Assembly: GCA_949300345.1 (NCBI GenBank)
Contig: CASGDR010000001.1
Coordinates: forward strand, 259,835-323,834
Direction: 5' to 3'
Length of the DNA: 64,000 nt
Source of the DNA: an uncultured bacterium
GTDB lineage: Bacteria > Bacillota_I > Bacilli_A > RFN20 > CAG-826
Shown: positions 1 through 64,000 of the stretch, in pieces
Layout: every line of letters starts with the position of its first letter
Position numbering within the stretch: the first letter of the stretch is position 1
Translations under genes and position numbers: made by a program
The notes under the pieces: model-generated
What the model was told of the DNA's origin: nothing
Databases searched by the model: none
The model's input: only the letters and a program-made list of their open reading frames with translations

Positions 1-704
1 GTCAAAAACTCCGCAAAACCCTTATCCTCAGGCAAATAAACGTCGAGTTTGTCACACACCGCGTTACTAGCGGCACCCCCTTCCATCTTGGTAACCGGGG
101 ATAGATCGATGATGCGCGAAGCCCATAGGCCGGCCGTCCCCTTCTCCGCATAGATAAGGGGGAATTCGGAATCGGGGGTAAAGCCATAATCGGAAGCCGG
201 CTTCTTTAGGGTACCGAAATAGTATTTGAGGCAGGCGGTGCCTTTTTCTTCATTGCCGCCGGCGACCAGGCGAACCTTGTAGCCGCGGATGAGGCCATTG
301 TCCTTCAAGACCTTGATGGCATATAGGGCGGCGATCAGGGGTCCTTTGTCATCGGAGGTACCGCGGCCCCACATCCTTCCCTCGCGGATGACGGGTTTGA
401 AGGGGTCGCTCTTCCATTCCCCGGTAGCCGGGACCACGTCGGCGTGGGCATAGACGCCGATAAGCGGACCATTATCATCCCCATAGGAGAGTTCGGTGCA
501 GTATCCGTCGCAACGGTCGATTTGAAAACCGTATTGTTCCCCTAGGGCGGCCACGTAATCAAGAGCCTTCTTGACGCCTTCCCCAAAGGGGGCGCCTTCC
601 TTCTTGGTAGAGGGGTCGTCGACCGAATCGATGCTGACGAGCCTGGCTAGGGCCAAAGCGGCATCTTCATATGTGGCTTTCGCCATTTTCTTGTAGTTAG
701 GCAT
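1..704 (-). CDS. pepV: M20 family dipeptidase (PepV-like), 3' end beyond window start
   Basis: Not in the ORF track because no stop lies within the window. I translated the minus strand by hand from the ATG at 704-702, which has GGAG 8 nt upstream. The product MPNYKKMAKATYEDAALALARLVSIDSV...GVYAHADVVPA...GRGTSDDKGP...GGNEEKG matches the PepV/M20 metal-binding motifs (HxDVVP, GRGxxDDKG, NEE). Confidence 0.75.
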   Translation of the reverse strand, partial: MPNYKKMAKATYEDAALALARLVSIDSVDDPSTKKEGAPFGEGVKKALDYVAALGEQYGFQIDRCDGYCTELSYGDDNGPLIGVYAHADVVPATGEWKSDPFKPVIREGRMWGRGTSDDKGPLIAALYAIKVLKDNGLIRGYKVRLVAGGNEEKGTACLKYYFGTLKKPASDYGFTPDSEFPLIYAEKGTAGLWASRIIDLSPVTKMEGGAASNAVCDKLDVYLPEDKGFAEFL

Positions 705-722
705 AATTTACTCCAATCCTTG

Positions 723-1436
723 CTATTTTCCCATAAAACTGACGCGCTTGTATAAAGACGGGGTGGCTTTTTGCAATACTTCGGCGATAAGGGGTACCAC
801 GAAGGCAGCCAGAATGGCTTCGCCGATGGCCCCAAGCAATATTATGACGGCGACGGTCAGAGTCAAGGTCGTTCCTAGTATCGATGAGGCAGTCATGATC
901 GCATTGATTTCGCTAAAAGCGAACAGATATAGGTCGCCGAATACCAAGGCCGTATGCATAAGGGTCAAAACAAAGCATAGACCCATGGAGAAGAATCCCC
1001 TCTTGATGCCTTTGGATCTCGAGAAGACGATTTCGAAGACCAAGCCGGAGAGGTAGCCGAAAAGCATCCTCGGGGGAATCGAGATGTAAGGCAAGGCAAA
1101 TAGGGCGTTGAGCCCGGTGCCATTGCCCAAGGCCTGGATGAAGGAGGTAAAGCCGAAGGCCGTTCCTAGTAGCAGGCCCTTTCTATGGCCGCCGACCATG
1201 GCTCCTAGCAAAACCGGCAGATGGATGAGGGTAAGGCTCAGGCCCGGGACGATGGTGAGATAGCCCACCTGGGGCACAAAGCCCAAGATCATGATCAGGG
1301 CGATGAGCAGTCCGTCAAAGGATAGGTTGGCCAGCTCGTTTTTGCGGTTATGGCTCTTCTGTTTGTTGTAGAGGAAGACGGTGGCTAAGCCCAGTATGGC
1401 TAGTAGCACGCATCCTCCAATCAGTCTTGGTTCCAT
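723..1436 (-). CDS. ECF transporter S-component, possibly pantothenate-specific (PanT-like)
   Basis: 237-aa polytopic membrane protein. Its start overlaps the coaX stop by 16 nt, so the two genes are coupled with a CoA-pathway gene. The segment LTLIHLPVLLGAMVGGHRKG resembles ECF S-component signatures. Confidence 0.5.
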   Translation of the reverse strand: MEPRLIGGCVLLAILGLATVFLYNKQKSHNRKNELANLSFDGLLIALIMILGFVPQVGYLTIVPGLSLTLIHLPVLLGAMVGGHRKGLLLGTAFGFTSFIQALGNGTGLNALFALPYISIPPRMLFGYLSGLVFEIVFSRSKGIKRGFFSMGLCFVLTLMHTALVFGDLYLFAFSEINAIMTASSILGTTLTLTVAVIILLGAIGEAILAAFVVPLIAEVLQKATPSLYKRVSFMGK

Positions 1437-2185
1437 GCTCCCCTCCTAGTGAAATTCTCCAGTCCCGAATGGATCAGTCCCAAATCATATTCGAAATCGG
1501 GCAATAAGTCTTTGACAAAGCGTCCGTTGCCGCCGCAGAGGATGCCTTTCAATGGCATGCCTGCGACATCCTCGAAGGCCTTCTTGAAGCCTAGGATCTT
1601 GTATGCTTCCCCATATAGGAGGCCCGAAGAGATGCAGTCCTTGGTGTTCCTTCCTAGCGGGGAAGAAGGAATGGAGAGTTTTTCCTCCGAGAGGGCCGAG
1701 GCATGGCCAAAAAGGGCGGTTTTGGATAAGGAAAGCCCGGCATCGATGGATAAGCCGCAAAGGGAGGGGCCTTCGGAGACATAAATGAGCTTATCGGCGG
1801 TACCTAGGTCGGCGAGGAAGAGATTCCCCCCGTACTTGATGTAAGCGCCCCTACATAGGAAAAGGATGTCGGCTCCGACCTCGGAGGTATCGTCGACCAT
1901 ATCGGGGATGACCCCTTTGGTGCCCTGTCCGTATATCTTTAGCTCGGTGCCGCTGACGATCCTGACAGCCTGGACATAGGTCTTATCCAGCGGGGCGACC
2001 ACGCTGGAGGCCACCGCTTCATCGATATCCTGATAAAAATCACCTAGGCCGCTTCTAAGGGAAGCGACCAAGGGGGAGAGCTTTCCCTTCTTGTCCGTAG
2101 GGAAAAAGAAGGAGGAAACCACTTCCCCTTCTTTATAGATGGCGCCTTTGGTAAAGCTATTTCCGATATCAAGGGCCAGAAGCAT
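1421..2185 (-). CDS. coaX: type III pantothenate kinase
   Basis: 254 aa. N-terminal MLLALDIGNS is the ASKHA fold phosphate-1 motif typical of CoaX (Bvg accessory factor family). The ATG overlaps the leuS stop. Confidence 0.8.
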   Translation of the reverse strand: MLLALDIGNSFTKGAIYKEGEVVSSFFFPTDKKGKLSPLVASLRSGLGDFYQDIDEAVASSVVAPLDKTYVQAVRIVSGTELKIYGQGTKGVIPDMVDDTSEVGADILFLCRGAYIKYGGNLFLADLGTADKLIYVSEGPSLCGLSIDAGLSLSKTALFGHASALSEEKLSIPSSPLGRNTKDCISSGLLYGEAYKILGFKKAFEDVAGMPLKGILCGGNGRFVKDLLPDFEYDLGLIHSGLENFTRRGAWNQD

Positions 2186-4572
2186 CAGAGGATCAGATTG
2201 AGGATTTTGCCGGGCACATAGATGACCTTGCGGATTTCGCCTTGGAGATACTGGGCCAATTTGGGTTCCTTCTTGGCCGCTTCGAGGGCCTCTTCTTGGG
2301 TCGCGGTCTTGGAAATGGCGATGGTGGCGCGGCCCTTGCCGTTGATGGCGACGGAGAGGTTTATCTCATCCCTAGCCAATTTGGATTCGTCATAGCTAGG
2401 CCACTTCTCATAATCGAAGCCTTGCTTGCCGGTGAGCATCTCGAAGAGTTCTTCCCCGATGAAGGGGCAGATGCAGCCGAGGATTTTCACAAAGCCCTCC
2501 ATGTAGGGACGGAATAGCGACTTGGCTTTATAAGCCTCATTGGTGAAGCTCATCATCTGGGCGATCGTGGTGTTGAAGGCCAGATTTTCATAGTCCTCGG
2601 TAGCCTTCTTCACAAGGAGGTTGTAGGCATAGACGAGTTCCCCGGAATTCGTATCGGAAATGTTGCCGTTTTCGATGAGGCGGTAGACCCTATCGAGATA
2701 CCTCCTTGAACCTTCTAGGCCCGTGGTGTTCCAGTTCTTGGTCTCGTTTAGCGGGCCGACGAACATTTCGAATAGCCTCAATGAATCGGCCCCGTATTTC
2801 TCGACGATGTCATCGGGATTGACGACATTGCCGCGGGACTTGGACATCTTTTCCCCGTTTTCGCCAAGGATCATGCCCTGGTGGTAGAGCTTCTTGAAAG
2901 GCTCGGTGGAAGAAACCAGCCCGATGTCGTGGAGGAACTTATGGTAGAAGCGGGCATAGAGCAAATGGAGCACCGCGTGTTCCTGTCCCCCGACATAGAG
3001 GTCGACCGGAAGCCAGTGGTCGAGGAGCTGTTTGTCCCCGATGGCATTGGGGTTATGGGGATCGATGTATCTAAGGTAATACCAAGAAGAACCGGCCCAT
3101 TGGGGCATGGTGTTGGTTTCTCTGGTCATCTTCTTGCCGTCGATGGTGGGATGTAGCCAAGCATCCGGAGCCTTGCTGAGCGGTGGTTTGCCGTCCTTGG
3201 CAGGCTTATAGTCGTCCATTTCCGGCAGGACCAAGGGCAGTTCGCTTTCCTTGATGCCGTGGGCCTGGCCCTCTTCATCGATGACCACCGGAATCGGTTC
3301 GCCCCAGTAGCGTTGCCTGGAAAAGATCCAGTCGCGGAGCTTGTAGTTGGTCTTTAGCCTGCCCTCGCCCCTCTTCTCGAGTTCCCTAGCGATGGCGGCT
3401 TTGGCCTCATGAATGTACATGCCGTCGATGAAGGAGGAGTTGATGTGTTTGGCGTCATCCTCCATCGCATGTTCGGAAATATCCCCTTCGAGGACCTGGA
3501 TGATGGGAAGGTGCTGCTTCTTGGCAAATTCATAGTCCCTCTGGTCATGGGCCGGGACCGCCATGACGGCGCCAGAGCCATAGGCCCCGAGGACATAATC
3601 GGCCACATAGACGGGAATCGATTGTCCGTTGATGGGGTTTATGGCGTGGATGCCAAGGTATACCCCGGTCTTGTCCTTTTCCAAGGAAGTGCGGGCCAGA
3701 TCGGATTTCCGGGAAGCCTCTTCCACGTATTTCAAGACGGATGCTTCCTGCTCCTGGCTGACCAGTTTGGATACCAAGGGATGTTCGGGAGCCAGGCAGC
3801 AATAGGTGCAGCCAAACAAGGTATCGGCCCGGGTGGTATAGACGGTAAAGCTATCGGAGGTTCCTTCGATCTTGAAGTCGATTTCCAGGCCATGGGACTG
3901 CCCGATCCAATTCTTCTGCATCTCGATGGTCGACCTCGGCCAATCAAGGCCTTCAAGGCCCTTCTCAAGCTGATCGGCATAGGCGGTGATCTTCAAGATC
4001 CACTGCCTGAGGGGAATCCTCTTGACCGGATATCCTCCCCTTTCCGACTTCCCGTCGATGACCTCTTCGTTGGATAAGACGGTGCCGAGTTCCTCGCAGT
4101 AGTTGACCGGAATGTCGGCCACATAGGCCAAATCGGCCTCAAACATCTTTAGAAAGATCCACTGGGTCCACTTGTAGTAGTCCGGGTCGATGGTGGCGAA
4201 TTCCTTGCTCCAGTCATAGCTTAGGCCCAAGGAATCGATCTGCTCCTTGAAATGGGCGATGTTCTTGCGGGTGAAGCCTTCGGGATGGACGTTGTTCTTG
4301 ATGGCGAATTGCTCGGCGGGTAGTCCAAAGGCGTCCCAGCCCATCGGATGGAGGACGTTATAGCCCTGCATCCTCTTCATCCTGGCCAGTATGTCGGTCG
4401 CGGTGTAGCCTTCCGGATGCCCTACATGCAGCCCCTGTCCCGAAGGATAGGGAAACATGTCCAAAATGTAGTATTTGGGTTTGCTGAAGTCATGGGTGTC
4501 GCAATAGAAGGTGTCGTTGGCCTTATAAAACTTCCGCCACTTGGCTTCGGTGGTTTTGTGGTCATATGGCAT
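2185..4572 (-). CDS. leuS: leucyl-tRNA synthetase
   Basis: 795 aa, with the HIGH-region PYPSGQGLHVGH and the KMSKS motif (KMSKSRGN), and class I LeuS architecture including the editing domain. Confidence 0.95.
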   Translation of the reverse strand: MPYDHKTTEAKWRKFYKANDTFYCDTHDFSKPKYYILDMFPYPSGQGLHVGHPEGYTATDILARMKRMQGYNVLHPMGWDAFGLPAEQFAIKNNVHPEGFTRKNIAHFKEQIDSLGLSYDWSKEFATIDPDYYKWTQWIFLKMFEADLAYVADIPVNYCEELGTVLSNEEVIDGKSERGGYPVKRIPLRQWILKITAYADQLEKGLEGLDWPRSTIEMQKNWIGQSHGLEIDFKIEGTSDSFTVYTTRADTLFGCTYCCLAPEHPLVSKLVSQEQEASVLKYVEEASRKSDLARTSLEKDKTGVYLGIHAINPINGQSIPVYVADYVLGAYGSGAVMAVPAHDQRDYEFAKKQHLPIIQVLEGDISEHAMEDDAKHINSSFIDGMYIHEAKAAIARELEKRGEGRLKTNYKLRDWIFSRQRYWGEPIPVVIDEEGQAHGIKESELPLVLPEMDDYKPAKDGKPPLSKAPDAWLHPTIDGKKMTRETNTMPQWAGSSWYYLRYIDPHNPNAIGDKQLLDHWLPVDLYVGGQEHAVLHLLYARFYHKFLHDIGLVSSTEPFKKLYHQGMILGENGEKMSKSRGNVVNPDDIVEKYGADSLRLFEMFVGPLNETKNWNTTGLEGSRRYLDRVYRLIENGNISDTNSGELVYAYNLLVKKATEDYENLAFNTTIAQMMSFTNEAYKAKSLFRPYMEGFVKILGCICPFIGEELFEMLTGKQGFDYEKWPSYDESKLARDEINLSVAINGKGRATIAISKTATQEEALEAAKKEPKLAQYLQGEIRKVIYVPGKILNLIL

Positions 4573-4586
4573 AAGGGTGCCTCCTC

Positions 4587-6017
4587 TTAGAGAAGTCCCG
4601 CGTAGAGTTTCCGGTATGCGCTGGCCGAACGTTTCCAGCTACGGTCGAGCGAAATGGCGTTCGCAGCGATCTTATAGTATTTCTTCTGGTCGGCGTAGAT
4701 TTCACGCGAGAGGGACAGGGCATAATCCAAGCCCTCGACATTATAGTCGCGAAAACCGATTCCTGTCGCCACTTCGTCGTTGGAACCGTCAAATCCTTCC
4801 ACGGTGTCATAAAGCCCGCCGGTGTATCTGACGATGGGCAAGCAGCCGTAGCGTTGGGCAATCATCTGCCCGATGCCGCAGGGTTCGAAGAGACTTGGCA
4901 TCAGGAAGAAGTCACTGCCCGAATAGATCATGTGGGCCAAGGGATCGGAGTAGCCGATATAGATGCCCACCGTATCCGGATAGTCCCTCCTGAGGTTTTC
5001 GAAAGCCTGCTCCAGGGCGTATTCCCCGTTTCCTAGGACCACGAAGGAAGCCCCCTGGGAGAGGACCTTTCTCATGGCGGGGACCACGATGTCGATGCCC
5101 TTCTGGTAGGTAAGGCGGGAAACCAGGCCATAGACCGGGCCCCCGAAGTACTTGATATTGAAGGCATTAAGCAGGGCGGCCTGGTTCTTGTGGCGGCCTT
5201 CCTCAAGGTTGTTTTTATCATAACGGCAGGAGATCTGCGGGTCTTTTTTGGGATTCCACTCATCGGTATCGATGCCGTTTAGGATGCCGCTGAAGTCATC
5301 GGCCCTGAGATTGAGGACCCCATAGAGGCCTTGGCTTCCTAGAGGAGTCAATAGCTCCTTGGCGTGGTTGGGGCTGACGGTCGTGATCTTATCGGAATAG
5401 ACGATGCCCGACTTGAGGGTCGAGACCATCCCTTCGAACCTGACCTTGCCCGAATCGTAGAGTTCGTCGCTTAGGCCATAGAAATCATTGAGGAAGAAGC
5501 GGTCGATCATGCCTTTGAAGGCAGGATTGTGGATGGTCAAAACGAATTTGATGCCGTCATAGAAGCCGTCGAAGCGCGGCCCTTCCTTGACCAGGCAAGG
5601 GATCATGGCGGCCTGCCAATCGTGGACATGGATGATGTCGGGCTTCCAGTCGAGGTGGCGGAACAATTGCTTGGCCGCAAGCGAGAAGAAGGCGAACCTT
5701 TCCCCGTCGTCATTGTAGCCATAGAGATTGTCGCGGTCGAAATAGTAGGAATTCTCGATGAGGTAGATGCGGAAATGCCCGTCGTCGACCTCATAGACGT
5801 TGGCCTCTTCCTTGCGCCAGGACATGTAGACCGAGAAAGAGCCCCTGTAGTTGGCCTTGCCCGTGACCTTGCCCCTCATCGAGGCATAGTAGGGAAGCAC
5901 GCAGACGACTTCTTCCTTGAGCTTGCCAAGGGCATCGCTTAGGGCATAGACGACGTCGGCAAGTCCTCCGGTTTTGGCGTAATGGGCGCACTCGGAGGCG
6001 ACCATAGCTATCTTCAT
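4587..6017 (-). CDS. glgA: glycogen synthase (ADP-glucose type)
   Basis: 476 aa. N-terminal MKIAMVASECAHYAKTGGLADV is the classic GlgA KTGGL motif, followed by a GT5/GT-B fold. Confidence 0.9.
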   Translation of the reverse strand: MKIAMVASECAHYAKTGGLADVVYALSDALGKLKEEVVCVLPYYASMRGKVTGKANYRGSFSVYMSWRKEEANVYEVDDGHFRIYLIENSYYFDRDNLYGYNDDGERFAFFSLAAKQLFRHLDWKPDIIHVHDWQAAMIPCLVKEGPRFDGFYDGIKFVLTIHNPAFKGMIDRFFLNDFYGLSDELYDSGKVRFEGMVSTLKSGIVYSDKITTVSPNHAKELLTPLGSQGLYGVLNLRADDFSGILNGIDTDEWNPKKDPQISCRYDKNNLEEGRHKNQAALLNAFNIKYFGGPVYGLVSRLTYQKGIDIVVPAMRKVLSQGASFVVLGNGEYALEQAFENLRRDYPDTVGIYIGYSDPLAHMIYSGSDFFLMPSLFEPCGIGQMIAQRYGCLPIVRYTGGLYDTVEGFDGSNDEVATGIGFRDYNVEGLDYALSLSREIYADQKKYYKIAANAISLDRSWKRSASAYRKLYAGLL

Positions 6018-7135
6018 AGGACGGCTCCTTGCTTGAGGAAGGCGGGTTCTTCCTTGGTTCCCACCACTTTCTGGCGGGTCGTGATGACGCAGTATTTGTC
6101 GACTAGGGCGTGCTTGATCTTCACTTCGTTTCCGATCGAGCCGTTGGAGAGGATGATCGAGTCTTCGATGACCGAGCGGGGTCCGACCTTGACGTCGCGG
6201 GAGAGGATCGAATGCCTGACCTTGCCCTGGATGAGACAGCCGTTGGCAATGAAGGAGGAACTCACCTCGGAGTCCTTGTCATAAAGGGCCGGCGGGGTAT
6301 CGTGGGTCAAGGTGTAGATGGGCCAGTCGGGATTGAAGAGCTGGTTGAAATACTTGGGTTCCAGTAGTTCGAAGGAATTATCGATGTAGGACTGCATGGA
6401 ATCGAAGCAACGGGCATAGCCCTTGTGTTCGACGGCATGGACCTTGAAATAGCTGCTCTTAAGTAGGCTAGGCAGCATCTGCTTGAGCCCGTATTGCGGG
6501 AAGGTGTGGCTATAGCGCTTGATGATGTCGGCCAATGTGGTCCGGTTCAAGATCCAGATACCCAAAGAAACCTTGGCCTTTTTGTTCTTGCCATCGTTTT
6601 TCTCGCAGGAAGTCAAATATCCGGATTCGTCGACCTGTAAGACATTCTCGTTGAGGAAGGTCTTATCGGCCCTATCGCACTCGTTATAGACGAGGGTGAA
6701 GGTCTCGTGGCGGTCGATGTGTTCCTTGATGATGGGACGCAGGTCGATGGTGGTCACGATGTGGGGATCGAGGAAGACGAGGATCGAAGCGTTGGACGAA
6801 TAAAGGACCCAATCGTTTTCCCTGATGTTATTGATGTCGTGGTTATAGGGAGGATTGAGGATTCCCCTTTCGTTATACAAAATCTGCTGGAAGCCGGTCT
6901 TGGTGTTGCGCAGCCAGGCGGTGTTGTTCCCCAAATGCTTCATGATCGATCTCTGGTGGTCCTTGACCAAGACCGCGACGTTGGAAATCTCGGAATTGGA
7001 GAAGTTGGAAAGGCAGAAATCCATGAAGGCATAGCGGCCTAGGAAGGAAGTGGAGGCCAAGGGCCTATTGGCGGTCAGAGGCCCTAGTTCGGGGCTATTG
7101 TGGCAATCTATAAGCCCGAGAATGTCGCGAATCAT
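6014..7135 (-). CDS. glgD: glucose-1-phosphate adenylyltransferase regulatory subunit
   Basis: 373 aa. It has the nucleotidyltransferase plus LbH fold but lacks the GGxGxRL loop, as GlgD does. It overlaps glgA by 4 nt and glgC by 4 nt. Confidence 0.8.
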   Translation of the reverse strand: MIRDILGLIDCHNSPELGPLTANRPLASTSFLGRYAFMDFCLSNFSNSEISNVAVLVKDHQRSIMKHLGNNTAWLRNTKTGFQQILYNERGILNPPYNHDINNIRENDWVLYSSNASILVFLDPHIVTTIDLRPIIKEHIDRHETFTLVYNECDRADKTFLNENVLQVDESGYLTSCEKNDGKNKKAKVSLGIWILNRTTLADIIKRYSHTFPQYGLKQMLPSLLKSSYFKVHAVEHKGYARCFDSMQSYIDNSFELLEPKYFNQLFNPDWPIYTLTHDTPPALYDKDSEVSSSFIANGCLIQGKVRHSILSRDVKVGPRSVIEDSIILSNGSIGNEVKIKHALVDKYCVITTRQKVVGTKEEPAFLKQGAVL

Positions 7136-8271
7136 TTGCTTCCTCCTTTGGAATTGACGACGAGGACGATGCCCTCGCGTTCCGGATTGATCTTTTCGCC
7201 TTTGTCCACCAGCGAATCCGGCCCGATGATGGCGTCATAGACCTCGGCCCCTTCTAGGACCTTGGCCCCGTTCATCATCACCGTATTGACGACCTTGGCG
7301 CCTTTCTCGATGACGGTGCCCGAGGAGATGACCGAATGCTCGACCGAGCCTTCGATGTAGGCCCCCTGGTTGATGAGGCAGTCCTTGATCTGGGCGCTGG
7401 AAGCGATGAATTGCGGTGGGGAATAGGTATCTTCCGAATAGATGCGGTTTTCGCCTTGGACCGTGTAGAGGTTGGTGCCCTGGGGATTGGACAAAAGCAG
7501 GTCCATGTTGGCCCCGTGCAGGGAGGCAATGGTGCCCACGTCCTTCCAATAGCCATGGTAGGTATAGGAGAACAGACGGTGCTTCTTGGCCATCATCGAG
7601 GGGATGATGTTCTTGCCGAAATCATGGTCGCTGTCTTCCTTCTTGGCATCGGCGAGAAGCTCGGAGCGCAGTTCCTTGTAATTGAAGATATAGATGCCCA
7701 TCGAGGCCAGGTTGGACTTGGGGTTCTTGGGTTTTTCCTGGAAATCGACGATGCGGCCGTCCTTATCGGTAATCAGGATGCCGAAGCGGCTGGCCTCTTC
7801 CATGGGGACGGGATAGACGGCGATGGTGCAGTCGGCATTGCATTTGATGTGCCTTTCCAGCATGTCGTCATAGGAGCAGGAATAGATGTGGTCGCCGGAA
7901 AGGATGAGGACATATTGGGGATCGACCTTGTCGAGCCAATCGATGTTCTGATAGATGGCATCGGCGGTCCCCCTATACCAGTTGCTCCCCTCCTCGGTCT
8001 GCTTGGGAGTAAGGACCGAAACGATGGAACGTACGCCGTTGAAGCCCCACTTCTCGCCGTTTCCGACATAGGTATTCAGGTCGCTGGACTCATATTGGGT
8101 CAATACGCCGACGGCATAAATGCCGGAGTTGGCGCAATTGCTAAGCGGGAAATCGATGATGCGGTACTTGCTACCGTAGCTGACCGCGGGTTTGGCAACC
8201 CGGCGCGTCAAAGCCTGCAGGCGGGTTCCCTTGCCTCCTGCAAGAATCATGGCGGCGATCCTAGTGCTCAT
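7132..8271 (-). CDS. glgC: glucose-1-phosphate adenylyltransferase
   Basis: 379 aa. MILAGGKGTRLQALT carries the GGxGxRL motif. The product is an ADP-glucose pyrophosphorylase with an LbH C-terminal domain. Confidence 0.9.
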   Translation of the reverse strand: MSTRIAAMILAGGKGTRLQALTRRVAKPAVSYGSKYRIIDFPLSNCANSGIYAVGVLTQYESSDLNTYVGNGEKWGFNGVRSIVSVLTPKQTEEGSNWYRGTADAIYQNIDWLDKVDPQYVLILSGDHIYSCSYDDMLERHIKCNADCTIAVYPVPMEEASRFGILITDKDGRIVDFQEKPKNPKSNLASMGIYIFNYKELRSELLADAKKEDSDHDFGKNIIPSMMAKKHRLFSYTYHGYWKDVGTIASLHGANMDLLLSNPQGTNLYTVQGENRIYSEDTYSPPQFIASSAQIKDCLINQGAYIEGSVEHSVISSGTVIEKGAKVVNTVMMNGAKVLEGAEVYDAIIGPDSLVDKGEKINPEREGIVLVVNSKGGSK

Positions 8272-8429
8272 GTGTCCTCCTAAATCGTCAAAATCAGAGA
8301 CTAATCAAATGATATACCCAAGAAAGGAAAGCCTCCACATTCCGGGACACGTCATTCGCCTCTTTCCATTTATGGAAGGTATCACAAAAGACGAAGCGAG
8401 GAAATAGGACAATCTCACTTAATACCTAA

Positions 8430-8458
8430 TTGAATATCTGGTCACATGCTGGTATGAT
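8430..8458 (+). promoter_or_regulatory. sigma-A type promoter for rpmB (TTGAAT-17bp-TATGAT)
   Basis: TTGAAT at 8430-8435, a 17-nt spacer, and TATGAT at 8453-8458, about 30 nt upstream of the rpmB ATG. Confidence 0.5.
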
Positions 8459-8488
8459 TCGTCCGCTAGAAAGAAAGCAGGTGCAGTT

Positions 8489-8695
8489 ATGTCAAGAGTT
8501 TGCCCGATTACCGGAAAAGGACCCATGAGCGGCAACAACCGCAGCCACTCCCTGAGGGCCACCCGCCGCCGCTGGAACGTCAACCTCCAGAAATACCATA
8601 TCGAAATCAACGGCAAGATGGTCGAAGTCAGGATGTCGGCTAGGGCCTACCGTACCCTAATGAAGTCGACCTCCAAGAAAGCCAAGGCCGAATAG
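8489..8695 (+). CDS. rpmB: 50S ribosomal protein L28
   Basis: The 68-aa product MSRVCPITGKGPMSGNNRSHSLRATRRRWNVNLQ is a canonical L28. Confidence 0.9.
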   Translation: MSRVCPITGKGPMSGNNRSHSLRATRRRWNVNLQKYHIEINGKMVEVRMSARAYRTLMKSTSKKAKAE

Positions 8696-8710
8696 ATTTA
8701 AGGTAAATCG

Positions 8711-8742
8711 AAAAGATGCGCGCCCAGGCGCGTTTTCTTTTA
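8711..8742. terminator. bidirectional rho-independent terminator between rpmB and the convergent membrane-protein gene
   Basis: AAAAGATGCGCGC-CCAG-GCGCGTTTTCTTTT is a GC stem flanked by an A-run and a T-run. Confidence 0.5.
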
Positions 8743-8745
8743 TGT

Positions 8746-9426
8746 CTATAGGCCGGAAATGCCGAAGCAGCCGAGTAGTCCGAACAAGGAAACAATGATC
8801 GAAAACAAGGGATAGAGCCATTCGTACAGCGCAAGTCTGATGAGCTTGTTCCTGACCCCGACGAAATATCCGTCGGCTCCCCTTTCCCTATTCAAAGTGA
8901 AGGATTGGGGAAGGCTTTTGTCTAAGCACGGGAAGAGAGAGACAAGGGCAATCGCGATGGCGATACCTCCGATTATGGAACCCGTCCCTTCGCTCCCGAA
9001 ATAGGCATTGCCCATGAAATTCAGGCCATAGACCAAGGAAGAAGTGGCCAAAAGGCAAATGGCAAGAACGAATCCATATATATGTTTCTTGGGTTTATCG
9101 GCCCCGGTGACCAAAGGCAAATACATCAAGGCCCCCGAGCCGATAAACATCAGCATCCCAAACATAAGCAGGGTCGCGTTGCTCGCAATCCCCGAATTAA
9201 GGAAATAGCCCACCATCGCTAGAGGCGATAAGCCAAGGCAAACCGTAGCCAGCCCGAAAAGGAAATAGAGGAAGGTCTTCCCGTTCTCGCTTTTGGGCAT
9301 GGCTTCAAAGGCAAAACCGTTTAGGGGGCTCAGCTGCTTTTTCCTCAGGCTGAAAAAGCCGGCTAGGCATAGTCCGACATAGATAACGGCGCCGATAAGA
9401 AAGAGGGCCAGGGATACGAATTTCAT
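8746..9426 (-). CDS. hypothetical polytopic membrane protein
   Basis: 226 aa with about six hydrophobic helices. It is the last gene of the priA...rpe operon and occupies the position that thiN holds in Bacillus. Confidence 0.5.
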   Translation of the reverse strand: MKFVSLALFLIGAVIYVGLCLAGFFSLRKKQLSPLNGFAFEAMPKSENGKTFLYFLFGLATVCLGLSPLAMVGYFLNSGIASNATLLMFGMLMFIGSGALMYLPLVTGADKPKKHIYGFVLAICLLATSSLVYGLNFMGNAYFGSEGTGSIIGGIAIAIALVSLFPCLDKSLPQSFTLNRERGADGYFVGVRNKLIRLALYEWLYPLFSIIVSLFGLLGCFGISGL

Positions 9427-10076
9427 CTAAGTAGAGCCTCCAGCCTTTGCTTGAAATCCTCATGGCCATAAAGATAGGAACCGGCAACCAATAGATCGGC
9501 CCCGCACTCAATGCATCGGGGTCCGGTGGTTTCGTTTATGCCCCCATCGACTTCGAGGATGATGTCCCTATCCCCTATAAGCTCCTTGGCTTCCCTGAGC
9601 CTAGCGTAGCTTTCCTCAATGAAGCTCTGCCCGCCTTTGCCCGGTTCGACCGACATGATGAGGACGAGGCCGAACAATCCGGTATCCAGGGCTTGGGAAA
9701 GCTCTTTGACCGGAGTCTTGGGTTTGATGGAAATCCCCGCAATAGCGTTGTGGTTTTTTATAATCGTGGCGGTTTTGCGGAGAAGTTCGTCATCGACGGC
9801 TTCCAGATGGAAGGTGACGATATCGGCACCCATGTCCAAAAAGCGCTTGGCATAGACATCGGGATTTATTCCCATTATATGGACGTCTTTGATAATGTTA
9901 GAAATCCTGGCGACTTCTTTGAAAGACTCCACCTCAAAGGACTTATTGGGAACGAAGACTCCGTCCATGAAATCGAAATGGATATAGCCGGCCCCGGCCT
10001 CCTTGGCCATCTTCGTAGCCTCATAAAGAGAGCATTTGGCAGCCAAAAGGGAGGGGGCGACGTCTTTCTTCATCAT
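9423..10076 (-). CDS. rpe: ribulose-phosphate 3-epimerase
   Basis: 217-aa TIM-barrel protein with HFDFMDG and the conserved rpe motifs. Confidence 0.9.
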   Translation of the reverse strand: MMKKDVAPSLLAAKCSLYEATKMAKEAGAGYIHFDFMDGVFVPNKSFEVESFKEVARISNIIKDVHIMGINPDVYAKRFLDMGADIVTFHLEAVDDELLRKTATIIKNHNAIAGISIKPKTPVKELSQALDTGLFGLVLIMSVEPGKGGQSFIEESYARLREAKELIGDRDIILEVDGGINETTGPRCIECGADLLVAGSYLYGHEDFKQRLEALLR

Positions 10077-10951
10077 TTGAACCCGAATAGGCGGGAAAAG
10101 AACCCGCGCTTTTCTTTGAAGGAATTTCCGGAACTGAGGGCTTTCTTGACGGCTTCGTGCATCTCCATGGCCGAGCGATAACGCTCATCGGGATGCTTCC
10201 TGGTGGCCTTAAGGACGATCTGGTCAAGGGGCTTGCCGACCAAGGAATTGGATTTGCTGGGTTCGGGGAATCGGCCTTTGACATGAAGAAGGGCCACGTC
10301 CTCGGGGGTCGGGGCATCAAAGGGTACGGCCCCGGTCAATAGTTCATAGAAGACCACGCCCATCGAATAGATGTCGCTGGCCACCCCGGCTTCCTGGCCG
10401 AGGATGATTTCGGGGGCGGTATAGAAGATGGTACCGCTGACCCCATCGCCGGAAAGTTTCTCCCCTAGCATCGTGGAAATCCCGAAGTCGCTGATCTTGA
10501 TGGAACCATCGGGCAGATAGAAAAGGTTGTCCGGCTTGATGTCGCGGTGGATGATGCCGTGCCTGTGAATGTAGCTGACCCCGGAAGTAAGCTGGAGCAT
10601 GACCTCGCAGGCTTCCTTGGGCGAAAGGCAGTGGGTGGTCGAGAAGTTGAGAGTGTCCCTAAGGGTCTGTCCTTTGATGTATTCGTTGACCATGTAGGGA
10701 CGTCCGTCGACGATGCCCTGCCCATAGACCTTGACGATGTTGGGATCGTCTAGTGAGGCAGCCGCCACGCATTCGCGGGAGAAGCGGGCCACGTTGGAGG
10801 GATTGTCCATCATGTCTTCGCGCATGACCTTCAGGGTCACCGACTTATGGGTAAAGATGTCCATGGCTTCATAGACGTCGGCCATGCCTCCGTGGGCAAT
10901 GCGGCTGAGGACCTTGTAGCGGCCTTCTATTTTGTCGCCGATCCTAATCAT
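10073..10951 (-). CDS. prkC: Ser/Thr protein kinase, kinase domain only (no TM segment or PASTA repeats)
   Basis: 292 aa with the Hanks kinase motifs (HRDIKPDN, DFG, APE). The protein ends directly after the catalytic domain. Confidence 0.85.
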   Translation of the reverse strand: MIRIGDKIEGRYKVLSRIAHGGMADVYEAMDIFTHKSVTLKVMREDMMDNPSNVARFSRECVAAASLDDPNIVKVYGQGIVDGRPYMVNEYIKGQTLRDTLNFSTTHCLSPKEACEVMLQLTSGVSYIHRHGIIHRDIKPDNLFYLPDGSIKISDFGISTMLGEKLSGDGVSGTIFYTAPEIILGQEAGVASDIYSMGVVFYELLTGAVPFDAPTPEDVALLHVKGRFPEPSKSNSLVGKPLDQIVLKATRKHPDERYRSAMEMHEAVKKALSSGNSFKEKRGFFSRLFGFK

Positions 10952-11699
10952 GCTTGCTCTCCCATAATGCGATTCCGCAGTTGTCGCTTCCGCCCTTGTC
11001 GAGGGCCATGGCGATCAGGGTGTCCACCTTCTGGTCGGTCCTCAAGTCCATTTTCAGGGCCGCTTCCATCTCCTCTTCGGAGAGGGAATTATAGACCCCA
11101 TCGGTGCATAACATAACCGTCTGCCCTTCATAGTCAAGGACAACATAGGCTAATGACAAAGATGGATAGACGCCCATCGCGTTCATAAGCAGGTGGCGGT
11201 CTGGATGGGTCAAAGCCTGCTCCTTGGTAATCTTTCCGGTCCTGATGAGATAAGACACGTAGGACTGGTCCTCGGTCACCCTCTTGAAGCCGTCCTTTCC
11301 AAGGACATAGGCCCTAGAATCCCCGATGTTGGCGATGACGATCTTCTTCCCGGTAAATAGGGCCACAACCATGGTGGTGCCCATTCCTTTGAACAGGGCG
11401 GATTCCTCGGTAGCCCCATAGATCCGGCGGTTGGCCTTCTTCAAGGTGGCGTTGAGCCAGAGTTTGGAAAGTAGGACGTTCGGGAATTGGGGTTTCTTCA
11501 CGAAGGCTTCCGAGAGGGTGTCGACCGCGAGCTTGGAAGCATAGTCGCCCTTGTTGGCCCCGCCCATCCCGTCGGCGACCGAAAGCAAAAATTCTCCTTT
11601 GGCGCTATAAAGGGCGATGGCCCGGTCCTCATTGGTGAGCCTGACCCTTCCGATATCGGATTTGGTGGCGTAGTAGCCCTCTAGGCGCGGGGGTTTCAT
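10944..11699 (-). CDS. stp: PP2C-family Ser/Thr phosphatase
   Basis: 251 aa with ADGMGG and a PP2C metal-binding Asp pattern. It is paired with prkC. Confidence 0.85.
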   Translation of the reverse strand: MKPPRLEGYYATKSDIGRVRLTNEDRAIALYSAKGEFLLSVADGMGGANKGDYASKLAVDTLSEAFVKKPQFPNVLLSKLWLNATLKKANRRIYGATEESALFKGMGTTMVVALFTGKKIVIANIGDSRAYVLGKDGFKRVTEDQSYVSYLIRTGKITKEQALTHPDRHLLMNAMGVYPSLSLAYVVLDYEGQTVMLCTDGVYNSLSEEEMEAALKMDLRTDQKVDTLIAMALDKGGSDNCGIALWESKHD

Positions 11700-12733
11700 A
11701 GCACTTTTTTCTCCTTGGCCCTCAATTGGCCGCAGGCGGCATCGATATCCTTGCCGAATTCCTTCCTAACGGTCGCGTTGATTCCTCTTTTCAACAGCCG
11801 GTCATGGAAGGCCTTGACCTTATCTTTGGAAGAACGTCGGTAGGGTTTTTCCTTGACCGGATTATAGGGAATCAGGTTCACATAGGCGAGCATTCCCCTG
11901 ACCAAATCCGACAATTCGTCCGCATTTTGCAGCGAACCGTTGACCCCTTCTAGCAAGATGTATTCGAAAGTGACCCTCCTACCGGAGGATTCGATGTAAT
12001 CCTTGACCGCGGGAATGAGCTCATCAAGGGGATAGGCCCTAGCGATGGGCATCAGGCTCTCACGGATTTCCTGGTTCGGGGCATGGAGGGAGATGGCAAG
12101 GTTGATCTGCAGCCCCTCTTTTCCATACCGACGGATCTTATCGGGGATGCCACAGGTGGAAACGGTGATGTGCCTAGCGCCCATACCGATGCCTTTGGGA
12201 TCGTTGAGGATGCGGACGAAATCCATTACGTTATCGTAATTGTCAAAGGGCTCCCCTGTTCCCATCACCACGGCGTGCGACAAGGTCTCGAAGGAGGGTT
12301 TTAGGTATTCTTTGACGGCGAGGACCTGTCCGATCATCTCCCCGGCAGTGAGGTTCCTCTCCTTCTTGAGCAAGCCGGAGGCGCAGAAGGCGCAGCCCAT
12401 CGCGCAGCCGACCTGGCTGGAGAGGCAGATGACGTTGCCATAGTCATACCGCATGAGCACCGACTCGACCTTGCTATGGTCTTCGAGCTCAAAGAGGAAC
12501 TTTACCGTTCCGTCCTTGCTCTCCTGCCTTTTGACCTCATGGGGCAAAGCGGTATCGAAAATAGAGCAAAGCTCCTGCCTTAGAGGCAAGGAGAGATTGC
12601 TCATTTGGGAGATATCGTAAATGCCCTTGCGGTATACCCAGTCAAAGACCTGTTCGGCCCTGAACTTGCTTTGGCCGATTTGAAGGAAATGCCCCGCCAG
12701 TTTCTCCCTCGTCAACGAGAAGAGGCTAGACAA
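11696..12733 (-). CDS. rlmN: 23S rRNA (adenine2503-C2)-methyltransferase, radical SAM
   Basis: 345 aa carrying the CxxxCxxC motif as GCAMGCAFCASG. Confidence 0.9.
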   Translation of the reverse strand: MSSLFSLTREKLAGHFLQIGQSKFRAEQVFDWVYRKGIYDISQMSNLSLPLRQELCSIFDTALPHEVKRQESKDGTVKFLFELEDHSKVESVLMRYDYGNVICLSSQVGCAMGCAFCASGLLKKERNLTAGEMIGQVLAVKEYLKPSFETLSHAVVMGTGEPFDNYDNVMDFVRILNDPKGIGMGARHITVSTCGIPDKIRRYGKEGLQINLAISLHAPNQEIRESLMPIARAYPLDELIPAVKDYIESSGRRVTFEYILLEGVNGSLQNADELSDLVRGMLAYVNLIPYNPVKEKPYRRSSKDKVKAFHDRLLKRGINATVRKEFGKDIDAACGQLRAKEKKVL

Positions 12734-12737
12734 GGGT

Positions 12738-14114
12738 TTAGCCTCCTATATGGTTCTCGCCCAAGGGATTTTCGACTTGGTTGCGAGGTTCAAGGGCGGC
12801 TTCGAGCTGGTTGAGCTTGCCTTCCAGCATGGAGAGGTCAACCAAGGGGGTTTCGGCCTGGGGACGGAGGGTTTCCTTCTTGAGGACGGCTACGAAATAG
12901 GAAGTGGCCAGATCCTCGAAGGGGAAGCCCTGCTTCATCTCCACCACATGGAATTCGGGATGGTCGGCCACGAAGGCGTTGATCGTCGAGGGGCCTTCCT
13001 TCTTGGAAATGGTGTAGATGAGATAGACGAGCAGCCCGCCTTCTTCCACATGGGCAGCGCAGCCTCCGAGCATGGTCTTTTCCCTCTGGTAGATGCCATC
13101 CATGTCCTCGGTCTTGAAATGGAGCAGGAAGTCCGGGGAAGAGGGTATGGCGTCGAAGTCGGTGGAATCAGGCACGCAGAAGACCAGGCTCTGGGGCTTG
13201 GAGATATGCGAAACCATGGCATCGGGCTGGGCTTCGAAGAAATTGATGTTCTTGAGGTTCTTGTCGCGCAGCCTCTTGGTGATATGGACGAACTTGTCCT
13301 TGGAATAGACGCCGATGTTAAGACCGACCTTCTCGCCATAGGACTCGATGAACTCGTCGATGATCGAGGTCTCCTTGGCCCCGCAGAAGAGCAAGGCTTC
13401 CTTGGGATCTTCGACCCGATACTTGTCGGTGATGGCCTTGGTGGCCGGGCGGATTTCATAGACGATGCCCCGGCGGAAGCACTCCTGCTTCCTAAGCGGG
13501 GTCTTGCCGACGTATTCGAGGACTTCGGGGACCACGGTGGCCGCGAAATCGCCGGATTTGACGAGGTCTTCGGCCTTGGTGTTGCCCTGCCTTAGCCTCA
13601 CGAAGGTCCTCGCGGGCCTGGAGTTGGAATGCAGGACCTTGTAGGTGGTTCCGTTACCGAAATGCTCGAGGATCTTGATGACCCAGGTCGGGGTATTGAA
13701 CCTAAGGGAGAGGTAAGTGGTAGAACCCGGATGGACCTCAGGCATGTATTCCTTGGGGTTTCCGGCCTTTTCCAGATACGGGGTAAGGGAGGCGAGTTTT
13801 TCTTCGCCGATGGTTTCCTTCAGGTGGGCGATGACATCATCCTTCTCGATGCGCTTGAAGAAATAGAGGTCGGCTAGGGCCAAGGCGGCTTCCCGGCGGT
13901 CCGACTCGCTGAAGCCTTCCAATGAGGCGTCGGAAAGGATATAGTCGAACATCAGGTGATGCCTGAGTTCGCATCCTACCAAACCGGCGACCATGGGCCT
14001 CAGAGCCCTGATCGATTCGTCGGGCTGGAAGACCTTGCGCAGGGCTTCCCCGAATTGGGTATCCCCGTCCAGGATGTCGTCCAGGATCTGCCTGGAAATG
14101 GAGAGTTCTTTCAT
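12738..14114 (-). CDS. RsmB/Sun-like protein with an N-terminal NusB-like domain and a degenerate m5C methyltransferase domain
   Basis: 458 aa sitting where rsmB lies in the Bacillus operon. Motif I reads LLFCGAKETS instead of DLCAAPGGKT, motif IV reads VPDS instead of APCS, and motif VI reads TIS instead of TCS, so both catalytic cysteines are absent. Confidence 0.65.
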   Translation of the reverse strand: MKELSISRQILDDILDGDTQFGEALRKVFQPDESIRALRPMVAGLVGCELRHHLMFDYILSDASLEGFSESDRREAALALADLYFFKRIEKDDVIAHLKETIGEEKLASLTPYLEKAGNPKEYMPEVHPGSTTYLSLRFNTPTWVIKILEHFGNGTTYKVLHSNSRPARTFVRLRQGNTKAEDLVKSGDFAATVVPEVLEYVGKTPLRKQECFRRGIVYEIRPATKAITDKYRVEDPKEALLFCGAKETSIIDEFIESYGEKVGLNIGVYSKDKFVHITKRLRDKNLKNINFFEAQPDAMVSHISKPQSLVFCVPDSTDFDAIPSSPDFLLHFKTEDMDGIYQREKTMLGGCAAHVEEGGLLVYLIYTISKKEGPSTINAFVADHPEFHVVEMKQGFPFEDLATSYFVAVLKKETLRPQAETPLVDLSMLEGKLNQLEAALEPRNQVENPLGENHIGG

Positions 14115-14126
14115 GTTCCTTCCTCC

Positions 14127-14693
14127 TTATTCATGGTGATGGCAGCAGCAATGTCCATCAGCGCATTCGTGTTCGTGTTGTTCCTTGGCCTCGCGGCGCT
14201 GGAGTTCCTCTTCGATCTTCTCGTCGAGGTTTTCGAAGGTGTTGCCTAGATAAATCTGGCTGGGGTCGTTGTAGTCCAGGTCGGGACGGGAACGGGGGTC
14301 TCCTTCGCCTTCGTATTCCTCGTCATATTCCTCCTCAGCCACGATGTTGCTTTCAGTGATGTGGAGGGGATAATCGGGGTTTTTGTGTTCATAGACCCTA
14401 TCCTCGGAGTAGCGGAAGTAAATCTTCAGGTGGATGGAGAATTCCGAGAGGGTGCTTATCAGGTATTTGGCGATCTTGTCCTCGATGGAGGCATAGGCGC
14501 CCGGGCATTCGACGCAGACATAGGTATTCCAGGAAGTCTGTTCCACCCCTTCATGGAAGATGGTTCCATATGGGGCATAGAAGTCGATTTCCTCAGGCGC
14601 TACCTCAAAAAGCTGGGCCAGTTGTTCCCCGTGCTTCTTCGAATAGTGTCCCACTACGAATTGGTCGAGACCGCGTATTGAAATGAGAATCAT
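14127..14693 (-). CDS. hypothetical protein (DUF1904-like N-terminal domain) with an acidic linker and a C-terminal Cys/His-rich tail
   Basis: The ORF track places the start at a GTG at 14723. The ATG at 14693 has an AAGGA RBS and is the more likely start. The C-terminus reads ...EQHEHECADGHCCCHHHE. Confidence 0.4.
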   Translation of the reverse strand: MILISIRGLDQFVVGHYSKKHGEQLAQLFEVAPEEIDFYAPYGTIFHEGVEQTSWNTYVCVECPGAYASIEDKIAKYLISTLSEFSIHLKIYFRYSEDRVYEHKNPDYPLHITESNIVAEEEYDEEYEGEGDPRSRPDLDYNDPSQIYLGNTFENLDEKIEEELQRREAKEQHEHECADGHCCCHHHE

Positions 14694-14730
14694 GTTAGTC
14701 CTTACGTTGTGATATGTTATCACAAATCTT

Positions 14731-16926
14731 CTAGCAATCTATGGGGTCTCGTTCGATTTGGATGTCGACCCCGCCCTTTCCGGATAGCAAAGGCACGGTT
14801 TTGGATAGGTAATCGGTCAGTCCCTCGTCCTTCTTGAACTTGATGAGGACCTCACGTCTATAGACGTCCCCGAGCTTGCTGAAGAAGGGAACCCGCGGGC
14901 CGATGACCGTTGTCGTTTCAAAGCCTTTTTGGTCGAGGGCCAGCTTCATGTCCATTGCGGTTTGCGTCGTCCTTTCCTCATTTTTTCCTTGGAAGGTCAA
15001 AAGGATCAGATAGACATAGGGCGGATATTGGAAGGCCTTGCGGTTGGCCATCTCCTGGTGATAGAAGCCCTGATAGTCCTGCTTGGCCCCATAGACCACA
15101 GCATAGTGGTTGGGACTATAGGTCTGGATATAGGCTTCCCCCATCTTGGAGGCCCGGCCGCTACGGCCTACGGATTGTGCAATAAGACCAAAGGATCGCT
15201 CGGCGGCCCGATAGGTCGGAAGGTTCAGCCCAATGTCGGCCAGAACGTCCCCGACCAAGGTCACCAAGGGAAAATCATGGCCCTTGGCAATCATCTGGGT
15301 GCCGACCATGATGTCGTATTTGTGTTCCCTAAAAGAAGAGAGAATCTCATATACGGATTTGGGGTTTTTGGCACTGTCCGAATCCATCCTCACGGCCCTT
15401 GCTTGGGGGAATAGCTCCCCTATTTCCTTCATGACCCGTTCGGTGCCATAGCCGATGCGGTGCATCTTGGGCTGGCCGCATTCGGGGCAAAGCGATTCGA
15501 CCCGCCTGACAAAGCCGCAGCGGTGGCATTTGAGCAGCCGGTCTTCCTTATGGTAGGTAAGGGGCGTGTGGCATTCGGGGCATTCATAGACAAAGCCGCA
15601 GTTGGCGCAGGCGATATAGGAGGAATATCCCCTTCTATTTAAAAGCAGGATGGCCTGTTCTTTCTTCTCGAGTTTTTCCCTTAGCTTTTCTATCAGTTCT
15701 TTGGAGAAGATGTGCTTTTCGCTTCCCCTTTCGCTTTTCTCCCGCATGTCGATGATCTTGGTAAGCGGAAGGTTCTGCTCGTTTACCCTCTGGCCCATGT
15801 ATGAATAGCCATAGACCCCCCGGTCGGCCCTAGCCCGTGTTTCCAATGATGGGGTAGCCGAACCCAGTATGACCTTGCAAGCACTTCTACGGCCGCGGAT
15901 TATGGCCACTTCCCTAGCGTGGTAGAAAGGAGGCTTGTCGGCTTTATAGGACTCGGTATGTTCTTCGTCGATGACGATGAGTCCGATGTCGGACAAAGGG
16001 GCAAACACCGCCGAGCGGGCTCCGACCACGATGCGGGCCCCGCCGTTTTTTATGCGGCGGTATTCGTCGTATTTCTGGGCTGGGGTAAGGCCCGAATGGA
16101 GGATGGCGATCTTCTCGCCGAAGCGGCGGGAAAAATAGTCCACCATGACGGGAGTAAGGTTGATTTCGGGAACCAGCATCAGGACGTTCTTGCCTTCTTT
16201 GAGCACTACCTCAGAAAGGCGGAGATAGACCTCGGTCTTTCCCGAACCGGTCACCCCTTCAAGCAGGATCACATCCTTGTCGGAGGCAATGATTTCCTCG
16301 AATGCATTCCTTTGCACCGGGGTCATCTCATGGGCTTCCTCGCGTTCTGCAGTTGGGATGCAAAGCCTTTCTTTTTCCCGCAAAACCACCCTGGCCCGAC
16401 CGATTTTGATGAGGTTTTCCATCGCGGTTTTGCTGGGAGCCTCCCGGCATGGAAAGGTCCCTAGGCGTACCAGCATGCGGGAGAGTTCGATCTGTTTGTC
16501 GGTGAGTCCTTCTTCGCTAGGGTCGACCAGCTCAAGCCACTTCTCATAGGCGATCTTGGGTCCTTTCAAGGAGGAACTCCGGGGGCTCAGGCTTTTGGGG
16601 AGCATGGCCTGAAGGACGCTGATGAGGGGCGAAAGGTAATAGCGGCTCACCTCAAGGGCCATATCCATAGCTTCTTTGTCCAAAAGCGGTTCGACGTCGA
16701 TGACCCGGTCGATGAAGCGAAGGGGCCTATCGTAATCCTTTTGGATCTCTTCCAAGGGCCGGGGGTCCTCCCTGAGCGAGAGGACGAAGCCCATGATCTT
16801 CTGATGGCCGAACGGCACCATGACGCGGAAGGTTTCCCCGATCGGGGCCTTTCCGTCATAAAGATAGGTAAAAGGGCCGCTAAGCGACTGTTTGTCCCTT
16901 TCGGGCAAAACCTCAAGGATCTTCAT
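14731..16926 (-). CDS. priA: primosomal protein N' (PriA helicase)
   Basis: 731 aa with Walker A GVTGSGKT, a DEEH box, and the zinc-binding insert CPECHTPLTYH...CHRCG. Confidence 0.9.
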   Translation of the reverse strand: MKILEVLPERDKQSLSGPFTYLYDGKAPIGETFRVMVPFGHQKIMGFVLSLREDPRPLEEIQKDYDRPLRFIDRVIDVEPLLDKEAMDMALEVSRYYLSPLISVLQAMLPKSLSPRSSSLKGPKIAYEKWLELVDPSEEGLTDKQIELSRMLVRLGTFPCREAPSKTAMENLIKIGRARVVLREKERLCIPTAEREEAHEMTPVQRNAFEEIIASDKDVILLEGVTGSGKTEVYLRLSEVVLKEGKNVLMLVPEINLTPVMVDYFSRRFGEKIAILHSGLTPAQKYDEYRRIKNGGARIVVGARSAVFAPLSDIGLIVIDEEHTESYKADKPPFYHAREVAIIRGRRSACKVILGSATPSLETRARADRGVYGYSYMGQRVNEQNLPLTKIIDMREKSERGSEKHIFSKELIEKLREKLEKKEQAILLLNRRGYSSYIACANCGFVYECPECHTPLTYHKEDRLLKCHRCGFVRRVESLCPECGQPKMHRIGYGTERVMKEIGELFPQARAVRMDSDSAKNPKSVYEILSSFREHKYDIMVGTQMIAKGHDFPLVTLVGDVLADIGLNLPTYRAAERSFGLIAQSVGRSGRASKMGEAYIQTYSPNHYAVVYGAKQDYQGFYHQEMANRKAFQYPPYVYLILLTFQGKNEERTTQTAMDMKLALDQKGFETTTVIGPRVPFFSKLGDVYRREVLIKFKKDEGLTDYLSKTVPLLSGKGGVDIQIERDPIDC

Positions 16927-17507
16927 TGGGCCTGTTCGATGCGCTTAGAGATGATGGCGGCTACCTCCCCGGCAGCCCTATCGACGGTGTCGTTGACGAC
17001 CACGTATTGGTAATAATGTCCGCATTCGAGTTCCGAACGGGCCTTCTCCATCCTTTCCTGGATGATTTCGTCGGGCTCGGTCGAACGATTCTTGATCCTG
17101 GCAATCAGGTCAGCGAATGAGGGTGGCTTCAGGAAGATGGAAACCACGCCGGGATCCTCGCTATATTTGCCAAGGACCTGCAGGGTGCCCGAGACCTCGA
17201 TTTCCAGTAGCACGTTCTTGCCCTCCAGCCTCATGGCCTCGACCTTGTCCTTGGGGGTACCGTAGTAGTTGCCCACGAATTTGGCGTACTCGAGCAGATT
17301 CCCCGAATTGATGTTCTTCTTGAACTCGCTTTCGGAGACGAAATAGTATTCGCGGCCGTTAACCTCTCCCGGACGCATCTTCCTCGTGGTCATGGAAATG
17401 GAATAGTAAAGGTTCAGCGAACCGTCTTTGATCAGTTCGTTCCTGACCGTCCCCTTTCCGACGCCGGAAGGTCCCGAGAGTATAATCAAAAGGCCTTTCT
17501 TATACAT
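16923..17507 (-). CDS. gmk: guanylate kinase
   Basis: 194 aa with P-loop GPSGVGKGT and the GMP-binding residues. Confidence 0.9.
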   Translation of the reverse strand: MYKKGLLIILSGPSGVGKGTVRNELIKDGSLNLYYSISMTTRKMRPGEVNGREYYFVSESEFKKNINSGNLLEYAKFVGNYYGTPKDKVEAMRLEGKNVLLEIEVSGTLQVLGKYSEDPGVVSIFLKPPSFADLIARIKNRSTEPDEIIQERMEKARSELECGHYYQYVVVNDTVDRAAGEVAAIISKRIEQAQ

Positions 17508-17560
17508 ATTTGGAATTATAGTCCTTGGATTGAGATAACAAAACTCGTTATCATGCTCCC

Positions 17561-18955
17561 ATGGCCTACCAAGCCCCTTTTTTCAAGTTATTGGCCTCCG
17601 ATTTGGACCAGAAACTATCGCTCCACCATCTATCGCGTCCCCTTCTTTACACCAAAAAGGCGCTTTTCCTATCTATTTCGGGTTCTCCCTACAAGCGGCT
17701 GGCCATCGTTTTGGACCCCCGCTTCCCCCGGATTTACCCCCTAAATGAGGAAGAAAAGACCAAGGGAATCGAAACTCCTTTTTTACAATCCTTGGCCAAG
17801 GAAATGCATAATGCCTTGGTTCAAAGGGTCGTCCAATTTGAAGAAGACCGCATCATCGCTTTGGAAATGCAGGTCAATGACGAGGCCTTCCGTCCCGTCT
17901 CTAGGACCCTCGTCATCGAACTCTTGCCTAGGGCCAACCTCATCTTGCTTAATGAGGATAGGAAGGTCCTTTCTTCCTATCGCCCCGAAGGCCTGGATTC
18001 GCCCCGCCCTTTGCTCCGCGGCATGGATTATCAGGCTCCTAATAAACCAGATTACATAGCCAGCAAAACCTATGATGGGGACGATTTGAAAAACTACTAT
18101 GAAGAATGTCTGGCCCGGCATCCTTTGCTAAGGGAAGAAAGGCGCAAGGAAAGATACGGCCCCCTCATCGAAAAAGAGAAAAGGAAAGAGAAGCTTCTGC
18201 TACGGAAGCTACAAGCCTTCGATATGGATGAGGCCAAGGCCAAAGAACACATCAACGACAATCTGATCGGCGATGCCCTTTATGTGGGCGAAGGCCTGGA
18301 TTTGGAAAAAGGCATCCTTGAATTCAAAAACGAAATCATCCAGTTCGATCCCCATGAGAGGCTCTCAAGCGTGGCCGCCAAATTCTATTCGCGGGCCAGG
18401 AAGGCCAAGGTCGCTCTAAAGAGGGTTGAGGAAAACCGGGCCATCGCCAAAAAGGAACTTGAGGAAACCCAAGAGAAGATCGAAATGCTCAATGAGGCCG
18501 ATGAGGATCTGCTTGAGGAATATCTGCCCCAGAGCCAAGGGAAAACCAATAGGAAGAGCAAAGCCAATCCCGATAAGCTGCCCTATCCCATGAGCATGAA
18601 CCACAAAGGCGTGACCATTCTTTTCGGACGCTCGGCCAAGGAAAACGATTGCCTCTCCTTCATGGTGGATACTTCCAAGGAGCACCTTTGGCTCCATGTC
18701 CAGGAAGGGACCGGCGCCCACGTCATGATCAAGAAGGAAAATCCTAACGATGAGGAAATCCTCGCTGCCGCTACGGTGGCCCTACTAGCCTCAAACCGCA
18801 CCGACGGACGGGTCATGTATACCCTTAGGAAGAACGTCAAGCGCGGCAAGGTTCCGGGACAAGCCATCGTCTCGACCTACAAGAGCCTCCATGTGAGCAA
18901 GATCGATCCCGAGGTCAAATCTTCCTACCGCAAGGCCAAGCGCTACCAACCATGA
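17561..18955 (+). CDS. rqcH: ribosome quality control protein RqcH (NFACT family, FbpA-like), short form
   Basis: 464 aa with an NFACT-N domain, a coiled-coil middle, and a C-terminal NFACT-R/DUF814 segment (GRSAKENDCLSF...HLWLHVQEGTGAHVMI). Confidence 0.7.
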   Translation: MAYQAPFFKLLASDLDQKLSLHHLSRPLLYTKKALFLSISGSPYKRLAIVLDPRFPRIYPLNEEEKTKGIETPFLQSLAKEMHNALVQRVVQFEEDRIIALEMQVNDEAFRPVSRTLVIELLPRANLILLNEDRKVLSSYRPEGLDSPRPLLRGMDYQAPNKPDYIASKTYDGDDLKNYYEECLARHPLLREERRKERYGPLIEKEKRKEKLLLRKLQAFDMDEAKAKEHINDNLIGDALYVGEGLDLEKGILEFKNEIIQFDPHERLSSVAAKFYSRARKAKVALKRVEENRAIAKKELEETQEKIEMLNEADEDLLEEYLPQSQGKTNRKSKANPDKLPYPMSMNHKGVTILFGRSAKENDCLSFMVDTSKEHLWLHVQEGTGAHVMIKKENPNDEEILAAATVALLASNRTDGRVMYTLRKNVKRGKVPGQAIVSTYKSLHVSKIDPEVKSSYRKAKRYQP

Positions 18956-19743
18956 ACAAAGTCGAATTCGAAAACCTGATAAAAAGCGGGGCACTCACTC
19001 TAGGCGAAGGCATCAACAACCTCACCTACCTGAATGGCGGTTTTGTCCTAAGAAAGAAGATTGACCATGACACCCCTTTCTATGACCCCGAGACAGAAAA
19101 AAGAGCCTTGCTGCTCGCCTCTAGGGCACATCTTTCCCCCGAGGTCATTTATTTCGAAAAAGGGAACCTAGCAACCTCTTACCTAAGGGGATATCGGGAG
19201 TTCCTAGGTCCGGATACTTCCAAAGAAAACGTCGCAAAACTAGCTTCCTTTATCAAAAAGCTCCATAGTCTCTCTACCGATGGACTACCGGGTTTTTCCC
19301 TTCTGGAAAGGCTATATGCCTATAAGGATAGCTGCAATCCCCTAAGGGAAATACCTAACGAAGAAACGCTAATCAACTCTTATAAGAACATCGTTGAACC
19401 CGCACCGGTCTTTTCCCATAACGATATCGTAAAAGGCAATGTCCTGATGAATGCCGAAGGCGATATCAAGATCATCGATTTCGAATTCGCTTCCCTCAAT
19501 TCCCCCTACTTCGACCTCGCATCCTTTTTAAGCGAGAACAATGTAAGAGACGAGGAAAGAAAGACCCTGTTCTTAGAAACCTATTTCGCCAGGCCGCTTG
19601 ATGGAAAAGAAAAAGAGGCCATCGATACATACATTTCCCTGCTTGATCTACTATGGCACTACTGGGCCCTGAAACGTTATGAACAATCCAAGGAGCCCGT
19701 CTTCCTTGAAATAGCCAAGGAAAAACTCACTCACCTTCTTTAG
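18952..19743 (+). CDS. choline/ethanolamine-kinase-like phosphotransferase (APH/ChoK fold)
   Basis: 263 aa with the Brenner motif HNDIVKGNVLM and IIDFEFAS. Its start overlaps the rqcH stop (ATGA). Confidence 0.65.
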   Translation: MNKVEFENLIKSGALTLGEGINNLTYLNGGFVLRKKIDHDTPFYDPETEKRALLLASRAHLSPEVIYFEKGNLATSYLRGYREFLGPDTSKENVAKLASFIKKLHSLSTDGLPGFSLLERLYAYKDSCNPLREIPNEETLINSYKNIVEPAPVFSHNDIVKGNVLMNAEGDIKIIDFEFASLNSPYFDLASFLSENNVRDEERKTLFLETYFARPLDGKEKEAIDTYISLLDLLWHYWALKRYEQSKEPVFLEIAKEKLTHLL

Positions 19744-21553
19744 GCGTTTCTTCCTTTTCTTTCTTTTTCTTAGATTGGTGCTTTTTGACCAGGTCGATGC
19801 TCAGGAAGACCAAGAAGACGACCAAGGTGCCAAGTAGAGCCCCGAGGAAATCGATGCCGACATCCGACCAGGCCCCTGTCCTATCGGGGGTATATAGCTG
19901 AATAAATTCGCTGAGCGTGCCGAAGAATAGCCCCGAAGCCAGGGACAATCCGGTCGCATATAGATAACGGTATTTGTTCTTTTCGAACAGATAATGGAAG
20001 AAGAGATATCCGAATACGGCCTCGGCGGCGAATAAAAGGAAGTGGCCTCCGAATTTCCTAAGCCAGCTGGCAAAATCATCGACATTGTCCTCATTGATCT
20101 GCGGCCTATCGGTAACCGTAATGGCCAAGGTTTGTTCCAAAGAGGGATTGAGGACCGACCTGATGGCAAGAACAGCGGTGCCCGACTTGGTGCCGCCTAG
20201 GGTCAAAGAGGCGGTTCCGTTTCCGGAGACCGAAATGACATCGGGCTCGGAATTATCAACGACCTCGATGCCGGTAACCGGAACATTCTTGGGGGCAAAT
20301 ACCCCATTTACATAAAGGAAAGAGCCTACCGATAAGGTTGCCTCGTTTCCGATATTCAAGTTCATGGAGGTGGGTAAGGCGGTAGAGACATCCGCCTCGA
20401 TGGTCTTGGATTCCAGGTCGGTGCCGGGGAAATCGACGCTGACCACGACTTTACCTCTGGTACGATAGCCAAGTAAGCAGGCCGTCCTTTCGTCGATCCG
20501 CTTCAGGCGGGCATGGATATTGTCTTCATTGGTGATGCTAAAGGAAGCCACCCCGACATCCCCTTCCGTTTCGGCAGTGATGGTTAGGCCATAGCCACCT
20601 TCATAGAAATAGTCATAGTCATTCAGATAGGAAGAACCTTCGCTAGCAAGATGGAAGGAAGAGGGCGTTTCATAGATGCTTGAGGAGACATTGACAGTTA
20701 ACTCGATGGGGTTTTCTTTGCCTAGGGTAAGGTTCGTGGTTCCTTCCTTTAGGCCGGTCAGTACCATGTCAGCACTCAGGCTAGCCACGCTAGGATCGGA
20801 GAAACTGACCGGGATCCGGCTGGGGTCATAGACCCTTCTTAGATAATGGTCGACTTCGTTGAGGGCCCTATCTTCGCTCCAGGTATCATCGACCCCGACC
20901 CTAGAGGCCGCGGTGCCGCTGGAATCAAGCAGATAAAGAGGCAAAACACAGGATTCGTGGATGCCGAGGGAAAATTCGCTTTGGCTTACTTCGAACTCCG
21001 TGGGCTCGGCCAAGGGGACGATGTCGAATTCATAAAGGCAGCTCACCTCGCCCGAGGAAGCAGAGATGGAGAAGGTTCCCTCTTTCAGGCCCACGACATT
21101 GATGTAATTGGTAAGGGTGGCATTGCTTAGGCTACCTTGGGATACCACGATTTCATAATCTTCCTTCGTCCCGCTTACCCTGGTGACCTCGAAATTCTGG
21201 TCGTAGGCATCACCTTGCGGATAATGGAGGGTAAAAGTCAGCCTAGAAGATGAGCCGATGGCAATCTGCCCTTGCCCTAGGAAAGAGGAATCGTTGTCCA
21301 AGGTGATGGACTCGGGCTTGACCACGACGGGATTGTCGTTTCCGCCGAAGAGGTTGATGAAGAAGGCGCTGATGTTGGCCAGCCAATCGCTTTGGATGGA
21401 ACTGGCGCCGCCCGGGATCGCCGATTCGACGATGATAAGAAGGCTAAGAAAAGAAAAAATCCCGAGATAAACCCAGGTGCGGCGCTTGTATTTCCTTTCC
21501 TTGCCCTCTTCTTCCACGTAGGCAATTATCGCATAAGTGAAAGATTGAAACAA
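19727..21553 (-). CDS. VanZ-like family membrane protein with a ~430-aa extracytoplasmic insertion
   Basis: 608 aa. One N-terminal TM helix is followed by a long beta-rich domain rich in T, S, V and G. The C-terminal 3-TM region carries the VanZ signature (EFIQLYTPDRTGAWSDVGIDFLGALLG) and ends in a poly-Lys tail. Confidence 0.6.
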   Translation of the reverse strand: MFQSFTYAIIAYVEEEGKERKYKRRTWVYLGIFSFLSLLIIVESAIPGGASSIQSDWLANISAFFINLFGGNDNPVVVKPESITLDNDSSFLGQGQIAIGSSSRLTFTLHYPQGDAYDQNFEVTRVSGTKEDYEIVVSQGSLSNATLTNYINVVGLKEGTFSISASSGEVSCLYEFDIVPLAEPTEFEVSQSEFSLGIHESCVLPLYLLDSSGTAASRVGVDDTWSEDRALNEVDHYLRRVYDPSRIPVSFSDPSVASLSADMVLTGLKEGTTNLTLGKENPIELTVNVSSSIYETPSSFHLASEGSSYLNDYDYFYEGGYGLTITAETEGDVGVASFSITNEDNIHARLKRIDERTACLLGYRTRGKVVVSVDFPGTDLESKTIEADVSTALPTSMNLNIGNEATLSVGSFLYVNGVFAPKNVPVTGIEVVDNSEPDVISVSGNGTASLTLGGTKSGTAVLAIRSVLNPSLEQTLAITVTDRPQINEDNVDDFASWLRKFGGHFLLFAAEAVFGYLFFHYLFEKNKYRYLYATGLSLASGLFFGTLSEFIQLYTPDRTGAWSDVGIDFLGALLGTLVVFLVFLSIDLVKKHQSKKKKEKEETPKEGE

Positions 21554-21591
21554 AGTTTCGGACGTTTTCGGTCCTTGGCCCCTATTATATA

Positions 21592-22383
21592 GTGATGAAA
21601 CTTTTAGCCCTTTTTCCTGCCCTACTATTACCCCTAAGCCTCTTTTCGTGTTCCAGTAGCGAAAACATAATGCTAATAGATAGGAACGGAGACCTCAATG
21701 CTATGACCTCCAAGACCTATGAGGCGACCGGACGGCTCAGCGATTTCGATGATGTGAGGATGCGCGTCGAAGCCGGGGAAACCGTCTTTCTGGCCCTGGT
21801 GGGCGAAAGCTGCCTTACCTGCAAAAGATTCGAACCCTCCTTTGCCGCCTATGCGATCGAGGCAGGCATTTCATATTCCTATTTCCTCAATCCTTCCGGA
21901 GATCTTGCCGGGGCGGAGGCTTTTTTAAGCGACTGTCTGGCTTTATGGCACTACTTCGATGAGCTAGAGGACTATGAAATCGTCACTCCCATGCTCATGA
22001 GCCTAAGCCAAGACGGGGCCATGATATTCGACATCTTCTCCGGAAGCGACACGGCCACCTATTGGGGAGATAGCAAGACCAAATCCTATTTCGACCAATA
22101 TTTCTCCCTCTCGGAAGTCTCCTATTTCCAAGATCCTGAAAACGCCTTTTCCTACTATGAAGAAATCTCCGGCGAGAAGACCCTTTTCGCCATTAGTGAA
22201 GACGATAGCGAAGGACTAAGCCTCTTCTATAAGGATTACTACGCTAGCTACAAAAACGATGAAGGCAAGACTGCCATTCTCATATTCCCGGAAGAAAAAA
22301 CCACTGAGGTCCTTCAGTGGCTTTCCTTATCAAGTTATGCCCCAACCATCGTCCATGACGGACAGGTTTCGAGCTTGGCCTAA
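21592..22383 (+). CDS. lipoprotein with a thioredoxin-like CxxC motif
   Basis: Signal peptide with lipobox LSLFSC. A CLTC motif lies in the GESCLTCKRFEP context. The gene is divergent from the VanZ-like gene across a 38-bp gap. Confidence 0.5.
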   Translation: MMKLLALFPALLLPLSLFSCSSSENIMLIDRNGDLNAMTSKTYEATGRLSDFDDVRMRVEAGETVFLALVGESCLTCKRFEPSFAAYAIEAGISYSYFLNPSGDLAGAEAFLSDCLALWHYFDELEDYEIVTPMLMSLSQDGAMIFDIFSGSDTATYWGDSKTKSYFDQYFSLSEVSYFQDPENAFSYYEEISGEKTLFAISEDDSEGLSLFYKDYYASYKNDEGKTAILIFPEEKTTEVLQWLSLSSYAPTIVHDGQVSSLA

Positions 22384-23603
22384 CCGGCCTTCTTGCAGAC
22401 AAAGGCGACGAATTCCTTGCCTTCCTCGATGGTCTTGAACCTGGCGTAGTAGAACGAATCGCCCATGACTATGGCCATGTGCTCGGGGTAGCGCCCTGAC
22501 ATACAGAGCTTTCCATAGTAACGGTTCAGGATTTCGTCATGGCTATGCTCATAGGGGACGCAGTCGCGCCTAGCGGCGGCGAAGGCGTAGTACTTCTCAT
22601 AGTCCATCTTCTGCCGGTTTTGGCCATAGCAGACCAGATCTGCGTAGATTTCATAGACCGAAACCGAATTGGCGAAGTCGATCAGGTCGGGGGTTTGTCC
22701 TCCGGGCGGTCTCATATTGCATTCAAGGGCCACAAAGTCGCCCTTCTTGCCTAGGCCCTTCTTGTCCTGCTTGAGGACAAAGAATTCGATGTGGAAGGCC
22801 CGGTTCTTGATGCCGAAGGCCTTGACCACTTGCTTGCCAAGGGACAGGAATTTCTTGCCGTCGATGAATTCAAAGGGCAAGTCAAAGGGGTTTGTGTAGT
22901 AATAGTAATCGATGTGCTCGTTGACGATGTCGGCCACCGGCTCGGAGAAAATATCGACGGTGCAGAAGGCCGCTTCGCCCTCCCCGTCGCAGATGCCGTC
23001 GAAGGAAATGATCTTCCCGTCGACGAATTCTTCCATGATGTAGGTGGTGATCAGCTTTTCCTTGAGGAAGTTCCTCAGGGATTCCTCATTCTTCAAGGAA
23101 TAGGAGGAACAGGCGCCGACCCCGATGTCGGGTTTGACGAAGAGTGGATAGCCGACCTTCTTGGCAAAGGCCAAAGCCGCCTCCAAGTCCTCGGGCCCGT
23201 TGACGAGGATATACCTCATGGTCTTGGCCCCGGCAGCCTGGAAGGAAGCCTTCATGGCCGACTTGGCCTTGATGTGCCTCATATCGGAGGGATGGAAGCC
23301 GGTATTGACGCCAAGGTCTTCGCGGAGCTGGGCATCGAGTTCGAGCCACCACTCGTTGTCGGATTCGATGAAGTCAATCTTGCCGTACTTGTCGTTGAAA
23401 TAGCGGGCCGCGCCCAAGACGGACGGATAATCGTTGAGATTGGGCAGGTAATAATATTCGGTAATGGAGGACTTCAGGCGATGATGGAGCTCATGCCATG
23501 GGGTATCACCGATACCCAAAACGTTCACGCCGTGTCCGCGCAGGGCTTCGACCCATTTGTAATAACGGACCGGGAAGTTGGGCGAGACGAAGATAAAATT
23601 CAT
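22380..23603 (-). CDS. ATP-grasp domain protein (putative carboxylate-amine ligase), terminal gene of the atp operon
   Basis: The ORF track extends to 23657. The ATG at 23603 has an AAGGGG RBS and lies 7 nt after the atpC stop. The ATP-grasp fold is indicated by GYPLFVKP...EEFVDG and a C-terminal Mg/ATP region. Confidence 0.65.
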   Translation of the reverse strand: MNFIFVSPNFPVRYYKWVEALRGHGVNVLGIGDTPWHELHHRLKSSITEYYYLPNLNDYPSVLGAARYFNDKYGKIDFIESDNEWWLELDAQLREDLGVNTGFHPSDMRHIKAKSAMKASFQAAGAKTMRYILVNGPEDLEAALAFAKKVGYPLFVKPDIGVGACSSYSLKNEESLRNFLKEKLITTYIMEEFVDGKIISFDGICDGEGEAAFCTVDIFSEPVADIVNEHIDYYYYTNPFDLPFEFIDGKKFLSLGKQVVKAFGIKNRAFHIEFFVLKQDKKGLGKKGDFVALECNMRPPGGQTPDLIDFANSVSVYEIYADLVCYGQNRQKMDYEKYYAFAAARRDCVPYEHSHDEILNRYYGKLCMSGRYPEHMAIVMGDSFYYARFKTIEEGKEFVAFVCKKAG

Positions 23604-23613
23604 GTTTGACCCC

Positions 23614-26189
<2,576 letters not shown>

Positions 26190-26200
<11 letters not shown>

Positions 26201-27701
26201 CTACTTCCTCCCTATAATGGGCGGCTGCGACCTTCAGATCCTTCATGCTCGCCTCGCTTAGGTCTTTTTCGCTTTCGATGGCCTCAAGGGTCTTCGAATG
26301 GTTGTTGATCAGATATTCATGGAAGCCCTCTAGGACTTCGGGCACTTTCTCGGCTTTGACCTCGTCGAAGCAGCCTTCCTTAACGCAATAGAGAAGAGAA
26401 GCTTCCTTGGATAGTTTTTCCGGACGCCCTTCCTTCTGGATGAGGGCGGCGGAAAGCACGGCGCCGTGACTGAGGATCTTCTGGGTTTCGGCATCGAGGT
26501 CGCTGCCGAACTGGGCAAAGCTCAGGTTCTCACGGTAGTTGGCCAGCTCGATCTTCAAGGAAAAGGCGACTTTCTTCATGGCCTTATCCTGGGCACTGGA
26601 CCCCACACGTGATACCGATAGGCCCGAATCCACGGCAGGACGGAAACCCTCGTTGAACATGTCGGTGGAAAGATAGATCTGCCCGTCGGTAATGGAAATG
26701 ACGTTGGTGGGAATGTAAGCGGAGATATCCCCTTCCTGGGTCTCGACGATGGGGAGGGCGGTAATCGAACCACCGCCGTGCTTTTCATCAAGGCGGCAGG
26801 CCCTCTCTAGCAAACGGCTATGAAGATAGAAGATGTCGCCGGGATAGGCTTCGCGGCCCGGGGACCTTCTAAGTAGTAGCGAAAGGGTACGGTAAGCGAC
26901 CGCATGCTTGGAAAGATCATCGAAGACGATGAGAACGTCCTGACCGTTTTCCATCCATTCCTCGGCCATGGCCATCGCCGCATATGGGGCGACGTATAGC
27001 TGCGGGGCCGGTTCGGAAGAAGAAGCGCTGATGATGAGGCTATAGTCCATGCAGCCTTCGCGCTTGAGGCGGTCGGCGATATAGGCCACGGAGGAATTCT
27101 TCTGCCCGATGGCACAATAGACGCATTTCACGTTGCGTCCCTTCTGGGAGATGATGGCGTCCACGGCAATGGAGGTCTTGCCGGATTGACGGTCGCCGAT
27201 GATCAGTTCGCGCTGACCCCTACCGATCGGCACCATCGCATCGATGGCCCTAAGGCCGGTAAACAAGGATGTATCGACCGACTTGCGGGGCAAGACGCCG
27301 GGCGCCACCCTTTCGATGGGGCGGGTCTTGTTCGAGGATATGGGTCCAAGCCCATCGATGGGATTGCCAAGGGCTCCGACTACACGTCCTAGAAGGGCGT
27401 CCCCGACCGGTACTTCGACAACCCTCTTGGTGCGTTTGACCCAATCCCCTTCTTTGAGGTTAAGGTCGCCGTTGAGGATGGCCGCATCCAAGGAATTCTC
27501 GCCGAGGTTCATGACCAGGCCATAGATGTCGTGGGGGAAAAGCAATAGCTCGCCGAGCATGGCACCCGAAAGGCCATAGACCGAGGCGATGTCATCGCCC
27601 ACGGAGACCACGGTTCCCACGTCGGAGAGTTCGTTTTGGCTCTCAAAGCCCTCGATCTGGGCCTTGAGCAGACGGCTTATGGCATTGACGTCGAATTTCA
27701 T
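26190..27701 (-). CDS. atpA: F1 ATP synthase alpha subunit
   Basis: 503 aa with P-loop GDRQSGKT. Confidence 0.95.
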
Positions 27702-28246
27702 AGGGTATCCTCCTTGAGGGTGGCATTGAGTTTTTCTAACTGGCTCTTGTAGCTGGAGTCATAGAGGCTATCGCCGACATAGACGCGGAAGCCTCCGATC
27801 AAAGAAGCATCGATCCTCGGGGTGAGCTCGACCTTGGAATGCCGTTTCGCGCTCAGGGACCCTTCAAGGTCCTTGAGGGATTTTTCATCTAGCGGCCTGG
27901 CCGAATAGACAAAGCCGGTTTCGATGCCGAGGTCTTCTCCCGAAAGGCGCATGAATTCCTTATAGGAACGCTTTATCGAGGAAACGAGGCGCTTTTTGCG
28001 GGCCAATTTGAGAAAAGAGGCAAAATGGGGAACATTTTTGTCACCGAAGGCCTTATCGATGAGGGCAAAGGCGTCCTCATCCTTTACATAGGGGGCCGAT
28101 AGGTATTCCCTAAGCTCCTTATTGGAAGAAATGAGATCCATGAAGGAAGAAAAGTAGTCCCGGTATTGGGGAAGCTTATCTTCCTGCTTGGCAATCAGAT
28201 ACAGGCTCCGGCCAAGGGAGAGGTCATACTCCTTGGGCCTATCCAT
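27698..28246 (-). CDS. atpH: ATP synthase delta (OSCP) subunit
   Basis: 182 aa, placed between atpF and atpA, with an OSCP-like profile. Confidence 0.8.
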   Translation of the reverse strand: MDRPKEYDLSLGRSLYLIAKQEDKLPQYRDYFSSFMDLISSNKELREYLSAPYVKDEDAFALIDKAFGDKNVPHFASFLKLARKKRLVSSIKRSYKEFMRLSGEDLGIETGFVYSARPLDEKSLKDLEGSLSAKRHSKVELTPRIDASLIGGFRVYVGDSLYDSSYKSQLEKLNATLKEDTL

Positions 28247-28790
28247 CGTCTTCCTCCAATTCGTTTAGGAAGTCCTCGACGATGGCCTTGTCCTTCTTGG
28301 AATCGGATTTCTCTTCCAAGAGCTTCTCGGCGCCTAGGACAGCAAGGTCGGCCACATGGTCGCGCAGCTCCTTCTTAGCCTTTTCGGTTTCTTGGGCAAT
28401 GGCGGCCTGGGCCTCTTCCTGCATCTTCTTGGTTTCTTGTTTGGCTTCTAGGAGAACGGCTTCCTTTTGACGGGTAGCCTCTTCCCTGGCCTTGGAGACG
28501 ATGGCGTTGGCTTCCGAACGGGAGGCGCTCAGGTTATCGCTGGCCGCCTTCTTCATGGCCTCGGCCTTCTTCAGGGCGTCTTCGCTCCCCTTGAGGTTCT
28601 GCTCGGTGTAGGCCCTTCTTTTCTGGATCAGGCGCTTCATGGGCTTGTAGCCGAGATAGACCACGGCCATGATCAAAACCACCAGCGCCAGAAGCTGGAT
28701 CAGGAAGCTCCAGAAATTCGGAATCAGCTTCTTTAGGAAGTCATCCGAAGTAAAAGGAGAATCGGCAAGAAGGCTGAGCAAGGAAAGCAT
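28239..28790 (-). CDS. atpF: ATP synthase Fo b subunit
   Basis: 183 aa with a single N-terminal TM helix followed by a long charged coiled-coil. Confidence 0.8.
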   Translation of the reverse strand: MLSLLSLLADSPFTSDDFLKKLIPNFWSFLIQLLALVVLIMAVVYLGYKPMKRLIQKRRAYTEQNLKGSEDALKKAEAMKKAASDNLSASRSEANAIVSKAREEATRQKEAVLLEAKQETKKMQEEAQAAIAQETEKAKKELRDHVADLAVLGAEKLLEEKSDSKKDKAIVEDFLNELEEDDG

Positions 28791-28795
28791 CTTGA

Positions 28796-29032
28796 TTAGG
28801 CCAGTCCCATTACGAAGATGATCAAGATGGACACAATCAGCGAGTAGATGCCGCAGGATTCGTCAAGCGCGACGGCGATCATCATCGTCGAACGCAGCTT
28901 CGGGGCCATCTCGGGATTGCGTACCATCCCGTCGATCGCGTGGCAGCAAATCCAGGCCTCACCAAGGGACGAGAAGTTGCCGAACATCATGGCCATGGCG
29001 GCCGCGATCGCGCAAAGTCCTAAATCTGTCAT
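28796..29032 (-). CDS. atpE: ATP synthase Fo c subunit (AxAxAxA helix-1 variant with an E...ESxxxY ion-site signature)
   Basis: 78-aa two-helix hairpin with the RNPE loop. Helix 2 carries ALDESCGIYSL. Confidence 0.8.
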   Translation of the reverse strand: MTDLGLCAIAAAMAMMFGNFSSLGEAWICCHAIDGMVRNPEMAPKLRSTMMIAVALDESCGIYSLIVSILIIFVMGLA

Positions 29033-29045
29033 GTGTTTTACCTCC

Positions 29046-29828
29046 TCATGACGCGCTCAAGGCCATATCAGAGCGCACGGGCAAGGCAGCTTTTTCCTCC
29101 TCGCTGGGCTTCTCCTGCGCTATCCATAGGGCGCAGAGGAAGGCATATACCGTGGTCTGGATATAGGCCGAGAACAAACCGAAATAGAGATTGAGGATGC
29201 CGCTGGGGATCGGGGAGAGGATGATCCCTTGGGCGCCCTCGGGCAAAAACCCGAAGAGCGAGGCTTCGAGCATGCCGATGGCCCACTGCACCAGTCCGAT
29301 GATGATGGTCCCGGAGAGGCAGTTGCCGAACATACGCATGGTTACCGAGATGATCGGGGTCCACATGGTGACGAGATTGACGGGCAAGAAGATGGGAATG
29401 GGGTCGATGTAGCGATGGAAATAACCCCAATGGGAATACCTGATGGAAGTGAAGTGGATGAGCACGAACATGACGATGGCTAGGCTCAGCGGGGCGGCCA
29501 GCCAATCGATGACGCTGGGAAGTCCGGTCAGGCCCCAGAGGAAGGCCAATCCGGTATAGGGAATGGCAACGCAGAAGAAGCCGAGGTAGCCATGCATTTG
29601 CGGACCCATGGTATCATCGACGAAGCCTTCGAGCTTCTCATAGCCCCATTCGGCCAAAAACAGCAATCCCTTGCTGGGCTTGGTGGGGTCCTGCCTTCTG
29701 GCCATGATCCCGATCACGATGGCCAAAACCAAAATAATGGCCATGATCATGAGCGAGGAAATAAGGGGGCCGTCGATTTCCTCCCAAGAGAATTCGAAAA
29801 ATGTCGAAAGCCTCTCTTCGAAGGTCAT
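29046..29828 (-). CDS. atpB: ATP synthase Fo a subunit
   Basis: 260-aa polytopic protein with a conserved Arg in the penultimate helix context (NxxSGTIIIGL...). Confidence 0.85.
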   Translation of the reverse strand: MTFEERLSTFFEFSWEEIDGPLISSLMIMAIILVLAIVIGIMARRQDPTKPSKGLLFLAEWGYEKLEGFVDDTMGPQMHGYLGFFCVAIPYTGLAFLWGLTGLPSVIDWLAAPLSLAIVMFVLIHFTSIRYSHWGYFHRYIDPIPIFLPVNLVTMWTPIISVTMRMFGNCLSGTIIIGLVQWAIGMLEASLFGFLPEGAQGIILSPIPSGILNLYFGLFSAYIQTTVYAFLCALWIAQEKPSEEEKAALPVRSDMALSAS

Positions 29829-30307
29829 TTTCCTTCTCCTTCTTCGGCCTTTTCGGCCTTGGCTTCGAGTTTCTTCACCGTAACGGCATCCTCTTTCTTA
29901 GAAGCAAAGAGGGTCCTGAGGGGAACAAAGACGAAGACGAGCAGATAAGAGGCGGCCACGCCCCAGAAATTGAACATGCTGAAGCCGGAGAACCATTCGC
30001 TTTTGAAGGTGCAGATGGCTCCTAGGACAAGGCCGATTCCCATGAGGATAAAACGGCCCATATAGAAGAGGACCACCATCATCGAGGCGTTCTTCTTCTC
30101 GCTTTGCGAAAGGATGAAGTCGTTGCCCCTATACATGGTCCAGTAGCAGATCAGGGCAATGATGGAGCCAAGCAGCCAGCCCATCGCATAGCTCCCCTGT
30201 TCGATCAGGAACAAGGGGCAAAGGACCAAGAAGACAAAAAGGGCCAGGGCGCCCATGAGCACCAAAGTCCTTTGTTCGCTAGATAGACGAAGATACTTCT
30301 TGATCAT
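29825..30307 (-). CDS. atpI: AtpI/AtpZ-like small membrane protein, first gene of the atp operon
   Basis: 160 aa with 4 TM helices. Its stop overlaps the atpB start. Confidence 0.55.
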   Translation of the reverse strand: MIKKYLRLSSEQRTLVLMGALALFVFLVLCPLFLIEQGSYAMGWLLGSIIALICYWTMYRGNDFILSQSEKKNASMMVVLFYMGRFILMGIGLVLGAICTFKSEWFSGFSMFNFWGVAASYLLVFVFVPLRTLFASKKEDAVTVKKLEAKAEKAEEGEGK

Positions 30308-30366
30308 AAGCCTTCCTATTGACGGCTAATCTTAAACCGAAAAAAGAGGAGGTCAATTGTTTTCCT

Positions 30367-31740
30367 TTAGGAAGCGCTATCAGAAAGGGAACGTTCGGCC
30401 CCGCCGGGAAGGCCCGGATCCTTGGGCTTGCCGACCAAAAGCTTCAAAAGCAGAGGGGTTGCAAACGAGGTAACTAGTATCAAAAGCAGGCAGAACGGGA
30501 TGATGGAAGGATCGACCAATCCGGCATCAACGCCCCTCTGGGCCGTGACGATGAGGACTTCGGCCCTCGCCATCATGCCGATCCCGGCCAGGAGACTGTC
30601 CTTGAACTTGAAGCGGGCCAATAAGGCACCGCTACCCGCACCAACGACCTTGCCGAGTATGCCAAGCACCACGAAGGTGAGCCCAAATAGGATGAAAGTA
30701 ACGTCGGTGAAGTCGAAGCTCGCATCGTACATCTTAAGGGCCACCGAGGCGAAAAAGATGGGAACAAAGAGGACATTTGCGGTGGTTTCGGTCCTGTGGT
30801 CGATATAGCGCTTCGGACGGGTCAATGAGAGCAAAAGCCCCGCAATATAGGCTCCGGTGATATCGGCTATCTGGAAGAATGACTGGGCAAGATAGGCCCA
30901 AAGGAAACAGAAAGCCAAGGCCAGAATCGGGATGCGGATATGATGGGGATAACGCCTATCGAGGAAATCGAATAGGGGCCTGACCAAGAAGAAGGCGCCA
31001 AGGGAAAGGACGAAGAAGATGCCCATGTTCACGATGATGATCAAGACATTCCAAGCCCCTTCGACGTGCCCGCCGCAGGATTCGATGATCCAGGTGAGCA
31101 GGTTGAATTCGGTGGAGGAAGTGCCCGAGATGGAAATGATGAAGCTCAGCAATATGATGCCGATTAGGTCATCGATGATGGCCGCGGCAATAAGGGCATT
31201 GCCGACCTTGCCTTCCAAAAGACCTAGTTCCTTTAGGACCGGGACGGTGATGGAGACGCTGGTGGCGGTCAAAATGACCCCATAGAAGAGATCGCTATAG
31301 ATGGGATCGATCCCGGTAGCCAGAAAATCGGGTTCCATGCCGGCATAGTTCCTGAATAGGTAAGCGCCGATAAAGCCAAAGGCCAAGGGGAATATGACCC
31401 CGCCCACGGTGATGAGGACCGAGGCCTTGCCGACGGCCTTGACCTTCTTCATGTCGGTTTCGATGCCGGCCATGAACATGATGAGGACCACGCCTAGCTC
31501 GGCTAATATCGAAATGCCGTTCCTGGTGTAATCGGTCAAGATGGTCTGGTTGTGGATGAAATAGATAAGCCCGATCAAAAGGCCGCTAAGCAAGAAGCCG
31601 ATGACTTCGGGAATGTGGAAGTGATGTGCCAATATGGCGAATAGTTTGGCGGAAATAAGAATCAGGGCGATCGGCAGCAAAAGTTCGTAGGGCTGCCCGT
31701 CGGCCAGAGTCACGATACCGGATGAAAAGATATTGCCCAT
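30367..31740 (-). CDS. monovalent cation:proton antiporter (CPA1/CPA2 family, Na+/H+ exchanger-like)
   Basis: 457 aa with 11-13 TM helices and a Na_H_exchanger-type N-terminus (LLLPIALILISAKLFAILAHHFHIPEVIGFLLSGLLIG). Confidence 0.8.
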   Translation of the reverse strand: MGNIFSSGIVTLADGQPYELLLPIALILISAKLFAILAHHFHIPEVIGFLLSGLLIGLIYFIHNQTILTDYTRNGISILAELGVVLIMFMAGIETDMKKVKAVGKASVLITVGGVIFPLAFGFIGAYLFRNYAGMEPDFLATGIDPIYSDLFYGVILTATSVSITVPVLKELGLLEGKVGNALIAAAIIDDLIGIILLSFIISISGTSSTEFNLLTWIIESCGGHVEGAWNVLIIIVNMGIFFVLSLGAFFLVRPLFDFLDRRYPHHIRIPILALAFCFLWAYLAQSFFQIADITGAYIAGLLLSLTRPKRYIDHRTETTANVLFVPIFFASVALKMYDASFDFTDVTFILFGLTFVVLGILGKVVGAGSGALLARFKFKDSLLAGIGMMARAEVLIVTAQRGVDAGLVDPSIIPFCLLLILVTSFATPLLLKLLVGKPKDPGLPGGAERSLSDSAS

Positions 31741-31781
31741 ACGGCTAGGGATTATAATCCTTGCTTTGCAAGATTAAAGAC

Positions 31782-32984
31782 TCAATCTACTTTGACGAAA
31801 TGGTAGGCGAACTTGGAAGCCTTGAAGGTTCCGCCCTCGCACTTGATGCCGACCTCCCCTTCCACGAGGGGGCGGAGGTAGTTGCGGAAAGACTCCGACA
31901 TCCTGGTGTGGTCGATGAGCATTTCGCTTGGGATCATCCTCTCCCCGTTGGCGATGGCCCTGACATCGGAGAGGGCAAATTCGCTCTTATAGGGATCATT
32001 GTCGACGCGGATAATGGAAACCATCTTGCCGGATTCTCCTTTGAGAATCGACTTTACGGCAAACCTCGATAGGGCGATGGCCTCTTCGCGGTCAACCTTG
32101 GCAATGCAATGGGGATCGGCCCTCTGGGGCAAGGAGAGTTCCATGGTCCTGGTCGGGATATTGGCTTTTTCTTCGATGATGTCGGCAAGGGTAAAGGCCA
32201 CCCCTTCGAGGGAAGCATGGCCAAAGGCATCGACCTTGGTCTCGTCGCGGGGTACGTCGATGCCCTCGCTTACGGCCACGACGGCATAGCCCTTCTTCCA
32301 ATAGACTTCGGAGATCGTCTTCAGGAACTTATCCTCGTCGAACCCGTTTTCAGGCAAGAAGATGAGGTCGGGGCGATAGGGTTCGGGAAGCAGGTCGCTG
32401 GAAGCAGTCAGCCAGCCGGCATTGCGGCCCATGATTTCAAGGATGATGAGCTTGCCGTGGGGATAGCAAGACGCATCGATGACGGCCTGCTTGACGGTAT
32501 TCATGACGTGTTTGGCGGCCGAGGGATATCCGATGGAATGGTCGGTGCCCATCAGGTCGTTATCGACGGTCTTGGGGATGCCGATGACCCTACAATCGGT
32601 GCCCTTCTCCTCAAAGAGGCGATAGAGGCAAGCGCAGGTATCCATGGAATCATTCCCGCCGTTTACGAAGAGATAGCCGATATTGAACTTCTCGATGTTG
32701 GCTAGGATTTTTCGATATAACTCATCTTCGATGTCATCGGGCATCTTCTTTCTGGTCGTCCCCAAGACGGCACCCGGGGTCTGCACCAGAAGCTCGATCT
32801 GCTCGGGATCTTCCTTGCGGATATCGATGATCTCACCTTTGATAAGTCCTTCGATGCCGTAGCGGCTACCGTATATCTCCCCGATTTCCTCGTGGAGCAT
32901 GGCTTCCTTGATGGCTCCGTACAAAGACGAATTGATGACGGCGGTAGGTCCGCCCGATTGGATGTAAAGCAAGTTTTTCTTCAT
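31782..32984 (-). CDS. pfp: 6-phosphofructokinase, pyrophosphate-dependent type by motif signature
   Basis: Start taken at MKKNLLYIQSGGP, which has an AAGGGGAAAG RBS, instead of the ORF-track start at 33038. Motifs are GGNDS (Asp at the position equivalent to E. coli Gly104) and PKTVDND (Lys at the position equivalent to Gly124). Confidence 0.8.
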   Translation of the reverse strand: MKKNLLYIQSGGPTAVINSSLYGAIKEAMLHEEIGEIYGSRYGIEGLIKGEIIDIRKEDPEQIELLVQTPGAVLGTTRKKMPDDIEDELYRKILANIEKFNIGYLFVNGGNDSMDTCACLYRLFEEKGTDCRVIGIPKTVDNDLMGTDHSIGYPSAAKHVMNTVKQAVIDASCYPHGKLIILEIMGRNAGWLTASSDLLPEPYRPDLIFLPENGFDEDKFLKTISEVYWKKGYAVVAVSEGIDVPRDETKVDAFGHASLEGVAFTLADIIEEKANIPTRTMELSLPQRADPHCIAKVDREEAIALSRFAVKSILKGESGKMVSIIRVDNDPYKSEFALSDVRAIANGERMIPSEMLIDHTRMSESFRNYLRPLVEGEVGIKCEGGTFKASKFAYHFVKVD

Positions 32985-33350
32985 TTCTTTCCCCTTGGCT
33001 AGGCTAATTAAAACACTTGGAGATAGCCACCGCCACATAAGGAAGGAGGCAAGCCTTCATTTTGGAATATCTTTCATGGCGGTTTTCATGTGCCGTGCTA
33101 AGGGTTAAGGGACATGGAGGCAAACTCTTTAAACAAAACGACCGGGTTTCTTGTAGAGCCAGCCGCAGGCATATCCGCCAACATCTACTTGCTAAGGTCC
33201 CATCTTCTTCTAGGCAAAAGGTTCGATATCAGGACCCATGGCTTTGTTTTCTCCATAAAGAAGGAAAGGGGAGGGTTTACAAAGATGGCCTTGAAAGCCC
33301 TTACATTTTTTTATAAGGTGATGGGCTACGAAAGAATAAGGAGGAATATC

Positions 33351-34994
33351 ATGGCGTTCAAAGTGACACTAAATGGCAAGCAAACCCAGTTTGAAAAGAA
33401 GGTATCCTTGCTATCCCTTTTGCCCCCTTGGCCCCATGACTACATCGCCGTCAGGGTCAATAACCGGGTCCGGGAACTCAACTATGAGGTCTATTATGAC
33501 TGCGACATCGAATTTTTGACCCTGAAGGACCATGACGCCAACAAGATCTACGAAGCCACGCTCCGCTTCATCGTGGCCATGGCCTTCCATAACATCTATC
33601 CCGATCTGAAGATCCGCTTTTCCTATGACGTCTCCCGCTGCATCAAGATCAATCTGCTCGATCCCAAGTACAAGGCCGACGTGGCGATGCTCTTACGCAT
33701 CAACCACGAAGTTGAAAGGATCATCGAGGAAGACTATCCCCTGAAGCGCTTCGTGGTCTCCAACGAAGAGGCGGCCGCGGTCTATGAAAAGCTCGGCTAC
33801 AAGGACAAGCTCGAGATCTTGCCCTACCGCCCCGAGAAGACGGTCCACCTCTATGACTGCAACGGCTATGTAGACTATGTCTATAGCCACATGCTGCCTT
33901 CCACCAAGTACCTGCGCGAATACAAGATCCGCCTGTATTCCCCGGGCTTCCTCATCCAATATCCCCGTCCCGACAATGACGGCAAGATTCCTGAATTCGA
34001 GGATGCCCCGACCTTCAATAGGGTCCTCAAGGAATCCCATGACTGGGCCAAGATCGTCGGCTCTTCCACCGTGGCCGGCATCAACCACATGATCGAAACC
34101 GCCGGGCCCATCGAATTCATCAACCTCTGCGAAGCCAGGCATAACCGGATGCTATGCGAACTCGGGCAGCTCATCGAAGACGATAGGGAAGATATCCGCC
34201 TCATCTGCGTGGCCGGGCCTTCCTCTTCGGGCAAGACCACCTTTGCCAACCGCCTGAGGATCGAACTGCTCAGCCGCGGTATCCGTCCCATCCGCATCTC
34301 CCTTGACGACTATTACAAAAACAAAGGGGAAGCTCCCCTTGACGAGGACGGAAAACCCGACCTCGAATCCATCGAGGCCCTCGATATCGACCTTTTCAAC
34401 CAGCACATGGTCGCCCTCATCAACGGGGAAGATGTCCAATTGCCCCGCTTCGACTTCCATCTTGGCAAAAGGGTGCCGGGCAGGTTGCTAAAAGTCGGAC
34501 CCACCGAGCCCATCATCATCGAAGGCATCCACGCCCTGAACGACCGGATGACCAGTTCCATCCCCAAGTCCAACAAGTTCAAGATCTTCATCTCGCCCCA
34601 AGCCCAGATCAACCTCGATGACCATACCCCGATGTCCATCACCAATTTGCGTTTGATCAGGCGCATCGTCAGGGACAAGAAGTTCCGCAATGCCTCGGCC
34701 GAAGAGACCCTCTCCATGTGGCCCAGCGTCAGGCGCGGGGAATTCAAATGGATCTATTCGACCCAGGAAGGCAGCGACTATGTCTACAATTCCATGCTTT
34801 CCTATGAACTTCCGGTCATGAAGAAATACGCGATGCCCCTGCTTGAGGCCATCGATAAGGAATCCCCCTACTTTCCGGCAGCCGAAAGGCTACTGAGGAT
34901 GCTCAAGTTCTTCATCGACATGGATGATGAGTGGATACCTTCGAACTCCTTGATGAGGGAATTCATCGGCGGCAGCTGCTACGCCGACGTATAA
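33351..34994 (+). CDS. TGS-domain / uridine-kinase (PRK family) fusion protein
   Basis: Start taken at MAFKVTLNGKQ, which has an AGGAGG RBS, rather than the ORF-track start at 33114. The N-terminus is a ThrRS-like TGS domain, and the P-loop is VAGPSSSGKTT followed by a udk-like core. Confidence 0.7.
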   Translation: MAFKVTLNGKQTQFEKKVSLLSLLPPWPHDYIAVRVNNRVRELNYEVYYDCDIEFLTLKDHDANKIYEATLRFIVAMAFHNIYPDLKIRFSYDVSRCIKINLLDPKYKADVAMLLRINHEVERIIEEDYPLKRFVVSNEEAAAVYEKLGYKDKLEILPYRPEKTVHLYDCNGYVDYVYSHMLPSTKYLREYKIRLYSPGFLIQYPRPDNDGKIPEFEDAPTFNRVLKESHDWAKIVGSSTVAGINHMIETAGPIEFINLCEARHNRMLCELGQLIEDDREDIRLICVAGPSSSGKTTFANRLRIELLSRGIRPIRISLDDYYKNKGEAPLDEDGKPDLESIEALDIDLFNQHMVALINGEDVQLPRFDFHLGKRVPGRLLKVGPTEPIIIEGIHALNDRMTSSIPKSNKFKIFISPQAQINLDDHTPMSITNLRLIRRIVRDKKFRNASAEETLSMWPSVRRGEFKWIYSTQEGSDYVYNSMLSYELPVMKKYAMPLLEAIDKESPYFPAAERLLRMLKFFIDMDDEWIPSNSLMREFIGGSCYADV

Positions 34995-34996
34995 GC

Positions 34997-36127
34997 CTAG
35001 CCTTCCTTCTTGGAAAACTTGCTGAATCTGGCCCGCGTGAGAGCGTAGGCCGTTTTCAGTTGCGGAAGATACATTTCCCTCATGGCCTTGTAGCGGGACA
35101 TTTCTTCCTCGCTGACCGAAGATAGGTAAATCGAAGAGAAGATCTTCTCGAGGCGGAAGAAGGATTCATATAGATTGAGCAAGGCCACAAGGTGGAAATA
35201 GTTCTTTCTGGAATAGATGAGAAGCGGCGAGCTATGCGCGATTTCCGAACTCATCTCATAGACCTTGGCGTATTCGTGCAGCCCGGCCGCCCGTTCGACC
35301 CCGTCGCGGAAGTTGAGCCGGAATTCCTCGAGGCTTTCGATATTGGGGATATCAAGCAGCCACCCGTATTCGATGTAGCGCTTCATGTCCTTGCTCTTGA
35401 GGTCGGCCTTCTTCATGCCTTCCTTTATTTCTAAGAAGCACTCGTCGGTCTTTTCCTTATCGCCAAGTCCGCCCCGGAAGGCCATGGCGTAGCGCAGGTG
35501 GCGGAGGTAGCTTTCCATCACCGGCTGGCCGTATTTGACCAAGACGGTGAGGATGCATTCGTTTTCATGCAGGGTCCTCCAGGTCGAAAAGGCCTCGGTC
35601 TCAAAGCCTTGGCTAAGAAGCAGCACGATGCACTTGCACATGGTGAAGGCCTTGTTCATGACATCCACCACAAGGGTGTTCTTGGGCTCGCCCTTCTTGT
35701 AGCGGGATAGCATCCCGAGGATGAAATTGAGATATAAGGCAATCGTGGATATTTCCGGATTATATTGGGAAACCAGTTTGGGATTTTGGAAGGAGAGGTG
35801 CTCGTTGGTGACGTATTTGTCCAAGGACATGCCGGCCAAGGCGCCCAGATACTGCTCGTTTTTGATGAGTTCCTTGGGATCGCTTCCGGGATGGGTGCCC
35901 TGATAGAAGGCATTTTCGTTGAAAAGATACAAGAGCAGCTGGACGTGGTTGATGGGGACCCCGGCCAGGGCTTTGTTGCCTTTGCAGAGTTCGACAAAGC
36001 CATCCAGGGCATGGCGATAGGCCTCATAGACGATGGGGGCGTCCTTTTCCTCGTCGAGCTTCAGGATGCTAGCAAGGCGCTTGACCCCATCGAGGCTCAT
36101 CAGATACGGCTTCGGGGCTTGCTCCAT
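34997..36127 (-). CDS. hypothetical cytoplasmic protein, third gene of the addB-addA operon
   Basis: 376 aa, predicted all-alpha, with no motif I recognise. Its start overlaps the addA stop. Confidence 0.5.
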   Translation of the reverse strand: MEQAPKPYLMSLDGVKRLASILKLDEEKDAPIVYEAYRHALDGFVELCKGNKALAGVPINHVQLLLYLFNENAFYQGTHPGSDPKELIKNEQYLGALAGMSLDKYVTNEHLSFQNPKLVSQYNPEISTIALYLNFILGMLSRYKKGEPKNTLVVDVMNKAFTMCKCIVLLLSQGFETEAFSTWRTLHENECILTVLVKYGQPVMESYLRHLRYAMAFRGGLGDKEKTDECFLEIKEGMKKADLKSKDMKRYIEYGWLLDIPNIESLEEFRLNFRDGVERAAGLHEYAKVYEMSSEIAHSSPLLIYSRKNYFHLVALLNLYESFFRLEKIFSSIYLSSVSEEEMSRYKAMREMYLPQLKTAYALTRARFSKFSKKEG

Positions 36128-36131
36128 GGGA

Positions 36132-39100
36132 TTACTCTACTACCTTATAGGTCGCTTGCGATAGGGAAACCAGATAGCCTTTGGTGGGTAAGCCAAAGGC
36201 CTTTTGGACATGGTCCATATAGGCCTTCACCTGGCGGATATAGCTTTCGTCATCGATGTTCTTGGCCTTGTAATCGATGATGTCGGCATGGTCTTCGTAG
36301 ACGGCAAGAAGGTCGATGATCCCCTCTTGGGAGCCCTCGCTGATGTAGTCGTATTCCTTATAGACCTTGGCCTTGGAAATGCCTATGAAGGGCTTTAGGG
36401 CAATGGCCTTTTCTATCTTCTCCTTCTCATGGGTGTCATCGATGAATCCGAGGTCGATATCATGGAAGTCGATGAGTTCCATGTAGCGGTGTAGCTTCCG
36501 CCCATAATAGAGGGCGCCTTGGTCATAGAAAAGGCTTTCCTTGCTGGGCCTCGCCTCTTTATCCACGAGGGGTTCGGGCTCGATTTTCCTGAAATCCATG
36601 GGGATTTTGTCAGGGATTTCATGCCTTTCCTCGTAAATGAGGCCATTGTCTTCAAGACTGGAAGGGGTCCAGTCATTGAATTGGCCAAGGGCCAGGAAAT
36701 CGCGGAAGGTATTGATCTTTGGCCTTACTTCCATGTCGTGGCGCCGCTTGTCGTTTCTTAAAAAGATGATGTCTTGCTCCGCCCTAGTGAGGGCCACATA
36801 TAGAAGCCTCATCCTTTCGTCCTTGGTCTCCTTCCGGCGCTTCTTGATGATGATAGAAGCCAAGGGGTTGGGGCAACCGGTAAGGCTCTTGAGGCAGATG
36901 CCCTCATTAAGGTCGACGAAATCTTCACCTGCATAATCGGCATTATTGAAGGCCTTTTCCAATTCGGTGAGATAGACGATGGGATATTCGAGTCCCTTGG
37001 ACTTATGGATGGAAGTGACGGTGACGGCATCGCCGGCTTCCTTGGTGGAGAAGTCCATGTTGTCGGCCTTGTATTTCTTGAGGTCTTCGATGTAGCTGGC
37101 CAAATCGTCAAAACGGTGGCCCAGCCTATCAAGGGAATCCGCCATATCCCCGATTCCATCCAGGACCGTCAATGACTGGCGCGTCTTCTTCTTTTTCAAT
37201 ATGCCCTCGTCTAGGTTATAGAAGTCCCTGATGAAGACATAGGCCGAGGAAACGGTGCCGTTAAGGACCTCGTCCATATGCTTTTTGGCATCCAGTATGA
37301 GTTTGTCCTGCTTGTAGGCTCCGCTAGTGACATCCTCATAGATCTTCTGGTCGCTTTCCATGTATAGGAAGGAGCGCTTGATGGAAACATAGGCGTGCCT
37401 GAGGGTAGTTTCCTTATGGTCCCTAAGCGAGGTATACATCTTGCAGATGCTGGTGACTAGCATGGCCTCGTCCATCTCCACGATGGGGGCATCGCCTTGG
37501 ACGAAACAGGGAATCCTCTTCTTCTCAAGGGCTCGTTTTATGGCGTTGAACCGCTCTTTGGTCGCCAAAAGGATGGCAAAATCCTTGGGCTGGCAGGGAC
37601 GGAACCTATTTTCCTTGCGGTCAAAGACGGGATAGCCCTCCTTCAGTTTTTCGATGATATCATTGGCAAGCCACTGGGCATAAGGATCGGGTCCGACATA
37701 GGATGATGAATCGATGATATATCCCTTGACCGAGGAGGTCTCGGAGTCAAGCCCCTTGTACATGGGGTTTCCGCAGGCGAGGCATTCAGAGCCATCGTAA
37801 TCGATACCCCCAAGCTCTTTGGACATGGCATTCAGGAAGAGGTTATTGATGGCTTCAAGGATTTCGGCCCGGGAACGGAAATTGTCCTTCAGGGTAATCA
37901 GATTGATGTTGTTTTTGCCCTCCTGGGCCTTTTCCTTCTTGTCGATGAAGAGGCTGACGTTGGCATTTCTAAAGGCATAGATGCATTGCTTGGCATCCCC
38001 TACCATGAAGCGGTTTTCGATGCCAAGGGCATCAAGGAAGGCCTCTTGGATATTGTTGGTGTCCTGGTATTCGTCCACCATGACATAGCGGTATTTCTTT
38101 CTGATCTCCCTAGCGACTTTATCTAGGGCCACGGCTTTCTTATCAAGGAGGGCGATATCGGCAAAATCATATAGTCCCGACCTAGCGGAGACCTCTTCCA
38201 TCCTTTTAAGCAATTCCTTGGCCATTTCGATGAGATAGGCCACATCCTGCTTGCCGGAAACCAAGGCTTCGCGGAAACTTTCGATGTTAGGGTAGGCCTT
38301 AAGGGCGTCCCTTGCGAATTTGTTGGCAGCCCCGAAGCGTTCCCAGAGGGACTTTTCATACTCGTCCAGATTCTTTAGCAGGGGGATCCTACCCGGATAT
38401 TCGCACTCAAAAAGCCCTTTGAGTCCGCCTTTGAGGGCGGAGTTGACGCCCTTCATGTAATCCTGCAGCTTCGCGGTGGTCTTGGGATTTTCTTCAATGG
38501 ATGAAAGGATTTCGTTTACCAGTTCGTCCATGAGGTCGATATTGGCTTTGATCTGGTTATAGTAGCTATCCTCTACCTCCTGCAGGTGCTTCTGCCCATA
38601 GGTCGTTTCCAAGGCTTGGTCCAGCCAGGCATCGCGGTCATAGGCATATTGGGCCTTGGCGAGAATGTCGAGCACCTTATCGGAGAGATACTCATCCCCT
38701 TTCATGCAGTAGCGGTAGACCATCGAAAGCCACTGGGGGTCCCCTTTGAGGTAGCGTTCTTCCTTCATCTTCTCGAGGACCTTCTTCTTCTCGAGGGAAA
38801 GGATTTTGTTTCCGTCGATGGCGATGCCGTCCCCCAGTCCCAATTCCACCCCATAGTTTTGGACCATCTGGTAGAACAAGGCGTCGAAGGTGCTGATGCA
38901 GCTCGACTCGATGTCGTCGGCCGCCTTTTGGCATAAGGGGGAGCCCACATCTTCCTTGAGCTTGCTATAGATGCGCTTCTTCATCTCCGAAGCCGCGTCA
39001 TTGGTAAAAGTGAGGATCAGGAACTCGGAAATCTTGGCCTTGCCGCTGGAAATGAGTTCCTTCACGCGTTCGGAAAGCACGGCCGTCTTGCCGCTTCCGG

Positions 39101-39173
39101 CCCCGGCCGCCACCAAATAGACGCCCGTATCGGCCTTGATGGCTAGCGTTTGATCAAACGTCCATTTCGGCAT
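36132..39173 (-). CDS. addA: ATP-dependent helicase/nuclease subunit A (UvrD-like helicase with a C-terminal PD-(D/E)xK nuclease domain)
   Basis: Start taken at MPKWTFDQTLAI, which has a GAGGAGG RBS. Walker A reads AGAGSGKT, UvrD motifs are present, and the nuclease domain is C-terminal. Confidence 0.85.
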   Translation of the reverse strand: MPKWTFDQTLAIKADTGVYLVAAGAGSGKTAVLSERVKELISSGKAKISEFLILTFTNDAASEMKKRIYSKLKEDVGSPLCQKAADDIESSCISTFDALFYQMVQNYGVELGLGDGIAIDGNKILSLEKKKVLEKMKEERYLKGDPQWLSMVYRYCMKGDEYLSDKVLDILAKAQYAYDRDAWLDQALETTYGQKHLQEVEDSYYNQIKANIDLMDELVNEILSSIEENPKTTAKLQDYMKGVNSALKGGLKGLFECEYPGRIPLLKNLDEYEKSLWERFGAANKFARDALKAYPNIESFREALVSGKQDVAYLIEMAKELLKRMEEVSARSGLYDFADIALLDKKAVALDKVAREIRKKYRYVMVDEYQDTNNIQEAFLDALGIENRFMVGDAKQCIYAFRNANVSLFIDKKEKAQEGKNNINLITLKDNFRSRAEILEAINNLFLNAMSKELGGIDYDGSECLACGNPMYKGLDSETSSVKGYIIDSSSYVGPDPYAQWLANDIIEKLKEGYPVFDRKENRFRPCQPKDFAILLATKERFNAIKRALEKKRIPCFVQGDAPIVEMDEAMLVTSICKMYTSLRDHKETTLRHAYVSIKRSFLYMESDQKIYEDVTSGAYKQDKLILDAKKHMDEVLNGTVSSAYVFIRDFYNLDEGILKKKKTRQSLTVLDGIGDMADSLDRLGHRFDDLASYIEDLKKYKADNMDFSTKEAGDAVTVTSIHKSKGLEYPIVYLTELEKAFNNADYAGEDFVDLNEGICLKSLTGCPNPLASIIIKKRRKETKDERMRLLYVALTRAEQDIIFLRNDKRRHDMEVRPKINTFRDFLALGQFNDWTPSSLEDNGLIYEERHEIPDKIPMDFRKIEPEPLVDKEARPSKESLFYDQGALYYGRKLHRYMELIDFHDIDLGFIDDTHEKEKIEKAIALKPFIGISKAKVYKEYDYISEGSQEGIIDLLAVYEDHADIIDYKAKNIDDESYIRQVKAYMDHVQKAFGLPTKGYLVSLSQATYKVVE

Positions 39174-41424
39174 CGGTTTCCTCCTCATTATCCTGTTTGG
39201 GCCCCTCATAGCTGATCCAGGAGAAATCGCGGTAGCAGACATCCCTAAAGGGACAGTTTTGGCAGGAATGCACCCCTAGATAGACATAGGGTTTTATGGG
39301 GAACTCGCTATTGATGATTTTGTCCGCCATATCCCTGACAAATAGTCCGGCTTGCTCGGCCAAGGAGGCGTACTTGGTGTCCTTGTCTTCGTCTTTGGCA
39401 ACGCTGATTGCCTGGGTCTTAAGCTCTTTTTTGATGGCTGGGAGTTTCTTCTCGATCCAGCCTTCCTTTCCGTCATTGGTAACCGCGGTTGCGGCGGGAA
39501 GGACCTTCTTGTAGCCCACTTCCTCGGCAATATAGCCCCGTAGGTCCTCTTCTTTGCCTAGGGCATATAGGTAAAGGGGCAGCTGCAGGTTCAGTCCCTT
39601 CCCCTTGAAGAGATCCTCATCGAATTTGTGGGGGCTGCTCTTGTAGTCATAGACGGCATAGCAGGGCCCCTTTTCCCCTTGGTATTTGATGAGCTTATCG
39701 ATCCGCCCGGTGAGCATGTCCCCCTGATCGGTGATCTGCAGATTGAATTTCCTTTCCGAGTCCACCTCGATCACATTCGGCTTGTTGTCCAAATCCAGAC
39801 AGTCTTGCACGATGGTGGGCAAAAGGTCGTTTATTTTCGTTAGGAGCGCTTTTTCCTTGGCCTCGAACGGACCGTTGAGGCCCTCGACCTTTTCATAGGA
39901 GTGCCGTTTGGCCTTTTCGAGGTCGAAATCCGCATCGTGGATATGCTCGAGTATGAAGTGGAGGTAGTTGCCATACTTCTTCGCCGAATTGCCCTCGAAG
40001 TCATCAAGGCGGAGGATCGAGCTGCAATAGAAGTAAAAGGGGCAAAGGGCATAGTTTTTCAAGGAAGAAAAGGAAAATTCATGCTGGCTCTTGGGCCTAA
40101 CTAGGCCGGTAAAGTGATAAGGGAAGGACCCATGGAAGATATTCCTCGCCCTTTTTAGATCGCCAAGACGGCCATCTTGTTTCTTGGTCCTATCGAATTC
40201 ATCCTGAAGCAGGGCCTGCAGCAAGCCGTTCTTGCTATGGGAATACTCATAGTTGAGGATGGGGTCCGGGGTGATTTTTGCGCCGATGGAGGCGATGAGG
40301 AAGGAAGGCTCGGTTTTGTCCTTCCCGTTGGTCCTTGAATAGGTAACGAAGGCCACTTTGGCAGAGGTCAACACTCCCCTAGCCTCGTTTACTTGGTTGA
40401 GATTTTCTTCCTCAAGGCTAGGTAGCCCAAGGATCTTGAGGTTTTCCTCATCGATGATCTGATTGGCCCCTTGGGACTTGGGGAAGGACCCGAGGTTGGC
40501 GCTACACAAGATGATGGTCTTGTTGGGGGCTGGAATACCGACATCCTGGAAAGTCACCCCGTCATTATCGATGGGGACATAGACATCGATGCCATGGGAG
40601 GCCTCATTATAGAGTTCCTTCCTCCTTGCTAGGTCCAAACCTTCGAAGCAAGCTACCAGAAGGGCGATGACGCGGACGGTATTTCCTGTCAGGTCTTTGG
40701 AAGATAGGTCCTTGAGCGTTTCCTTATCATCGCTATCGATGAGGGACATGAACTCGGCAAAAAGGGGCATTTGATAAAGCGGGATGGTCCTTTGCTTGAA
40801 CCTGAATCCGTAATCAGGAGAGAGCCTAAGAAGGATATCCCTCAGCCGGTCATTGGCCCCATAGACCACGATATCCTTACCCGGCGTCCCCTCTTCGATC
40901 AGGCGGGCGATGCGGTTGAGGACATAGAAGGCCTCATACATCGGCTCCTCGAAGCTATAGACCTCGGGAACCTTGCTAGTTAGCTTTTCCCCCACTTGTA
41001 TGAAGTCTTCCCTGCCTAGGGCAGCCATCAAGGGTTTGAGGCGGAATGTATCATAAAAACCGCAAAAATAGATGGGTTTTGCGTCGAAAAGGCGCTCAGG
41101 ATGGGGTTCTATATAGAAATAACCAAGTTCGAGGAGCTTGTCCTTGATATCGTTTAGATAGGCGCAATCCCCCACGAATTTTTCCTTGCCATAAGAGAAA
41201 CTGAGATTGCTTAGGATCTTCGTGGCCTTTAGATATGGATAGCCTTCCTTAAGCAAATGGTTGATGGCCCTAGTATCATAGCCATAGCAAAACAGTTCGT
41301 TCGCGTCGAAGATGCCATAGACCTTCAGCTGGGAATAAGGGTCCTTTCCCTTAAGGGCGAGGGCCTCCCGCTTGTAGTTCTGCGGCACGATTAGAATTCC
41401 ATCTTTGAGCTCTTCTATCTTCAA
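39154..41424 (-). CDS. addB: helicase/nuclease subunit B (AddB-type with a C-terminal Fe-S cysteine cluster), short form
   Basis: 756 aa. The C-terminal RecB-like nuclease region carries CQNCPFRDVC (CxxCx5C). No N-terminal Walker A was seen. Confidence 0.75.
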   Translation of the reverse strand: MKIEELKDGILIVPQNYKREALALKGKDPYSQLKVYGIFDANELFCYGYDTRAINHLLKEGYPYLKATKILSNLSFSYGKEKFVGDCAYLNDIKDKLLELGYFYIEPHPERLFDAKPIYFCGFYDTFRLKPLMAALGREDFIQVGEKLTSKVPEVYSFEEPMYEAFYVLNRIARLIEEGTPGKDIVVYGANDRLRDILLRLSPDYGFRFKQRTIPLYQMPLFAEFMSLIDSDDKETLKDLSSKDLTGNTVRVIALLVACFEGLDLARRKELYNEASHGIDVYVPIDNDGVTFQDVGIPAPNKTIILCSANLGSFPKSQGANQIIDEENLKILGLPSLEEENLNQVNEARGVLTSAKVAFVTYSRTNGKDKTEPSFLIASIGAKITPDPILNYEYSHSKNGLLQALLQDEFDRTKKQDGRLGDLKRARNIFHGSFPYHFTGLVRPKSQHEFSFSSLKNYALCPFYFYCSSILRLDDFEGNSAKKYGNYLHFILEHIHDADFDLEKAKRHSYEKVEGLNGPFEAKEKALLTKINDLLPTIVQDCLDLDNKPNVIEVDSERKFNLQITDQGDMLTGRIDKLIKYQGEKGPCYAVYDYKSSPHKFDEDLFKGKGLNLQLPLYLYALGKEEDLRGYIAEEVGYKKVLPAATAVTNDGKEGWIEKKLPAIKKELKTQAISVAKDEDKDTKYASLAEQAGLFVRDMADKIINSEFPIKPYVYLGVHSCQNCPFRDVCYRDFSWISYEGPKQDNEEETDAEMDV

Positions 41425-42899
41425 GGCTTGAATACCCTCGTGGCTTCTACGGCCTTCAGCCAGCCGTTATAGCGCTTCCTTCTTTCTTCTTCATCCATCT
41501 TCGGCTCATAGATTTTGGCAATCTGGTTGAGGTTCTTTACCTCCTCAAGGGAGGAGAAGAAACCGGTGGATAGTCCAGCCAGATAGGCCGCGCCCAAAGC
41601 CGTGGTTTCAAGGCAACCGGGCAAGGCGATCTTGGCATCGAGCAAATCGGCCTGGAATTGCATCAATAGCCCGTTGGCGCTTGCGCCTCCGTCCACGCGC
41701 AGTTCCTTTATCCTGAGGTTGGATTCCTTTTCCATGGCCTTGATGACATCGGTGGACTGATAGGCGATGGCCTCGATGGCGGCCCGGACCAGATTATGCC
41801 TATCGACCCCACGGGTCAGCCCGAATATTGCGCCCCTGGCCTCATCGTCCCAATAGGGAGTGCCCATGCCTACGAAGGAAGGCACGAAATATACACCGGC
41901 GGAATCCGGCTTCCTCATCGCATATTCCTCGGATGCTTCGGAGGAAACAATGAGCCTCATCTCATCCCTGAGCCACTGGATGATGGCCCCGCCGATAAAG
42001 ACGGAACCCTCAAGGGCATATTTGGTTTTGCCTCCAATGGTGGAGGCCACCGTGGATAGCAATCCGAGCTTGGAATCGACGACCTCTTCCCCGGTATTCA
42101 TGAGCATGAAGCAACCGGTGCCGTAGGTATTCTTGCCTTCCCCGGGATTCTGGCATCCCTGTCCGAAGAGGGCTCCTTGCTGGTCGCCGACCACGCCGGT
42201 GATATGGACCCCTCCTTCAAAGAAGGAAGCCTCCCCATAGTCCTCGCAATTGGACTTGGGGGTAGGAAGCATGCATCTTGGAATGTTCCAGATCTTCAAA
42301 AGTTCTTCATCGTAATCGAGCTTATGGATATCGAATAGCAGGGTCCTGGAAAGATTGGTGTGGTCGGAGGCAAAGACTTCCTTCCTGGTCATCTGATAAA
42401 TGAGCCAGCAATCCACCGTCCCGGCGCATAGCTCTCCCCTTTCGGCCTTCTCTTGGGCCCCGGGGACATGGTCGAGGATGTATCTGATCTTCGAAGCGGA
42501 AAAATAGGGATTCATCAAAAGCCCGGTCTTGGACTTGATGAGTTCCTGGTACTGTTTCCTTTCCTCGCATAGATAAAGGGTCTGCTTGGACTGCCAGACT
42601 ATCGCGTTATAGATGGCCCTGCCGCTTTTGCGGTCCCAGACCACCGTGGTCTCACGCTGGTTGGTAATGCCGATGGAGTCGATTTCTTCCATGCGGGCCC
42701 CAGAGACGATCAGCACTTCGTTGATGACGTCGACGACGGAGACAAAAAGGCGGTCGGCATTCACTTCCACCCAACCGGGTTGGGGATAGATGCAATCGAG
42801 GGGACGGGAAGCCCTATATAGGGCCCTGCCCGACTTATCGACCAAAATAGCCCTGGTGGACGTGGTGCCTTGGTCGATGGCCAAAACGTATTTCTTCAC
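41421..42899 (-). CDS. glpK: glycerol kinase
   Basis: 492 aa with MKKYVLAIDQGTTSTRAIL (FGGY family) and a GTG start. Confidence 0.9.
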   Translation of the reverse strand: MKKYVLAIDQGTTSTRAILVDKSGRALYRASRPLDCIYPQPGWVEVNADRLFVSVVDVINEVLIVSGARMEEIDSIGITNQRETTVVWDRKSGRAIYNAIVWQSKQTLYLCEERKQYQELIKSKTGLLMNPYFSASKIRYILDHVPGAQEKAERGELCAGTVDCWLIYQMTRKEVFASDHTNLSRTLLFDIHKLDYDEELLKIWNIPRCMLPTPKSNCEDYGEASFFEGGVHITGVVGDQQGALFGQGCQNPGEGKNTYGTGCFMLMNTGEEVVDSKLGLLSTVASTIGGKTKYALEGSVFIGGAIIQWLRDEMRLIVSSEASEEYAMRKPDSAGVYFVPSFVGMGTPYWDDEARGAIFGLTRGVDRHNLVRAAIEAIAYQSTDVIKAMEKESNLRIKELRVDGGASANGLLMQFQADLLDAKIALPGCLETTALGAAYLAGLSTGFFSSLEEVKNLNQIAKIYEPKMDEEERRKRYNGWLKAVEATRVFKP

Positions 42900-42961
42900 A
42901 AAGGAAATTATAGGGTCTATAGGAGATTTCTAAAAGGCCGGCTGGTCCCCTTATTAGGGAA

Positions 42962-44254
42962 TTACTTATCGAAGAAGGCTTCGATTTCCTCGACTTCCTT
43001 GAGGATGCCGCTTGAGAGGTTGATGCAGCCGGTTTCGGTGATGTAGAGATCGTCTTCGATCCTCACTCCGATGCCTAGCTCGGGAATGTATAGTCCGGGC
43101 TCATCGGAAATAACGCAGCCGGGCCTAAGGGGCACGTCGCGGTATGGCGTATTGTCAGCGCAGGAAAGGGGGTCATGGGTATCCAAGCCGATGAAGTGGC
43201 TGACCGAATGGAAATAGACATTGATGACGTCTTCGGGCTTATCGATGATGCCCTCCTCGACGAGCACCTTGGCGTAGTAATCGATCACCGCTTGGTTGAG
43301 CTGCCTCAAAGTCAGACCCGGACGGGCCAATGCAGCAATCATCTTGTTGGCCTCAAGGACGATAGAGTAGATCTTCTTCTGAAGGGGGCTGAATTTACCA
43401 CAAATCGGGAAGGTCCTGGAAATGTCGGCATTGTAATACCCATATCTGGCCCCGAGGTCCATCAGGACCATCTCGTCTTTGTAAATGGGCTCCTGTAGGG
43501 TCGTGTAATGCAGGACGGTTGCCCTTTTGCCGCCTGCCATGATGGTGGGAAAACTTAGTCCCTGATTGCCGGAAGCGTCGTTGATGACGTGGAGGAACTC
43601 GTTGGCAAGCTCATATTCCTTGACCCCGTCCTTGAAGCGGCGCATCACGGAACGGATGCCGGTGTCGGTAATGGAAATCGCGGTCTTGAGAAGGCTTATT
43701 TCCGATGGGGATTTGACTAGGCGCAGGCCGGTGATGAGACAATCGGCATCCACCTCCTGCAGGTAAGGGTATTTTTGGAGCAGTTGCTTCCTGAAGTCAA
43801 AGACCTCGACGCCGGGGGCAATCTTAAGTTCGCTTTGAAAGTCGCTGTACAAATAGGAAACCGGACCTAGTTGGAGGATGTTGGGATCGAGGATCTTTTC
43901 CAACATGGTTTCGAAGCTATTCCGGGGCAAGACATTGGTGATGCCGGATAGTTCCCTAGCCTCATCGTAGGTGAGCCTTTTGCCTGTCCATTTCTCCTTC
44001 CTTTCGTCATAGGGAGAAACAAAGAGGAAGGCTTTGGTCTCTCCCTCTCCCTTATAGAGCAATAGGGCCGAATCATCCTGGTCGATGCCGCTAAGGTAAT
44101 AGAAGTTATGATTGGCTTCGAAGGGATAGTCCTCATCGGCCGAGCAGATCTTCGGGACACCGGCAAAAAGGATGACGAGGCTATCTTCCTTGATGGCCTC
44201 GAACATGCGCTTGCGGCGGGCTTCGAATTCGGTATTTTCCAAGAATTGTTTCAT
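42962..44254 (-). CDS. pepP: M24B Xaa-Pro aminopeptidase
   Basis: 430 aa with a creatinase-like N-terminus and a pita-bread domain (HSVSHFIGLDTHD, metal ligands). Confidence 0.8.
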   Translation of the reverse strand: MKQFLENTEFEARRKRMFEAIKEDSLVILFAGVPKICSADEDYPFEANHNFYYLSGIDQDDSALLLYKGEGETKAFLFVSPYDERKEKWTGKRLTYDEARELSGITNVLPRNSFETMLEKILDPNILQLGPVSYLYSDFQSELKIAPGVEVFDFRKQLLQKYPYLQEVDADCLITGLRLVKSPSEISLLKTAISITDTGIRSVMRRFKDGVKEYELANEFLHVINDASGNQGLSFPTIMAGGKRATVLHYTTLQEPIYKDEMVLMDLGARYGYYNADISRTFPICGKFSPLQKKIYSIVLEANKMIAALARPGLTLRQLNQAVIDYYAKVLVEEGIIDKPEDVINVYFHSVSHFIGLDTHDPLSCADNTPYRDVPLRPGCVISDEPGLYIPELGIGVRIEDDLYITETGCINLSSGILKEVEEIEAFFDK

Positions 44255-44838
44255 ATGACTGCCTTCTTTCTAGCAAGGATTTTAGGCGCCCCAAGGCTAG
44301 GATAGCCTTCGAGGACCTTAGAGATTCTATCACTAAGAAGGAAAGTAAGACTGACGGAGTTAGTTCTCTCTTCCTTCCGGTATTCGATTTTCCTATGCCT
44401 TAAGGCATTCTCCAATGAGGGTGATATTTCAAAAGGCACTTCGAGAACGGCTTCTTCCAGATAGAGGATTTCCCCCACTTCGGCCTTGTCTAGGGCTTGC
44501 TTGATGCCCTCAAAGAAGGTCCTCTTGAGCCTTCCTACCCCGAGTTCGGTACCCCCGAAATACCTCGCGCATATTAGAAGCACGTCATCGAGTCCCCGGC
44601 TTCTAAGAAGGCTCAGGTAAGCAAGGCCGGCCACGCCGGATGGTTCCCCGTCATCGCTGCATCTTTCCTTGCCTTCGTGGACATAGGCAAAAGGATAATG
44701 CGAAGCCTTGGGGTATTCGTCTTTGAAAGCCGCGATGGCCTTCTCGGGATCATCCATCAAAGGTATGGCGGCGTAATGGAAGAGGGAGCCGAGGACCTTG
44801 AGGTAGGCCCCAGTGCGGTTTTTGATGCTTAAGGCCAT
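44251..44838 (-). CDS. yigZ: IMPACT/YigZ family protein (UPF0029)
   Basis: 195-aa YigZ-like fold. It lies 4 nt after the giant gene and overlaps the pepP start. Confidence 0.7.
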   Translation of the reverse strand: MALSIKNRTGAYLKVLGSLFHYAAIPLMDDPEKAIAAFKDEYPKASHYPFAYVHEGKERCSDDGEPSGVAGLAYLSLLRSRGLDDVLLICARYFGGTELGVGRLKRTFFEGIKQALDKAEVGEILYLEEAVLEVPFEISPSLENALRHRKIEYRKEERTNSVSLTFLLSDRISKVLEGYPSLGAPKILARKKAVI

Positions 44839-44842
44839 CTGC

Positions 44843-47800
44843 TCATTGGCCCCTAAGGGCAGTGAAGACGTTATTGGTATTGCTGGTTAAAGAGGTTTCG
44901 GCGAAGGGACGATAGACGTCATATCCCCCGCTACTAGAGAAGTCATAGCGCTTGGCATCAAGCGCATCATAAAGGGCGCCGGCATAGATGAAGTTACCAA
45001 GATCGAGTGCCGACTGGTCATCGCCACAGGCCAAGAGGATGTCGGCAATCTTGTCGAATTCCTCATTGAAGGAATACTGGTTGTCCGGATTGACGCTCAT
45101 GTAGCTAAGCAGGAGGATGCGGCCGAAGGCATAGAAGGACTGCTGGTCCTTGCTTAGTCCTCCATATCTATCCAGGGTTTCGCTGAAGGTGGCGTCATTA
45201 TATCCGCGTGGGAGATCCCCGCTATATACGGTGACCGAGGAAGTAGTGCCGTAAAGGGAACTCAATAGCGGACGGAAGATCCTCATGTTGTTCTCCCAGG
45301 CAGTCTGACCTTCCGGGGTTTGATAGCTGGATTTCCTATTATACATATCCGCATAAGTCATACTTACGGGCTGGGAGTCGTAATCATAGACAACATGGGT
45401 GCTATAGACGCTGTAATCGCCATACTCGGCGTTCATGGCCGCGATGTCCATGGATAGGCCGACATATAGATAGGAAGCGAATTTGGATCCGGCCGAGGTA
45501 GCATAGGCCTCATATTCATAGGGATAGACGGTCTCGAAATTCTGCCTTAATAGAGCATCCGAACGCAGCATGGTCAGGAAGGAACCGATCCTGGGGGTGG
45601 AGAAACCCTGCTGTGAAAGCTCAACCGTCGCTTCCTCGTAGGACTTCAAGGCAATAAGCGAAGGCAAAAGGCTATCCAGCGCAGCCCCTTCTTTGGGATA
45701 GCTGTATTCATTCTGGCTAGCATCCTCAAGGACGCCGAAGGCAGCCTCAAGGTTATACAAGGCATCGTTGGCTATAGAACCAGTTCCGTATCCCTCATTG
45801 AAATAGGAGGACATGTCTAGGGAGAGGGAATAAGAGATACCCAGATATGTGACCGAATAATTGATATCAAGCAACCGGGAGAAGACCACGGCCCGGCCGC
45901 TGACCTCATTCTGGCTACCGGAGGCCTGATAAGAGGCCACCGGGGTGGCATAGAAGCCGCCGCTGGCGCCGATGAACTCCAGCAAGGGTTCGGTCCCGAT
46001 GGCGGCGATGACTTCAAGGAAGCCCTGGGGGTTGGTGGCATCGAAGGAGAAGTAGCGGCTTTCGCCCTCCGCGCTGGGTTGCATTTCCAACCCTTGAAGG
46101 GCATCGACCAAAATGGGAATGGCCTCTTCCTGGTAGCGCACCCTGGCCTCTTCAGTAGTCATGGCCTCGCGGAAATAGAAGTCGCTCACGTCATTGAGGG
46201 CGCTGCAGGAAGTGATTTGCAAACTACTGGAAGTCCCGTTATAGGAAAGATCGAAGCCATAGGCCCCATATTCATCGATGGGAATAGTAAAGGCGTTGTT
46301 TTCACCGACCAGGGAAGAAAGGTCGATCTCAAAGCTGTGGTTCTCCCTATTGATGTCATGGACTATTAGGGTAAAGTCCGAGAGACTAACCATCTCGTTG
46401 GTGGTGAAGCTGATGGTTTCCACCCGTCCGATGTCGTCGCTGGTAATGCTTATCGAAGAACCCGAAATGAAATCTTGCAGATCGCTTTCATAAAGCGTGT
46501 ACTGCTCCATGATGACCGCGGTGGAAATCAGATAGTCGGTCTGGAAGGCCACCGAACCGGCAACGGTCTTCAAATCGTTGATGGCGCTGAGGATGGATTC
46601 GATTTCCTCGGGAGTGAAGGTATCAAGGACATCGCGGAGGTTGGAGACATCATCCAAAGAGGAAGAGGACATGCCCGAATCCTGCCAGGCCTCGATGAAG
46701 CCTTTGGTAGTGCTATCGCTACCGATGGTAAGGGCCTGGATTTCATGCAAGATGTATTCGGCCCCTTCCGCCCTAAGGAATATGATGGAGTCATAAAGCT
46801 TGTTGGAACCGCCGATCTCATTGCCTGATAAATCCCTTAGATCATAGTAGTATTCTGCTTCGGTTGTACCGGGAGTCCTATTATAAAATGCCTGCAAATC
46901 CGCCATATCCTGCAAGAAATGGGTACCGCTGGAATTGGTTAGGGAGAGCATGAAGAGGGCGTCTTGCACCTCATCGAAATAGAAGGACGCGAAGCCTTTG
47001 GAGGAGAAGAAGGTGAATAGCATCTGCTCCAAAACGGTGAGGTTATTGGGCAAGACATCGATCTGGCTACGGATGGCGCTGGCATTGGCGGGATTGGGCT
47101 CGGCGCGATGGAAGACATAGGATTCGGCCAAGACCATCATGGTGTCGTGGATCTTGATCGGGGAGATGTAGTCCAAGACCTCGGGATTGAGCAATTCGGA
47201 GTTGGAATCCAGAACCTCGACGCAGGAGGCGATGGCCTCGATTTCGCTAGCGGGGTAGCGGCGGCTCCAGTCGGACTCGGAAGTCATGGAGGCGCTATCC
47301 TCGTCGAAGTAATAGTTGAAGAAGGGATAAGCCAAGGAGAAGTCGATCTTGGAGGATGCCCCGTAATCCTTATCGAGTTGGGTCAGGAAATTGTCGATGA
47401 TGTTGGGCACCAGATCATAGAGAAGCTCGCTGCTATTGAGCGCGGTCAATACGGTATAGATTTCATCCGAGGAGAGATCCTCAATGGAGAAGGAGCCGTC
47501 CTTGATGAGCGGAACGATGGCCGCCAGGGCCTGCCCTAGCCCACCGTCTTTGCCGTCGATATAGCTTCTCTGCAACGAGTTCCCTTGGGGATAGTCGACG
47601 ATGGAAATCTCACTGCCGTCGGGGTTGACCCAAGTAGCGGGGAAGTAATATTCGCTGACTAGGTAATCGATATAGCTATCCGAATCGGTGATTTCGGGAT
47701 GATCTGCCAATACGGCTTGTATCTTCGGATTCCTTTCATTGAAGATGTATTCGGCCACGACGTCCTCGGACATCACGGAAATCATCGTGCTTTGGAAGAA

Positions 47801-50800
47801 GGTCAGGGTCTGCCCTTCCGCCACGGTGTTGAAAATATGCGATGAGTGCAGATAGACGAGCAGGGAAATGGTCTCATCGGTATTGGCGAAGGTCGTACCG
47901 GTGACCTGGGATACCCCATAGAGGATTTCCACCAAAAGGTCGGTTTCCGAAACGCTGGGTGTCACTTCCCCTTCTTCCAGATAACCTGAAAGCCCGAAGC
48001 CATAGCCAAGATCGGGATCGACATAATCGAAATTGGCCTGATCAAGACTCACCCCGCCAAAGGCAATGGAAGCAGTTTCGATATTGGCTTTGATCTGGAC
48101 CAAAAGGGCCGGGAAGAGGAGTTTGGAGCTATCCATCTCAAGCAGAAGGGCCTTCAGGGTGTCCTTCTTCTCCTGCACCGAAGAGGGGTTGCCGGAGAAA
48201 TAGGCCTGGATGTCGCTCAAACAGGACATGTTGATGTTGCCCTCATCATCGATGAAGCCGCCATCGCGGGCAATTTCCAAAACGGTGACCAAATGGTTGG
48301 TTTCCTCATTCCAAAGGGAGTGGTCGCTTAAGGTGGGGTCGATGCTCAGCAAATACCCGTCGACATCATCCTGGCTGGAACTTCCGTATAGCCCGGAGTC
48401 AGATAGCCATTGGCCGATCAATCCCTCGGCTGCGGTCAGCTCGGTCCTAGCGCTGGTTCCGTCATAGCCGTAAAGGGTATTGAAGATGTTGGAATTCAGC
48501 AAGGACTCAAAGACGGGACGGACCAGGTATTCGGGATCGAGGTGGCTAAGTCCCATATCGGTGACGATCTGTCCGTTTTCGATAAGGCCATAGGTCGGGT
48601 CCAAAACGGCAGTGGCCAAGGTCTTCAGATGCTTGAGTTCGGCCTCCCTTATCTCCAGGTTCCCATAGTTATCGAATAGATAGGCCACGTTGGCGTTATC
48701 CAGCCTCGAATAGCCGCTTTCCTCGCGGAAGGAATCGCCCATCGCGTCCCTCAATTCGATGACGAGGCGGGTAAGGATGAGCTTGCCAAAGGCATCGCAC
48801 TCCGAGAGGGCATCGAGGAACTCGGTGGCCTTATAGGGGCTAAGGGAACTGATGGAGGCTATGGCATCGAAACCGCCAAACGACTGCAAGAGGGCGATGA
48901 GGTCACACCAGGCCGCGGATTCCCCGTCCCAAGCTTCGGGGGTATCCAGAGCCAAAAGCGATTCTTTGAGGATATCGTATTCCTGCCCTTCAAGGACCGC
49001 CAAATCCTGCTTGGAGGATGAGGTGTCCAAATAGGTCGCCTGCAGGAAATCCTCGGCTTCGGTGCCCTCAATGGAAGAGGTTAGTGTTTCATAGATGAAT
49101 TCAGGGAAGAGGAATTCGCCCTCAGGCGACATGAACAGCTGGCTGTTGGCGCAGACATTGAGGATCCCCTCGATGGACTCCGGATCGGAATTGAAGAAGT
49201 CGATGTTGGAAAGATCGCCCACTTCCGAGGCAAAGACCAATAAGGAATAGATGCCATCCCCTTCCTTGGCCCAGTCGGTCACGTTATGGAAGCTGATTCC
49301 GCTATCTTCGCCAAACAAGGTCGGCAAGAGATAAGTATCGAACATCTCGCTGAGCCCGTTTTCCAAAATGAAGGACTCCCCGATCGAGGCAAAGATGGCT
49401 ACGAAGTCTGCCCTAGAGATGTTGGTAAGCACCCGCAGCATAGAGGAAATCTCCGTAGAAGCAGCGTCGCTCAATAGATATTGCAGCAATCCTGTATCGT
49501 TCATCGCAATCAGGGTGTCGGCGATCGCCACGTTCTCGGCATGGGTATCGATGTTCTGGAAATCGCTGACCGAGAAGATGGAGGACTCGCTTCCGAAGGA
49601 GAAGAGATTGTCCATCATCATCGCGTAGTTGGTGTTGATTACCGTGTTGCCCTGTGCATCCGTCGTATCGGGATTGAGGATCTTGGAATCGGCCACCAGA
49701 TCGAGCAGGTAGCTAAGGACCGAAACCGTTTCCCCTTCGCTTACTACGGTTTCCTCTAGCAGCCTTGTAAGGGTATCAAGGCTCGAGGAGAGGTCTGAAG
49801 CATCGAGGTTCTGCAAATCAGGCAGGAAGGGATTGAGGGCTTGGACCCCACGGATCAAGGAAGCCAATTCCGAGCCGAGGTTATCGGCCTTGAAATCAAG
49901 TGGCAGGGCCCCTTCTCCGAGCAGGTCGGCCACAATGCCGGTATCCTCGACATAGTATTCGATGACCGGCGGAAGAATGGCGGTGGCCACCAGCGATTCG
50001 TCGAATTGGTTCAAGGCATCGACCAAAGCGTCATATAGGTCGTCATTGACGGAGACGAGCTTGCCGTTGGGGTCGATGTAGATGCCCGGATGCTCATCGA
50101 AGTCTTCCATCAGCTTCACGGCATCGGGATGCCCGTCGAGGAATTGCACCATGACGCCAAGCAGGGCGTGGAACTCCCCCTTGTAGTTGATCATGGTCTG
50201 GACCCGGTTTTCCAAATCGAGCTGTTCGACGACCGAATCCATGTCGATATTGATGTTGCCTTCCCCGAGGCTTTCGTTGATGGTGCTAGCCAAAACCTGA
50301 AGGACCTTGTCTAGTCCGTTGATGATTAGATCGCTATCGAAAAGGCAGCTCGTATCCCCGTCCGACTTCCCGGTCGTAGGATCGATTTCGTTAAGATCGC
50401 CTACCATTAGTTCGCTGATTTCCTGGGGATGGTTGGCTATGAAGGAAAGGATGGGATCAAGGTCAATCTCCCCGGAATTGTCGACCAAAGAAGCGATGAG
50501 GTCATTGAGGAATTGGCTATCGATGGAGACGGCATTGAAGACAAAGTCATATAGATAGGTAAGCTCGTCGCCCCATTTGATGTCCTTGAATTCGTCGGTC
50601 ACCCCGACCGGAATCCCGTCTTTGAAGACATAGGTGGACTCGGGCATGAAGTCGGAGATCGAAAGGGTGGTATCGCTTTCGGGAGAGGGATTTTTAACCT
50701 CGTTGGCGCAGGCGACATAGGCCAAGGAATCGAGGATATTTTCCAGAAGTTCCCAGCTGCCGTCATCCAAGGAATCGAAGATTTCGAGGATTTCCTCGCG

Positions 50801-52021
50801 GGTTTCCTCTTGGAAGAAGTCGATGAGGTAATCGGTGTTGTAGCCAAGGTTGCCGGCCTCATCGGTATTGACGCCTTCGAGGGCTCCCGAATCGAAGACG
50901 GCCTGATAAAGTGCGGCCAATTGTTCGAAGGTTCCCTCCCATTGCTCGGAGGTGCTATCGATGCCCTCGACGGTCCTGAGGTAATTGCCTATATCGGTGA
51001 TGTTGGTGGCCACCTGGAAGGCATAGGGCATGACCGTGGTGACAAGCTGCGAGCCCGCTAGGCTATATAGGATCTGCGGGGTGGACTCGGAAGTGATCAA
51101 GGTGGCTACGATTTCGCCCTGGGTGGAATCCTCGAAGTCGACGCCGGTGGCCATGATGTTGGAAGCGATGCTTACCACCGAGGAGAGCTCAGTGACGAAG
51201 CTGACGGTCGTGCCTCCGATATTGGAAGCGGTCAAAGCCTCGATGAGCATTGCGTCGAAGGTCTTGCCCGAGCCGGCCGTCCAATTGAAGAAGGCCTGGG
51301 CAAAGATGGAATTCTCATAGGCATCAAGGACATCGACGATCTGGCCATAGGTTGAATCATCGGCATAGAGCTTCTCGCCGTTTTCGTCTACCCTAGCGAC
51401 CCCTTGGTTGATGGTATTGATGATGGCCGATAGAGGGAAAATCACCATGCATCCGCAGGTTAAGGAAATGATTACGGCCGTAAGGGCATTCCAGATACGC
51501 CCTTTGCGGAGTTTCCTCTTCCTTGTCTGGGCCTTGAAGAACCACCGGAACATGACATACCAGAAAAAGCTGGTAAGCCAATTGATCAAGGTGATGAGCA
51601 ATAGGCCATAGGCTATCAGAAGGAAGATCTTCAGAAGCGAACTGGTCAATGAGGTGGCATAGGCCGTAAGCGAGGCCGGATCCAAGGTGGTCCCGAGGGC
51701 GATGAGGGTCTGCTCGATCAGTTCCTCCATCGTCGCAAACGGGGTGGTCAAAGGCACCGATATGACATACGCATCATAACTGAAGGAAATGTTCGTGCCT
51801 AAGAAGGAAAGGTCGATATCGCCAATGACGCCGGCCATGGCATCTAGACTAAGCAGCATCACCAATATCCAAAGGGCATAGACCAAAAGGCGGTAGACGG
51901 CATAGCGCCATCCGTGCAGGAGTCCCCAGAGAAAAGAGATCAAAAGCGAGGCCAAAACCGCCCAAAAGGCGATGGTAAGCCCCAAAGAGAGGAATTCGAT
52001 TATCTGGGCGAAATCAGGCAT
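44843..52021 (-). CDS. giant acidic membrane-anchored protein (2392 aa), unknown family
   Basis: Single uninterrupted ORF. The N-terminal ~200 aa hold 4-5 TM helices with a positive-inside loop (KAQTRKRKLRKGR). The remaining ~2150 aa are rich in D, E, S, T, L, N and Y, very poor in K and R, have few Cys, and show no LPXTG motif or tandem repeat visible by eye. Confidence 0.8.
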   Translation of the reverse strand: MPDFAQIIEFLSLGLTIAFWAVLASLLISFLWGLLHGWRYAVYRLLVYALWILVMLLSLDAMAGVIGDIDLSFLGTNISFSYDAYVISVPLTTPFATMEELIEQTLIALGTTLDPASLTAYATSLTSSLLKIFLLIAYGLLLITLINWLTSFFWYVMFRWFFKAQTRKRKLRKGRIWNALTAVIISLTCGCMVIFPLSAIINTINQGVARVDENGEKLYADDSTYGQIVDVLDAYENSIFAQAFFNWTAGSGKTFDAMLIEALTASNIGGTTVSFVTELSSVVSIASNIMATGVDFEDSTQGEIVATLITSESTPQILYSLAGSQLVTTVMPYAFQVATNITDIGNYLRTVEGIDSTSEQWEGTFEQLAALYQAVFDSGALEGVNTDEAGNLGYNTDYLIDFFQEETREEILEIFDSLDDGSWELLENILDSLAYVACANEVKNPSPESDTTLSISDFMPESTYVFKDGIPVGVTDEFKDIKWGDELTYLYDFVFNAVSIDSQFLNDLIASLVDNSGEIDLDPILSFIANHPQEISELMVGDLNEIDPTTGKSDGDTSCLFDSDLIINGLDKVLQVLASTINESLGEGNINIDMDSVVEQLDLENRVQTMINYKGEFHALLGVMVQFLDGHPDAVKLMEDFDEHPGIYIDPNGKLVSVNDDLYDALVDALNQFDESLVATAILPPVIEYYVEDTGIVADLLGEGALPLDFKADNLGSELASLIRGVQALNPFLPDLQNLDASDLSSSLDTLTRLLEETVVSEGETVSVLSYLLDLVADSKILNPDTTDAQGNTVINTNYAMMMDNLFSFGSESSIFSVSDFQNIDTHAENVAIADTLIAMNDTGLLQYLLSDAASTEISSMLRVLTNISRADFVAIFASIGESFILENGLSEMFDTYLLPTLFGEDSGISFHNVTDWAKEGDGIYSLLVFASEVGDLSNIDFFNSDPESIEGILNVCANSQLFMSPEGEFLFPEFIYETLTSSIEGTEAEDFLQATYLDTSSSKQDLAVLEGQEYDILKESLLALDTPEAWDGESAAWCDLIALLQSFGGFDAIASISSLSPYKATEFLDALSECDAFGKLILTRLVIELRDAMGDSFREESGYSRLDNANVAYLFDNYGNLEIREAELKHLKTLATAVLDPTYGLIENGQIVTDMGLSHLDPEYLVRPVFESLLNSNIFNTLYGYDGTSARTELTAAEGLIGQWLSDSGLYGSSSQDDVDGYLLSIDPTLSDHSLWNEETNHLVTVLEIARDGGFIDDEGNINMSCLSDIQAYFSGNPSSVQEKKDTLKALLLEMDSSKLLFPALLVQIKANIETASIAFGGVSLDQANFDYVDPDLGYGFGLSGYLEEGEVTPSVSETDLLVEILYGVSQVTGTTFANTDETISLLVYLHSSHIFNTVAEGQTLTFFQSTMISVMSEDVVAEYIFNERNPKIQAVLADHPEITDSDSYIDYLVSEYYFPATWVNPDGSEISIVDYPQGNSLQRSYIDGKDGGLGQALAAIVPLIKDGSFSIEDLSSDEIYTVLTALNSSELLYDLVPNIIDNFLTQLDKDYGASSKIDFSLAYPFFNYYFDEDSASMTSESDWSRRYPASEIEAIASCVEVLDSNSELLNPEVLDYISPIKIHDTMMVLAESYVFHRAEPNPANASAIRSQIDVLPNNLTVLEQMLFTFFSSKGFASFYFDEVQDALFMLSLTNSSGTHFLQDMADLQAFYNRTPGTTEAEYYYDLRDLSGNEIGGSNKLYDSIIFLRAEGAEYILHEIQALTIGSDSTTKGFIEAWQDSGMSSSSLDDVSNLRDVLDTFTPEEIESILSAINDLKTVAGSVAFQTDYLISTAVIMEQYTLYESDLQDFISGSSISITSDDIGRVETISFTTNEMVSLSDFTLIVHDINRENHSFEIDLSSLVGENNAFTIPIDEYGAYGFDLSYNGTSSSLQITSCSALNDVSDFYFREAMTTEEARVRYQEEAIPILVDALQGLEMQPSAEGESRYFSFDATNPQGFLEVIAAIGTEPLLEFIGASGGFYATPVASYQASGSQNEVSGRAVVFSRLLDINYSVTYLGISYSLSLDMSSYFNEGYGTGSIANDALYNLEAAFGVLEDASQNEYSYPKEGAALDSLLPSLIALKSYEEATVELSQQGFSTPRIGSFLTMLRSDALLRQNFETVYPYEYEAYATSAGSKFASYLYVGLSMDIAAMNAEYGDYSVYSTHVVYDYDSQPVSMTYADMYNRKSSYQTPEGQTAWENNMRIFRPLLSSLYGTTSSVTVYSGDLPRGYNDATFSETLDRYGGLSKDQQSFYAFGRILLLSYMSVNPDNQYSFNEEFDKIADILLACGDDQSALDLGNFIYAGALYDALDAKRYDFSSSGGYDVYRPFAETSLTSNTNNVFTALRGQ

Positions 52022-52114
52022 TGGTCGACCTTTTTGTTAGGGGCCCAAAGCCCCAACACGCGTTATTATGGCAAAACTTTGCCCTTATTGCTATCGCAAT
52101 GTATCATTTTGGCC

Positions 52115-52969
52115 ATGGGTATCTTCCTAGGAAACAAACTTTGCGAAAACTGCTCGAGGTCCTATGACAGGGCCAAGGACAAATGCCCCCACTGCGGATA
52201 TGAGAATCCCGACCCGCGCTCAAGGGGTTTCATCAACTTCGAACCTCCCGGCGTCCCAAGGGAGCTTGCCCTATGCTTCGGCGGCTATCTGATGCTGACG
52301 TTTGTGGCTGCCATAGTCCAATTCATATACATCGGGATTTTCTCCGCCGGCTATACCGGTAGCGAAGCGGATTATGCCAAAGCCCTAAGCGACTACCTCA
52401 TGGCCCCCTCCCAGCTTTCGGTCATCCAATATGTCTCCTACGGGGTGGTTGCCGTGGCGGTCTGCGCCTTGTTTATCGGACATTGGAAGCCGCTTTTGCG
52501 GAAATTCCGGCCCAAAAGGATGTATTGGGCGGCCATTGCCTTCATTGGCATGTACGCCTTCAACATCTTCTATAGCCTCATTCTGAATGCGGCCGGGGTT
52601 TCCATCTCCGACAACGAAAACCAGAGCCTGGTGGTAAGCCTGGTCCGATACAATGTTCCCCTAGCGATAATCTTCCTGGGGCTAGTGGGTCCCTTGGTCG
52701 AGGAGTTCATCTACCGGGTCGGGGCCTTCGGCTTGCTCTCTCGCATCAACAAATACGCGGCCTATGTCCTTGGGGCCATCATATTCGGACTCATCCATTT
52801 CGATTTCACCAACCCCAGTGTCAACGAACTGCTAAACCTCCCCAACTACATCGTCCCGGGCCTACTGCTTTGCCTAGCCTATGATAAGTGCGGCCTCATC
52901 GCCTCCTACAGCGTCCACGCCTTGAACAACGTGCTTTCGGTGATCCTTGCAGCCGCCGGGGTGAAATGA
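52115..52969 (+). CDS. CPBP (CAAX/Abi) family intramembrane metalloprotease with an N-terminal zinc-ribbon
   Basis: Start taken at the ATG at 52115, after the end of the divergent giant gene. The N-terminus carries CENCSRSYDRAKDKCPHCG. CPBP motifs are EEFIYR, FGLIH and HALNN. Confidence 0.7.
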   Translation: MGIFLGNKLCENCSRSYDRAKDKCPHCGYENPDPRSRGFINFEPPGVPRELALCFGGYLMLTFVAAIVQFIYIGIFSAGYTGSEADYAKALSDYLMAPSQLSVIQYVSYGVVAVAVCALFIGHWKPLLRKFRPKRMYWAAIAFIGMYAFNIFYSLILNAAGVSISDNENQSLVVSLVRYNVPLAIIFLGLVGPLVEEFIYRVGAFGLLSRINKYAAYVLGAIIFGLIHFDFTNPSVNELLNLPNYIVPGLLLCLAYDKCGLIASYSVHALNNVLSVILAAAGVK

Positions 52970-53886
52970 TGCAAGAAGAACTCGAACTCTCCCGCTACCC
53001 AGGGCCCAAATCCATGAAGCTGGACGGCTTCTGGCTGAAGATCCTCGGCTTGTTTTTCATGACCCTCGACCACATCGGGCTAGCCATGAACGGCCCGGAA
53101 GGCTCCCCTTTATATTGGGCTTCCTTTGTTTTGAGGATCTTCGGTAGGTTAGCCTTCCCCATCTTTGCCTTATTGCTTGCCGAGGGATTGAAGCACACCC
53201 ACTCCAGGGGCCTATATATGTTAAGGATTTCCATCATGTGGGGTTCCATCATGGTGGTGCAGGCCATACTTATCTTCTGCTTTGGCTTTGACGGGCTTCA
53301 GGAGCAGGCCTTCTCCGACCTCATCGGGATGGGCATGTTCATCTATCTTCTTGAACATAGGAAGAAATGGCTGAGGCCCTTCTGTATCATCCCCTTTGCC
53401 TATCTAGCCGCATCCTACGCCATCAGGATCTATTCCAACTACACCGTCGCGGTAAGCGACTTCCTCTTCCTCTTCGGAGGATATTCGATGCTGGGTTTCT
53501 TCATCTTCCTCGGCTTCTATTATTCCGAGAAGATCGTCAGATGGTCCTTCTCCCTCAATTCGACCTTCGATGACAAAGCCATATTGGACGAATATGCCAA
53601 ATCCGGGGCCTTCCGCTTCTATAGCAACCTGATGGGCGTCTTCCTGATGATAGTGAGCTGCACCATTTTCTACGCCATTGCGTTATGCACCCAGAACTCC
53701 GAAGGGATATCCCTAGCCGACCCCTATGGGATGGGGACCCAGTTCTACTGCGTCTTCTCGGGGTTGCTTATCGCTTGCTATAACGGAAAGCGTGGGTACA
53801 ATGCAAAGTGGTTCCAGTACGGAAGCTATCTCTACTATCCCCTGCATCTGCTTGTGATATTCGGGATTGCCTATCTGGTTGCCTAA
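52966..53886 (+). CDS. TraX family membrane protein
   Basis: Start taken at MMQEELEL, overlapping the CPBP stop (ATGA). The LKILGLFFMTLDHIG N-terminal signature and polytopic topology fit the TraX family. Confidence 0.6.
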   Translation: MMQEELELSRYPGPKSMKLDGFWLKILGLFFMTLDHIGLAMNGPEGSPLYWASFVLRIFGRLAFPIFALLLAEGLKHTHSRGLYMLRISIMWGSIMVVQAILIFCFGFDGLQEQAFSDLIGMGMFIYLLEHRKKWLRPFCIIPFAYLAASYAIRIYSNYTVAVSDFLFLFGGYSMLGFFIFLGFYYSEKIVRWSFSLNSTFDDKAILDEYAKSGAFRFYSNLMGVFLMIVSCTIFYAIALCTQNSEGISLADPYGMGTQFYCVFSGLLIACYNGKRGYNAKWFQYGSYLYYPLHLLVIFGIAYLVA

Positions 53887-53902
53887 ATAAGGAGGAAACC
53901 CA

Positions 53903-54208
53903 ATGCTAGTGCACGTTTCAAACAAAGAAGAATTCGACGCCCACATCAAAGGCGACCGCGTCGTGGTGGATTTCTACGCCACCTGGTGCGGACCCTGCAT
54001 GATGCTCTCCCCCATCATCGAAGAACTCGCCGACGAGCTTGACGACATCGATTTCCTGAAGGTCGATGTGGACCAGCTCCCCGAACTGGCCGCCCCCTTC
54101 AGGGTCAGCTCCATCCCGGCCGTTTTCTACCTCGAAAAGGGAAAGGTCGTCCAGAGCCAAATCGGTTATGCCCCCAAGGCGAGTCTAAGAAAAAACCTCG
54201 GATTCTAA
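53903..54208 (+). CDS. trxA: thioredoxin
   Basis: 101 aa with the WCGPC active site. Confidence 0.9.
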   Translation: MLVHVSNKEEFDAHIKGDRVVVDFYATWCGPCMMLSPIIEELADELDDIDFLKVDVDQLPELAAPFRVSSIPAVFYLEKGKVVQSQIGYAPKASLRKNLGF

Positions 54209-54261
54209 GAAAACCACTTTAAAAGCCCCGTTACTTTGGGTATAGTTTCGGGGCGCACCTT

Positions 54262-54338
54262 GGACCATTGGTGTAGCGGCCTAACATGCCTCCCTGTCAC
54301 GGAGGAGACCACGGGTTCGAATCCCGTATGGTCTGCCA
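54262..54338 (+). tRNA. tRNA-Asp (GTC)
   Basis: Cloverleaf by eye. The anticodon stem-loop is CCTCC-CTGTCAC-GGAGG, the T-arm is ACGGGTTCGAATCCCGT, and the 3' end is GCCA. Confidence 0.85.
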
Positions 54339-54341
54339 GAC

Positions 54342-54415
54342 GCAGGTGTAGTTCAGTGGTAGAACATCAGCCTTCCAAGCTGACTATGCGAGTTCGATTC
54401 TCGTCACCTGCTCCA
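54342..54415 (+). tRNA. tRNA-Gly (TCC)
   Basis: GCAGGTGTAGTTCAGTGGTAGAAC...TCAGC-CTTCCAA-GCTGA...GTTCGATTC...CACCTGCTCCA, lying 3 nt after tRNA-Asp. Confidence 0.85.
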
Positions 54416-54420
54416 CTCGA

Positions 54421-54450
54421 AAAAAGCCCCGACAATGTCGGGGTTTTCTT
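54421..54450. terminator. rho-independent terminator after the tRNA pair, also positioned to terminate the convergent 54450..55535 gene
   Basis: AAAAAG-CCCCGAC-AAT-GTCGGGG-TTTTCTTT. Confidence 0.6.
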
Positions 54451-55535
54451 TACTGATCGGACTCGTCGTCCTTTATTTTGGCTTCGCCGTCGATGACGCC
54501 GTCGCGCTTGGCTTTCTCGTCTTCGATGTCCTGCCTCATCTTATCGAGGTTGGCTTGGGTGGCCGCTTGGCTTTGCTCGGCGGCCCTGATTGCAGACTCG
54601 GCCATCTTGAAGGCCGATTCCTTGATGCCGAGGTCGCGGTCTTCGCATAGATGGTACTCGAGCAGGAAAATGTAGGGACCCAATATTACGGCGAAGAGAA
54701 TGAGCCCGGCCACTCCCCCGCAGACGGCATAGCCGGTGATGTAATAGATCTGTCCCGGATAGCAGATGACCCAGGTAAGGGAAGCGCCTAGTACGAAGCC
54801 CCCTGCTAGCAATAGATAGACCGGCCATAGGCCCTTATAGAGGCTGGAGGAGAAACTACGGTCCTCCATCTTATAGAGCCTTTTGAGCATCAATGCCGCC
54901 ATGGGGTTGAAACCCTTGGCCAGGCGCCGGCGGAATTCGACGTTGGAGCTTTCCTGGATGATGAAGAAAGCGGCCAAAACGATGAAGATCCCGGCCTGGG
55001 CGATGGCCTCGCCGAAATAGAAATAGGATAGGGCGGAGCCTTCCGAAAGGATGGAGATGGCCAGATTCAGATCGCCGGCGGATACGGCTTGGCCAAGACG
55101 GGACAAGGCATCGGCGAAGGAGGGATCGTTGATGAGGACCCCATAGGCGATGGATAGGCCGATGGTCCCTAGAAGAATCGAGAAAAGCCAGGACTTGATG
55201 ATGCTCCAAGTAACCCTATAAGAGCCATAGTAGAGGGGCTGGAAATAGGCCCCGACCCTTTGGAAGAAGCCGGAGGCGGACAAAAAGCCCCTGTTGTTGC
55301 GTAGGTAAAGGACGGTCAGATGCATCCCGAAGAAAAACGGAATGAAGATGAAAGGCAGGGTGATGATGAGCAGGCTATAGGAGAGGAAGCCTAGGGCCAG
55401 AGCGGCAGCCCCCATGGCGGTGACCGCGAGCATGATGGGCCAAAGCCAGGGCAATATCTTCCAATAGTCGCTTAGGGCCCTAAGATAGGGCGATTTGGTT
55501 TTTTCAGGCATCTTTTTCCCTCTTGTAGTAAGCAT
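54450..55535 (-). CDS. hypothetical polytopic membrane protein with a charged C-terminal tail
   Basis: 361 aa with about 8 TM helices. The C-terminal ~60 aa are rich in K, E and D and predicted helical. Confidence 0.5.
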   Translation of the reverse strand: MLTTRGKKMPEKTKSPYLRALSDYWKILPWLWPIMLAVTAMGAAALALGFLSYSLLIITLPFIFIPFFFGMHLTVLYLRNNRGFLSASGFFQRVGAYFQPLYYGSYRVTWSIIKSWLFSILLGTIGLSIAYGVLINDPSFADALSRLGQAVSAGDLNLAISILSEGSALSYFYFGEAIAQAGIFIVLAAFFIIQESSNVEFRRRLAKGFNPMAALMLKRLYKMEDRSFSSSLYKGLWPVYLLLAGGFVLGASLTWVICYPGQIYYITGYAVCGGVAGLILFAVILGPYIFLLEYHLCEDRDLGIKESAFKMAESAIRAAEQSQAATQANLDKMRQDIEDEKAKRDGVIDGEAKIKDDESDQ

Positions 55536-56127
55536 ATAGGTTTCTGATGGTGTTGTAGAGTTCCTCGCTCCTTAGGTCGGCCACATCGGCTGATTCGGAT
55601 TTGGCTATGGTTTCTGCTAGTCGGGAGAGAGGGACAAGCAAGGGCGAATTGCCCCGGTTATGGTATGGGGAAAGGAAACAATCGTCATTGACCACGACGA
55701 TGGCGACCATGTAGCCGGCCTCGATGCCCGAGCGGGCCGAGAGCTTGGCCAAGATGGATTCGGCGGCATCAAGGGGCGAATCTATGTAATGCTTCCCGTT
55801 TTTGTCATAGACGATCCACTTCTTGTCGTCGGGGTTAAGCGAAATGCCCCCTTCGCAATACAGGTCGAAGATGAGATAGAGGAACTTGTCGCCCCCGATC
55901 AGGTGGTCGATCTTGACCTCATAGTCCCCTTCCTTGATCCCCATCTCGTTGATGAGGTAGTAGTCATGGTCGAGGACGATTTGCCTGATCTTCTTGTAGA
56001 AGAGGCGGTTGGGCCGCTTGGAATAGATCTTCCTTTTGATGGGCTTATAGAAGAACCATAGGAAAAAGAGGATGCCAAGCAGCGAGGCAACGACGATGAA
56101 AAGGGCAAGCCTGGCTTCGTATGGCAT
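55504..56127 (-). CDS. NERD-domain protein with an N-terminal TM anchor
   Basis: Start taken at MPYEARLALFIV, overlapping the deoD stop. The ORF-track 70-aa N-terminal extension would overlap deoD. NERD-like segment: EVKIDHLIGGDKFLYLIFDLY. Confidence 0.5.
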   Translation of the reverse strand: MPYEARLALFIVVASLLGILFFLWFFYKPIKRKIYSKRPNRLFYKKIRQIVLDHDYYLINEMGIKEGDYEVKIDHLIGGDKFLYLIFDLYCEGGISLNPDDKKWIVYDKNGKHYIDSPLDAAESILAKLSARSGIEAGYMVAIVVVNDDCFLSPYHNRGNSPLLVPLSRLAETIAKSESADVADLRSEELYNTIRNLYAYYKREKDA

Positions 56128-56846
56128 CAGTCGCTGAAGGCCTCCCCGGCCTTGATGGCAACCTTGATCATGTCCAAAAGGGATGTCTGCCTTTCCTCGG
56201 CGGTCAGTTCGTCGGCATATAGGAAGGAATTGGAAACGGTAAGGACGCTTAGGGCCCTCTTCCTTTTCTCGGCAGCGATCGCGTATAGGGCATAGGATTC
56301 CATGTCCACGCCTAGGACATTGAGCCCGGCCCACTTCTTCCAGGTATTGGGGTCATGGTCATAGAAGACGTCGCTGGAGAAGACATTGCCCACATGGTAG
56401 GGAATGCCCATGGCCTTGGCGGCCTTGATGGCCTCCTCGAGCACCTGATAGTCGCAGCAGGCCGAATAGGTTCCATTGAGGTTATAGGAGGCAAGGAAAT
56501 TGGAATCGGTGGAACTCGACATCGCGAAGATGAGGTCCTTCAGGGCGATGCCCTTCTGATAGGCCCCGGCCGTCCCGATGCGGATGATGGTCTCGACCCC
56601 GAAGTGGTCATAGAGCTCGGTGGCATAGATCCCGATGGAAGGGATGCCCATGCCCGAGGCCATGACCGACATCTTCTTGCCCGACTCGGTGGTCCCGGTA
56701 TAGGCCAAAATGCCCCTGACCTCATTGATGAGGACGGCATCCTTGAATAGGGTTTCGGCTACCAGCTTGGCCCTCAAGGGGTCCCCTGGCATCAGTACGA
56801 CCTTGGCGAATTCCCCTTTTGGGGCGATGTGTGGCGTGGATTTCAT
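56127..56846 (-). CDS. deoD: purine nucleoside phosphorylase, DeoD type
   Basis: 239 aa. VVLMPGDPLRAKLVAETLF...GMGIPS is nearly collinear with E. coli DeoD. Confidence 0.9.
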   Translation of the reverse strand: MKSTPHIAPKGEFAKVVLMPGDPLRAKLVAETLFKDAVLINEVRGILAYTGTTESGKKMSVMASGMGIPSIGIYATELYDHFGVETIIRIGTAGAYQKGIALKDLIFAMSSSTDSNFLASYNLNGTYSACCDYQVLEEAIKAAKAMGIPYHVGNVFSSDVFYDHDPNTWKKWAGLNVLGVDMESYALYAIAAEKRKRALSVLTVSNSFLYADELTAEERQTSLLDMIKVAIKAGEAFSD

Positions 56847-57349
56847 AAGGCTTTTTCCTCCTTGGGAATCTGGGCGATATAAGTCCCCGAGATGACATCG
56901 ACGAAACTATGTCCGTTCTCGGAGAAAAAGATAGAGACGACTTCGGCAATGATGAATAGTCCACAGGTGAAATAGGTTAGAAACCCTTGGCCTAGACCCC
57001 TTTTGACCAAGGCGCTTAGAGGCGGCACCTTACCGTCCTCGGTAACGATTTCCCCCTCGAAGAGGCTGGTGCCGATGGTCTTGCCCTTATGGCGGAGCGG
57101 GATGATGGAACGGATGGTCAGGTCAGCCAAAATGACAGCGGCCCCGGTAAATAGACAAACCAGATAGACAGCCATGATCTGATAGGCCGAATCGACGATG
57201 ATGATGGCCTGGGTAAAGACGAGGATGGCCGGGATGTTGAGAACGAGTCCGCATAGGGCGACCACGGCCAGATCGACGATATCGCAAAGAACCCTCTTCA
57301 GGCGGTTGACCCTCGGAGGAAAGCTAGGACTATCGATTGTTTTTTCCAT
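56843..57349 (-). CDS. RDD family membrane protein
   Basis: 168 aa with 3 TM helices and an RDD-like N-terminal signature. Confidence 0.45.
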   Translation of the reverse strand: MEKTIDSPSFPPRVNRLKRVLCDIVDLAVVALCGLVLNIPAILVFTQAIIIVDSAYQIMAVYLVCLFTGAAVILADLTIRSIIPLRHKGKTIGTSLFEGEIVTEDGKVPPLSALVKRGLGQGFLTYFTCGLFIIAEVVSIFFSENGHSFVDVISGTYIAQIPKEEKAL

Positions 57350-57396
57350 AGGGCGATTATGCCAAATGAAGAAATCTCTTTAAAGGGCAAACGCCC

Positions 57397-59910
57397 TTAA
57401 AGCGTAAGATTCCGGCTGGGATGGCAGCTAAGATAGATGACTTGGGTATCCTGGGAAATGGCGGCAATCAGTTCCCTTGCCCTATCCATATTGGCCTCAT
57501 CAAGGCTATAGAAGGGATCATCGAGGACCAAGAAAGGAACGCTTGAACCGGTCATCTGCTCGATGATCGATAATCTCAGGCAGAAATAGACCAGGGCCTT
57601 TTCTCCGCTGCTAAGATGCCCTTCGTCATGGGTGAAGCCGCCTTCGGTGTAATTGATGCGGAAGTCTTGGTCCACATATAGCTGCTTGTTAAGCAAAGCC
57701 GATGCCAAGCCCAGGTATTTGGCAAGCGACTTGTTCAATGGATCCATGTAGCGGGCCTTCAGGGCCGAATCGGCCTCCTGGAGGATGGCAATGGCCTTAT
57801 TGATGTTGTTGATTCTTGTAGTGACCTCCGAGAGGTCCTTATTGGCCTGCTCATAGGCAAGCTCGGCATCATCGAGCCGTTTGGCTTTGCCTTCGAGGTC
57901 AATATAGGCCCGCTTCTTGATCAGGAAATCCTCCTTGATGGCGTCAAGATCGATTTCCTCCATCTCTTCCTCCTGGTCCCCTTCTGGAATTAGCCCTTCC
58001 AGCCGCTTTATTTCCTCTTGGGACCTTTCGATGTCCTTGTTCAAGGAAAGCAGACTAGTAGAATTTCCATCGACTTGGTCGAGGTAAAGATTGGGGTTTT
58101 CGCTCTTGCCGGGATGCCCCTTAAGGAAATCAGCGATGGCCTTTTTGAGGGAGTCCTCTTTCTTTTTCCGCGAGTCGTTCAGCCTTACAAGCCGTTCATG
58201 TTCTTTCTTGAGGTCAAGGTAGTCAGAGACATCTTTGTTTAGGCTATTAAGGCCGCTTTCTAGATCAGGGCCATAGCCATATCCAGCAATGAGGGCTTTT
58301 GCCTTGGCTTCCTTCCCTTTGGCCTCGTTTTCCTTTTCCTCCTTCTGTTTGATCTTCGAAATCCGTGCCTGGTTAGCGTTAATGGTTTCCGCATTGGAAA
58401 ACTTCACCTCGATAAGGGTTTGGTCCAAAGAATTTTCATCTACTTGCTTTCCGATGGCTAGGAATGAGGAGACGGCCGTGGAGAGGGCCTTTGTATATTC
58501 CTCCTTGGCTTTTTGCTTCTTAGGATTTGGAATGGGCAAAGAGGCGCTTGAAGAGCTTGGTTTCCTAAGGAGGAAGAAGCCGATTCCCAAAACCAAGACC
58601 CCGACGCCGATGAGACTATAGAGGTAGGCATTGACCAAGGCACCCAATAGGACCCCGAGGCTCACGAATAGCACCATAACGACAAGAATGACGGCCTCGA
58701 GCATGCGGTTATTTTTGCCTTTCGGGGTTTCTTTCAAGATGGAATCGGAAAGCGAATCATAGGCCTTTTTCTTGCTATGGACTTCCTGAACCTGGCTTTC
58801 TAGCAAGGCAATCTTATCAGGTGGGATTTCTTCTTTTGGTTCTGCCTTTTCAATCTCTTCTTCCAAGGCTTTGATTTCCTTTTTGAGGGCGCCGGTTTCC
58901 CATAAGGCCTTCTCGGTAGCCTTAAGATCATCATTGGAAGGGACTCCGTTTGCAAAGCGTCCCGAAAGCCTGGCAAAATCGGCTTTGCTTTGCTCGTTTT
59001 CCTCTTCAATGGTTTCGTTTTGCAGGGATTTTAGGCTATTGACCATATCCCTGAGTTCGAGGAATTCCTCCCTTGAGGGTAGGCCATTGGGATAAGGCGC
59101 AAGGATATCTTCCTTATTCTTTTTATATGCCTCTAGCCTCTCCCTTTCGGCTTTGAGTTTGGCAATATTGTCCTTCTTCTGCTTATTGGATAATGCCGCG
59201 GCGGATTTCTCTTCGGCTTCTTTCTTCAAGGTTTCGGCTTCCTCCATGTCCTTGCGGGCCTGGCCCAAGGCCGCCACTTCCGCCTTCAGGTTTTGGTAGG
59301 CCGCTTTGGCTTCGTCTCGCTTGGTTTTGGCCAAGGCCTCCATCCCGTTGGTGGGACTCTTGTATCTTTTCCTTGCTTCCTTGAGCTTATTTACCGCTTC
59401 ATCCACCGTAAGGGTCCCTTCCCCTTCTTCGATGAAGCCCGAGAGGCGCTTCTTGATGTCCCCGGTCGGCTCATAGCCGTCTTGGAAGCCTTGGCTAAGA
59501 TAGGTCTTCTGGAAGGATTCGCGGTCCATGTTGAAGAACTGGATCCCAGGGTTCTTGCGGTCGAATTCGGTGAGCTCCCTGCCGTCTTTGAACATCCTGA
59601 TGGTGTCGCCGCTGGTGGAACGGGAAAACTTCCTTTCGATCTTGTATAGGCTGCCCTGGTGGTTGAATTCGAGTGAGCCGCCATAGACTCCCGTATCAAA
59701 GGGGAGATAACGGAGCCTATCGGTTTTTACCTGTCCCCCGTTTTTTCCTGCATCGCGGGGCATTTCATAGAACATGGCCTTGATGAAATCACCGAGGGTG
59801 GTCTTGCCCTTGCCGTTATCCTCGATGATGGAAAGGACGTCCTTATTGAGGTCATAGGTCTTGTTGACCAAGGTCCCGAAGCCGGCCACGTAGGCTTTCA
59901 ATAGTCTCAT
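57397..59910 (-). CDS. YhaN-like AAA/SMC-like ATPase with central TM segments (SbcC-like)
   Basis: 837 aa with an N-terminal Walker A (NGKGKTT), long coiled-coils, two central hydrophobic helices, and a C-terminal signature/Walker B/D-loop (LVLDDPFYSLD). Confidence 0.7.
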   Translation of the reverse strand: MRLLKAYVAGFGTLVNKTYDLNKDVLSIIEDNGKGKTTLGDFIKAMFYEMPRDAGKNGGQVKTDRLRYLPFDTGVYGGSLEFNHQGSLYKIERKFSRSTSGDTIRMFKDGRELTEFDRKNPGIQFFNMDRESFQKTYLSQGFQDGYEPTGDIKKRLSGFIEEGEGTLTVDEAVNKLKEARKRYKSPTNGMEALAKTKRDEAKAAYQNLKAEVAALGQARKDMEEAETLKKEAEEKSAAALSNKQKKDNIAKLKAERERLEAYKKNKEDILAPYPNGLPSREEFLELRDMVNSLKSLQNETIEEENEQSKADFARLSGRFANGVPSNDDLKATEKALWETGALKKEIKALEEEIEKAEPKEEIPPDKIALLESQVQEVHSKKKAYDSLSDSILKETPKGKNNRMLEAVILVVMVLFVSLGVLLGALVNAYLYSLIGVGVLVLGIGFFLLRKPSSSSASLPIPNPKKQKAKEEYTKALSTAVSSFLAIGKQVDENSLDQTLIEVKFSNAETINANQARISKIKQKEEKENEAKGKEAKAKALIAGYGYGPDLESGLNSLNKDVSDYLDLKKEHERLVRLNDSRKKKEDSLKKAIADFLKGHPGKSENPNLYLDQVDGNSTSLLSLNKDIERSQEEIKRLEGLIPEGDQEEEMEEIDLDAIKEDFLIKKRAYIDLEGKAKRLDDAELAYEQANKDLSEVTTRINNINKAIAILQEADSALKARYMDPLNKSLAKYLGLASALLNKQLYVDQDFRINYTEGGFTHDEGHLSSGEKALVYFCLRLSIIEQMTGSSVPFLVLDDPFYSLDEANMDRARELIAAISQDTQVIYLSCHPSRNLTL

Positions 59911-61028
59911 AGGCCTTCCTCCGGATCTTCGCCCCTGAGGGCATTGATGCCTAGCCTTAATATGGCTTCTTCCTGCTCGGGCGGTAGTTTTTCTCCCCTC
60001 AGGGTCCTGATGAATTCCCCTTCAAGGCTATTGGAGTTTTCCAAGGCCTGGTAATCGAGCAGAAGGCGGGTTTCGTCTTTTATCTGAAGTAGCAACGGGG
60101 CTTTGCCATAGGAAAAGGAAGAAGATATTCCGTTTTCGATATCCTCGATATGGGGAAGCGCATCCGGTGATACCTCGCCCTTAAGGACGATGCGGTAGAT
60201 GTTGCCTTCCTTGAAATTCACTTCCTTTAGGATGGCGGAGACGATTTCCTCATCGCCTTTGTATTGGCCGACATCGAATCCAATGAGGTCGACCTCGCTT
60301 TCGGCAAAGGGGACGAAACGGTGGCTGAGCAATCCGTTTTCCACCTCAAGGAGTTCGAAACCTTTCTTGCCGACCTCGTCATAGCCCCGCCCTTCAAGGC
60401 AGCCCGGATAGACATAGATGCCCCGATCATCGATAGGACCTTCCTCATGCTTATGGATATGGCCTAGGGCAAGATAGTCGATGCCCTTTCCTTTCAAAGC
60501 AGAAAGGACGATCTTGTCCTTCCCAAACTCATACGAAAGGGTACCGTGGAGCATCACGATGTTGGTCTTTTTGGGATCGGTGGAAAGAGAATCATGGAGC
60601 TTCTGGCAATTGGAGTCGGTAAACTCGGCTCCGTATACATCAACGTCCCCAAAAGAGTATTTCTTCCAGGAAGAGGCAAAGCCCAAAAGGTTCTCCGGGG
60701 TCCTATTTTCCATGTCGCTATAACGGTCGTGGTTCCCCTTTAGATATAGGAAAGGGATTTCCGGATACTTCCTGATGATACTGAGAAAGGCAAATCTCTG
60801 GGAGGAGCTAGGCCTATCCGAATCGAAGACGTCTCCGGAAAGAAGGACGGCCCTAACATGGTTCTCACGCGCATAGGCGCAAAGTCTATCAAAGGTATTC
60901 AAAAGGCTATTCCTCTTCTGCATGGCCGCTTGGAAATCAAGGGAGGACAGCTGGGAAAATAGGTGCAGGTCTGCAGCGTGAACGAACTTTTCTCCCATAT
61001 GAAAATGATAAGGCTTTGTATTGGGCAT
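59907..61028 (-). CDS. YhaO-like calcineurin-type metallophosphoesterase (SbcD-like nuclease)
   Basis: 373 aa with the FVHAADLHL...GNHD phosphoesterase motifs. The start could alternatively be the M at 60998. It overlaps the yhaN-like start. Confidence 0.7.
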   Translation of the reverse strand: MPNTKPYHFHMGEKFVHAADLHLFSQLSSLDFQAAMQKRNSLLNTFDRLCAYARENHVRAVLLSGDVFDSDRPSSSQRFAFLSIIRKYPEIPFLYLKGNHDRYSDMENRTPENLLGFASSWKKYSFGDVDVYGAEFTDSNCQKLHDSLSTDPKKTNIVMLHGTLSYEFGKDKIVLSALKGKGIDYLALGHIHKHEEGPIDDRGIYVYPGCLEGRGYDEVGKKGFELLEVENGLLSHRFVPFAESEVDLIGFDVGQYKGDEEIVSAILKEVNFKEGNIYRIVLKGEVSPDALPHIEDIENGISSSFSYGKAPLLLQIKDETRLLLDYQALENSNSLEGEFIRTLRGEKLPPEQEEAILRLGINALRGEDPEEGL

Positions 61029-61223
61029 ATAAAGGGATAGACCCCATAAAAAGTGAGTAGATTCCCATGAATTTTATTTCGAACCGTCATATGGAAAAAG
61101 GCTAGGCGGGGCCAAGGGAATCCTCATATCCAAAACAAGCGGAGTGTAAGATTTTCCGCCTTGGGGCAAATTTGCTGAAAATATTCTATTAATCTTGCTT
61201 GGTTTACCCTATATTGTTGCCAA

Positions 61224-61604
61224 ATGTACATAGTGTTCCTCCTACTTGGAATCGCCTTGGCCGCCTACCTGCTCACCGGCGTCTACCGCATTGGGGATGA
61301 CGAGGTGCTCTATTTCGTGAAATGCGGGAAAATCAAATCCGTCGGCAAGGGCTGGCATTACCGCCTCCCCATCCTCTATGTCCCTTGGAAGCGGATCAAG
61401 AATTCCACCGAGCGGATCGACTATGTCAGCAACTCCGGGGAAAAGATCAGCCTGGATGTGAAGATCATCGACGCGGAGACCTATTATAAAAAACGCTACG
61501 ACGTCCATTCCGTCATCGAGAAATCCCTAAAGCAATCCGATAAGGAAAAAGCCCTCAAGGAGGGGCTCTTCCAGATCGGGCTCGAAGCCACTATTCGACC
61601 GTAA
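61224..61604 (+). CDS. short SPFH/band-7-like membrane protein (possibly truncated)
   Basis: 126 aa. An N-terminal TM helix is followed by only the first part of an SPFH domain (YRIGDDEVLYFVKCGKIKSVGKGWHYRLPILYVP). Its 3' end overlaps the convergent glmS. Confidence 0.4.
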   Translation: MYIVFLLLGIALAAYLLTGVYRIGDDEVLYFVKCGKIKSVGKGWHYRLPILYVPWKRIKNSTERIDYVSNSGEKISLDVKIIDAETYYKKRYDVHSVIEKSLKQSDKEKALKEGLFQIGLEATIRP

Positions 61605-63369
61605 CGGCCTTGGCTAGGTTCCGCGGCTTGTCGATGGGCAAGCCTTTTTCATAGGCGACGTAATAGGAGAAGTATTGCCCGAAGACCACTTTGGTCAAGG
61701 GGGCCAAATAGGGTTTGATCTCCTTGGTGAGGAAGGCATCGGTCCCATTGGAGAGGGAGGCGTTGCAGACGATGAAGGTCTTGGCCCCGCGGGCCTTCAG
61801 TTCCTCGATGTTGTTCCTTAGCTGCAGGGCGATAGCAGGAGATGAGATAAGCCCGATGACCGGGGTATCCTTTTCGATCAGCGCGATCGGCCCGTGCTTG
61901 AGTTCCCCGCCGGGATAGGCTTCGGCATGGATATAGGAGATTTCCTTCAGCTTAAGGGCGCATTCGAGGGCCGCGTTGTAATCACTGCCCCTACCGATAT
62001 AAAAGAGGGAGGGCGCCTTGATGACTTCCTTGGCCAGCTCATGGATGGCCTCCTTCCTCTCGATGATGTCCCTGACCGCATCGATGAGGGCATCAAGATG
62101 GGTCACGGCCGAATGCGAACCGGTGAGGGCTCCTAGAAGCAAGGAGAGGAAGCCGACCTGGGCCATGTAGGTTTTAGTGGCGGCCACCCCGACCTCGAGA
62201 CCGGCATAGATGAGGCAGCCATACGTGGCTTTCCTATCGAGGGTCGAACCCTTGGAATTGGTGATGGCGATGTTCTTGAGGCCTTCGGCATTGACGATTT
62301 TCTGGCAGGCCACGATGTCGGCGGTTTCCCCCGACTGGGAGAGGAAGATGTATAGGGGCTTCTTGGAAAACCTCTGGGGGCGATAGGCCCATTCGCTGGC
62401 GATATAGGCCGTGGCCCGCTTGCCCATGTAGTTGAGGAATTCGACCCCAAAGAGGGAGGCATAGTAAGAAGTACCGCAGGCGATGAAGACGACCTCATCG
62501 GCCTTGCGGATGGACTCGAGCATATCGGGGTTGAAGGTATACTCCCCATCCACGCAGTAGTTGTCGGCCAGACGGCGGAGCACATATGGGGCTTCCTCGA
62601 TTTCCTTGAGCATGAAGTGCTCATATCCGGAGATGTCATAACGGAAGTCATCCACGTCCCTTTTGACAAATTTAGGCGGGATTTGACGGTGGTTTTTGAA
62701 TAGATGGAGTTCCGACTTGGTCATATAGCCGTATTCCATGTCATCGAGGTCGACGAACTTGTCGGTCAGATGCATCATCGGCACGCAGTCGGAGGCAAGG
62801 AAATGTCCCTGCTCGCTTACCCCGATCAGAAGCGGGGAGGCCTTCTTCATGAAATAGAGGCGTTCTTCCTTATCCAATATGATGGCGGTGGCATAGCTGC
62901 CCTCTAACTCATCCATGGTGTTTTCGATGGCCTTGATGAAGTCCTTCTTCCCATTTTGGATATAGTGGTATTCCAATAGATCGGCGATGACCTCGGTATC
63001 GGTCTGGGTACGAAAGGTGTATCCGCGGCTACGCAATTTGGTCTTCAGGGCCCTGAAGTTTTCGATGACCCCGTTATGGACGATGTGGATCAGGGCATTC
63101 ATCGAAACCTGCGGATGGGCATTGATCTCGTTGGGAACGCCGTGCGTGGCCCAGCGGGTGTGCCCGATGGCGATGTCGGCCCCTTGGAAATCCGGAACCA
63201 AAGCATCGAGCTTTTCGACGGTACCTTGGGTCTTGATGAGATTGATCTTCCCGTTTAAGCGATAGGCGATGCCGGCTGAGTCATAGCCCCGGTAATCGAG
63301 TTTCTTGAGTCCGCCTAGGATGTAAGAACGGAAATCGGCGTTACCGATTCCCCCAACTATTCCGCACAT
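61591..63369 (-). CDS. glmS: glutamine--fructose-6-phosphate aminotransferase
   Basis: Start taken at MCGIVGG, which has a GGGAGG RBS, rather than the ORF-track start at 63429. The product has an Ntn-amidotransferase domain and two SIS domains and ends ...AKAVTVE. Confidence 0.9.
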   Translation of the reverse strand: MCGIVGGIGNADFRSYILGGLKKLDYRGYDSAGIAYRLNGKINLIKTQGTVEKLDALVPDFQGADIAIGHTRWATHGVPNEINAHPQVSMNALIHIVHNGVIENFRALKTKLRSRGYTFRTQTDTEVIADLLEYHYIQNGKKDFIKAIENTMDELEGSYATAIILDKEERLYFMKKASPLLIGVSEQGHFLASDCVPMMHLTDKFVDLDDMEYGYMTKSELHLFKNHRQIPPKFVKRDVDDFRYDISGYEHFMLKEIEEAPYVLRRLADNYCVDGEYTFNPDMLESIRKADEVVFIACGTSYYASLFGVEFLNYMGKRATAYIASEWAYRPQRFSKKPLYIFLSQSGETADIVACQKIVNAEGLKNIAITNSKGSTLDRKATYGCLIYAGLEVGVAATKTYMAQVGFLSLLLGALTGSHSAVTHLDALIDAVRDIIERKEAIHELAKEVIKAPSLFYIGRGSDYNAALECALKLKEISYIHAEAYPGGELKHGPIALIEKDTPVIGLISSPAIALQLRNNIEELKARGAKTFIVCNASLSNGTDAFLTKEIKPYLAPLTKVVFGQYFSYYVAYEKGLPIDKPRNLAKAVTVE

Positions 63370-63370
63370 G

Positions 63371-64000
63371 TCAATTTCCTCCCAATGATTCGACGACGAA
63401 GTCGACCGCTTTGGCGCAGGTCTCCTCATCGATATGCTCGGCCATCACGCGCAACAGAACTTCGGTGCCCGAGGGGCGGACCAATAGCCTTCCGTCTTTG
63501 CCAAGCAGTTCTTCGGCTTCCTTGATGGCCTTCTTCGTCTTCTCGGAGTTAAGGGCATCTTCAAGATCTTTGCGTCCATCGAAGGAAATGTTTTTAAGGA
63601 TTTGGGGATAAACGACAAAGTCATCGAGTTTCTGATAGATGTCAGGGTGATTGACGAAGATATCCAAGAAAAGCAGGGCCGAGAGGATGCCGTCCCCAGT
63701 ATTGAGGGCCGGGGCATAGATGACATGGCCGGATTGTTCGCCGCCTAGACTAAGCTTATGCTCGCGCAGAGCCAGCTGGACGTTGCGGTCCCCTACCGAA
63801 ACGGTCTCATAGGCAATGCCTTCCTTTTCGAGGGCTTTTCTTAAGCCGTAGTTGCTCATCACGGTGATGACCACGGTGTTGTTGGCTAAACGCCCTTCTT
63901 TCTTCAGTTTGAGGGCAAGCAGATAAATCAAGGCATCCCCGTCGATGACCCTACCGTCGGGAGCTAGGCCGATGAAACGGTCGGAATCCCCGTCGAAGCT
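63371..64000 (-). CDS. glmM: phosphoglucosamine mutase, C-terminal portion (gene continues beyond window end)
   Basis: The frame is open to the window edge. The C-terminal half matches GlmM (...SGHVIY...LVRPSGTE...). Confidence 0.8.
   Translation of the reverse strand, partial: SFDGDSDRFIGLAPDGRVIDGDALIYLLALKLKKEGRLANNTVVITVMSNYGLRKALEKEGIAYETVSVGDRNVQLALREHKLSLGGEQSGHVIYAPALNTGDGILSALLFLDIFVNHPDIYQKLDDFVVYPQILKNISFDGRKDLEDALNSEKTKKAIKEAEELLGKDGRLLVRPSGTEVLLRVMAEHIDEETCAKAVDFVVESLGGN

Follow-up and report, generated by a model that had tools for sequence, protein, structure and literature searches.

Several wall-less or Gram-positive bacteria carry giant, membrane-attached proteins on their surface, among them Gli349 and Gli521 of Mycoplasma mobile, P1 and HMW of M. 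pneumoniae, Ebh, and the Bap and RTX adhesins; the 2392-aa protein described here shares with them a very large size, membrane attachment, and a presumed surface location in a wall-less cell. Unlike those proteins, however, it resembles no PDB entry in sequence or fold, it lacks arrays of Ig-like or beta-rich repeats as well as LPXTG and RTX motifs, and its gene is single copy per locus and syntenic rather than variable. A smaller relative in layout is MarP (Rv3671c) of Mycobacterium tuberculosis, whose transmembrane (TM) region probably belongs to the CvpA family, judging by its Pfam architecture. In MarP, which acts in envelope and acid stress, a periplasmic domain is carried by four N-terminal TM helices (PMC4992679). 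The giant protein likewise combines four N-terminal TM helices with a large, presumably extracytoplasmic C-terminal domain, but the external domain of MarP is a 200-aa chymotrypsin-fold protease, whereas that of the giant protein is a non-enzymatic-looking acidic solenoid, tenfold larger, in which no protease signature was found.

The closest likeness is to CvpA, the colicin V production protein, for which the reference topology places the C-terminus outside (bioRxiv 10.1101/2020.09.25.314492). Both proteins have four TM helices, and the two ends, by prediction in the giant protein, are extracytoplasmic. A G-x-x-[RK]-G-[FWV] motif right behind TM1 may also be common to them; in both, an R-x-x-G segment runs into TM4 and an extracytoplasmic C-terminal extension varies in length, and both occur in gut bacteria. 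On the other hand, CvpA is only ~160–200 aa long, against an ectodomain of 2180 aa in the giant protein, which also has a TM2–TM3 loop of ~50 residues with a beta-hairpin. For this ectodomain, the best structural neighbors, though nonsignificant, are alpha-solenoids of the HEAT/ARM type with their long arrays of stacked helices. By functional analogy, drawn from charge alone, the protein might also be likened to the teichoic acids, the membrane- or wall-anchored surface polyanions of Bacillota, which are phosphate polymers and not protein. The host lineage gives this analogy its context: “Ca. Enteromonas” is placed in the RFN20 family CAG-826 and has genomes of ~1.2 Mb (PMC8035907), CAG-826 is predicted to lack peptidoglycan (PMC8035907; PMC10868615), and RFN20 has no sortases and, by prediction, no complete teichoic-acid pathway (PMC10868615). 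Here, we describe the gene, its family, and its surroundings in a 64,000-nucleotide stretch of DNA from an uncultured, probably wall-less CAG-826 gut bacterium, hereafter the window.

Results

The giant gene and its family

The original prediction was of an uninterrupted 7.2-kb open reading frame, and translation from its ATG start indeed proceeds without a break (Table 1). The product is rich in Leu (11.8%), Ser (10.7%), Asp (8.2%), and Glu (7.0%) and poor in Lys (2.0%) and Arg (2.2%), contains 11 Cys, and has a pI of ~4.05. The description of its body as extremely acidic and nearly devoid of Lys and Arg was also accurate: in the ~2180 residues past position 215, D+E amounts to 16.1% and K+R to 4.0%, giving a net charge of -264.

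Table 1. Coordinates in the window of the giant gene, the regions of its product, and the neighboring genes
Feature	Coordinates	Strand	Evidence
pepP (Xaa-Pro aminopeptidase, M24)	42962..44254	(-)	Pfam PF00557, PF05195
yigZ / IMPACT_N (UPF0029)	44251..44838	(-)	Pfam PF01205, E 1.2e-21
Giant gene, 2392 codons + stop	44843..52021	(-)	ORF list, translation
Variable Tyr-rich tail, residues 1951–2392, with C-terminal end motif	44846..46171	(-)	Weak alignment conservation, AF2
Predicted small beta-sandwich, residues 1843–1950, low confidence	46172..46495	(-)	AF2
Four cryptic tandem repeats, residues 961–1842, all-alpha	46496..49141	(-)	hhalign profile self-comparison
Membrane-proximal helical part, residues 216–960, most conserved	49142..51376	(-)	Conservation over 136 members, AF2
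Four-TM anchor, divergent CvpA-like (inferred), residues 1–215	51377..52021	(-)	Hydropathy, AF2, positive-inside statistics, Colicin_V matches in relatives
KR-rich TM3–TM4 loop, residues 159–176, predicted cytoplasmic	51494..51547	(-)	Sequence
Divergent intergenic region between giant gene and CPBP gene, 93 bp	52022..52114	.	Sequence
CPBP/Rce1-like intramembrane protease, 284 aa	52115..52969	(+)	Pfam PF02517, E 1.6e-14
TraX-family membrane protein	52966..53886	(+)	Pfam PF05857, E 4.7e-20
Thioredoxin, 101 aa	53903..54208	(+)	Pfam PF00085, E 5.3e-26

Judged from sequence comparisons, this is a real, conserved gene under purifying selection. Relative to a 98%-identical copy in locus L020, its dN/dS is 0.18, and all indels between the two are in-frame; each of 20 related loci, a few of them cut by contig ends, has exactly one copy. 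Disruption of the frame in related genomes, which the original prediction had named as a sign against it, was seen in none of these 20 loci, the count of internal stops being zero. A spurious long frame or a decaying pseudogene is practically inconceivable: it is ruled out by the purifying selection and the exclusively in-frame indels and further contradicted by hundreds of full-length homologues and a confident core in the AF2 models. The absence of annotation is the single point in its favor. Paralogue expansion was rejected because each locus holds a single copy, and a mobile or phage origin because the window is a core housekeeping region.

An exhaustive search with a profile built from residues 1–1060 of the protein recovered a family of at least 553 clusters at 50% identity, 220 at E<=1e-30. 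Its members are nearly all 1500–3000 aa long, and the matches span the whole 1064-position profile. Word-indexed searches returned only 10–11 matches with the whole protein or the whole-family alignment and one fragment with the profile of the N-terminal domain. Acidity is universal across the family (median D+E 15.5% vs. K+R 7%). The family is large, unnamed, and unstudied and has no Pfam or NCBIfam model.

The membrane anchor

The multi-TM anchor with a KR-rich cytoplasmic loop, as originally proposed, could be specified further. Hydropathy and the AF2 model agree on four TM helices, at residues ~4–35, 38–67, 115–161, and 175–207, and the TM3–TM4 loop, KAQTRKRKLRKGR in the giant protein, averages 8.1 K+R against 0.4 D+E over 14 family members. 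Across these 14 diverse members, the mean net charge is -1.4 for the N-tail, +1.7 for loop 1, -4.1 for loop 2, and +7.6 for loop 3. Conserved residues of the anchor include G33 and G37, within a “GLLHGW” motif after TM1 and conserved at 87–88% among 136 family members, and the invariant R175 and P196; the near-invariant Asp that is reported for CvpA along with three Gly has no clear counterpart here.

The giant protein itself has no match to the Pfam family Colicin_V (PF02674), even at E<=10. Among its relatives, matches were found in 3 of 14 N-terminal slices (best E 9.7e-6) and in 3 of 26 distant full-length members, and these, like the match of relative P0153 (20.8 bits, E 4e-4), all fell below the gathering score of 29.3 bits. 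Colicin_V is, nevertheless, the sole Pfam family matched by more than one member of the giant family, and P0153 is labeled “CvpA family protein” at NCBI. The N-terminal matches to EI24/CysZ (E 0.008) and to a VTT domain (E 0.006) were treated as noise because each is confined to a single member. Aligned with hhalign to one Escherichia coli CvpA sequence, the anchor gave a 16% probability over 32 residues only, with TM1 and “GLLHGW” in register with “SLIRGF” of CvpA.

The four-TM layout with extracytoplasmic N- and C-termini, obtained from hydropathy, AF2, and the positive-inside rule over 14 members, matches that of CvpA, and there is fair support for reading the anchor as a divergent domain of the CvpA type whose two ends lie outside the cell. 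If so, TM4 would be a signal-anchor, and all of the acidic body would lie outside the cytoplasmic membrane; on the basis of the positive-inside rule and the known topology of CvpA, we infer this location with fair support. One further helix bears on it. At residues ~315–345, hydrophobicity exceeds the Kyte–Doolittle TM threshold of 1.6 in 64 of 133 members, not including the giant protein studied here, and a membrane span at this place would make the body cytoplasmic. Its median value is 1.55, and only ~1.0 in the giant protein and those closest to it, compared with 2.06–2.86 for the four TM helices; some of its residues are polar or charged, and neither flank carries a K/R cluster.

The acidic body

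The original prediction had found no recognizable family in the protein. This stands for the ~2180-aa body, which has no match by sequence or predicted fold to a described adhesin, S-layer, RTX, or other family, but not for the anchor, recognizable as of a divergent CvpA type. Clear homology to a characterized family, the other result that was said to speak against novelty, was looked for and no clear case emerged: Pfam and NCBIfam gave no family in the giant protein or in eight homologues. A scan of the protein for LPXTG, RTX nonapeptide, N-terminal lipobox, YSIRK, and CAAX motifs found none, in line with the earlier remark on the absence of LPXTG. These scans, together with the models, led to the rejection of several known classes. 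A sortase-anchored surface protein would need an N-terminal signal peptide and a C-terminal LPXTG motif, hydrophobic segment, and basic tail, but neither LPXTG, an LPXTG-like motif, nor YSIRK occurs and the C-terminus reads ...NNVFTALRGQ; a giant adhesin of the RTX/Bap type does not agree with the lack of GGxGxD and of any Pfam domain or with models that are ~90% alpha-helical; an S-layer protein with SLH, CWB2, or another recognized anchor is contradicted by the absence of Pfam and NCBIfam families in the query and eight homologues; and a lipoprotein is contradicted by the missing N-terminal lipobox, the first Cys being residue 189, inside TM4. Calcium binding gained no support: motifs of the DxDxDG type are absent, Dx[DNS]x[DNS] is as frequent as in shuffled sequence, and no metal-binding motifs were found.

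Conserved residues concentrate in residues 1–1035 (136 members). The membrane-proximal part carries the juxtamembrane motif DAYxNSIFAQxFFNW (232–247), the moderately hydrophobic helix discussed above, and the family-wide residues D256, P332, E616, S676, N783, W917, and E920. AF2 is unsure of residues 291–365, and its pLDDT is mostly 70–90 from residue 400 on.

Tandem repeats, which had been reported as absent by eye, were absent also at the DNA level of the gene; profile–profile self-comparison shows, nonetheless, at least four cryptic repeats of 208–240 aa, at residues 961–1177, 1178–1394, 1395–1634, and 1635–1842, and a weaker half-copy at 827–960. They were detected by comparing tiles of the family profile with the whole profile (hhalign probability 95–99%, E 1e-8 to 1e-17), and their pairwise identity within the giant protein is only 10–24%. 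Each repeat closes with S-x-[IVL]-F-[NH], to which the later ones add LT[VF]FEQ.

The absence of Ig-like segments was upheld as far as a repeat array is concerned and is doubtful at ~1843–1944 (residues 643–744 of the C-half AF2 model), where AF2 predicts, at low confidence (pLDDT ~50–62), strands that form a small beta-sandwich; S+T makes up 25% of this region. In the tail that follows, Tyr reaches 8.8%, pLDDT falls below 50, and the family alignment is weakly conserved; compared with the closest relative, nonsynonymous changes and both in-frame indels cluster at residues 2147–2279. The very end carries a motif, [FWY][ST][FY]xx[VI]A, found in 29 of 110 members and in 1% of control windows. 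Overall, the ~2180-residue body is predicted to be all-helical and solenoid-like, from AF2 models of moderate to low confidence (pLDDT 71.6 and 57.6, pTM ~0.5). Comparison of both halves with PDB structures returned generic solenoids only (karyopherins, CAND1, Ufd2p, and nucleoporins), none of them significant.

Gene neighborhood

The neighbors had been named correctly, and Pfam matches and coordinates bear out each of them: yigZ begins after a 4-nt gap from the stop codon of the giant gene, pepP overlaps yigZ by 4 nt, and the CPBP–TraX–thioredoxin module is divergent. The giant gene and yigZ are probably in the same operon; yigZ is found 0–1 genes downstream of the giant gene in eight of eight loci. 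On the opposite side, a purine stretch containing AGG lies ~8–11 nt upstream of the giant ATG. The mechanical ORF of the CPBP protease (51914..) overlaps the giant gene only by way of an upstream GTG; its start is likely the ATG at 52115, a position that agrees with the length of 284 aa called in L020 and that leaves the intergenic region listed in Table 1. The protease has an N-terminal CxxC...CxxC zinc-ribbon. The start of traX was inferred from the 306-aa call in L020, its mechanical ORF beginning at 52888. A promoter and terminator scan around the giant gene gave site counts no higher than chance, and the only Rfam features in or beside it are two tRNAs beyond thioredoxin.

All eight annotated loci share the order Trx<-TraX<-CPBP <-> giant -> YigZ. 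Synteny with housekeeping genes is strict down to 20–25% identity, and CPBP–TraX–Trx stays divergent beside the giant gene even in loci where the other flanks differ. This conservation may perhaps just reflect slow genome rearrangement in the lineage. In distant relatives, a ParA/MinD-like ATPase adjoins the giant gene. The window also encodes a Na+/H+ exchanger and an ATP synthase, and the giant gene is adjacent to neither.

Discussion

Our main explanation, to which we give somewhat less than an even chance, is that the giant protein forms a CvpA-linked, constitutive polyanionic layer on a naked membrane and serves the cell envelope. The hosts are reduced-genome gut Bacilli, probably deficient in peptidoglycan and teichoic acids. 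In their ancestry, the variable periplasmic tail of CvpA would have expanded into a long, negatively charged, semirigid alpha-solenoid, and the protein would be expressed constitutively from a housekeeping operon, giant–yigZ–pepP. The acidic solenoid could then coat and space the naked membrane, and the fixed anionic layer could buffer cations and repel anionic detergents, such as bile salts, thereby supporting envelope integrity; such a role would fit the sole phenotype known for CvpA, which concerns resistance to deoxycholate and envelope stress. The core job may fall to the conserved proximal half and the variable distal tail may face the environment. The adjacent CPBP protease and TraX may, going by gene order alone, mature or modify the protein. 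One copy per locus, strict synteny, and the location of the conserved residues within 1–1035 argue for a core rather than an accessory role.

A bolder version, which we regard as rather doubtful, is that peptidoglycan-deficient RFN20 gut Bacilli have an envelope built around protein instead of a polysaccharide wall. In it, a CvpA module with a polyanionic extracellular alpha-solenoid of 2000–3000 residues, whose fold has no solved relative and which may be matured by CPBP–TraX, would form a dedicated surface layer that buffers cations, spaces the membrane, and bars detergents in place of peptidoglycan and teichoic acids. If true, this would be a previously unrecognized kind of cell-envelope component in bacteria and the first clear job for the periplasmic tail of the enigmatic CvpA family. 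CvpA is conserved across bacterial phyla and needed by enteric pathogens for gut colonization and bile resistance; if its variable outer tail has become an acidic domain of 2000 residues in this lineage, the lineage would provide a natural handle on the function of that tail.

The same architecture could serve other ends. As a surface adhesin or fibril, the anchored solenoid would be a stalk that displays the variable Tyr-rich tail and the beta-sandwich toward the mucus of the host, dietary polymers, or other cells. The distal ~550 residues, where nonsynonymous changes and indels gather, are the variable part, the predicted beta-sandwich sits close to the tip, and membrane-anchored display is a plausible alternative in RFN20, which have no sortases (PMC10868615). 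Adhesins are, however, usually multicopy, patchy, and fast evolving, not single copy per locus, syntenic, and under purifying selection; the protein has neither a known adhesin domain nor LPXTG nor an array of Ig-like repeats, and the most conserved part extends over 1000 residues, exceeding the need of a passive stalk, so that we consider this reading unlikely. Still less probable, in our view, is that the helix at ~315–345 is a fifth TM and the acidic solenoid a membrane-tethered cytoplasmic scaffold, a cytoskeleton-like platform comparable with the acidic cytoskeletal giants of mycoplasmas. The threshold crossings in 64/133 members, the uncertainty of AF2 around this helix, the ParA/MinD-like ATPase in distant relatives, and the cytoplasmic nature of the solenoids that give the closest weak fold matches would agree with it, but the helix is well below the four TMs in hydrophobicity, contains polar and charged residues, and is not flanked by K/R clusters, a K+R content of 4% would be extreme for a cytoplasmic protein, and CvpA topology has the C-terminus outside.

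Two further readings, each of which we hold to be improbable, take the anchor or the neighbors as the starting point. CvpA has been linked genetically to K+ transport and sigma-E envelope stress and by similarity to MscS/MscL, and a sensing or binding function has been suggested for its tail in the periplasm (bioRxiv 10.1101/2020.09.25.314492); the ectodomain might accordingly sense ionic strength, pH, or membrane stress and gate or regulate the four-helix module, a speculated ion channel, and a Na+/H+ exchanger and ATP synthase are present in the window, though not adjacent. Yet 2180 residues are far above known sensor-domain sizes, nothing links the body to ligand binding, and the channel idea is itself speculative for CvpA. 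Alternatively, by analogy with CPBP enzymes that sort surface proteins, the family including myxosortase and members that take part in lipoprotein N-acylation (PMC11980579, PMC7387801), the protein could be a precursor, processed by the CPBP protease and modified by TraX, with the ectodomain or part of it released or reanchored. The conserved motif at the extreme C-terminus and the divergent CPBP–TraX–Trx genes beside the giant gene in 8/8 loci are consistent with this; the support is one of gene order, however, the terminal motif lacks the Cys, TM helix, or basic tail of known sorting tags, and because the thioredoxin gene is a housekeeping one, ancestral synteny may account for the cluster.

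Returning to the envelope layer, a bile-specific or wall-less-specific role is not established, since the family also has members from anaerobic digesters and from genomes whose gene sets are larger. The guts of humans, chickens, and ruminants commonly harbor RFN20 and related uncultured Bacilli, and a universally conserved giant protein, single copy per locus and presumably at the surface, is the obvious candidate for protecting a wall-less membrane; defining the family would, moreover, remove a large block of “hypothetical protein” labels and provide a lineage marker. The early guess at a “wall-less-looking” genome was a reasonable one because CAG-826 is predicted to lack peptidoglycan (PMC8035907; PMC10868615). 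Every labeled member of the family belongs to uncultured reduced-genome Bacilli of the RFN20 type, the relatives including “Ca. Enteromonas” and “Ca. Alloenteromonas.”

Results

The giant gene is real rather than an artefact. Its ATG lies ~8–11 nt downstream of a purine-rich stretch with AGG, and comparison with the 98%-identical copy in the closest relative (L020) gives 68 synonymous and 41 nonsynonymous codon differences, two single-codon indels, both in-frame, and a dN/dS of ~0.18. The original prediction had named disruption in close relatives as counterevidence; instead, a single copy without internal stops is present in each of 20 related loci, a few of these copies being cut short by contig ends, and no paralogue was found in the flanks. 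The uninterrupted frame and the acidic, lysine- and arginine-poor composition were likewise described correctly: the protein contains L 11.8%, S 10.7%, D 8.2%, E 7.0%, K 2.0%, R 2.2% and 11 cysteines, has a pI of ~4.05 and carries a net charge of −264 beyond residue 215.

The expected N-terminal anchor with a KR-rich loop was recovered as four TM helices, at ~4–35, 38–67, 115–161 and 175–207 (Kyte–Doolittle hydropathy and AF2 concur), with the loop KAQTRKRKLRKGR between TM3 and TM4. The family consensus reads G-L-[LI]-[RH]-G-[WFV]-[RWK] after TM1 and R-[LI]-x-[GS] just ahead of TM4. Colicin_V (PF02674) does not match the query and is the only Pfam family matched by more than one relative: by 3 of 14 N-terminal slices (best E 9.7e-6) and 3 of 26 distant full-length members, with the individual member P0153 at E 4e-4, every score among relatives falling under the gathering score. 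In hhalign, a 14-member N-terminal profile and E. coli CvpA align with TM1 and the motif in register at only 16% probability. Given these scores, we call the anchor CvpA-like, its relation to CvpA having good support, and not a formal Colicin_V member.

Mean net charge over 14 members is −1.4 for the N-tail, +1.7 for loop 1, −4.1 for loop 2 and +7.6 for loop 3. These statistics strongly indicate an N-out/C-out anchor and give good support to a giant body (residues 216–2392) outside the cytoplasmic membrane, the same arrangement as in MarP, whose four TM helices bear a periplasmic domain (PMC4992679). A helix at ~315–345 (...LPIAxxIAxN...) bears on this call, as the body would be cytoplasmic if that helix spanned the membrane. 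Its hydropathy is above 1.6 in 64 of 133 members, roughly half the family thus clearing the TM threshold and the query staying below it; its median is 1.55 (~1.0 in the query) versus 2.06–2.86 for the four true TMs, it has no flanking K/R, and AF2 models residues 291–365 poorly (pLDDT below 50). The helix may dip into the membrane or be part of the core.

Family-wide conserved residues are confined to residues 1–1035, examples being Y235/S238 in DAYxNSIFAQxFFNW, D256, P332, E616, S676, N783 and W917/E920. No tandem repeats had been visible by eye, and none was found at the DNA level within the gene; profile–profile self-comparison nevertheless revealed four cryptic copies, at 961–1177, 1178–1394, 1395–1634 and 1635–1842 (probabilities 95–99%, E 1e-8 to 1e-17), with a weaker half-copy at 827–960 and a hinted sub-period of ~110 aa. 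Their pairwise identity within this one protein, just 10–24%, and the missing DNA repeat explain why they escape the eye; the distant members P0009 and P0010 have additional copies in their C-terminal halves. The AF2 architecture is almost purely helical with short beta-hairpins (pLDDT 71.6 for residues 1–1200, 57.6 for 1201–2392) and a possible beta-sandwich at ~1843–1944. The tail (1951–2392; Tyr 8.8%) is variable, poorly modelled and the site of most differences from the closest relative. Its last 10–15 residues are conserved across the family (P0001–P0155) in two flavours, [FWY][ST][FY]xx[VI]A at the extreme C-terminus (29/110 members versus 1% of control windows) and FxFExYG (11/110 versus at most 1%); lacking Cys, TM helix and basic tail, this end is no known sorting tag.

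No Pfam or NCBIfam family was found to match the query or eight homologues. The best PDB profile hit had E 0.18, and Foldseek against PDB reached E 0.037 and 0.12 at TM-scores of ~0.1, listing mostly generic alpha-solenoids (karyopherins, CAND1, Ufd2p and nucleoporins). LPXTG, RTX, lipobox, YSIRK, CAAX and Ca-binding motifs were sought in the protein and none was found. With no family, PDB or known-motif match, the body is an unclassified alpha-solenoid-like domain, and the remark that it is not recognisable as any described adhesin or S-layer family stands.

The ORF list and Pfam confirm the predicted neighbours: yigZ/UPF0029 follows after 4 nt, pepP overlaps yigZ by 4 nt, FGGY kinase and addB/addA lie beyond, and CPBP protease, TraX and thioredoxin run divergently. 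The CPBP ORF seems to overlap the giant gene by 108 nt only when read from an upstream GTG, an artefactual start; from ATG 52115, CPBP has 284 aa, as in the gene call of the closest relative, leaving 93 bp between the genes. Gene calls exist for eight loci (L013–L020), and in every one of them the divergent thioredoxin–TraX–CPBP block adjoins the giant gene; their giant proteins cover 98% down to ~20% identity. The Impact_N/YigZ gene follows directly in five (L013–L016, L020), stop and start codons often overlapping or nearly abutting; the remaining three have a single gene in between, which in L017 encodes a ParA-like ATPase and in L019 a polysaccharide deacetylase. In L019 the CPBP/YigZ arrangement holds despite an otherwise different neighbourhood. 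In L018, a ParA-like gene stands just after YigZ. ParA/MinD/CbiA-type ATPases beside the giant gene or yigZ occur in distant relatives and are absent from the window.

A word-indexed search gave ten full-length relatives (2233–2483 aa, identity 98% down to 20%), all unnamed. HMMER, run exhaustively with a residue 1–1060 profile, matched 553 cluster representatives (50% identity) at E≤1e-3, 220 of them at E≤1e-30. Almost all of these sequences measure 1500–3000 aa and span the entire profile. Members are labelled 'hypothetical protein [Bacilli bacterium]' or, in one case, 'CvpA family protein [Bacillales bacterium]'. D+E exceeds K+R by 3.9–15.2% in 151/151 members checked. Genome-collection matches come only from uncultured organisms, including 'Mollicutes bacterium UMGS482', Ca. 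Alloenteromonas pullistercoris, Ca. Enteromonas sp., rumen, reindeer and goat 'Bacilli bacterium' MAGs and digester 'Erysipelotrichaceae' MAGs.

Features of the window and of related loci
Feature	Location	Strand	Remark
Giant gene	44843..52021	−	uninterrupted ORF, ATG start, 2392 aa
Conserved C-terminal end	44846-44920	−
Moderately hydrophobic conserved helix (LPxAxxIAxN)	50987-51079	−	residues ~315-345
CPBP protease	52115-52969	+
TraX	52966-53886	+
Thioredoxin	53903-54208	+
tRNA-Asp(GTC)	54262-54338	+	directly downstream of thioredoxin
tRNA-Gly(TCC)	54342-54415	+
Strong terminator-like hairpin	54427-54443	opposite to tRNAs
PrkC-type kinase	10073-10951	−	Pfam
PP2C	10944-11699	−	next to PrkC-type kinase
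ORF, 458 aa	12738-14114	−	no Pfam family at E≤1e-5
ORF, 263 aa	21592-22383	+	no Pfam family at E≤1e-5
ORF, 361 aa	54450-55535	−	no Pfam family at E≤0.01
ORF, 608 aa	19727-21553	−	only a C-terminal VanZ domain
ORF, 376 aa	34997-36127	−	position and length of relatives' DUF5677 gene
DUF5677 gene (~375 aa)	L015 26202-27335		directly downstream of addA
DUF5677 gene	L020 25901-27031		directly downstream of addA
DUF5677 gene	L016 21208-22329		downstream of FGGY kinase
ParA/MinD/CbiA-type ATPase	L016 17643-18461
ParA/MinD/CbiA-type ATPase	L017 13732-14520
ParA/MinD/CbiA-type ATPase	L018 14142-14963

Discussion

The giant protein fits best among the CvpA-type membrane proteins, as one whose giant ectodomain is without precedent; its large orphan family is described here for the first time. 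The observation in the original prediction is confirmed; its interpretation, a surface scaffold for envelope, adhesion or ion binding, is partly supported. Our leading, still tentative reading is a constitutive envelope role, in which the body would form a fixed anionic, space-filling surface layer over naked membrane. Deoxycholate resistance and envelope stress, the sole phenotypes known for CvpA, would fit such a layer, as would the loss of wall polymers in the lineage. A known adhesin is rejected on the lack of LPXTG/RTX/YSIRK motifs and of Pfam/NCBIfam matches; an adhesin stalk seems unlikely. Rather less probable is a cytoplasmic scaffold, for which the helix at ~315–345 would have to span the membrane. 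We consider improbable both a sensory or regulatory part in a CvpA channel and a precursor processed by CPBP/TraX, the latter being compatible with the other readings.

Maturation by CPBP/TraX is conceivable from gene order alone. TraX is an N-acetylase that acetylates F-pilin. CPBP proteins include the surface-protein sorting protease myxosortase (PMC11980579) and LnsB, a component of lipoprotein N-acylation (PMC7387801). By analogy with these roles, CPBP–TraX, which together with thioredoxin makes up a tight gene unit, could modify proteins or lipoproteins in these Bacilli as a module not yet characterised. The CPBP N-terminus carries a cytoplasmic CxxC...CxxC zinc-ribbon, which accounts for its weak Ribosomal_L37e match.

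The family is abundant and lineage-defining, and it bears on what CvpA does and on how wall-less gut Bacilli build their envelope. In GTDB, Ca. Enteromonas falls in family CAG-826 of order RFN20, and its genomes measure ~1.2 Mb at 57% GC (PMC8035907); window GC is ~53%. Peptidoglycan is predicted absent in CAG-826 and CAG-288, and RFN20 is without sortases and complete teichoic-acid pathways (PMC10868615). The window is a core chromosomal region (leuS, glgA/C/D, prkC-prpC-rlmN, priA, F-ATPase, Na+/H+ exchanger, addAB). Against this background the guess of a 'wall-less-looking' genome was reasonable, and the source genome may be wall-less. The PrkC-type Ser/Thr kinase adjoining PP2C has 292 aa and, in Pfam, a kinase domain only, with no PASTA region, as would be expected of a peptidoglycan-free cell.

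Follow-up and report, generated by a model that had tools for sequence, protein, structure and literature searches.

What holds a gene for an intramembrane protease of the CPBP family, a gene for a TraX-family membrane protein and a thioredoxin gene together in an uncultured member of the Bacilli, and do the three have anything to do with the giant gene that lies divergently beside them? The locus was analyzed within a 64-kb stretch of genomic DNA, called the window throughout. A sequence-only reading of the window had taken the three genes to be a processing and modification unit for the neighboring giant surface protein. Here, we describe the layout of the locus, the relationships of its three proteins, the conservation of their order across related species, and the explanations that could account for it.

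Layout of the locus

The trio occupies 52115..54208 on the plus strand of the 64-kb window as a tightly packed operon, and the calls and starts of the CPBP, TraX and thioredoxin (Trx) genes are identical on near-identical metagenome contigs. The features of the locus are as follows:

44843..52021, minus strand: giant gene (2392 aa), acidic and membrane-anchored product, a facultative neighbor of the trio
52022..52114: divergent intergenic region of 93 nt, between the start of the giant gene and the start of the CPBP gene
52115..52969, plus strand: CPBP/Rce1-like glutamic intramembrane protease, 284 aa, PF02517
52966..53886, plus strand: TraX-family polytopic membrane protein, putative acetyl/acyltransferase, 306 aa, PF05857
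53903..54208, plus strand: thioredoxin of the TrxA type, 101 aa, WCGPC at about 53984-53998
54262-54338, plus strand: tRNA-Asp(GTC), found by ARAGORN and Rfam
54342-54415, plus strand: tRNA-Gly(TCC), found by ARAGORN and Rfam
54427..54443: G+C-rich hairpin CCCCGACATTGTCGGGG flanked by an A-run and a T-run, from a terminator scan and the sequence

Profile matches and the sequence itself bear out the earlier naming of the three products as CPBP, TraX and thioredoxin, their positions and their operon structure. The description of all three genes as translationally coupled holds for CPBP and TraX, which overlap by 4 nt (ATGA, 52966-52969). It does not extend to the thioredoxin gene, which follows TraX after a gap of 16 nt and has a Shine-Dalgarno sequence of its own (AGGAGG, 53890-53895, 7 nt upstream of the ATG). 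The divergent region, previously put at about 90 bp, is indeed there and measures 93 nt. On its plus strand, the sequence and a consensus scan reveal a promoter-like pair, TTGCCC (52079-52084) and TATCAT (52102-52107), the latter ending 8 nt before the ATG of CPBP. The consensus scan places another promoter-like site between trx and the tRNAs, at 54218-54246. The hairpin at 54427..54443 is likely a bidirectional terminator, which would end both the plus-strand unit and the convergent gene at 54450..55535.

The three proteins

The CPBP protein matches the Pfam Rce1-like family PF02517 with 55 bits (cut-off 22.4, E 1e-14) over profile positions 5-93 of 93. All three family motifs can be read from its sequence: EExxxR as EEFIYR (52700-52717), FxxxH as FGLIH (52784-52798) and HxxxN as HALNN (52916-52930). 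Residues E196, E197, R201, H228, H268 and N272 are invariant in 76 of 76 orthologs, and the enzyme is predicted to be catalytically intact. Its N-terminus carries a cytoplasmic Cys4 zinc ribbon (C10, C13, C24 and C27, CENC...CPHC, nt 52142-52195), which is found in about three quarters of the orthologs. The AlphaFold2 (AF2) model (pLDDT 80.6) has two short strands at residues 7-18 and helices after them; in a Foldseek comparison no PDB entry matched this model at E<=0.001, and profile searches of PDB sequences found none for CPBP or TraX. Among NCBIfam equivalogs, MroQ comes closest to CPBP, with 34.3 bits (cut-off 270). The other CPBP equivalogs (MrtJ, the ABC permease/CPBP fusion and M949_0222) reach 23-33 bits where 75-435 would be required, and no NCBIfam match is of the LnsB type. 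To our knowledge, the substrate of most CPBP proteases is not known.

Two relatives of the second protein, TraX of the F plasmid and TrbP of RP4, belong to conjugative transfer and have pilin as their substrate. The TraX encoded here matches PF05857 with 73 bits (cut-off 25, E 4e-20) over profile positions 5-216 of 217, and is 24-26% identical to TraX family-annotated proteins of Bacillus and Enterococcus; against the TrbP subfamily model it scores 18.5, with a cut-off of 206. D35-H36, G60-R61 and H294 are kept in 70-76 of 76 orthologs and in an 80-sequence alignment, and E73-G74 is also conserved (76-80 homologs aligned). The placement of D35-H36 in the first helix, with the G-R motif following, fits the description of TmAT-type acyltransferases (PMC12423673). 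Although the AF2 model is of high quality by its own measure (pLDDT 93.8), Foldseek returned no significant match in the PDB, HGSNAT (8vli_A) ranking only 29th with a TM-score of 0.30. No tra/trb or pilin genes occur in the 64-kb window or in the conserved block around the trio, where the neighbors of TraX are housekeeping genes. CPBP-TraX fusions were not found either, the best 120 of 673 TraX homologs all being single-domain proteins.

The thioredoxin scores 102 bits against the TIGR01068 equivalog (cut-off 96.8) and matches PF00085 with an E-value of 5e-26. It has neither a signal peptide nor an N-terminal hydrophobic segment.

Conservation of the operon

The comparison covered uncultured Bacilli from gut and rumen, represented by 80 species-level genomes of which at least some belong to the GTDB order RFN20. 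The order of the trio is invariant: CPBP, TraX and Trx follow each other on the same strand wherever, among the 80 GTDB species loci, the contig is long enough. TraX comes after CPBP in 79 of 79 judgeable genome loci (L084 being recovered by profile), Trx comes after TraX in every locus with enough contig, and the same order appears on metagenome contigs, whichever of CPBP, Trx, TraX and the giant had led to them. No genome in the set examined has one of CPBP and TraX without the other. Spacing between these two genes is near zero across the roughly 80 species; measured from the CPBP stop to the TraX start, it is -4 to +4 nt in most of about 76 species, in which TraX and Trx are typically 7-27 nt apart. 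The earlier treatment of CPBP and TraX as a unit is thus upheld by a tight coupling kept across these species, whose orthologous proteins diverge to about 28-35% identity.

The trio is itself part of a larger syntenic block, DUF5677-FGGY-M24-Impact_N on one side and CPBP-TraX-Trx-tRNA-Asp/Gly on the other, and of 66 related loci, 58 have one or more tRNAs no further than 400 nt downstream of trx. Since synteny in this lineage takes in the whole neighborhood, with its tRNAs and unrelated enzymes, the fact that genes stay adjacent says little by itself about whether they work together. Distance-based co-evolution gives a partial r of 0.52 for CPBP and TraX, against 0.31-0.32 for the pairs with Trx; the signal of this mirror-tree comparison is modest and could also stem from rate effects that membrane proteins have in common.

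The pairing appears to be specific to this lineage. In a metagenome scan built on a three-sequence alignment, none of 80 loci of other TraX relatives had a CPBP-profile ORF nearby, and the 25 commonest Pfam families listed for 122 immediate neighbors of such relatives do not include Rce1-like. Three TraX genes on Firmicutes megaplasmids have no CPBP neighbor, and a literature search found no relevant work joining TraX and CPBP. A regular-expression scan for CPBP motifs near other TraX genes gave one match, which was rejected as a spurious Arg-rich antisense ORF. Confinement to the lineage fits a historical accident equally well as a lineage-specific innovation.

The giant gene and alternative explanations

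The giant protein has no Pfam, NCBIfam or PADLOC match. Its hydrophobic segments lie at residues 10-28, 45-63, 128-146 and 183-201, with a K/R-rich loop at 160-175, and the remaining ~2190 aa carry a net charge of -263 and are predicted to face outward. The gene is the first of the Impact_N-M24-FGGY transcription unit and is not operonic with the trio. Homologs of 619-2671 aa lie between Impact_N and CPBP in 24 of the 78 species that could be judged for giant presence, at 79-141 nt from CPBP, and the species that bear them are spread over at least six separate clades of the CPBP+TraX tree. The other 54 have no giant at the locus and an Impact_N-CPBP spacer of 27-114 nt, so that the divergent partner of CPBP in most species is Impact_N. 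The trio also occurs without the giant on metagenome contigs retrieved via CPBP or TraX. This patchiness and the truncation of some giants, to 619 and 853 aa, look like the repeated loss of a dispensable gene.

Could the trio nevertheless be dedicated to processing and modifying the giant, and be co-regulated with it from the shared divergent promoter region? The short spacer speaks for it, as does the architecture of the giant, whose four-helix anchor and huge acidic outward-predicted domain would suit release or trimming by a membrane protease. All giants found, moreover, adjoin this one site immediately divergent from CPBP, in 24 genome loci and seven metagenome clusters (six retrieved with the giant as query and one, L015, via its CPBP neighbor), but this constant position says little, since synteny extends over the entire block, down to its tRNAs and housekeeping enzymes. 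In L190 an HTH gene even separates the giant from CPBP, and the operonic partners of the giant are Impact_N and M24 instead of the trio. Presence of the zinc ribbon is not consistently associated with that of the giant across species, in a comparison confounded by phylogeny. In 54 of 78 species the trio is intact, its catalytic residues invariant, although no giant gene lies at the locus; CPBP and TraX without a giant neighbor are what the sequence-only reading had itself named as a refutation. The co-occurrence of CPBP, TraX and giant that the sequence-only reading had proposed to look for is thus limited to 24 of 78 loci; an obligate link is largely refuted by these comparisons, and we regard a dedicated unit as distinctly unlikely. 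Still less credible, and in our opinion very improbable, is a maturation or immunity locus for a bacteriocin or signal peptide, with a small precursor gene left unannotated in its vicinity. CPBP proteins do include bacteriocin immunity and peptide-processing enzymes, and MroQ, the weak best NCBIfam match, is the AgrD-processing protease. However, the search of 52022..52114 and its surroundings suggested by the earlier reading yielded no fitting precursor ORF: the ORFs within 52022-52167, 20-48 aa long, overlap the beginning of CPBP and would find no room in the spacer of the closest relative, which measures just 61 nt, and no small ORF is conserved in the spacers upstream of CPBP, which range from 27 to 141 nt across species. 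The conserved block holds no bacteriocin transporter, kinase or other bacteriocin gene. An Rfam scan of the spacer found no element, and the PADLOC models of known anti-phage defense, Abi-type CPBP among them, matched none of CPBP, TraX, Trx and the giant.

Two further explanations leave the giant aside. CPBP, TraX and Trx may be functionally unrelated and held together by frozen gene order in small genomes, which we consider a real possibility though not a probable one. The unrelated flanking genes (Impact_N, M24 aminopeptidase, FGGY kinase and tRNA-Asp/Gly) keep the same order in the same species, contigs of 1.3-1.5 Mb suggest reduced genomes, TraX relatives elsewhere stand alone among heterogeneous neighbors, and Trx is an ordinary TrxA by its equivalog model. 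Frozen order does not readily explain why the CPBP-TraX junction is held within -4 to +4 nt in most species despite the divergence of the proteins; such constancy speaks for selection on coupled translation, as is typical of partner proteins. Nor does it predict that neither gene occurs without the other in the genomes examined, or that the partial distance correlation between CPBP and TraX is higher than that of either with Trx. The remaining explanation follows the LnsAB proteins of Staphylococcus aureus, in which LnsB, a CPBP protein, and an acyltransferase are both needed for lipoprotein N-acylation (PMC7387801, PMC13559823). By analogy, CPBP would bind diacylated lipoproteins after signal peptidase II, and TraX would acylate or acetylate the free alpha-amino group of the lipid-modified cysteine. 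F TraX does acetylate a protein N-terminus exposed by leader cleavage (PMC12423673), Firmicutes have several lineage-specific chemotypes of the lipoprotein N-terminus (PMC12345273), and a core, lineage-wide pair is what would be expected of envelope housekeeping. On the other side, the CPBP motif residues are non-essential in LnsB (PMC13559823) but invariant in all 76 orthologs here, and this invariance therefore argues for real proteolysis. The best NCBIfam match, to MroQ at 34 bits, is far under its cut-off, none is of the LnsB type, and Bacillus N-acetylates its lipoproteins with an unrelated enzyme, LhaT (PMC12345273); a role of TraX as that Bacillus enzyme was ruled out, the enzyme being LhaT/YpjA. 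Taken as a whole, we find the lipoprotein explanation unlikely.

Proposed function

The explanation that we favor, with moderate confidence, is that the trio is a vertically inherited core operon in which CPBP and TraX form a membrane protein-maturation pair with substrates encoded elsewhere, while trxA is co-transcribed and the giant is optional. The two membrane proteins would work as a stoichiometric pair on extracytoplasmic or membrane proteins, and this could happen in two ways. In a sequential version, CPBP would cut its substrate at or near the membrane and TraX would then acetylate the newly exposed amino group. The model for this is F-pilin, which is N-acetylated once its leader is gone, a modification that requires F TraX (PMC12423673). 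In the other version, the two would form a complex in which CPBP brings the substrate to the acyltransferase, the part that LnsB plays for LnsA, the acyltransferase with which it forms a complex (PMC13559823). Thioredoxin, the ordinary cytoplasmic one of the cell, is most likely just a co-transcribed housekeeping protein and would at most keep the zinc-ribbon cysteines reduced. The giant would at best be one substrate among many.

More tentatively, CPBP and TraX may constitute an undescribed two-enzyme system of RFN20-type Bacilli, which would perform either intramembrane cleavage followed by trans-membrane N-acetylation or an LnsAB-like N-acetylation of lipoproteins; where present, the giant could be one client of such a system. 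If this is true, it would be the first physiological role for chromosomal TraX homologs outside conjugation. The presence of the pair in a whole uncultured gut lineage provides a concrete, testable hypothesis, cleave and then acetylate, and a compact gene pair for heterologous expression. The giant deserves a separate study as an optional gene heading the Impact_N operon and should not be taken as the client of the trio.

Comparison with known systems

As a protein, the thioredoxin is ordinary. Its equivalog score, WCGPC motif, size and lack of an export signal all match TrxA (TIGR01068), and it is unlike other TrxA proteins only in its lineage-specific place, behind TraX and before tRNA-Asp/Gly. 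CPBP is like Rce1 and MroQ in having the Rce1-like domain with the EExxxR, FxxxH and HxxxN motifs; it differs from them in its added Cys4 zinc ribbon and in a context that is not agr-like and involves neither bacteriocins nor prenylation.

TraX resembles its counterpart from the F plasmid (PF05857, borderline in the TmAT / Acyl_transf_3 clan) in its match to the family profile, its polytopic character and its D-H and G-R motifs. The F-pilin acetylase is the single characterized TraX, and TraX is the sole protein-modifying member of the TmAT superfamily, of which it is a borderline member (PMC12423673). In contrast to F TraX, the protein described here is encoded in the chromosomal core genome, in a window devoid of conjugation and pilin genes, and it is coupled to a CPBP protease, whereas F TraX relies on leader peptidase. 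Compared with the TraX proteins of B. cereus and E. gilvus, it has an insertion of ~60 aa.

The pair as a whole can be set beside LnsA and LnsB of Staphylococcus aureus, which likewise combine a CPBP-family membrane protein with an acyltransferase for the N-terminus of an extracytoplasmic protein (PMC13559823), as proposed here for CPBP and TraX. CPBP has no specific sequence relationship to LnsB, and its motifs, dispensable there, are invariant here. LnsA belongs to the NlpC/P60 enzymes and its gene lies at a different locus, whereas TraX is encoded in the same operon as its CPBP partner.

Gene content and signals of the locus

The locus comprises the following features, in window coordinates.

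44843..52021 (-): giant ORF, 2392 aa, from the ORF list and sequence
52022..52114: intergenic spacer between the giant and CPBP genes, 93 nt, from the sequence
52115..52969 (+): gene 1, CPBP, 284 aa; Pfam Rce1-like PF02517, 55 bits against a cut-off of 22.4
52966..53886 (+): gene 2, TraX, 306 aa; PF05857, 73 bits against 25
53903..54208 (+): gene 3, thioredoxin (trx), 101 aa; TIGR01068 equivalog, 102 against a cut-off of 96.8
54262-54415: tRNA-Asp(GTC) and tRNA-Gly(TCC), directly after trx
54427-54443: strong hairpin flanked by runs of A and T, a bidirectional-looking terminator closing the (+) unit

CPBP proteins are glutamic intramembrane endopeptidases, and the motifs EEFIYR, FGLIH and HALNN can be read from gene 1, together with a Cys4 motif (CENC...CPHC) at its N-terminus; the thioredoxin carries WCGPC. 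The sequence-only reading had described three coupled genes here. Their identities and positions are confirmed, since gene callers pick identical coordinates for the trio on near-identical metagenome contigs (97-100% protein identity; ENA assemblies ERZ16268xxx and ERZ17292900, Logan runs ERR10610xxx). The overlap, however, holds only for CPBP and TraX, the latter starting inside the CPBP stop codon (ATGA); the thioredoxin gene lies close by without overlap and has its own AGGAGG 7 nt upstream.

A promoter-like -35/-10 pair (TTGCCC-17 nt-TATCAT, 52079-52107) ends 8 nt upstream of the CPBP start codon, which has no recognisable Shine-Dalgarno sequence; judged from these signals, CPBP and TraX may be translated from an mRNA with little or no leader. 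Directly 5' of the giant gene's start codon lies an 8-bp palindrome, GGTCGACC (52023-52030), and a second element, the small hairpin GGCAA-AACT-TTGCC (52070-52083), covers part of the putative CPBP -35. Each of the two may be an operator or a chance occurrence. No Rfam element was found in the 93-nt spacer. A further promoter-like site (54218-54246) precedes the two tRNA genes, one or both of which are found downstream of trx in 58/66 related loci.

Conservation across the lineage

We scanned one genome per GTDB species with the CPBP alignment and kept the best 80 loci (28-50% identity). Every one belongs to an uncultured MAG from gut or rumen, labelled Bacilli, Erysipelotrichaceae RUG, Mollicutes UMGS, UBA3207 or Candidatus Fiminaster equi. 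The closest match to the window CPBP among these 80 representative genomes is 36% identical, and the window's own species is not among them. Ca. Fiminaster is the GTDB genus UBA3207, in order RFN20 and family CAG-826 (PMC8957277). The organism of the window probably belongs to this order or close to it.

For the linkage analysis, every locus was searched with the window proteins by tblastn, and ORFs were called. CPBP, TraX and thioredoxin keep the same order and strand wherever the locus is long enough for a judgement. In 79/79 loci CPBP is followed by TraX, one tblastn miss having been recovered by profile (E 1e-47), and neither gene occurs without the other among the loci compared. The upstream block Impact_N-(ParA)-M24-FGGY-DUF5677 is likewise kept.

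Housekeeping genes make up the remainder of the window: Impact_N/UPF0029, an M24 Xaa-Pro aminopeptidase, an FGGY kinase, AddAB-like nucleases, PFK, leuS, glycogen genes, PriA and gmk. Precomputed Pfam matches on near-identical contigs add SbcCD-type genes (a Metallophos nuclease and an SbcC/SMC ATPase) and a GlmS/GlmM pair. Downstream lie two more conserved genes without a match in Pfam or NCBIfam: one encodes a 361-aa polytopic membrane protein whose C-terminal tail is charged (54450-55535, -), the other a 276-aa single-pass protein (55504-56334, -), whose counterpart in the related locus L107 has a weak NERD match.

The neighbouring giant gene

The trio had been proposed as a processing and modification unit for the giant protein or for a hidden small peptide. 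A giant homologue lies between Impact_N and CPBP in only 24/78 judgeable species, leaving CPBP and TraX orthologues without this neighbour in ~70% of species; the sequence-only reading had itself named such orthologues as evidence against its proposal. In the other 54/78, only 27-114 nt separate the Impact_N start from CPBP, too little space for a giant gene. Two look-ups starting from TraX also returned the trio without the giant. The CPBP residues E196, E197, R201, H228, H268 and N272 are invariant in 76/76 orthologues, giant present or absent, and the N-terminal Cys4 zinc ribbon, found in roughly three quarters of orthologues, does not consistently track giant presence. As for a hidden peptide, the 20-48-aa ORFs of the window in 52022-52167 overlap the CPBP start, and the divergent CPBP spacer measures 61 nt in the closest relative and 27-141 nt overall. 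A PADLOC defence-system scan of the locus proteins gave zero matches. A functional tie of the trio to the giant or to a hidden peptide is thus not supported.

Six homologue clusters retrieved with the giant as query all lie at the Impact_N/CPBP site. Constant adjacency to CPBP is uninformative by itself, because all genes of the block keep their place. In each cluster Impact_N follows the giant directly or with overlap, which places the giant in the Impact_N-M24 transcription unit; in locus L190, an HTH_3 (XRE-type) regulator gene (3331-3936) sits between CPBP and the giant, on the giant's strand. In a neighbour-joining tree of concatenated TraX and CPBP, species with the giant are spread over at least six separate clades, most simply read as many losses of a gene that the ancestor had.

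The homologues are 22-29% identical, with full-length ORFs of 1962-2671 aa and two short forms (619 and 853 aa) recognised by profile. A hydropathy scan places four hydrophobic segments within residues 1-201; segments three and four are separated by a K/R-rich loop (residues 160-175). The ~2190 residues beyond this anchor are acidic (net charge -263), and by the positive-inside rule this large domain is predicted to lie outside the cell. Conservation peaks in the anchor and around residues 900-1000 and falls off toward the C-terminus. The giant has no family match in Pfam, NCBIfam or PADLOC, and a search of a large protein database found only ten homologue clusters. The family, without database annotation and seen only in this Bacilli lineage, combines a conserved four-helix anchor and a ~900-aa core with an acidic C-terminal extension that varies, the whole proteins measuring 619 to 2671 aa; its loci include L018, L020, L047, L063, L076:7821-9680 and L087:7046-9607.

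The CPBP-TraX pair

The distance from CPBP stop to TraX start is -4..+4 nt in most of ~76 species, at protein identities down to ~28-35%, a pattern typical of translationally coupled partners. The main rival to a functional pair is pure synteny: the trio may do no more than share a frozen gene order in a small genome, and contigs of 1.3-1.5 Mb are consistent with small genomes. Pairwise-distance matrices were compared, controlling for the divergence of M24 and FGGY. The residual correlation was 0.52 for CPBP-TraX against 0.31-0.32 for either with thioredoxin, which weakly favours a CPBP-TraX partnership.

This pairing is lineage-specific. On megaplasmids of Bacillus cereus, E. gilvus and Subdoligranulum, TraX has no CPBP gene beside it, and the CPBP profile matched no ORF in 80 metagenome loci that contain other relatives of TraX. 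Among the 122 immediate neighbours of TraX in those loci, the commonest families are CN_hydrolase, response regulators and ABC ATPases; Rce1-like is outside the 25 commonest Pfam families listed, a stray 1-2 being possible. No CPBP-TraX fusion occurs among the top 120 TraX homologues. The lineage TraX has an insertion of ~60 aa, predicted helical (residues ~186-250, window 53520-53720), whereas the B. cereus and E. gilvus megaplasmid proteins lack it in the alignment. What is new is a previously undescribed, lineage-wide CPBP-TraX gene pair, whose components are new members of known families.

Possible function and comparison with known systems

TraX belongs, as a divergent member, to the transmembrane acyltransferase (TmAT) superfamily, in which acyl groups are passed from acyl-CoA in the cytoplasm to acceptors on the extracytoplasmic side; F-pilin N-acetylation requires the F-plasmid TraX (PMC12423673). 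The AF2 model of TraX is confident (pLDDT 93.8) and that of CPBP fair (80.6), the latter with two short strands (residues 7-18), which span the first of the two CxxC pairs in the Cys4 motif, and a helical bundle after them. Foldseek searches of the PDB with both models gave no significant match, and sequence-profile searches of the PDB were empty. HGSNAT ranks only 29 in the TraX Foldseek list, in line with TraX as a borderline TmAT in the literature.

We propose that CPBP and TraX would be produced in a fixed ratio and act jointly on membrane or surface proteins whose genes lie elsewhere. Given the invariant CPBP protease motifs, we prefer a scheme in which CPBP would cleave and TraX then acetylate the new N-terminus to a purely scaffolding role. 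The thioredoxin looks like the cell's ordinary TrxA carried on the trio transcript; speculatively, it might keep the Cys4 ribbon reduced. In Staphylococcus aureus, the CPBP protein LnsB and the acyltransferase LnsA form a complex that N-acylates lipoproteins, for which the LnsB protease motifs are dispensable (PMC13559823), whereas in the CPBP of the window lineage these motifs are invariant.
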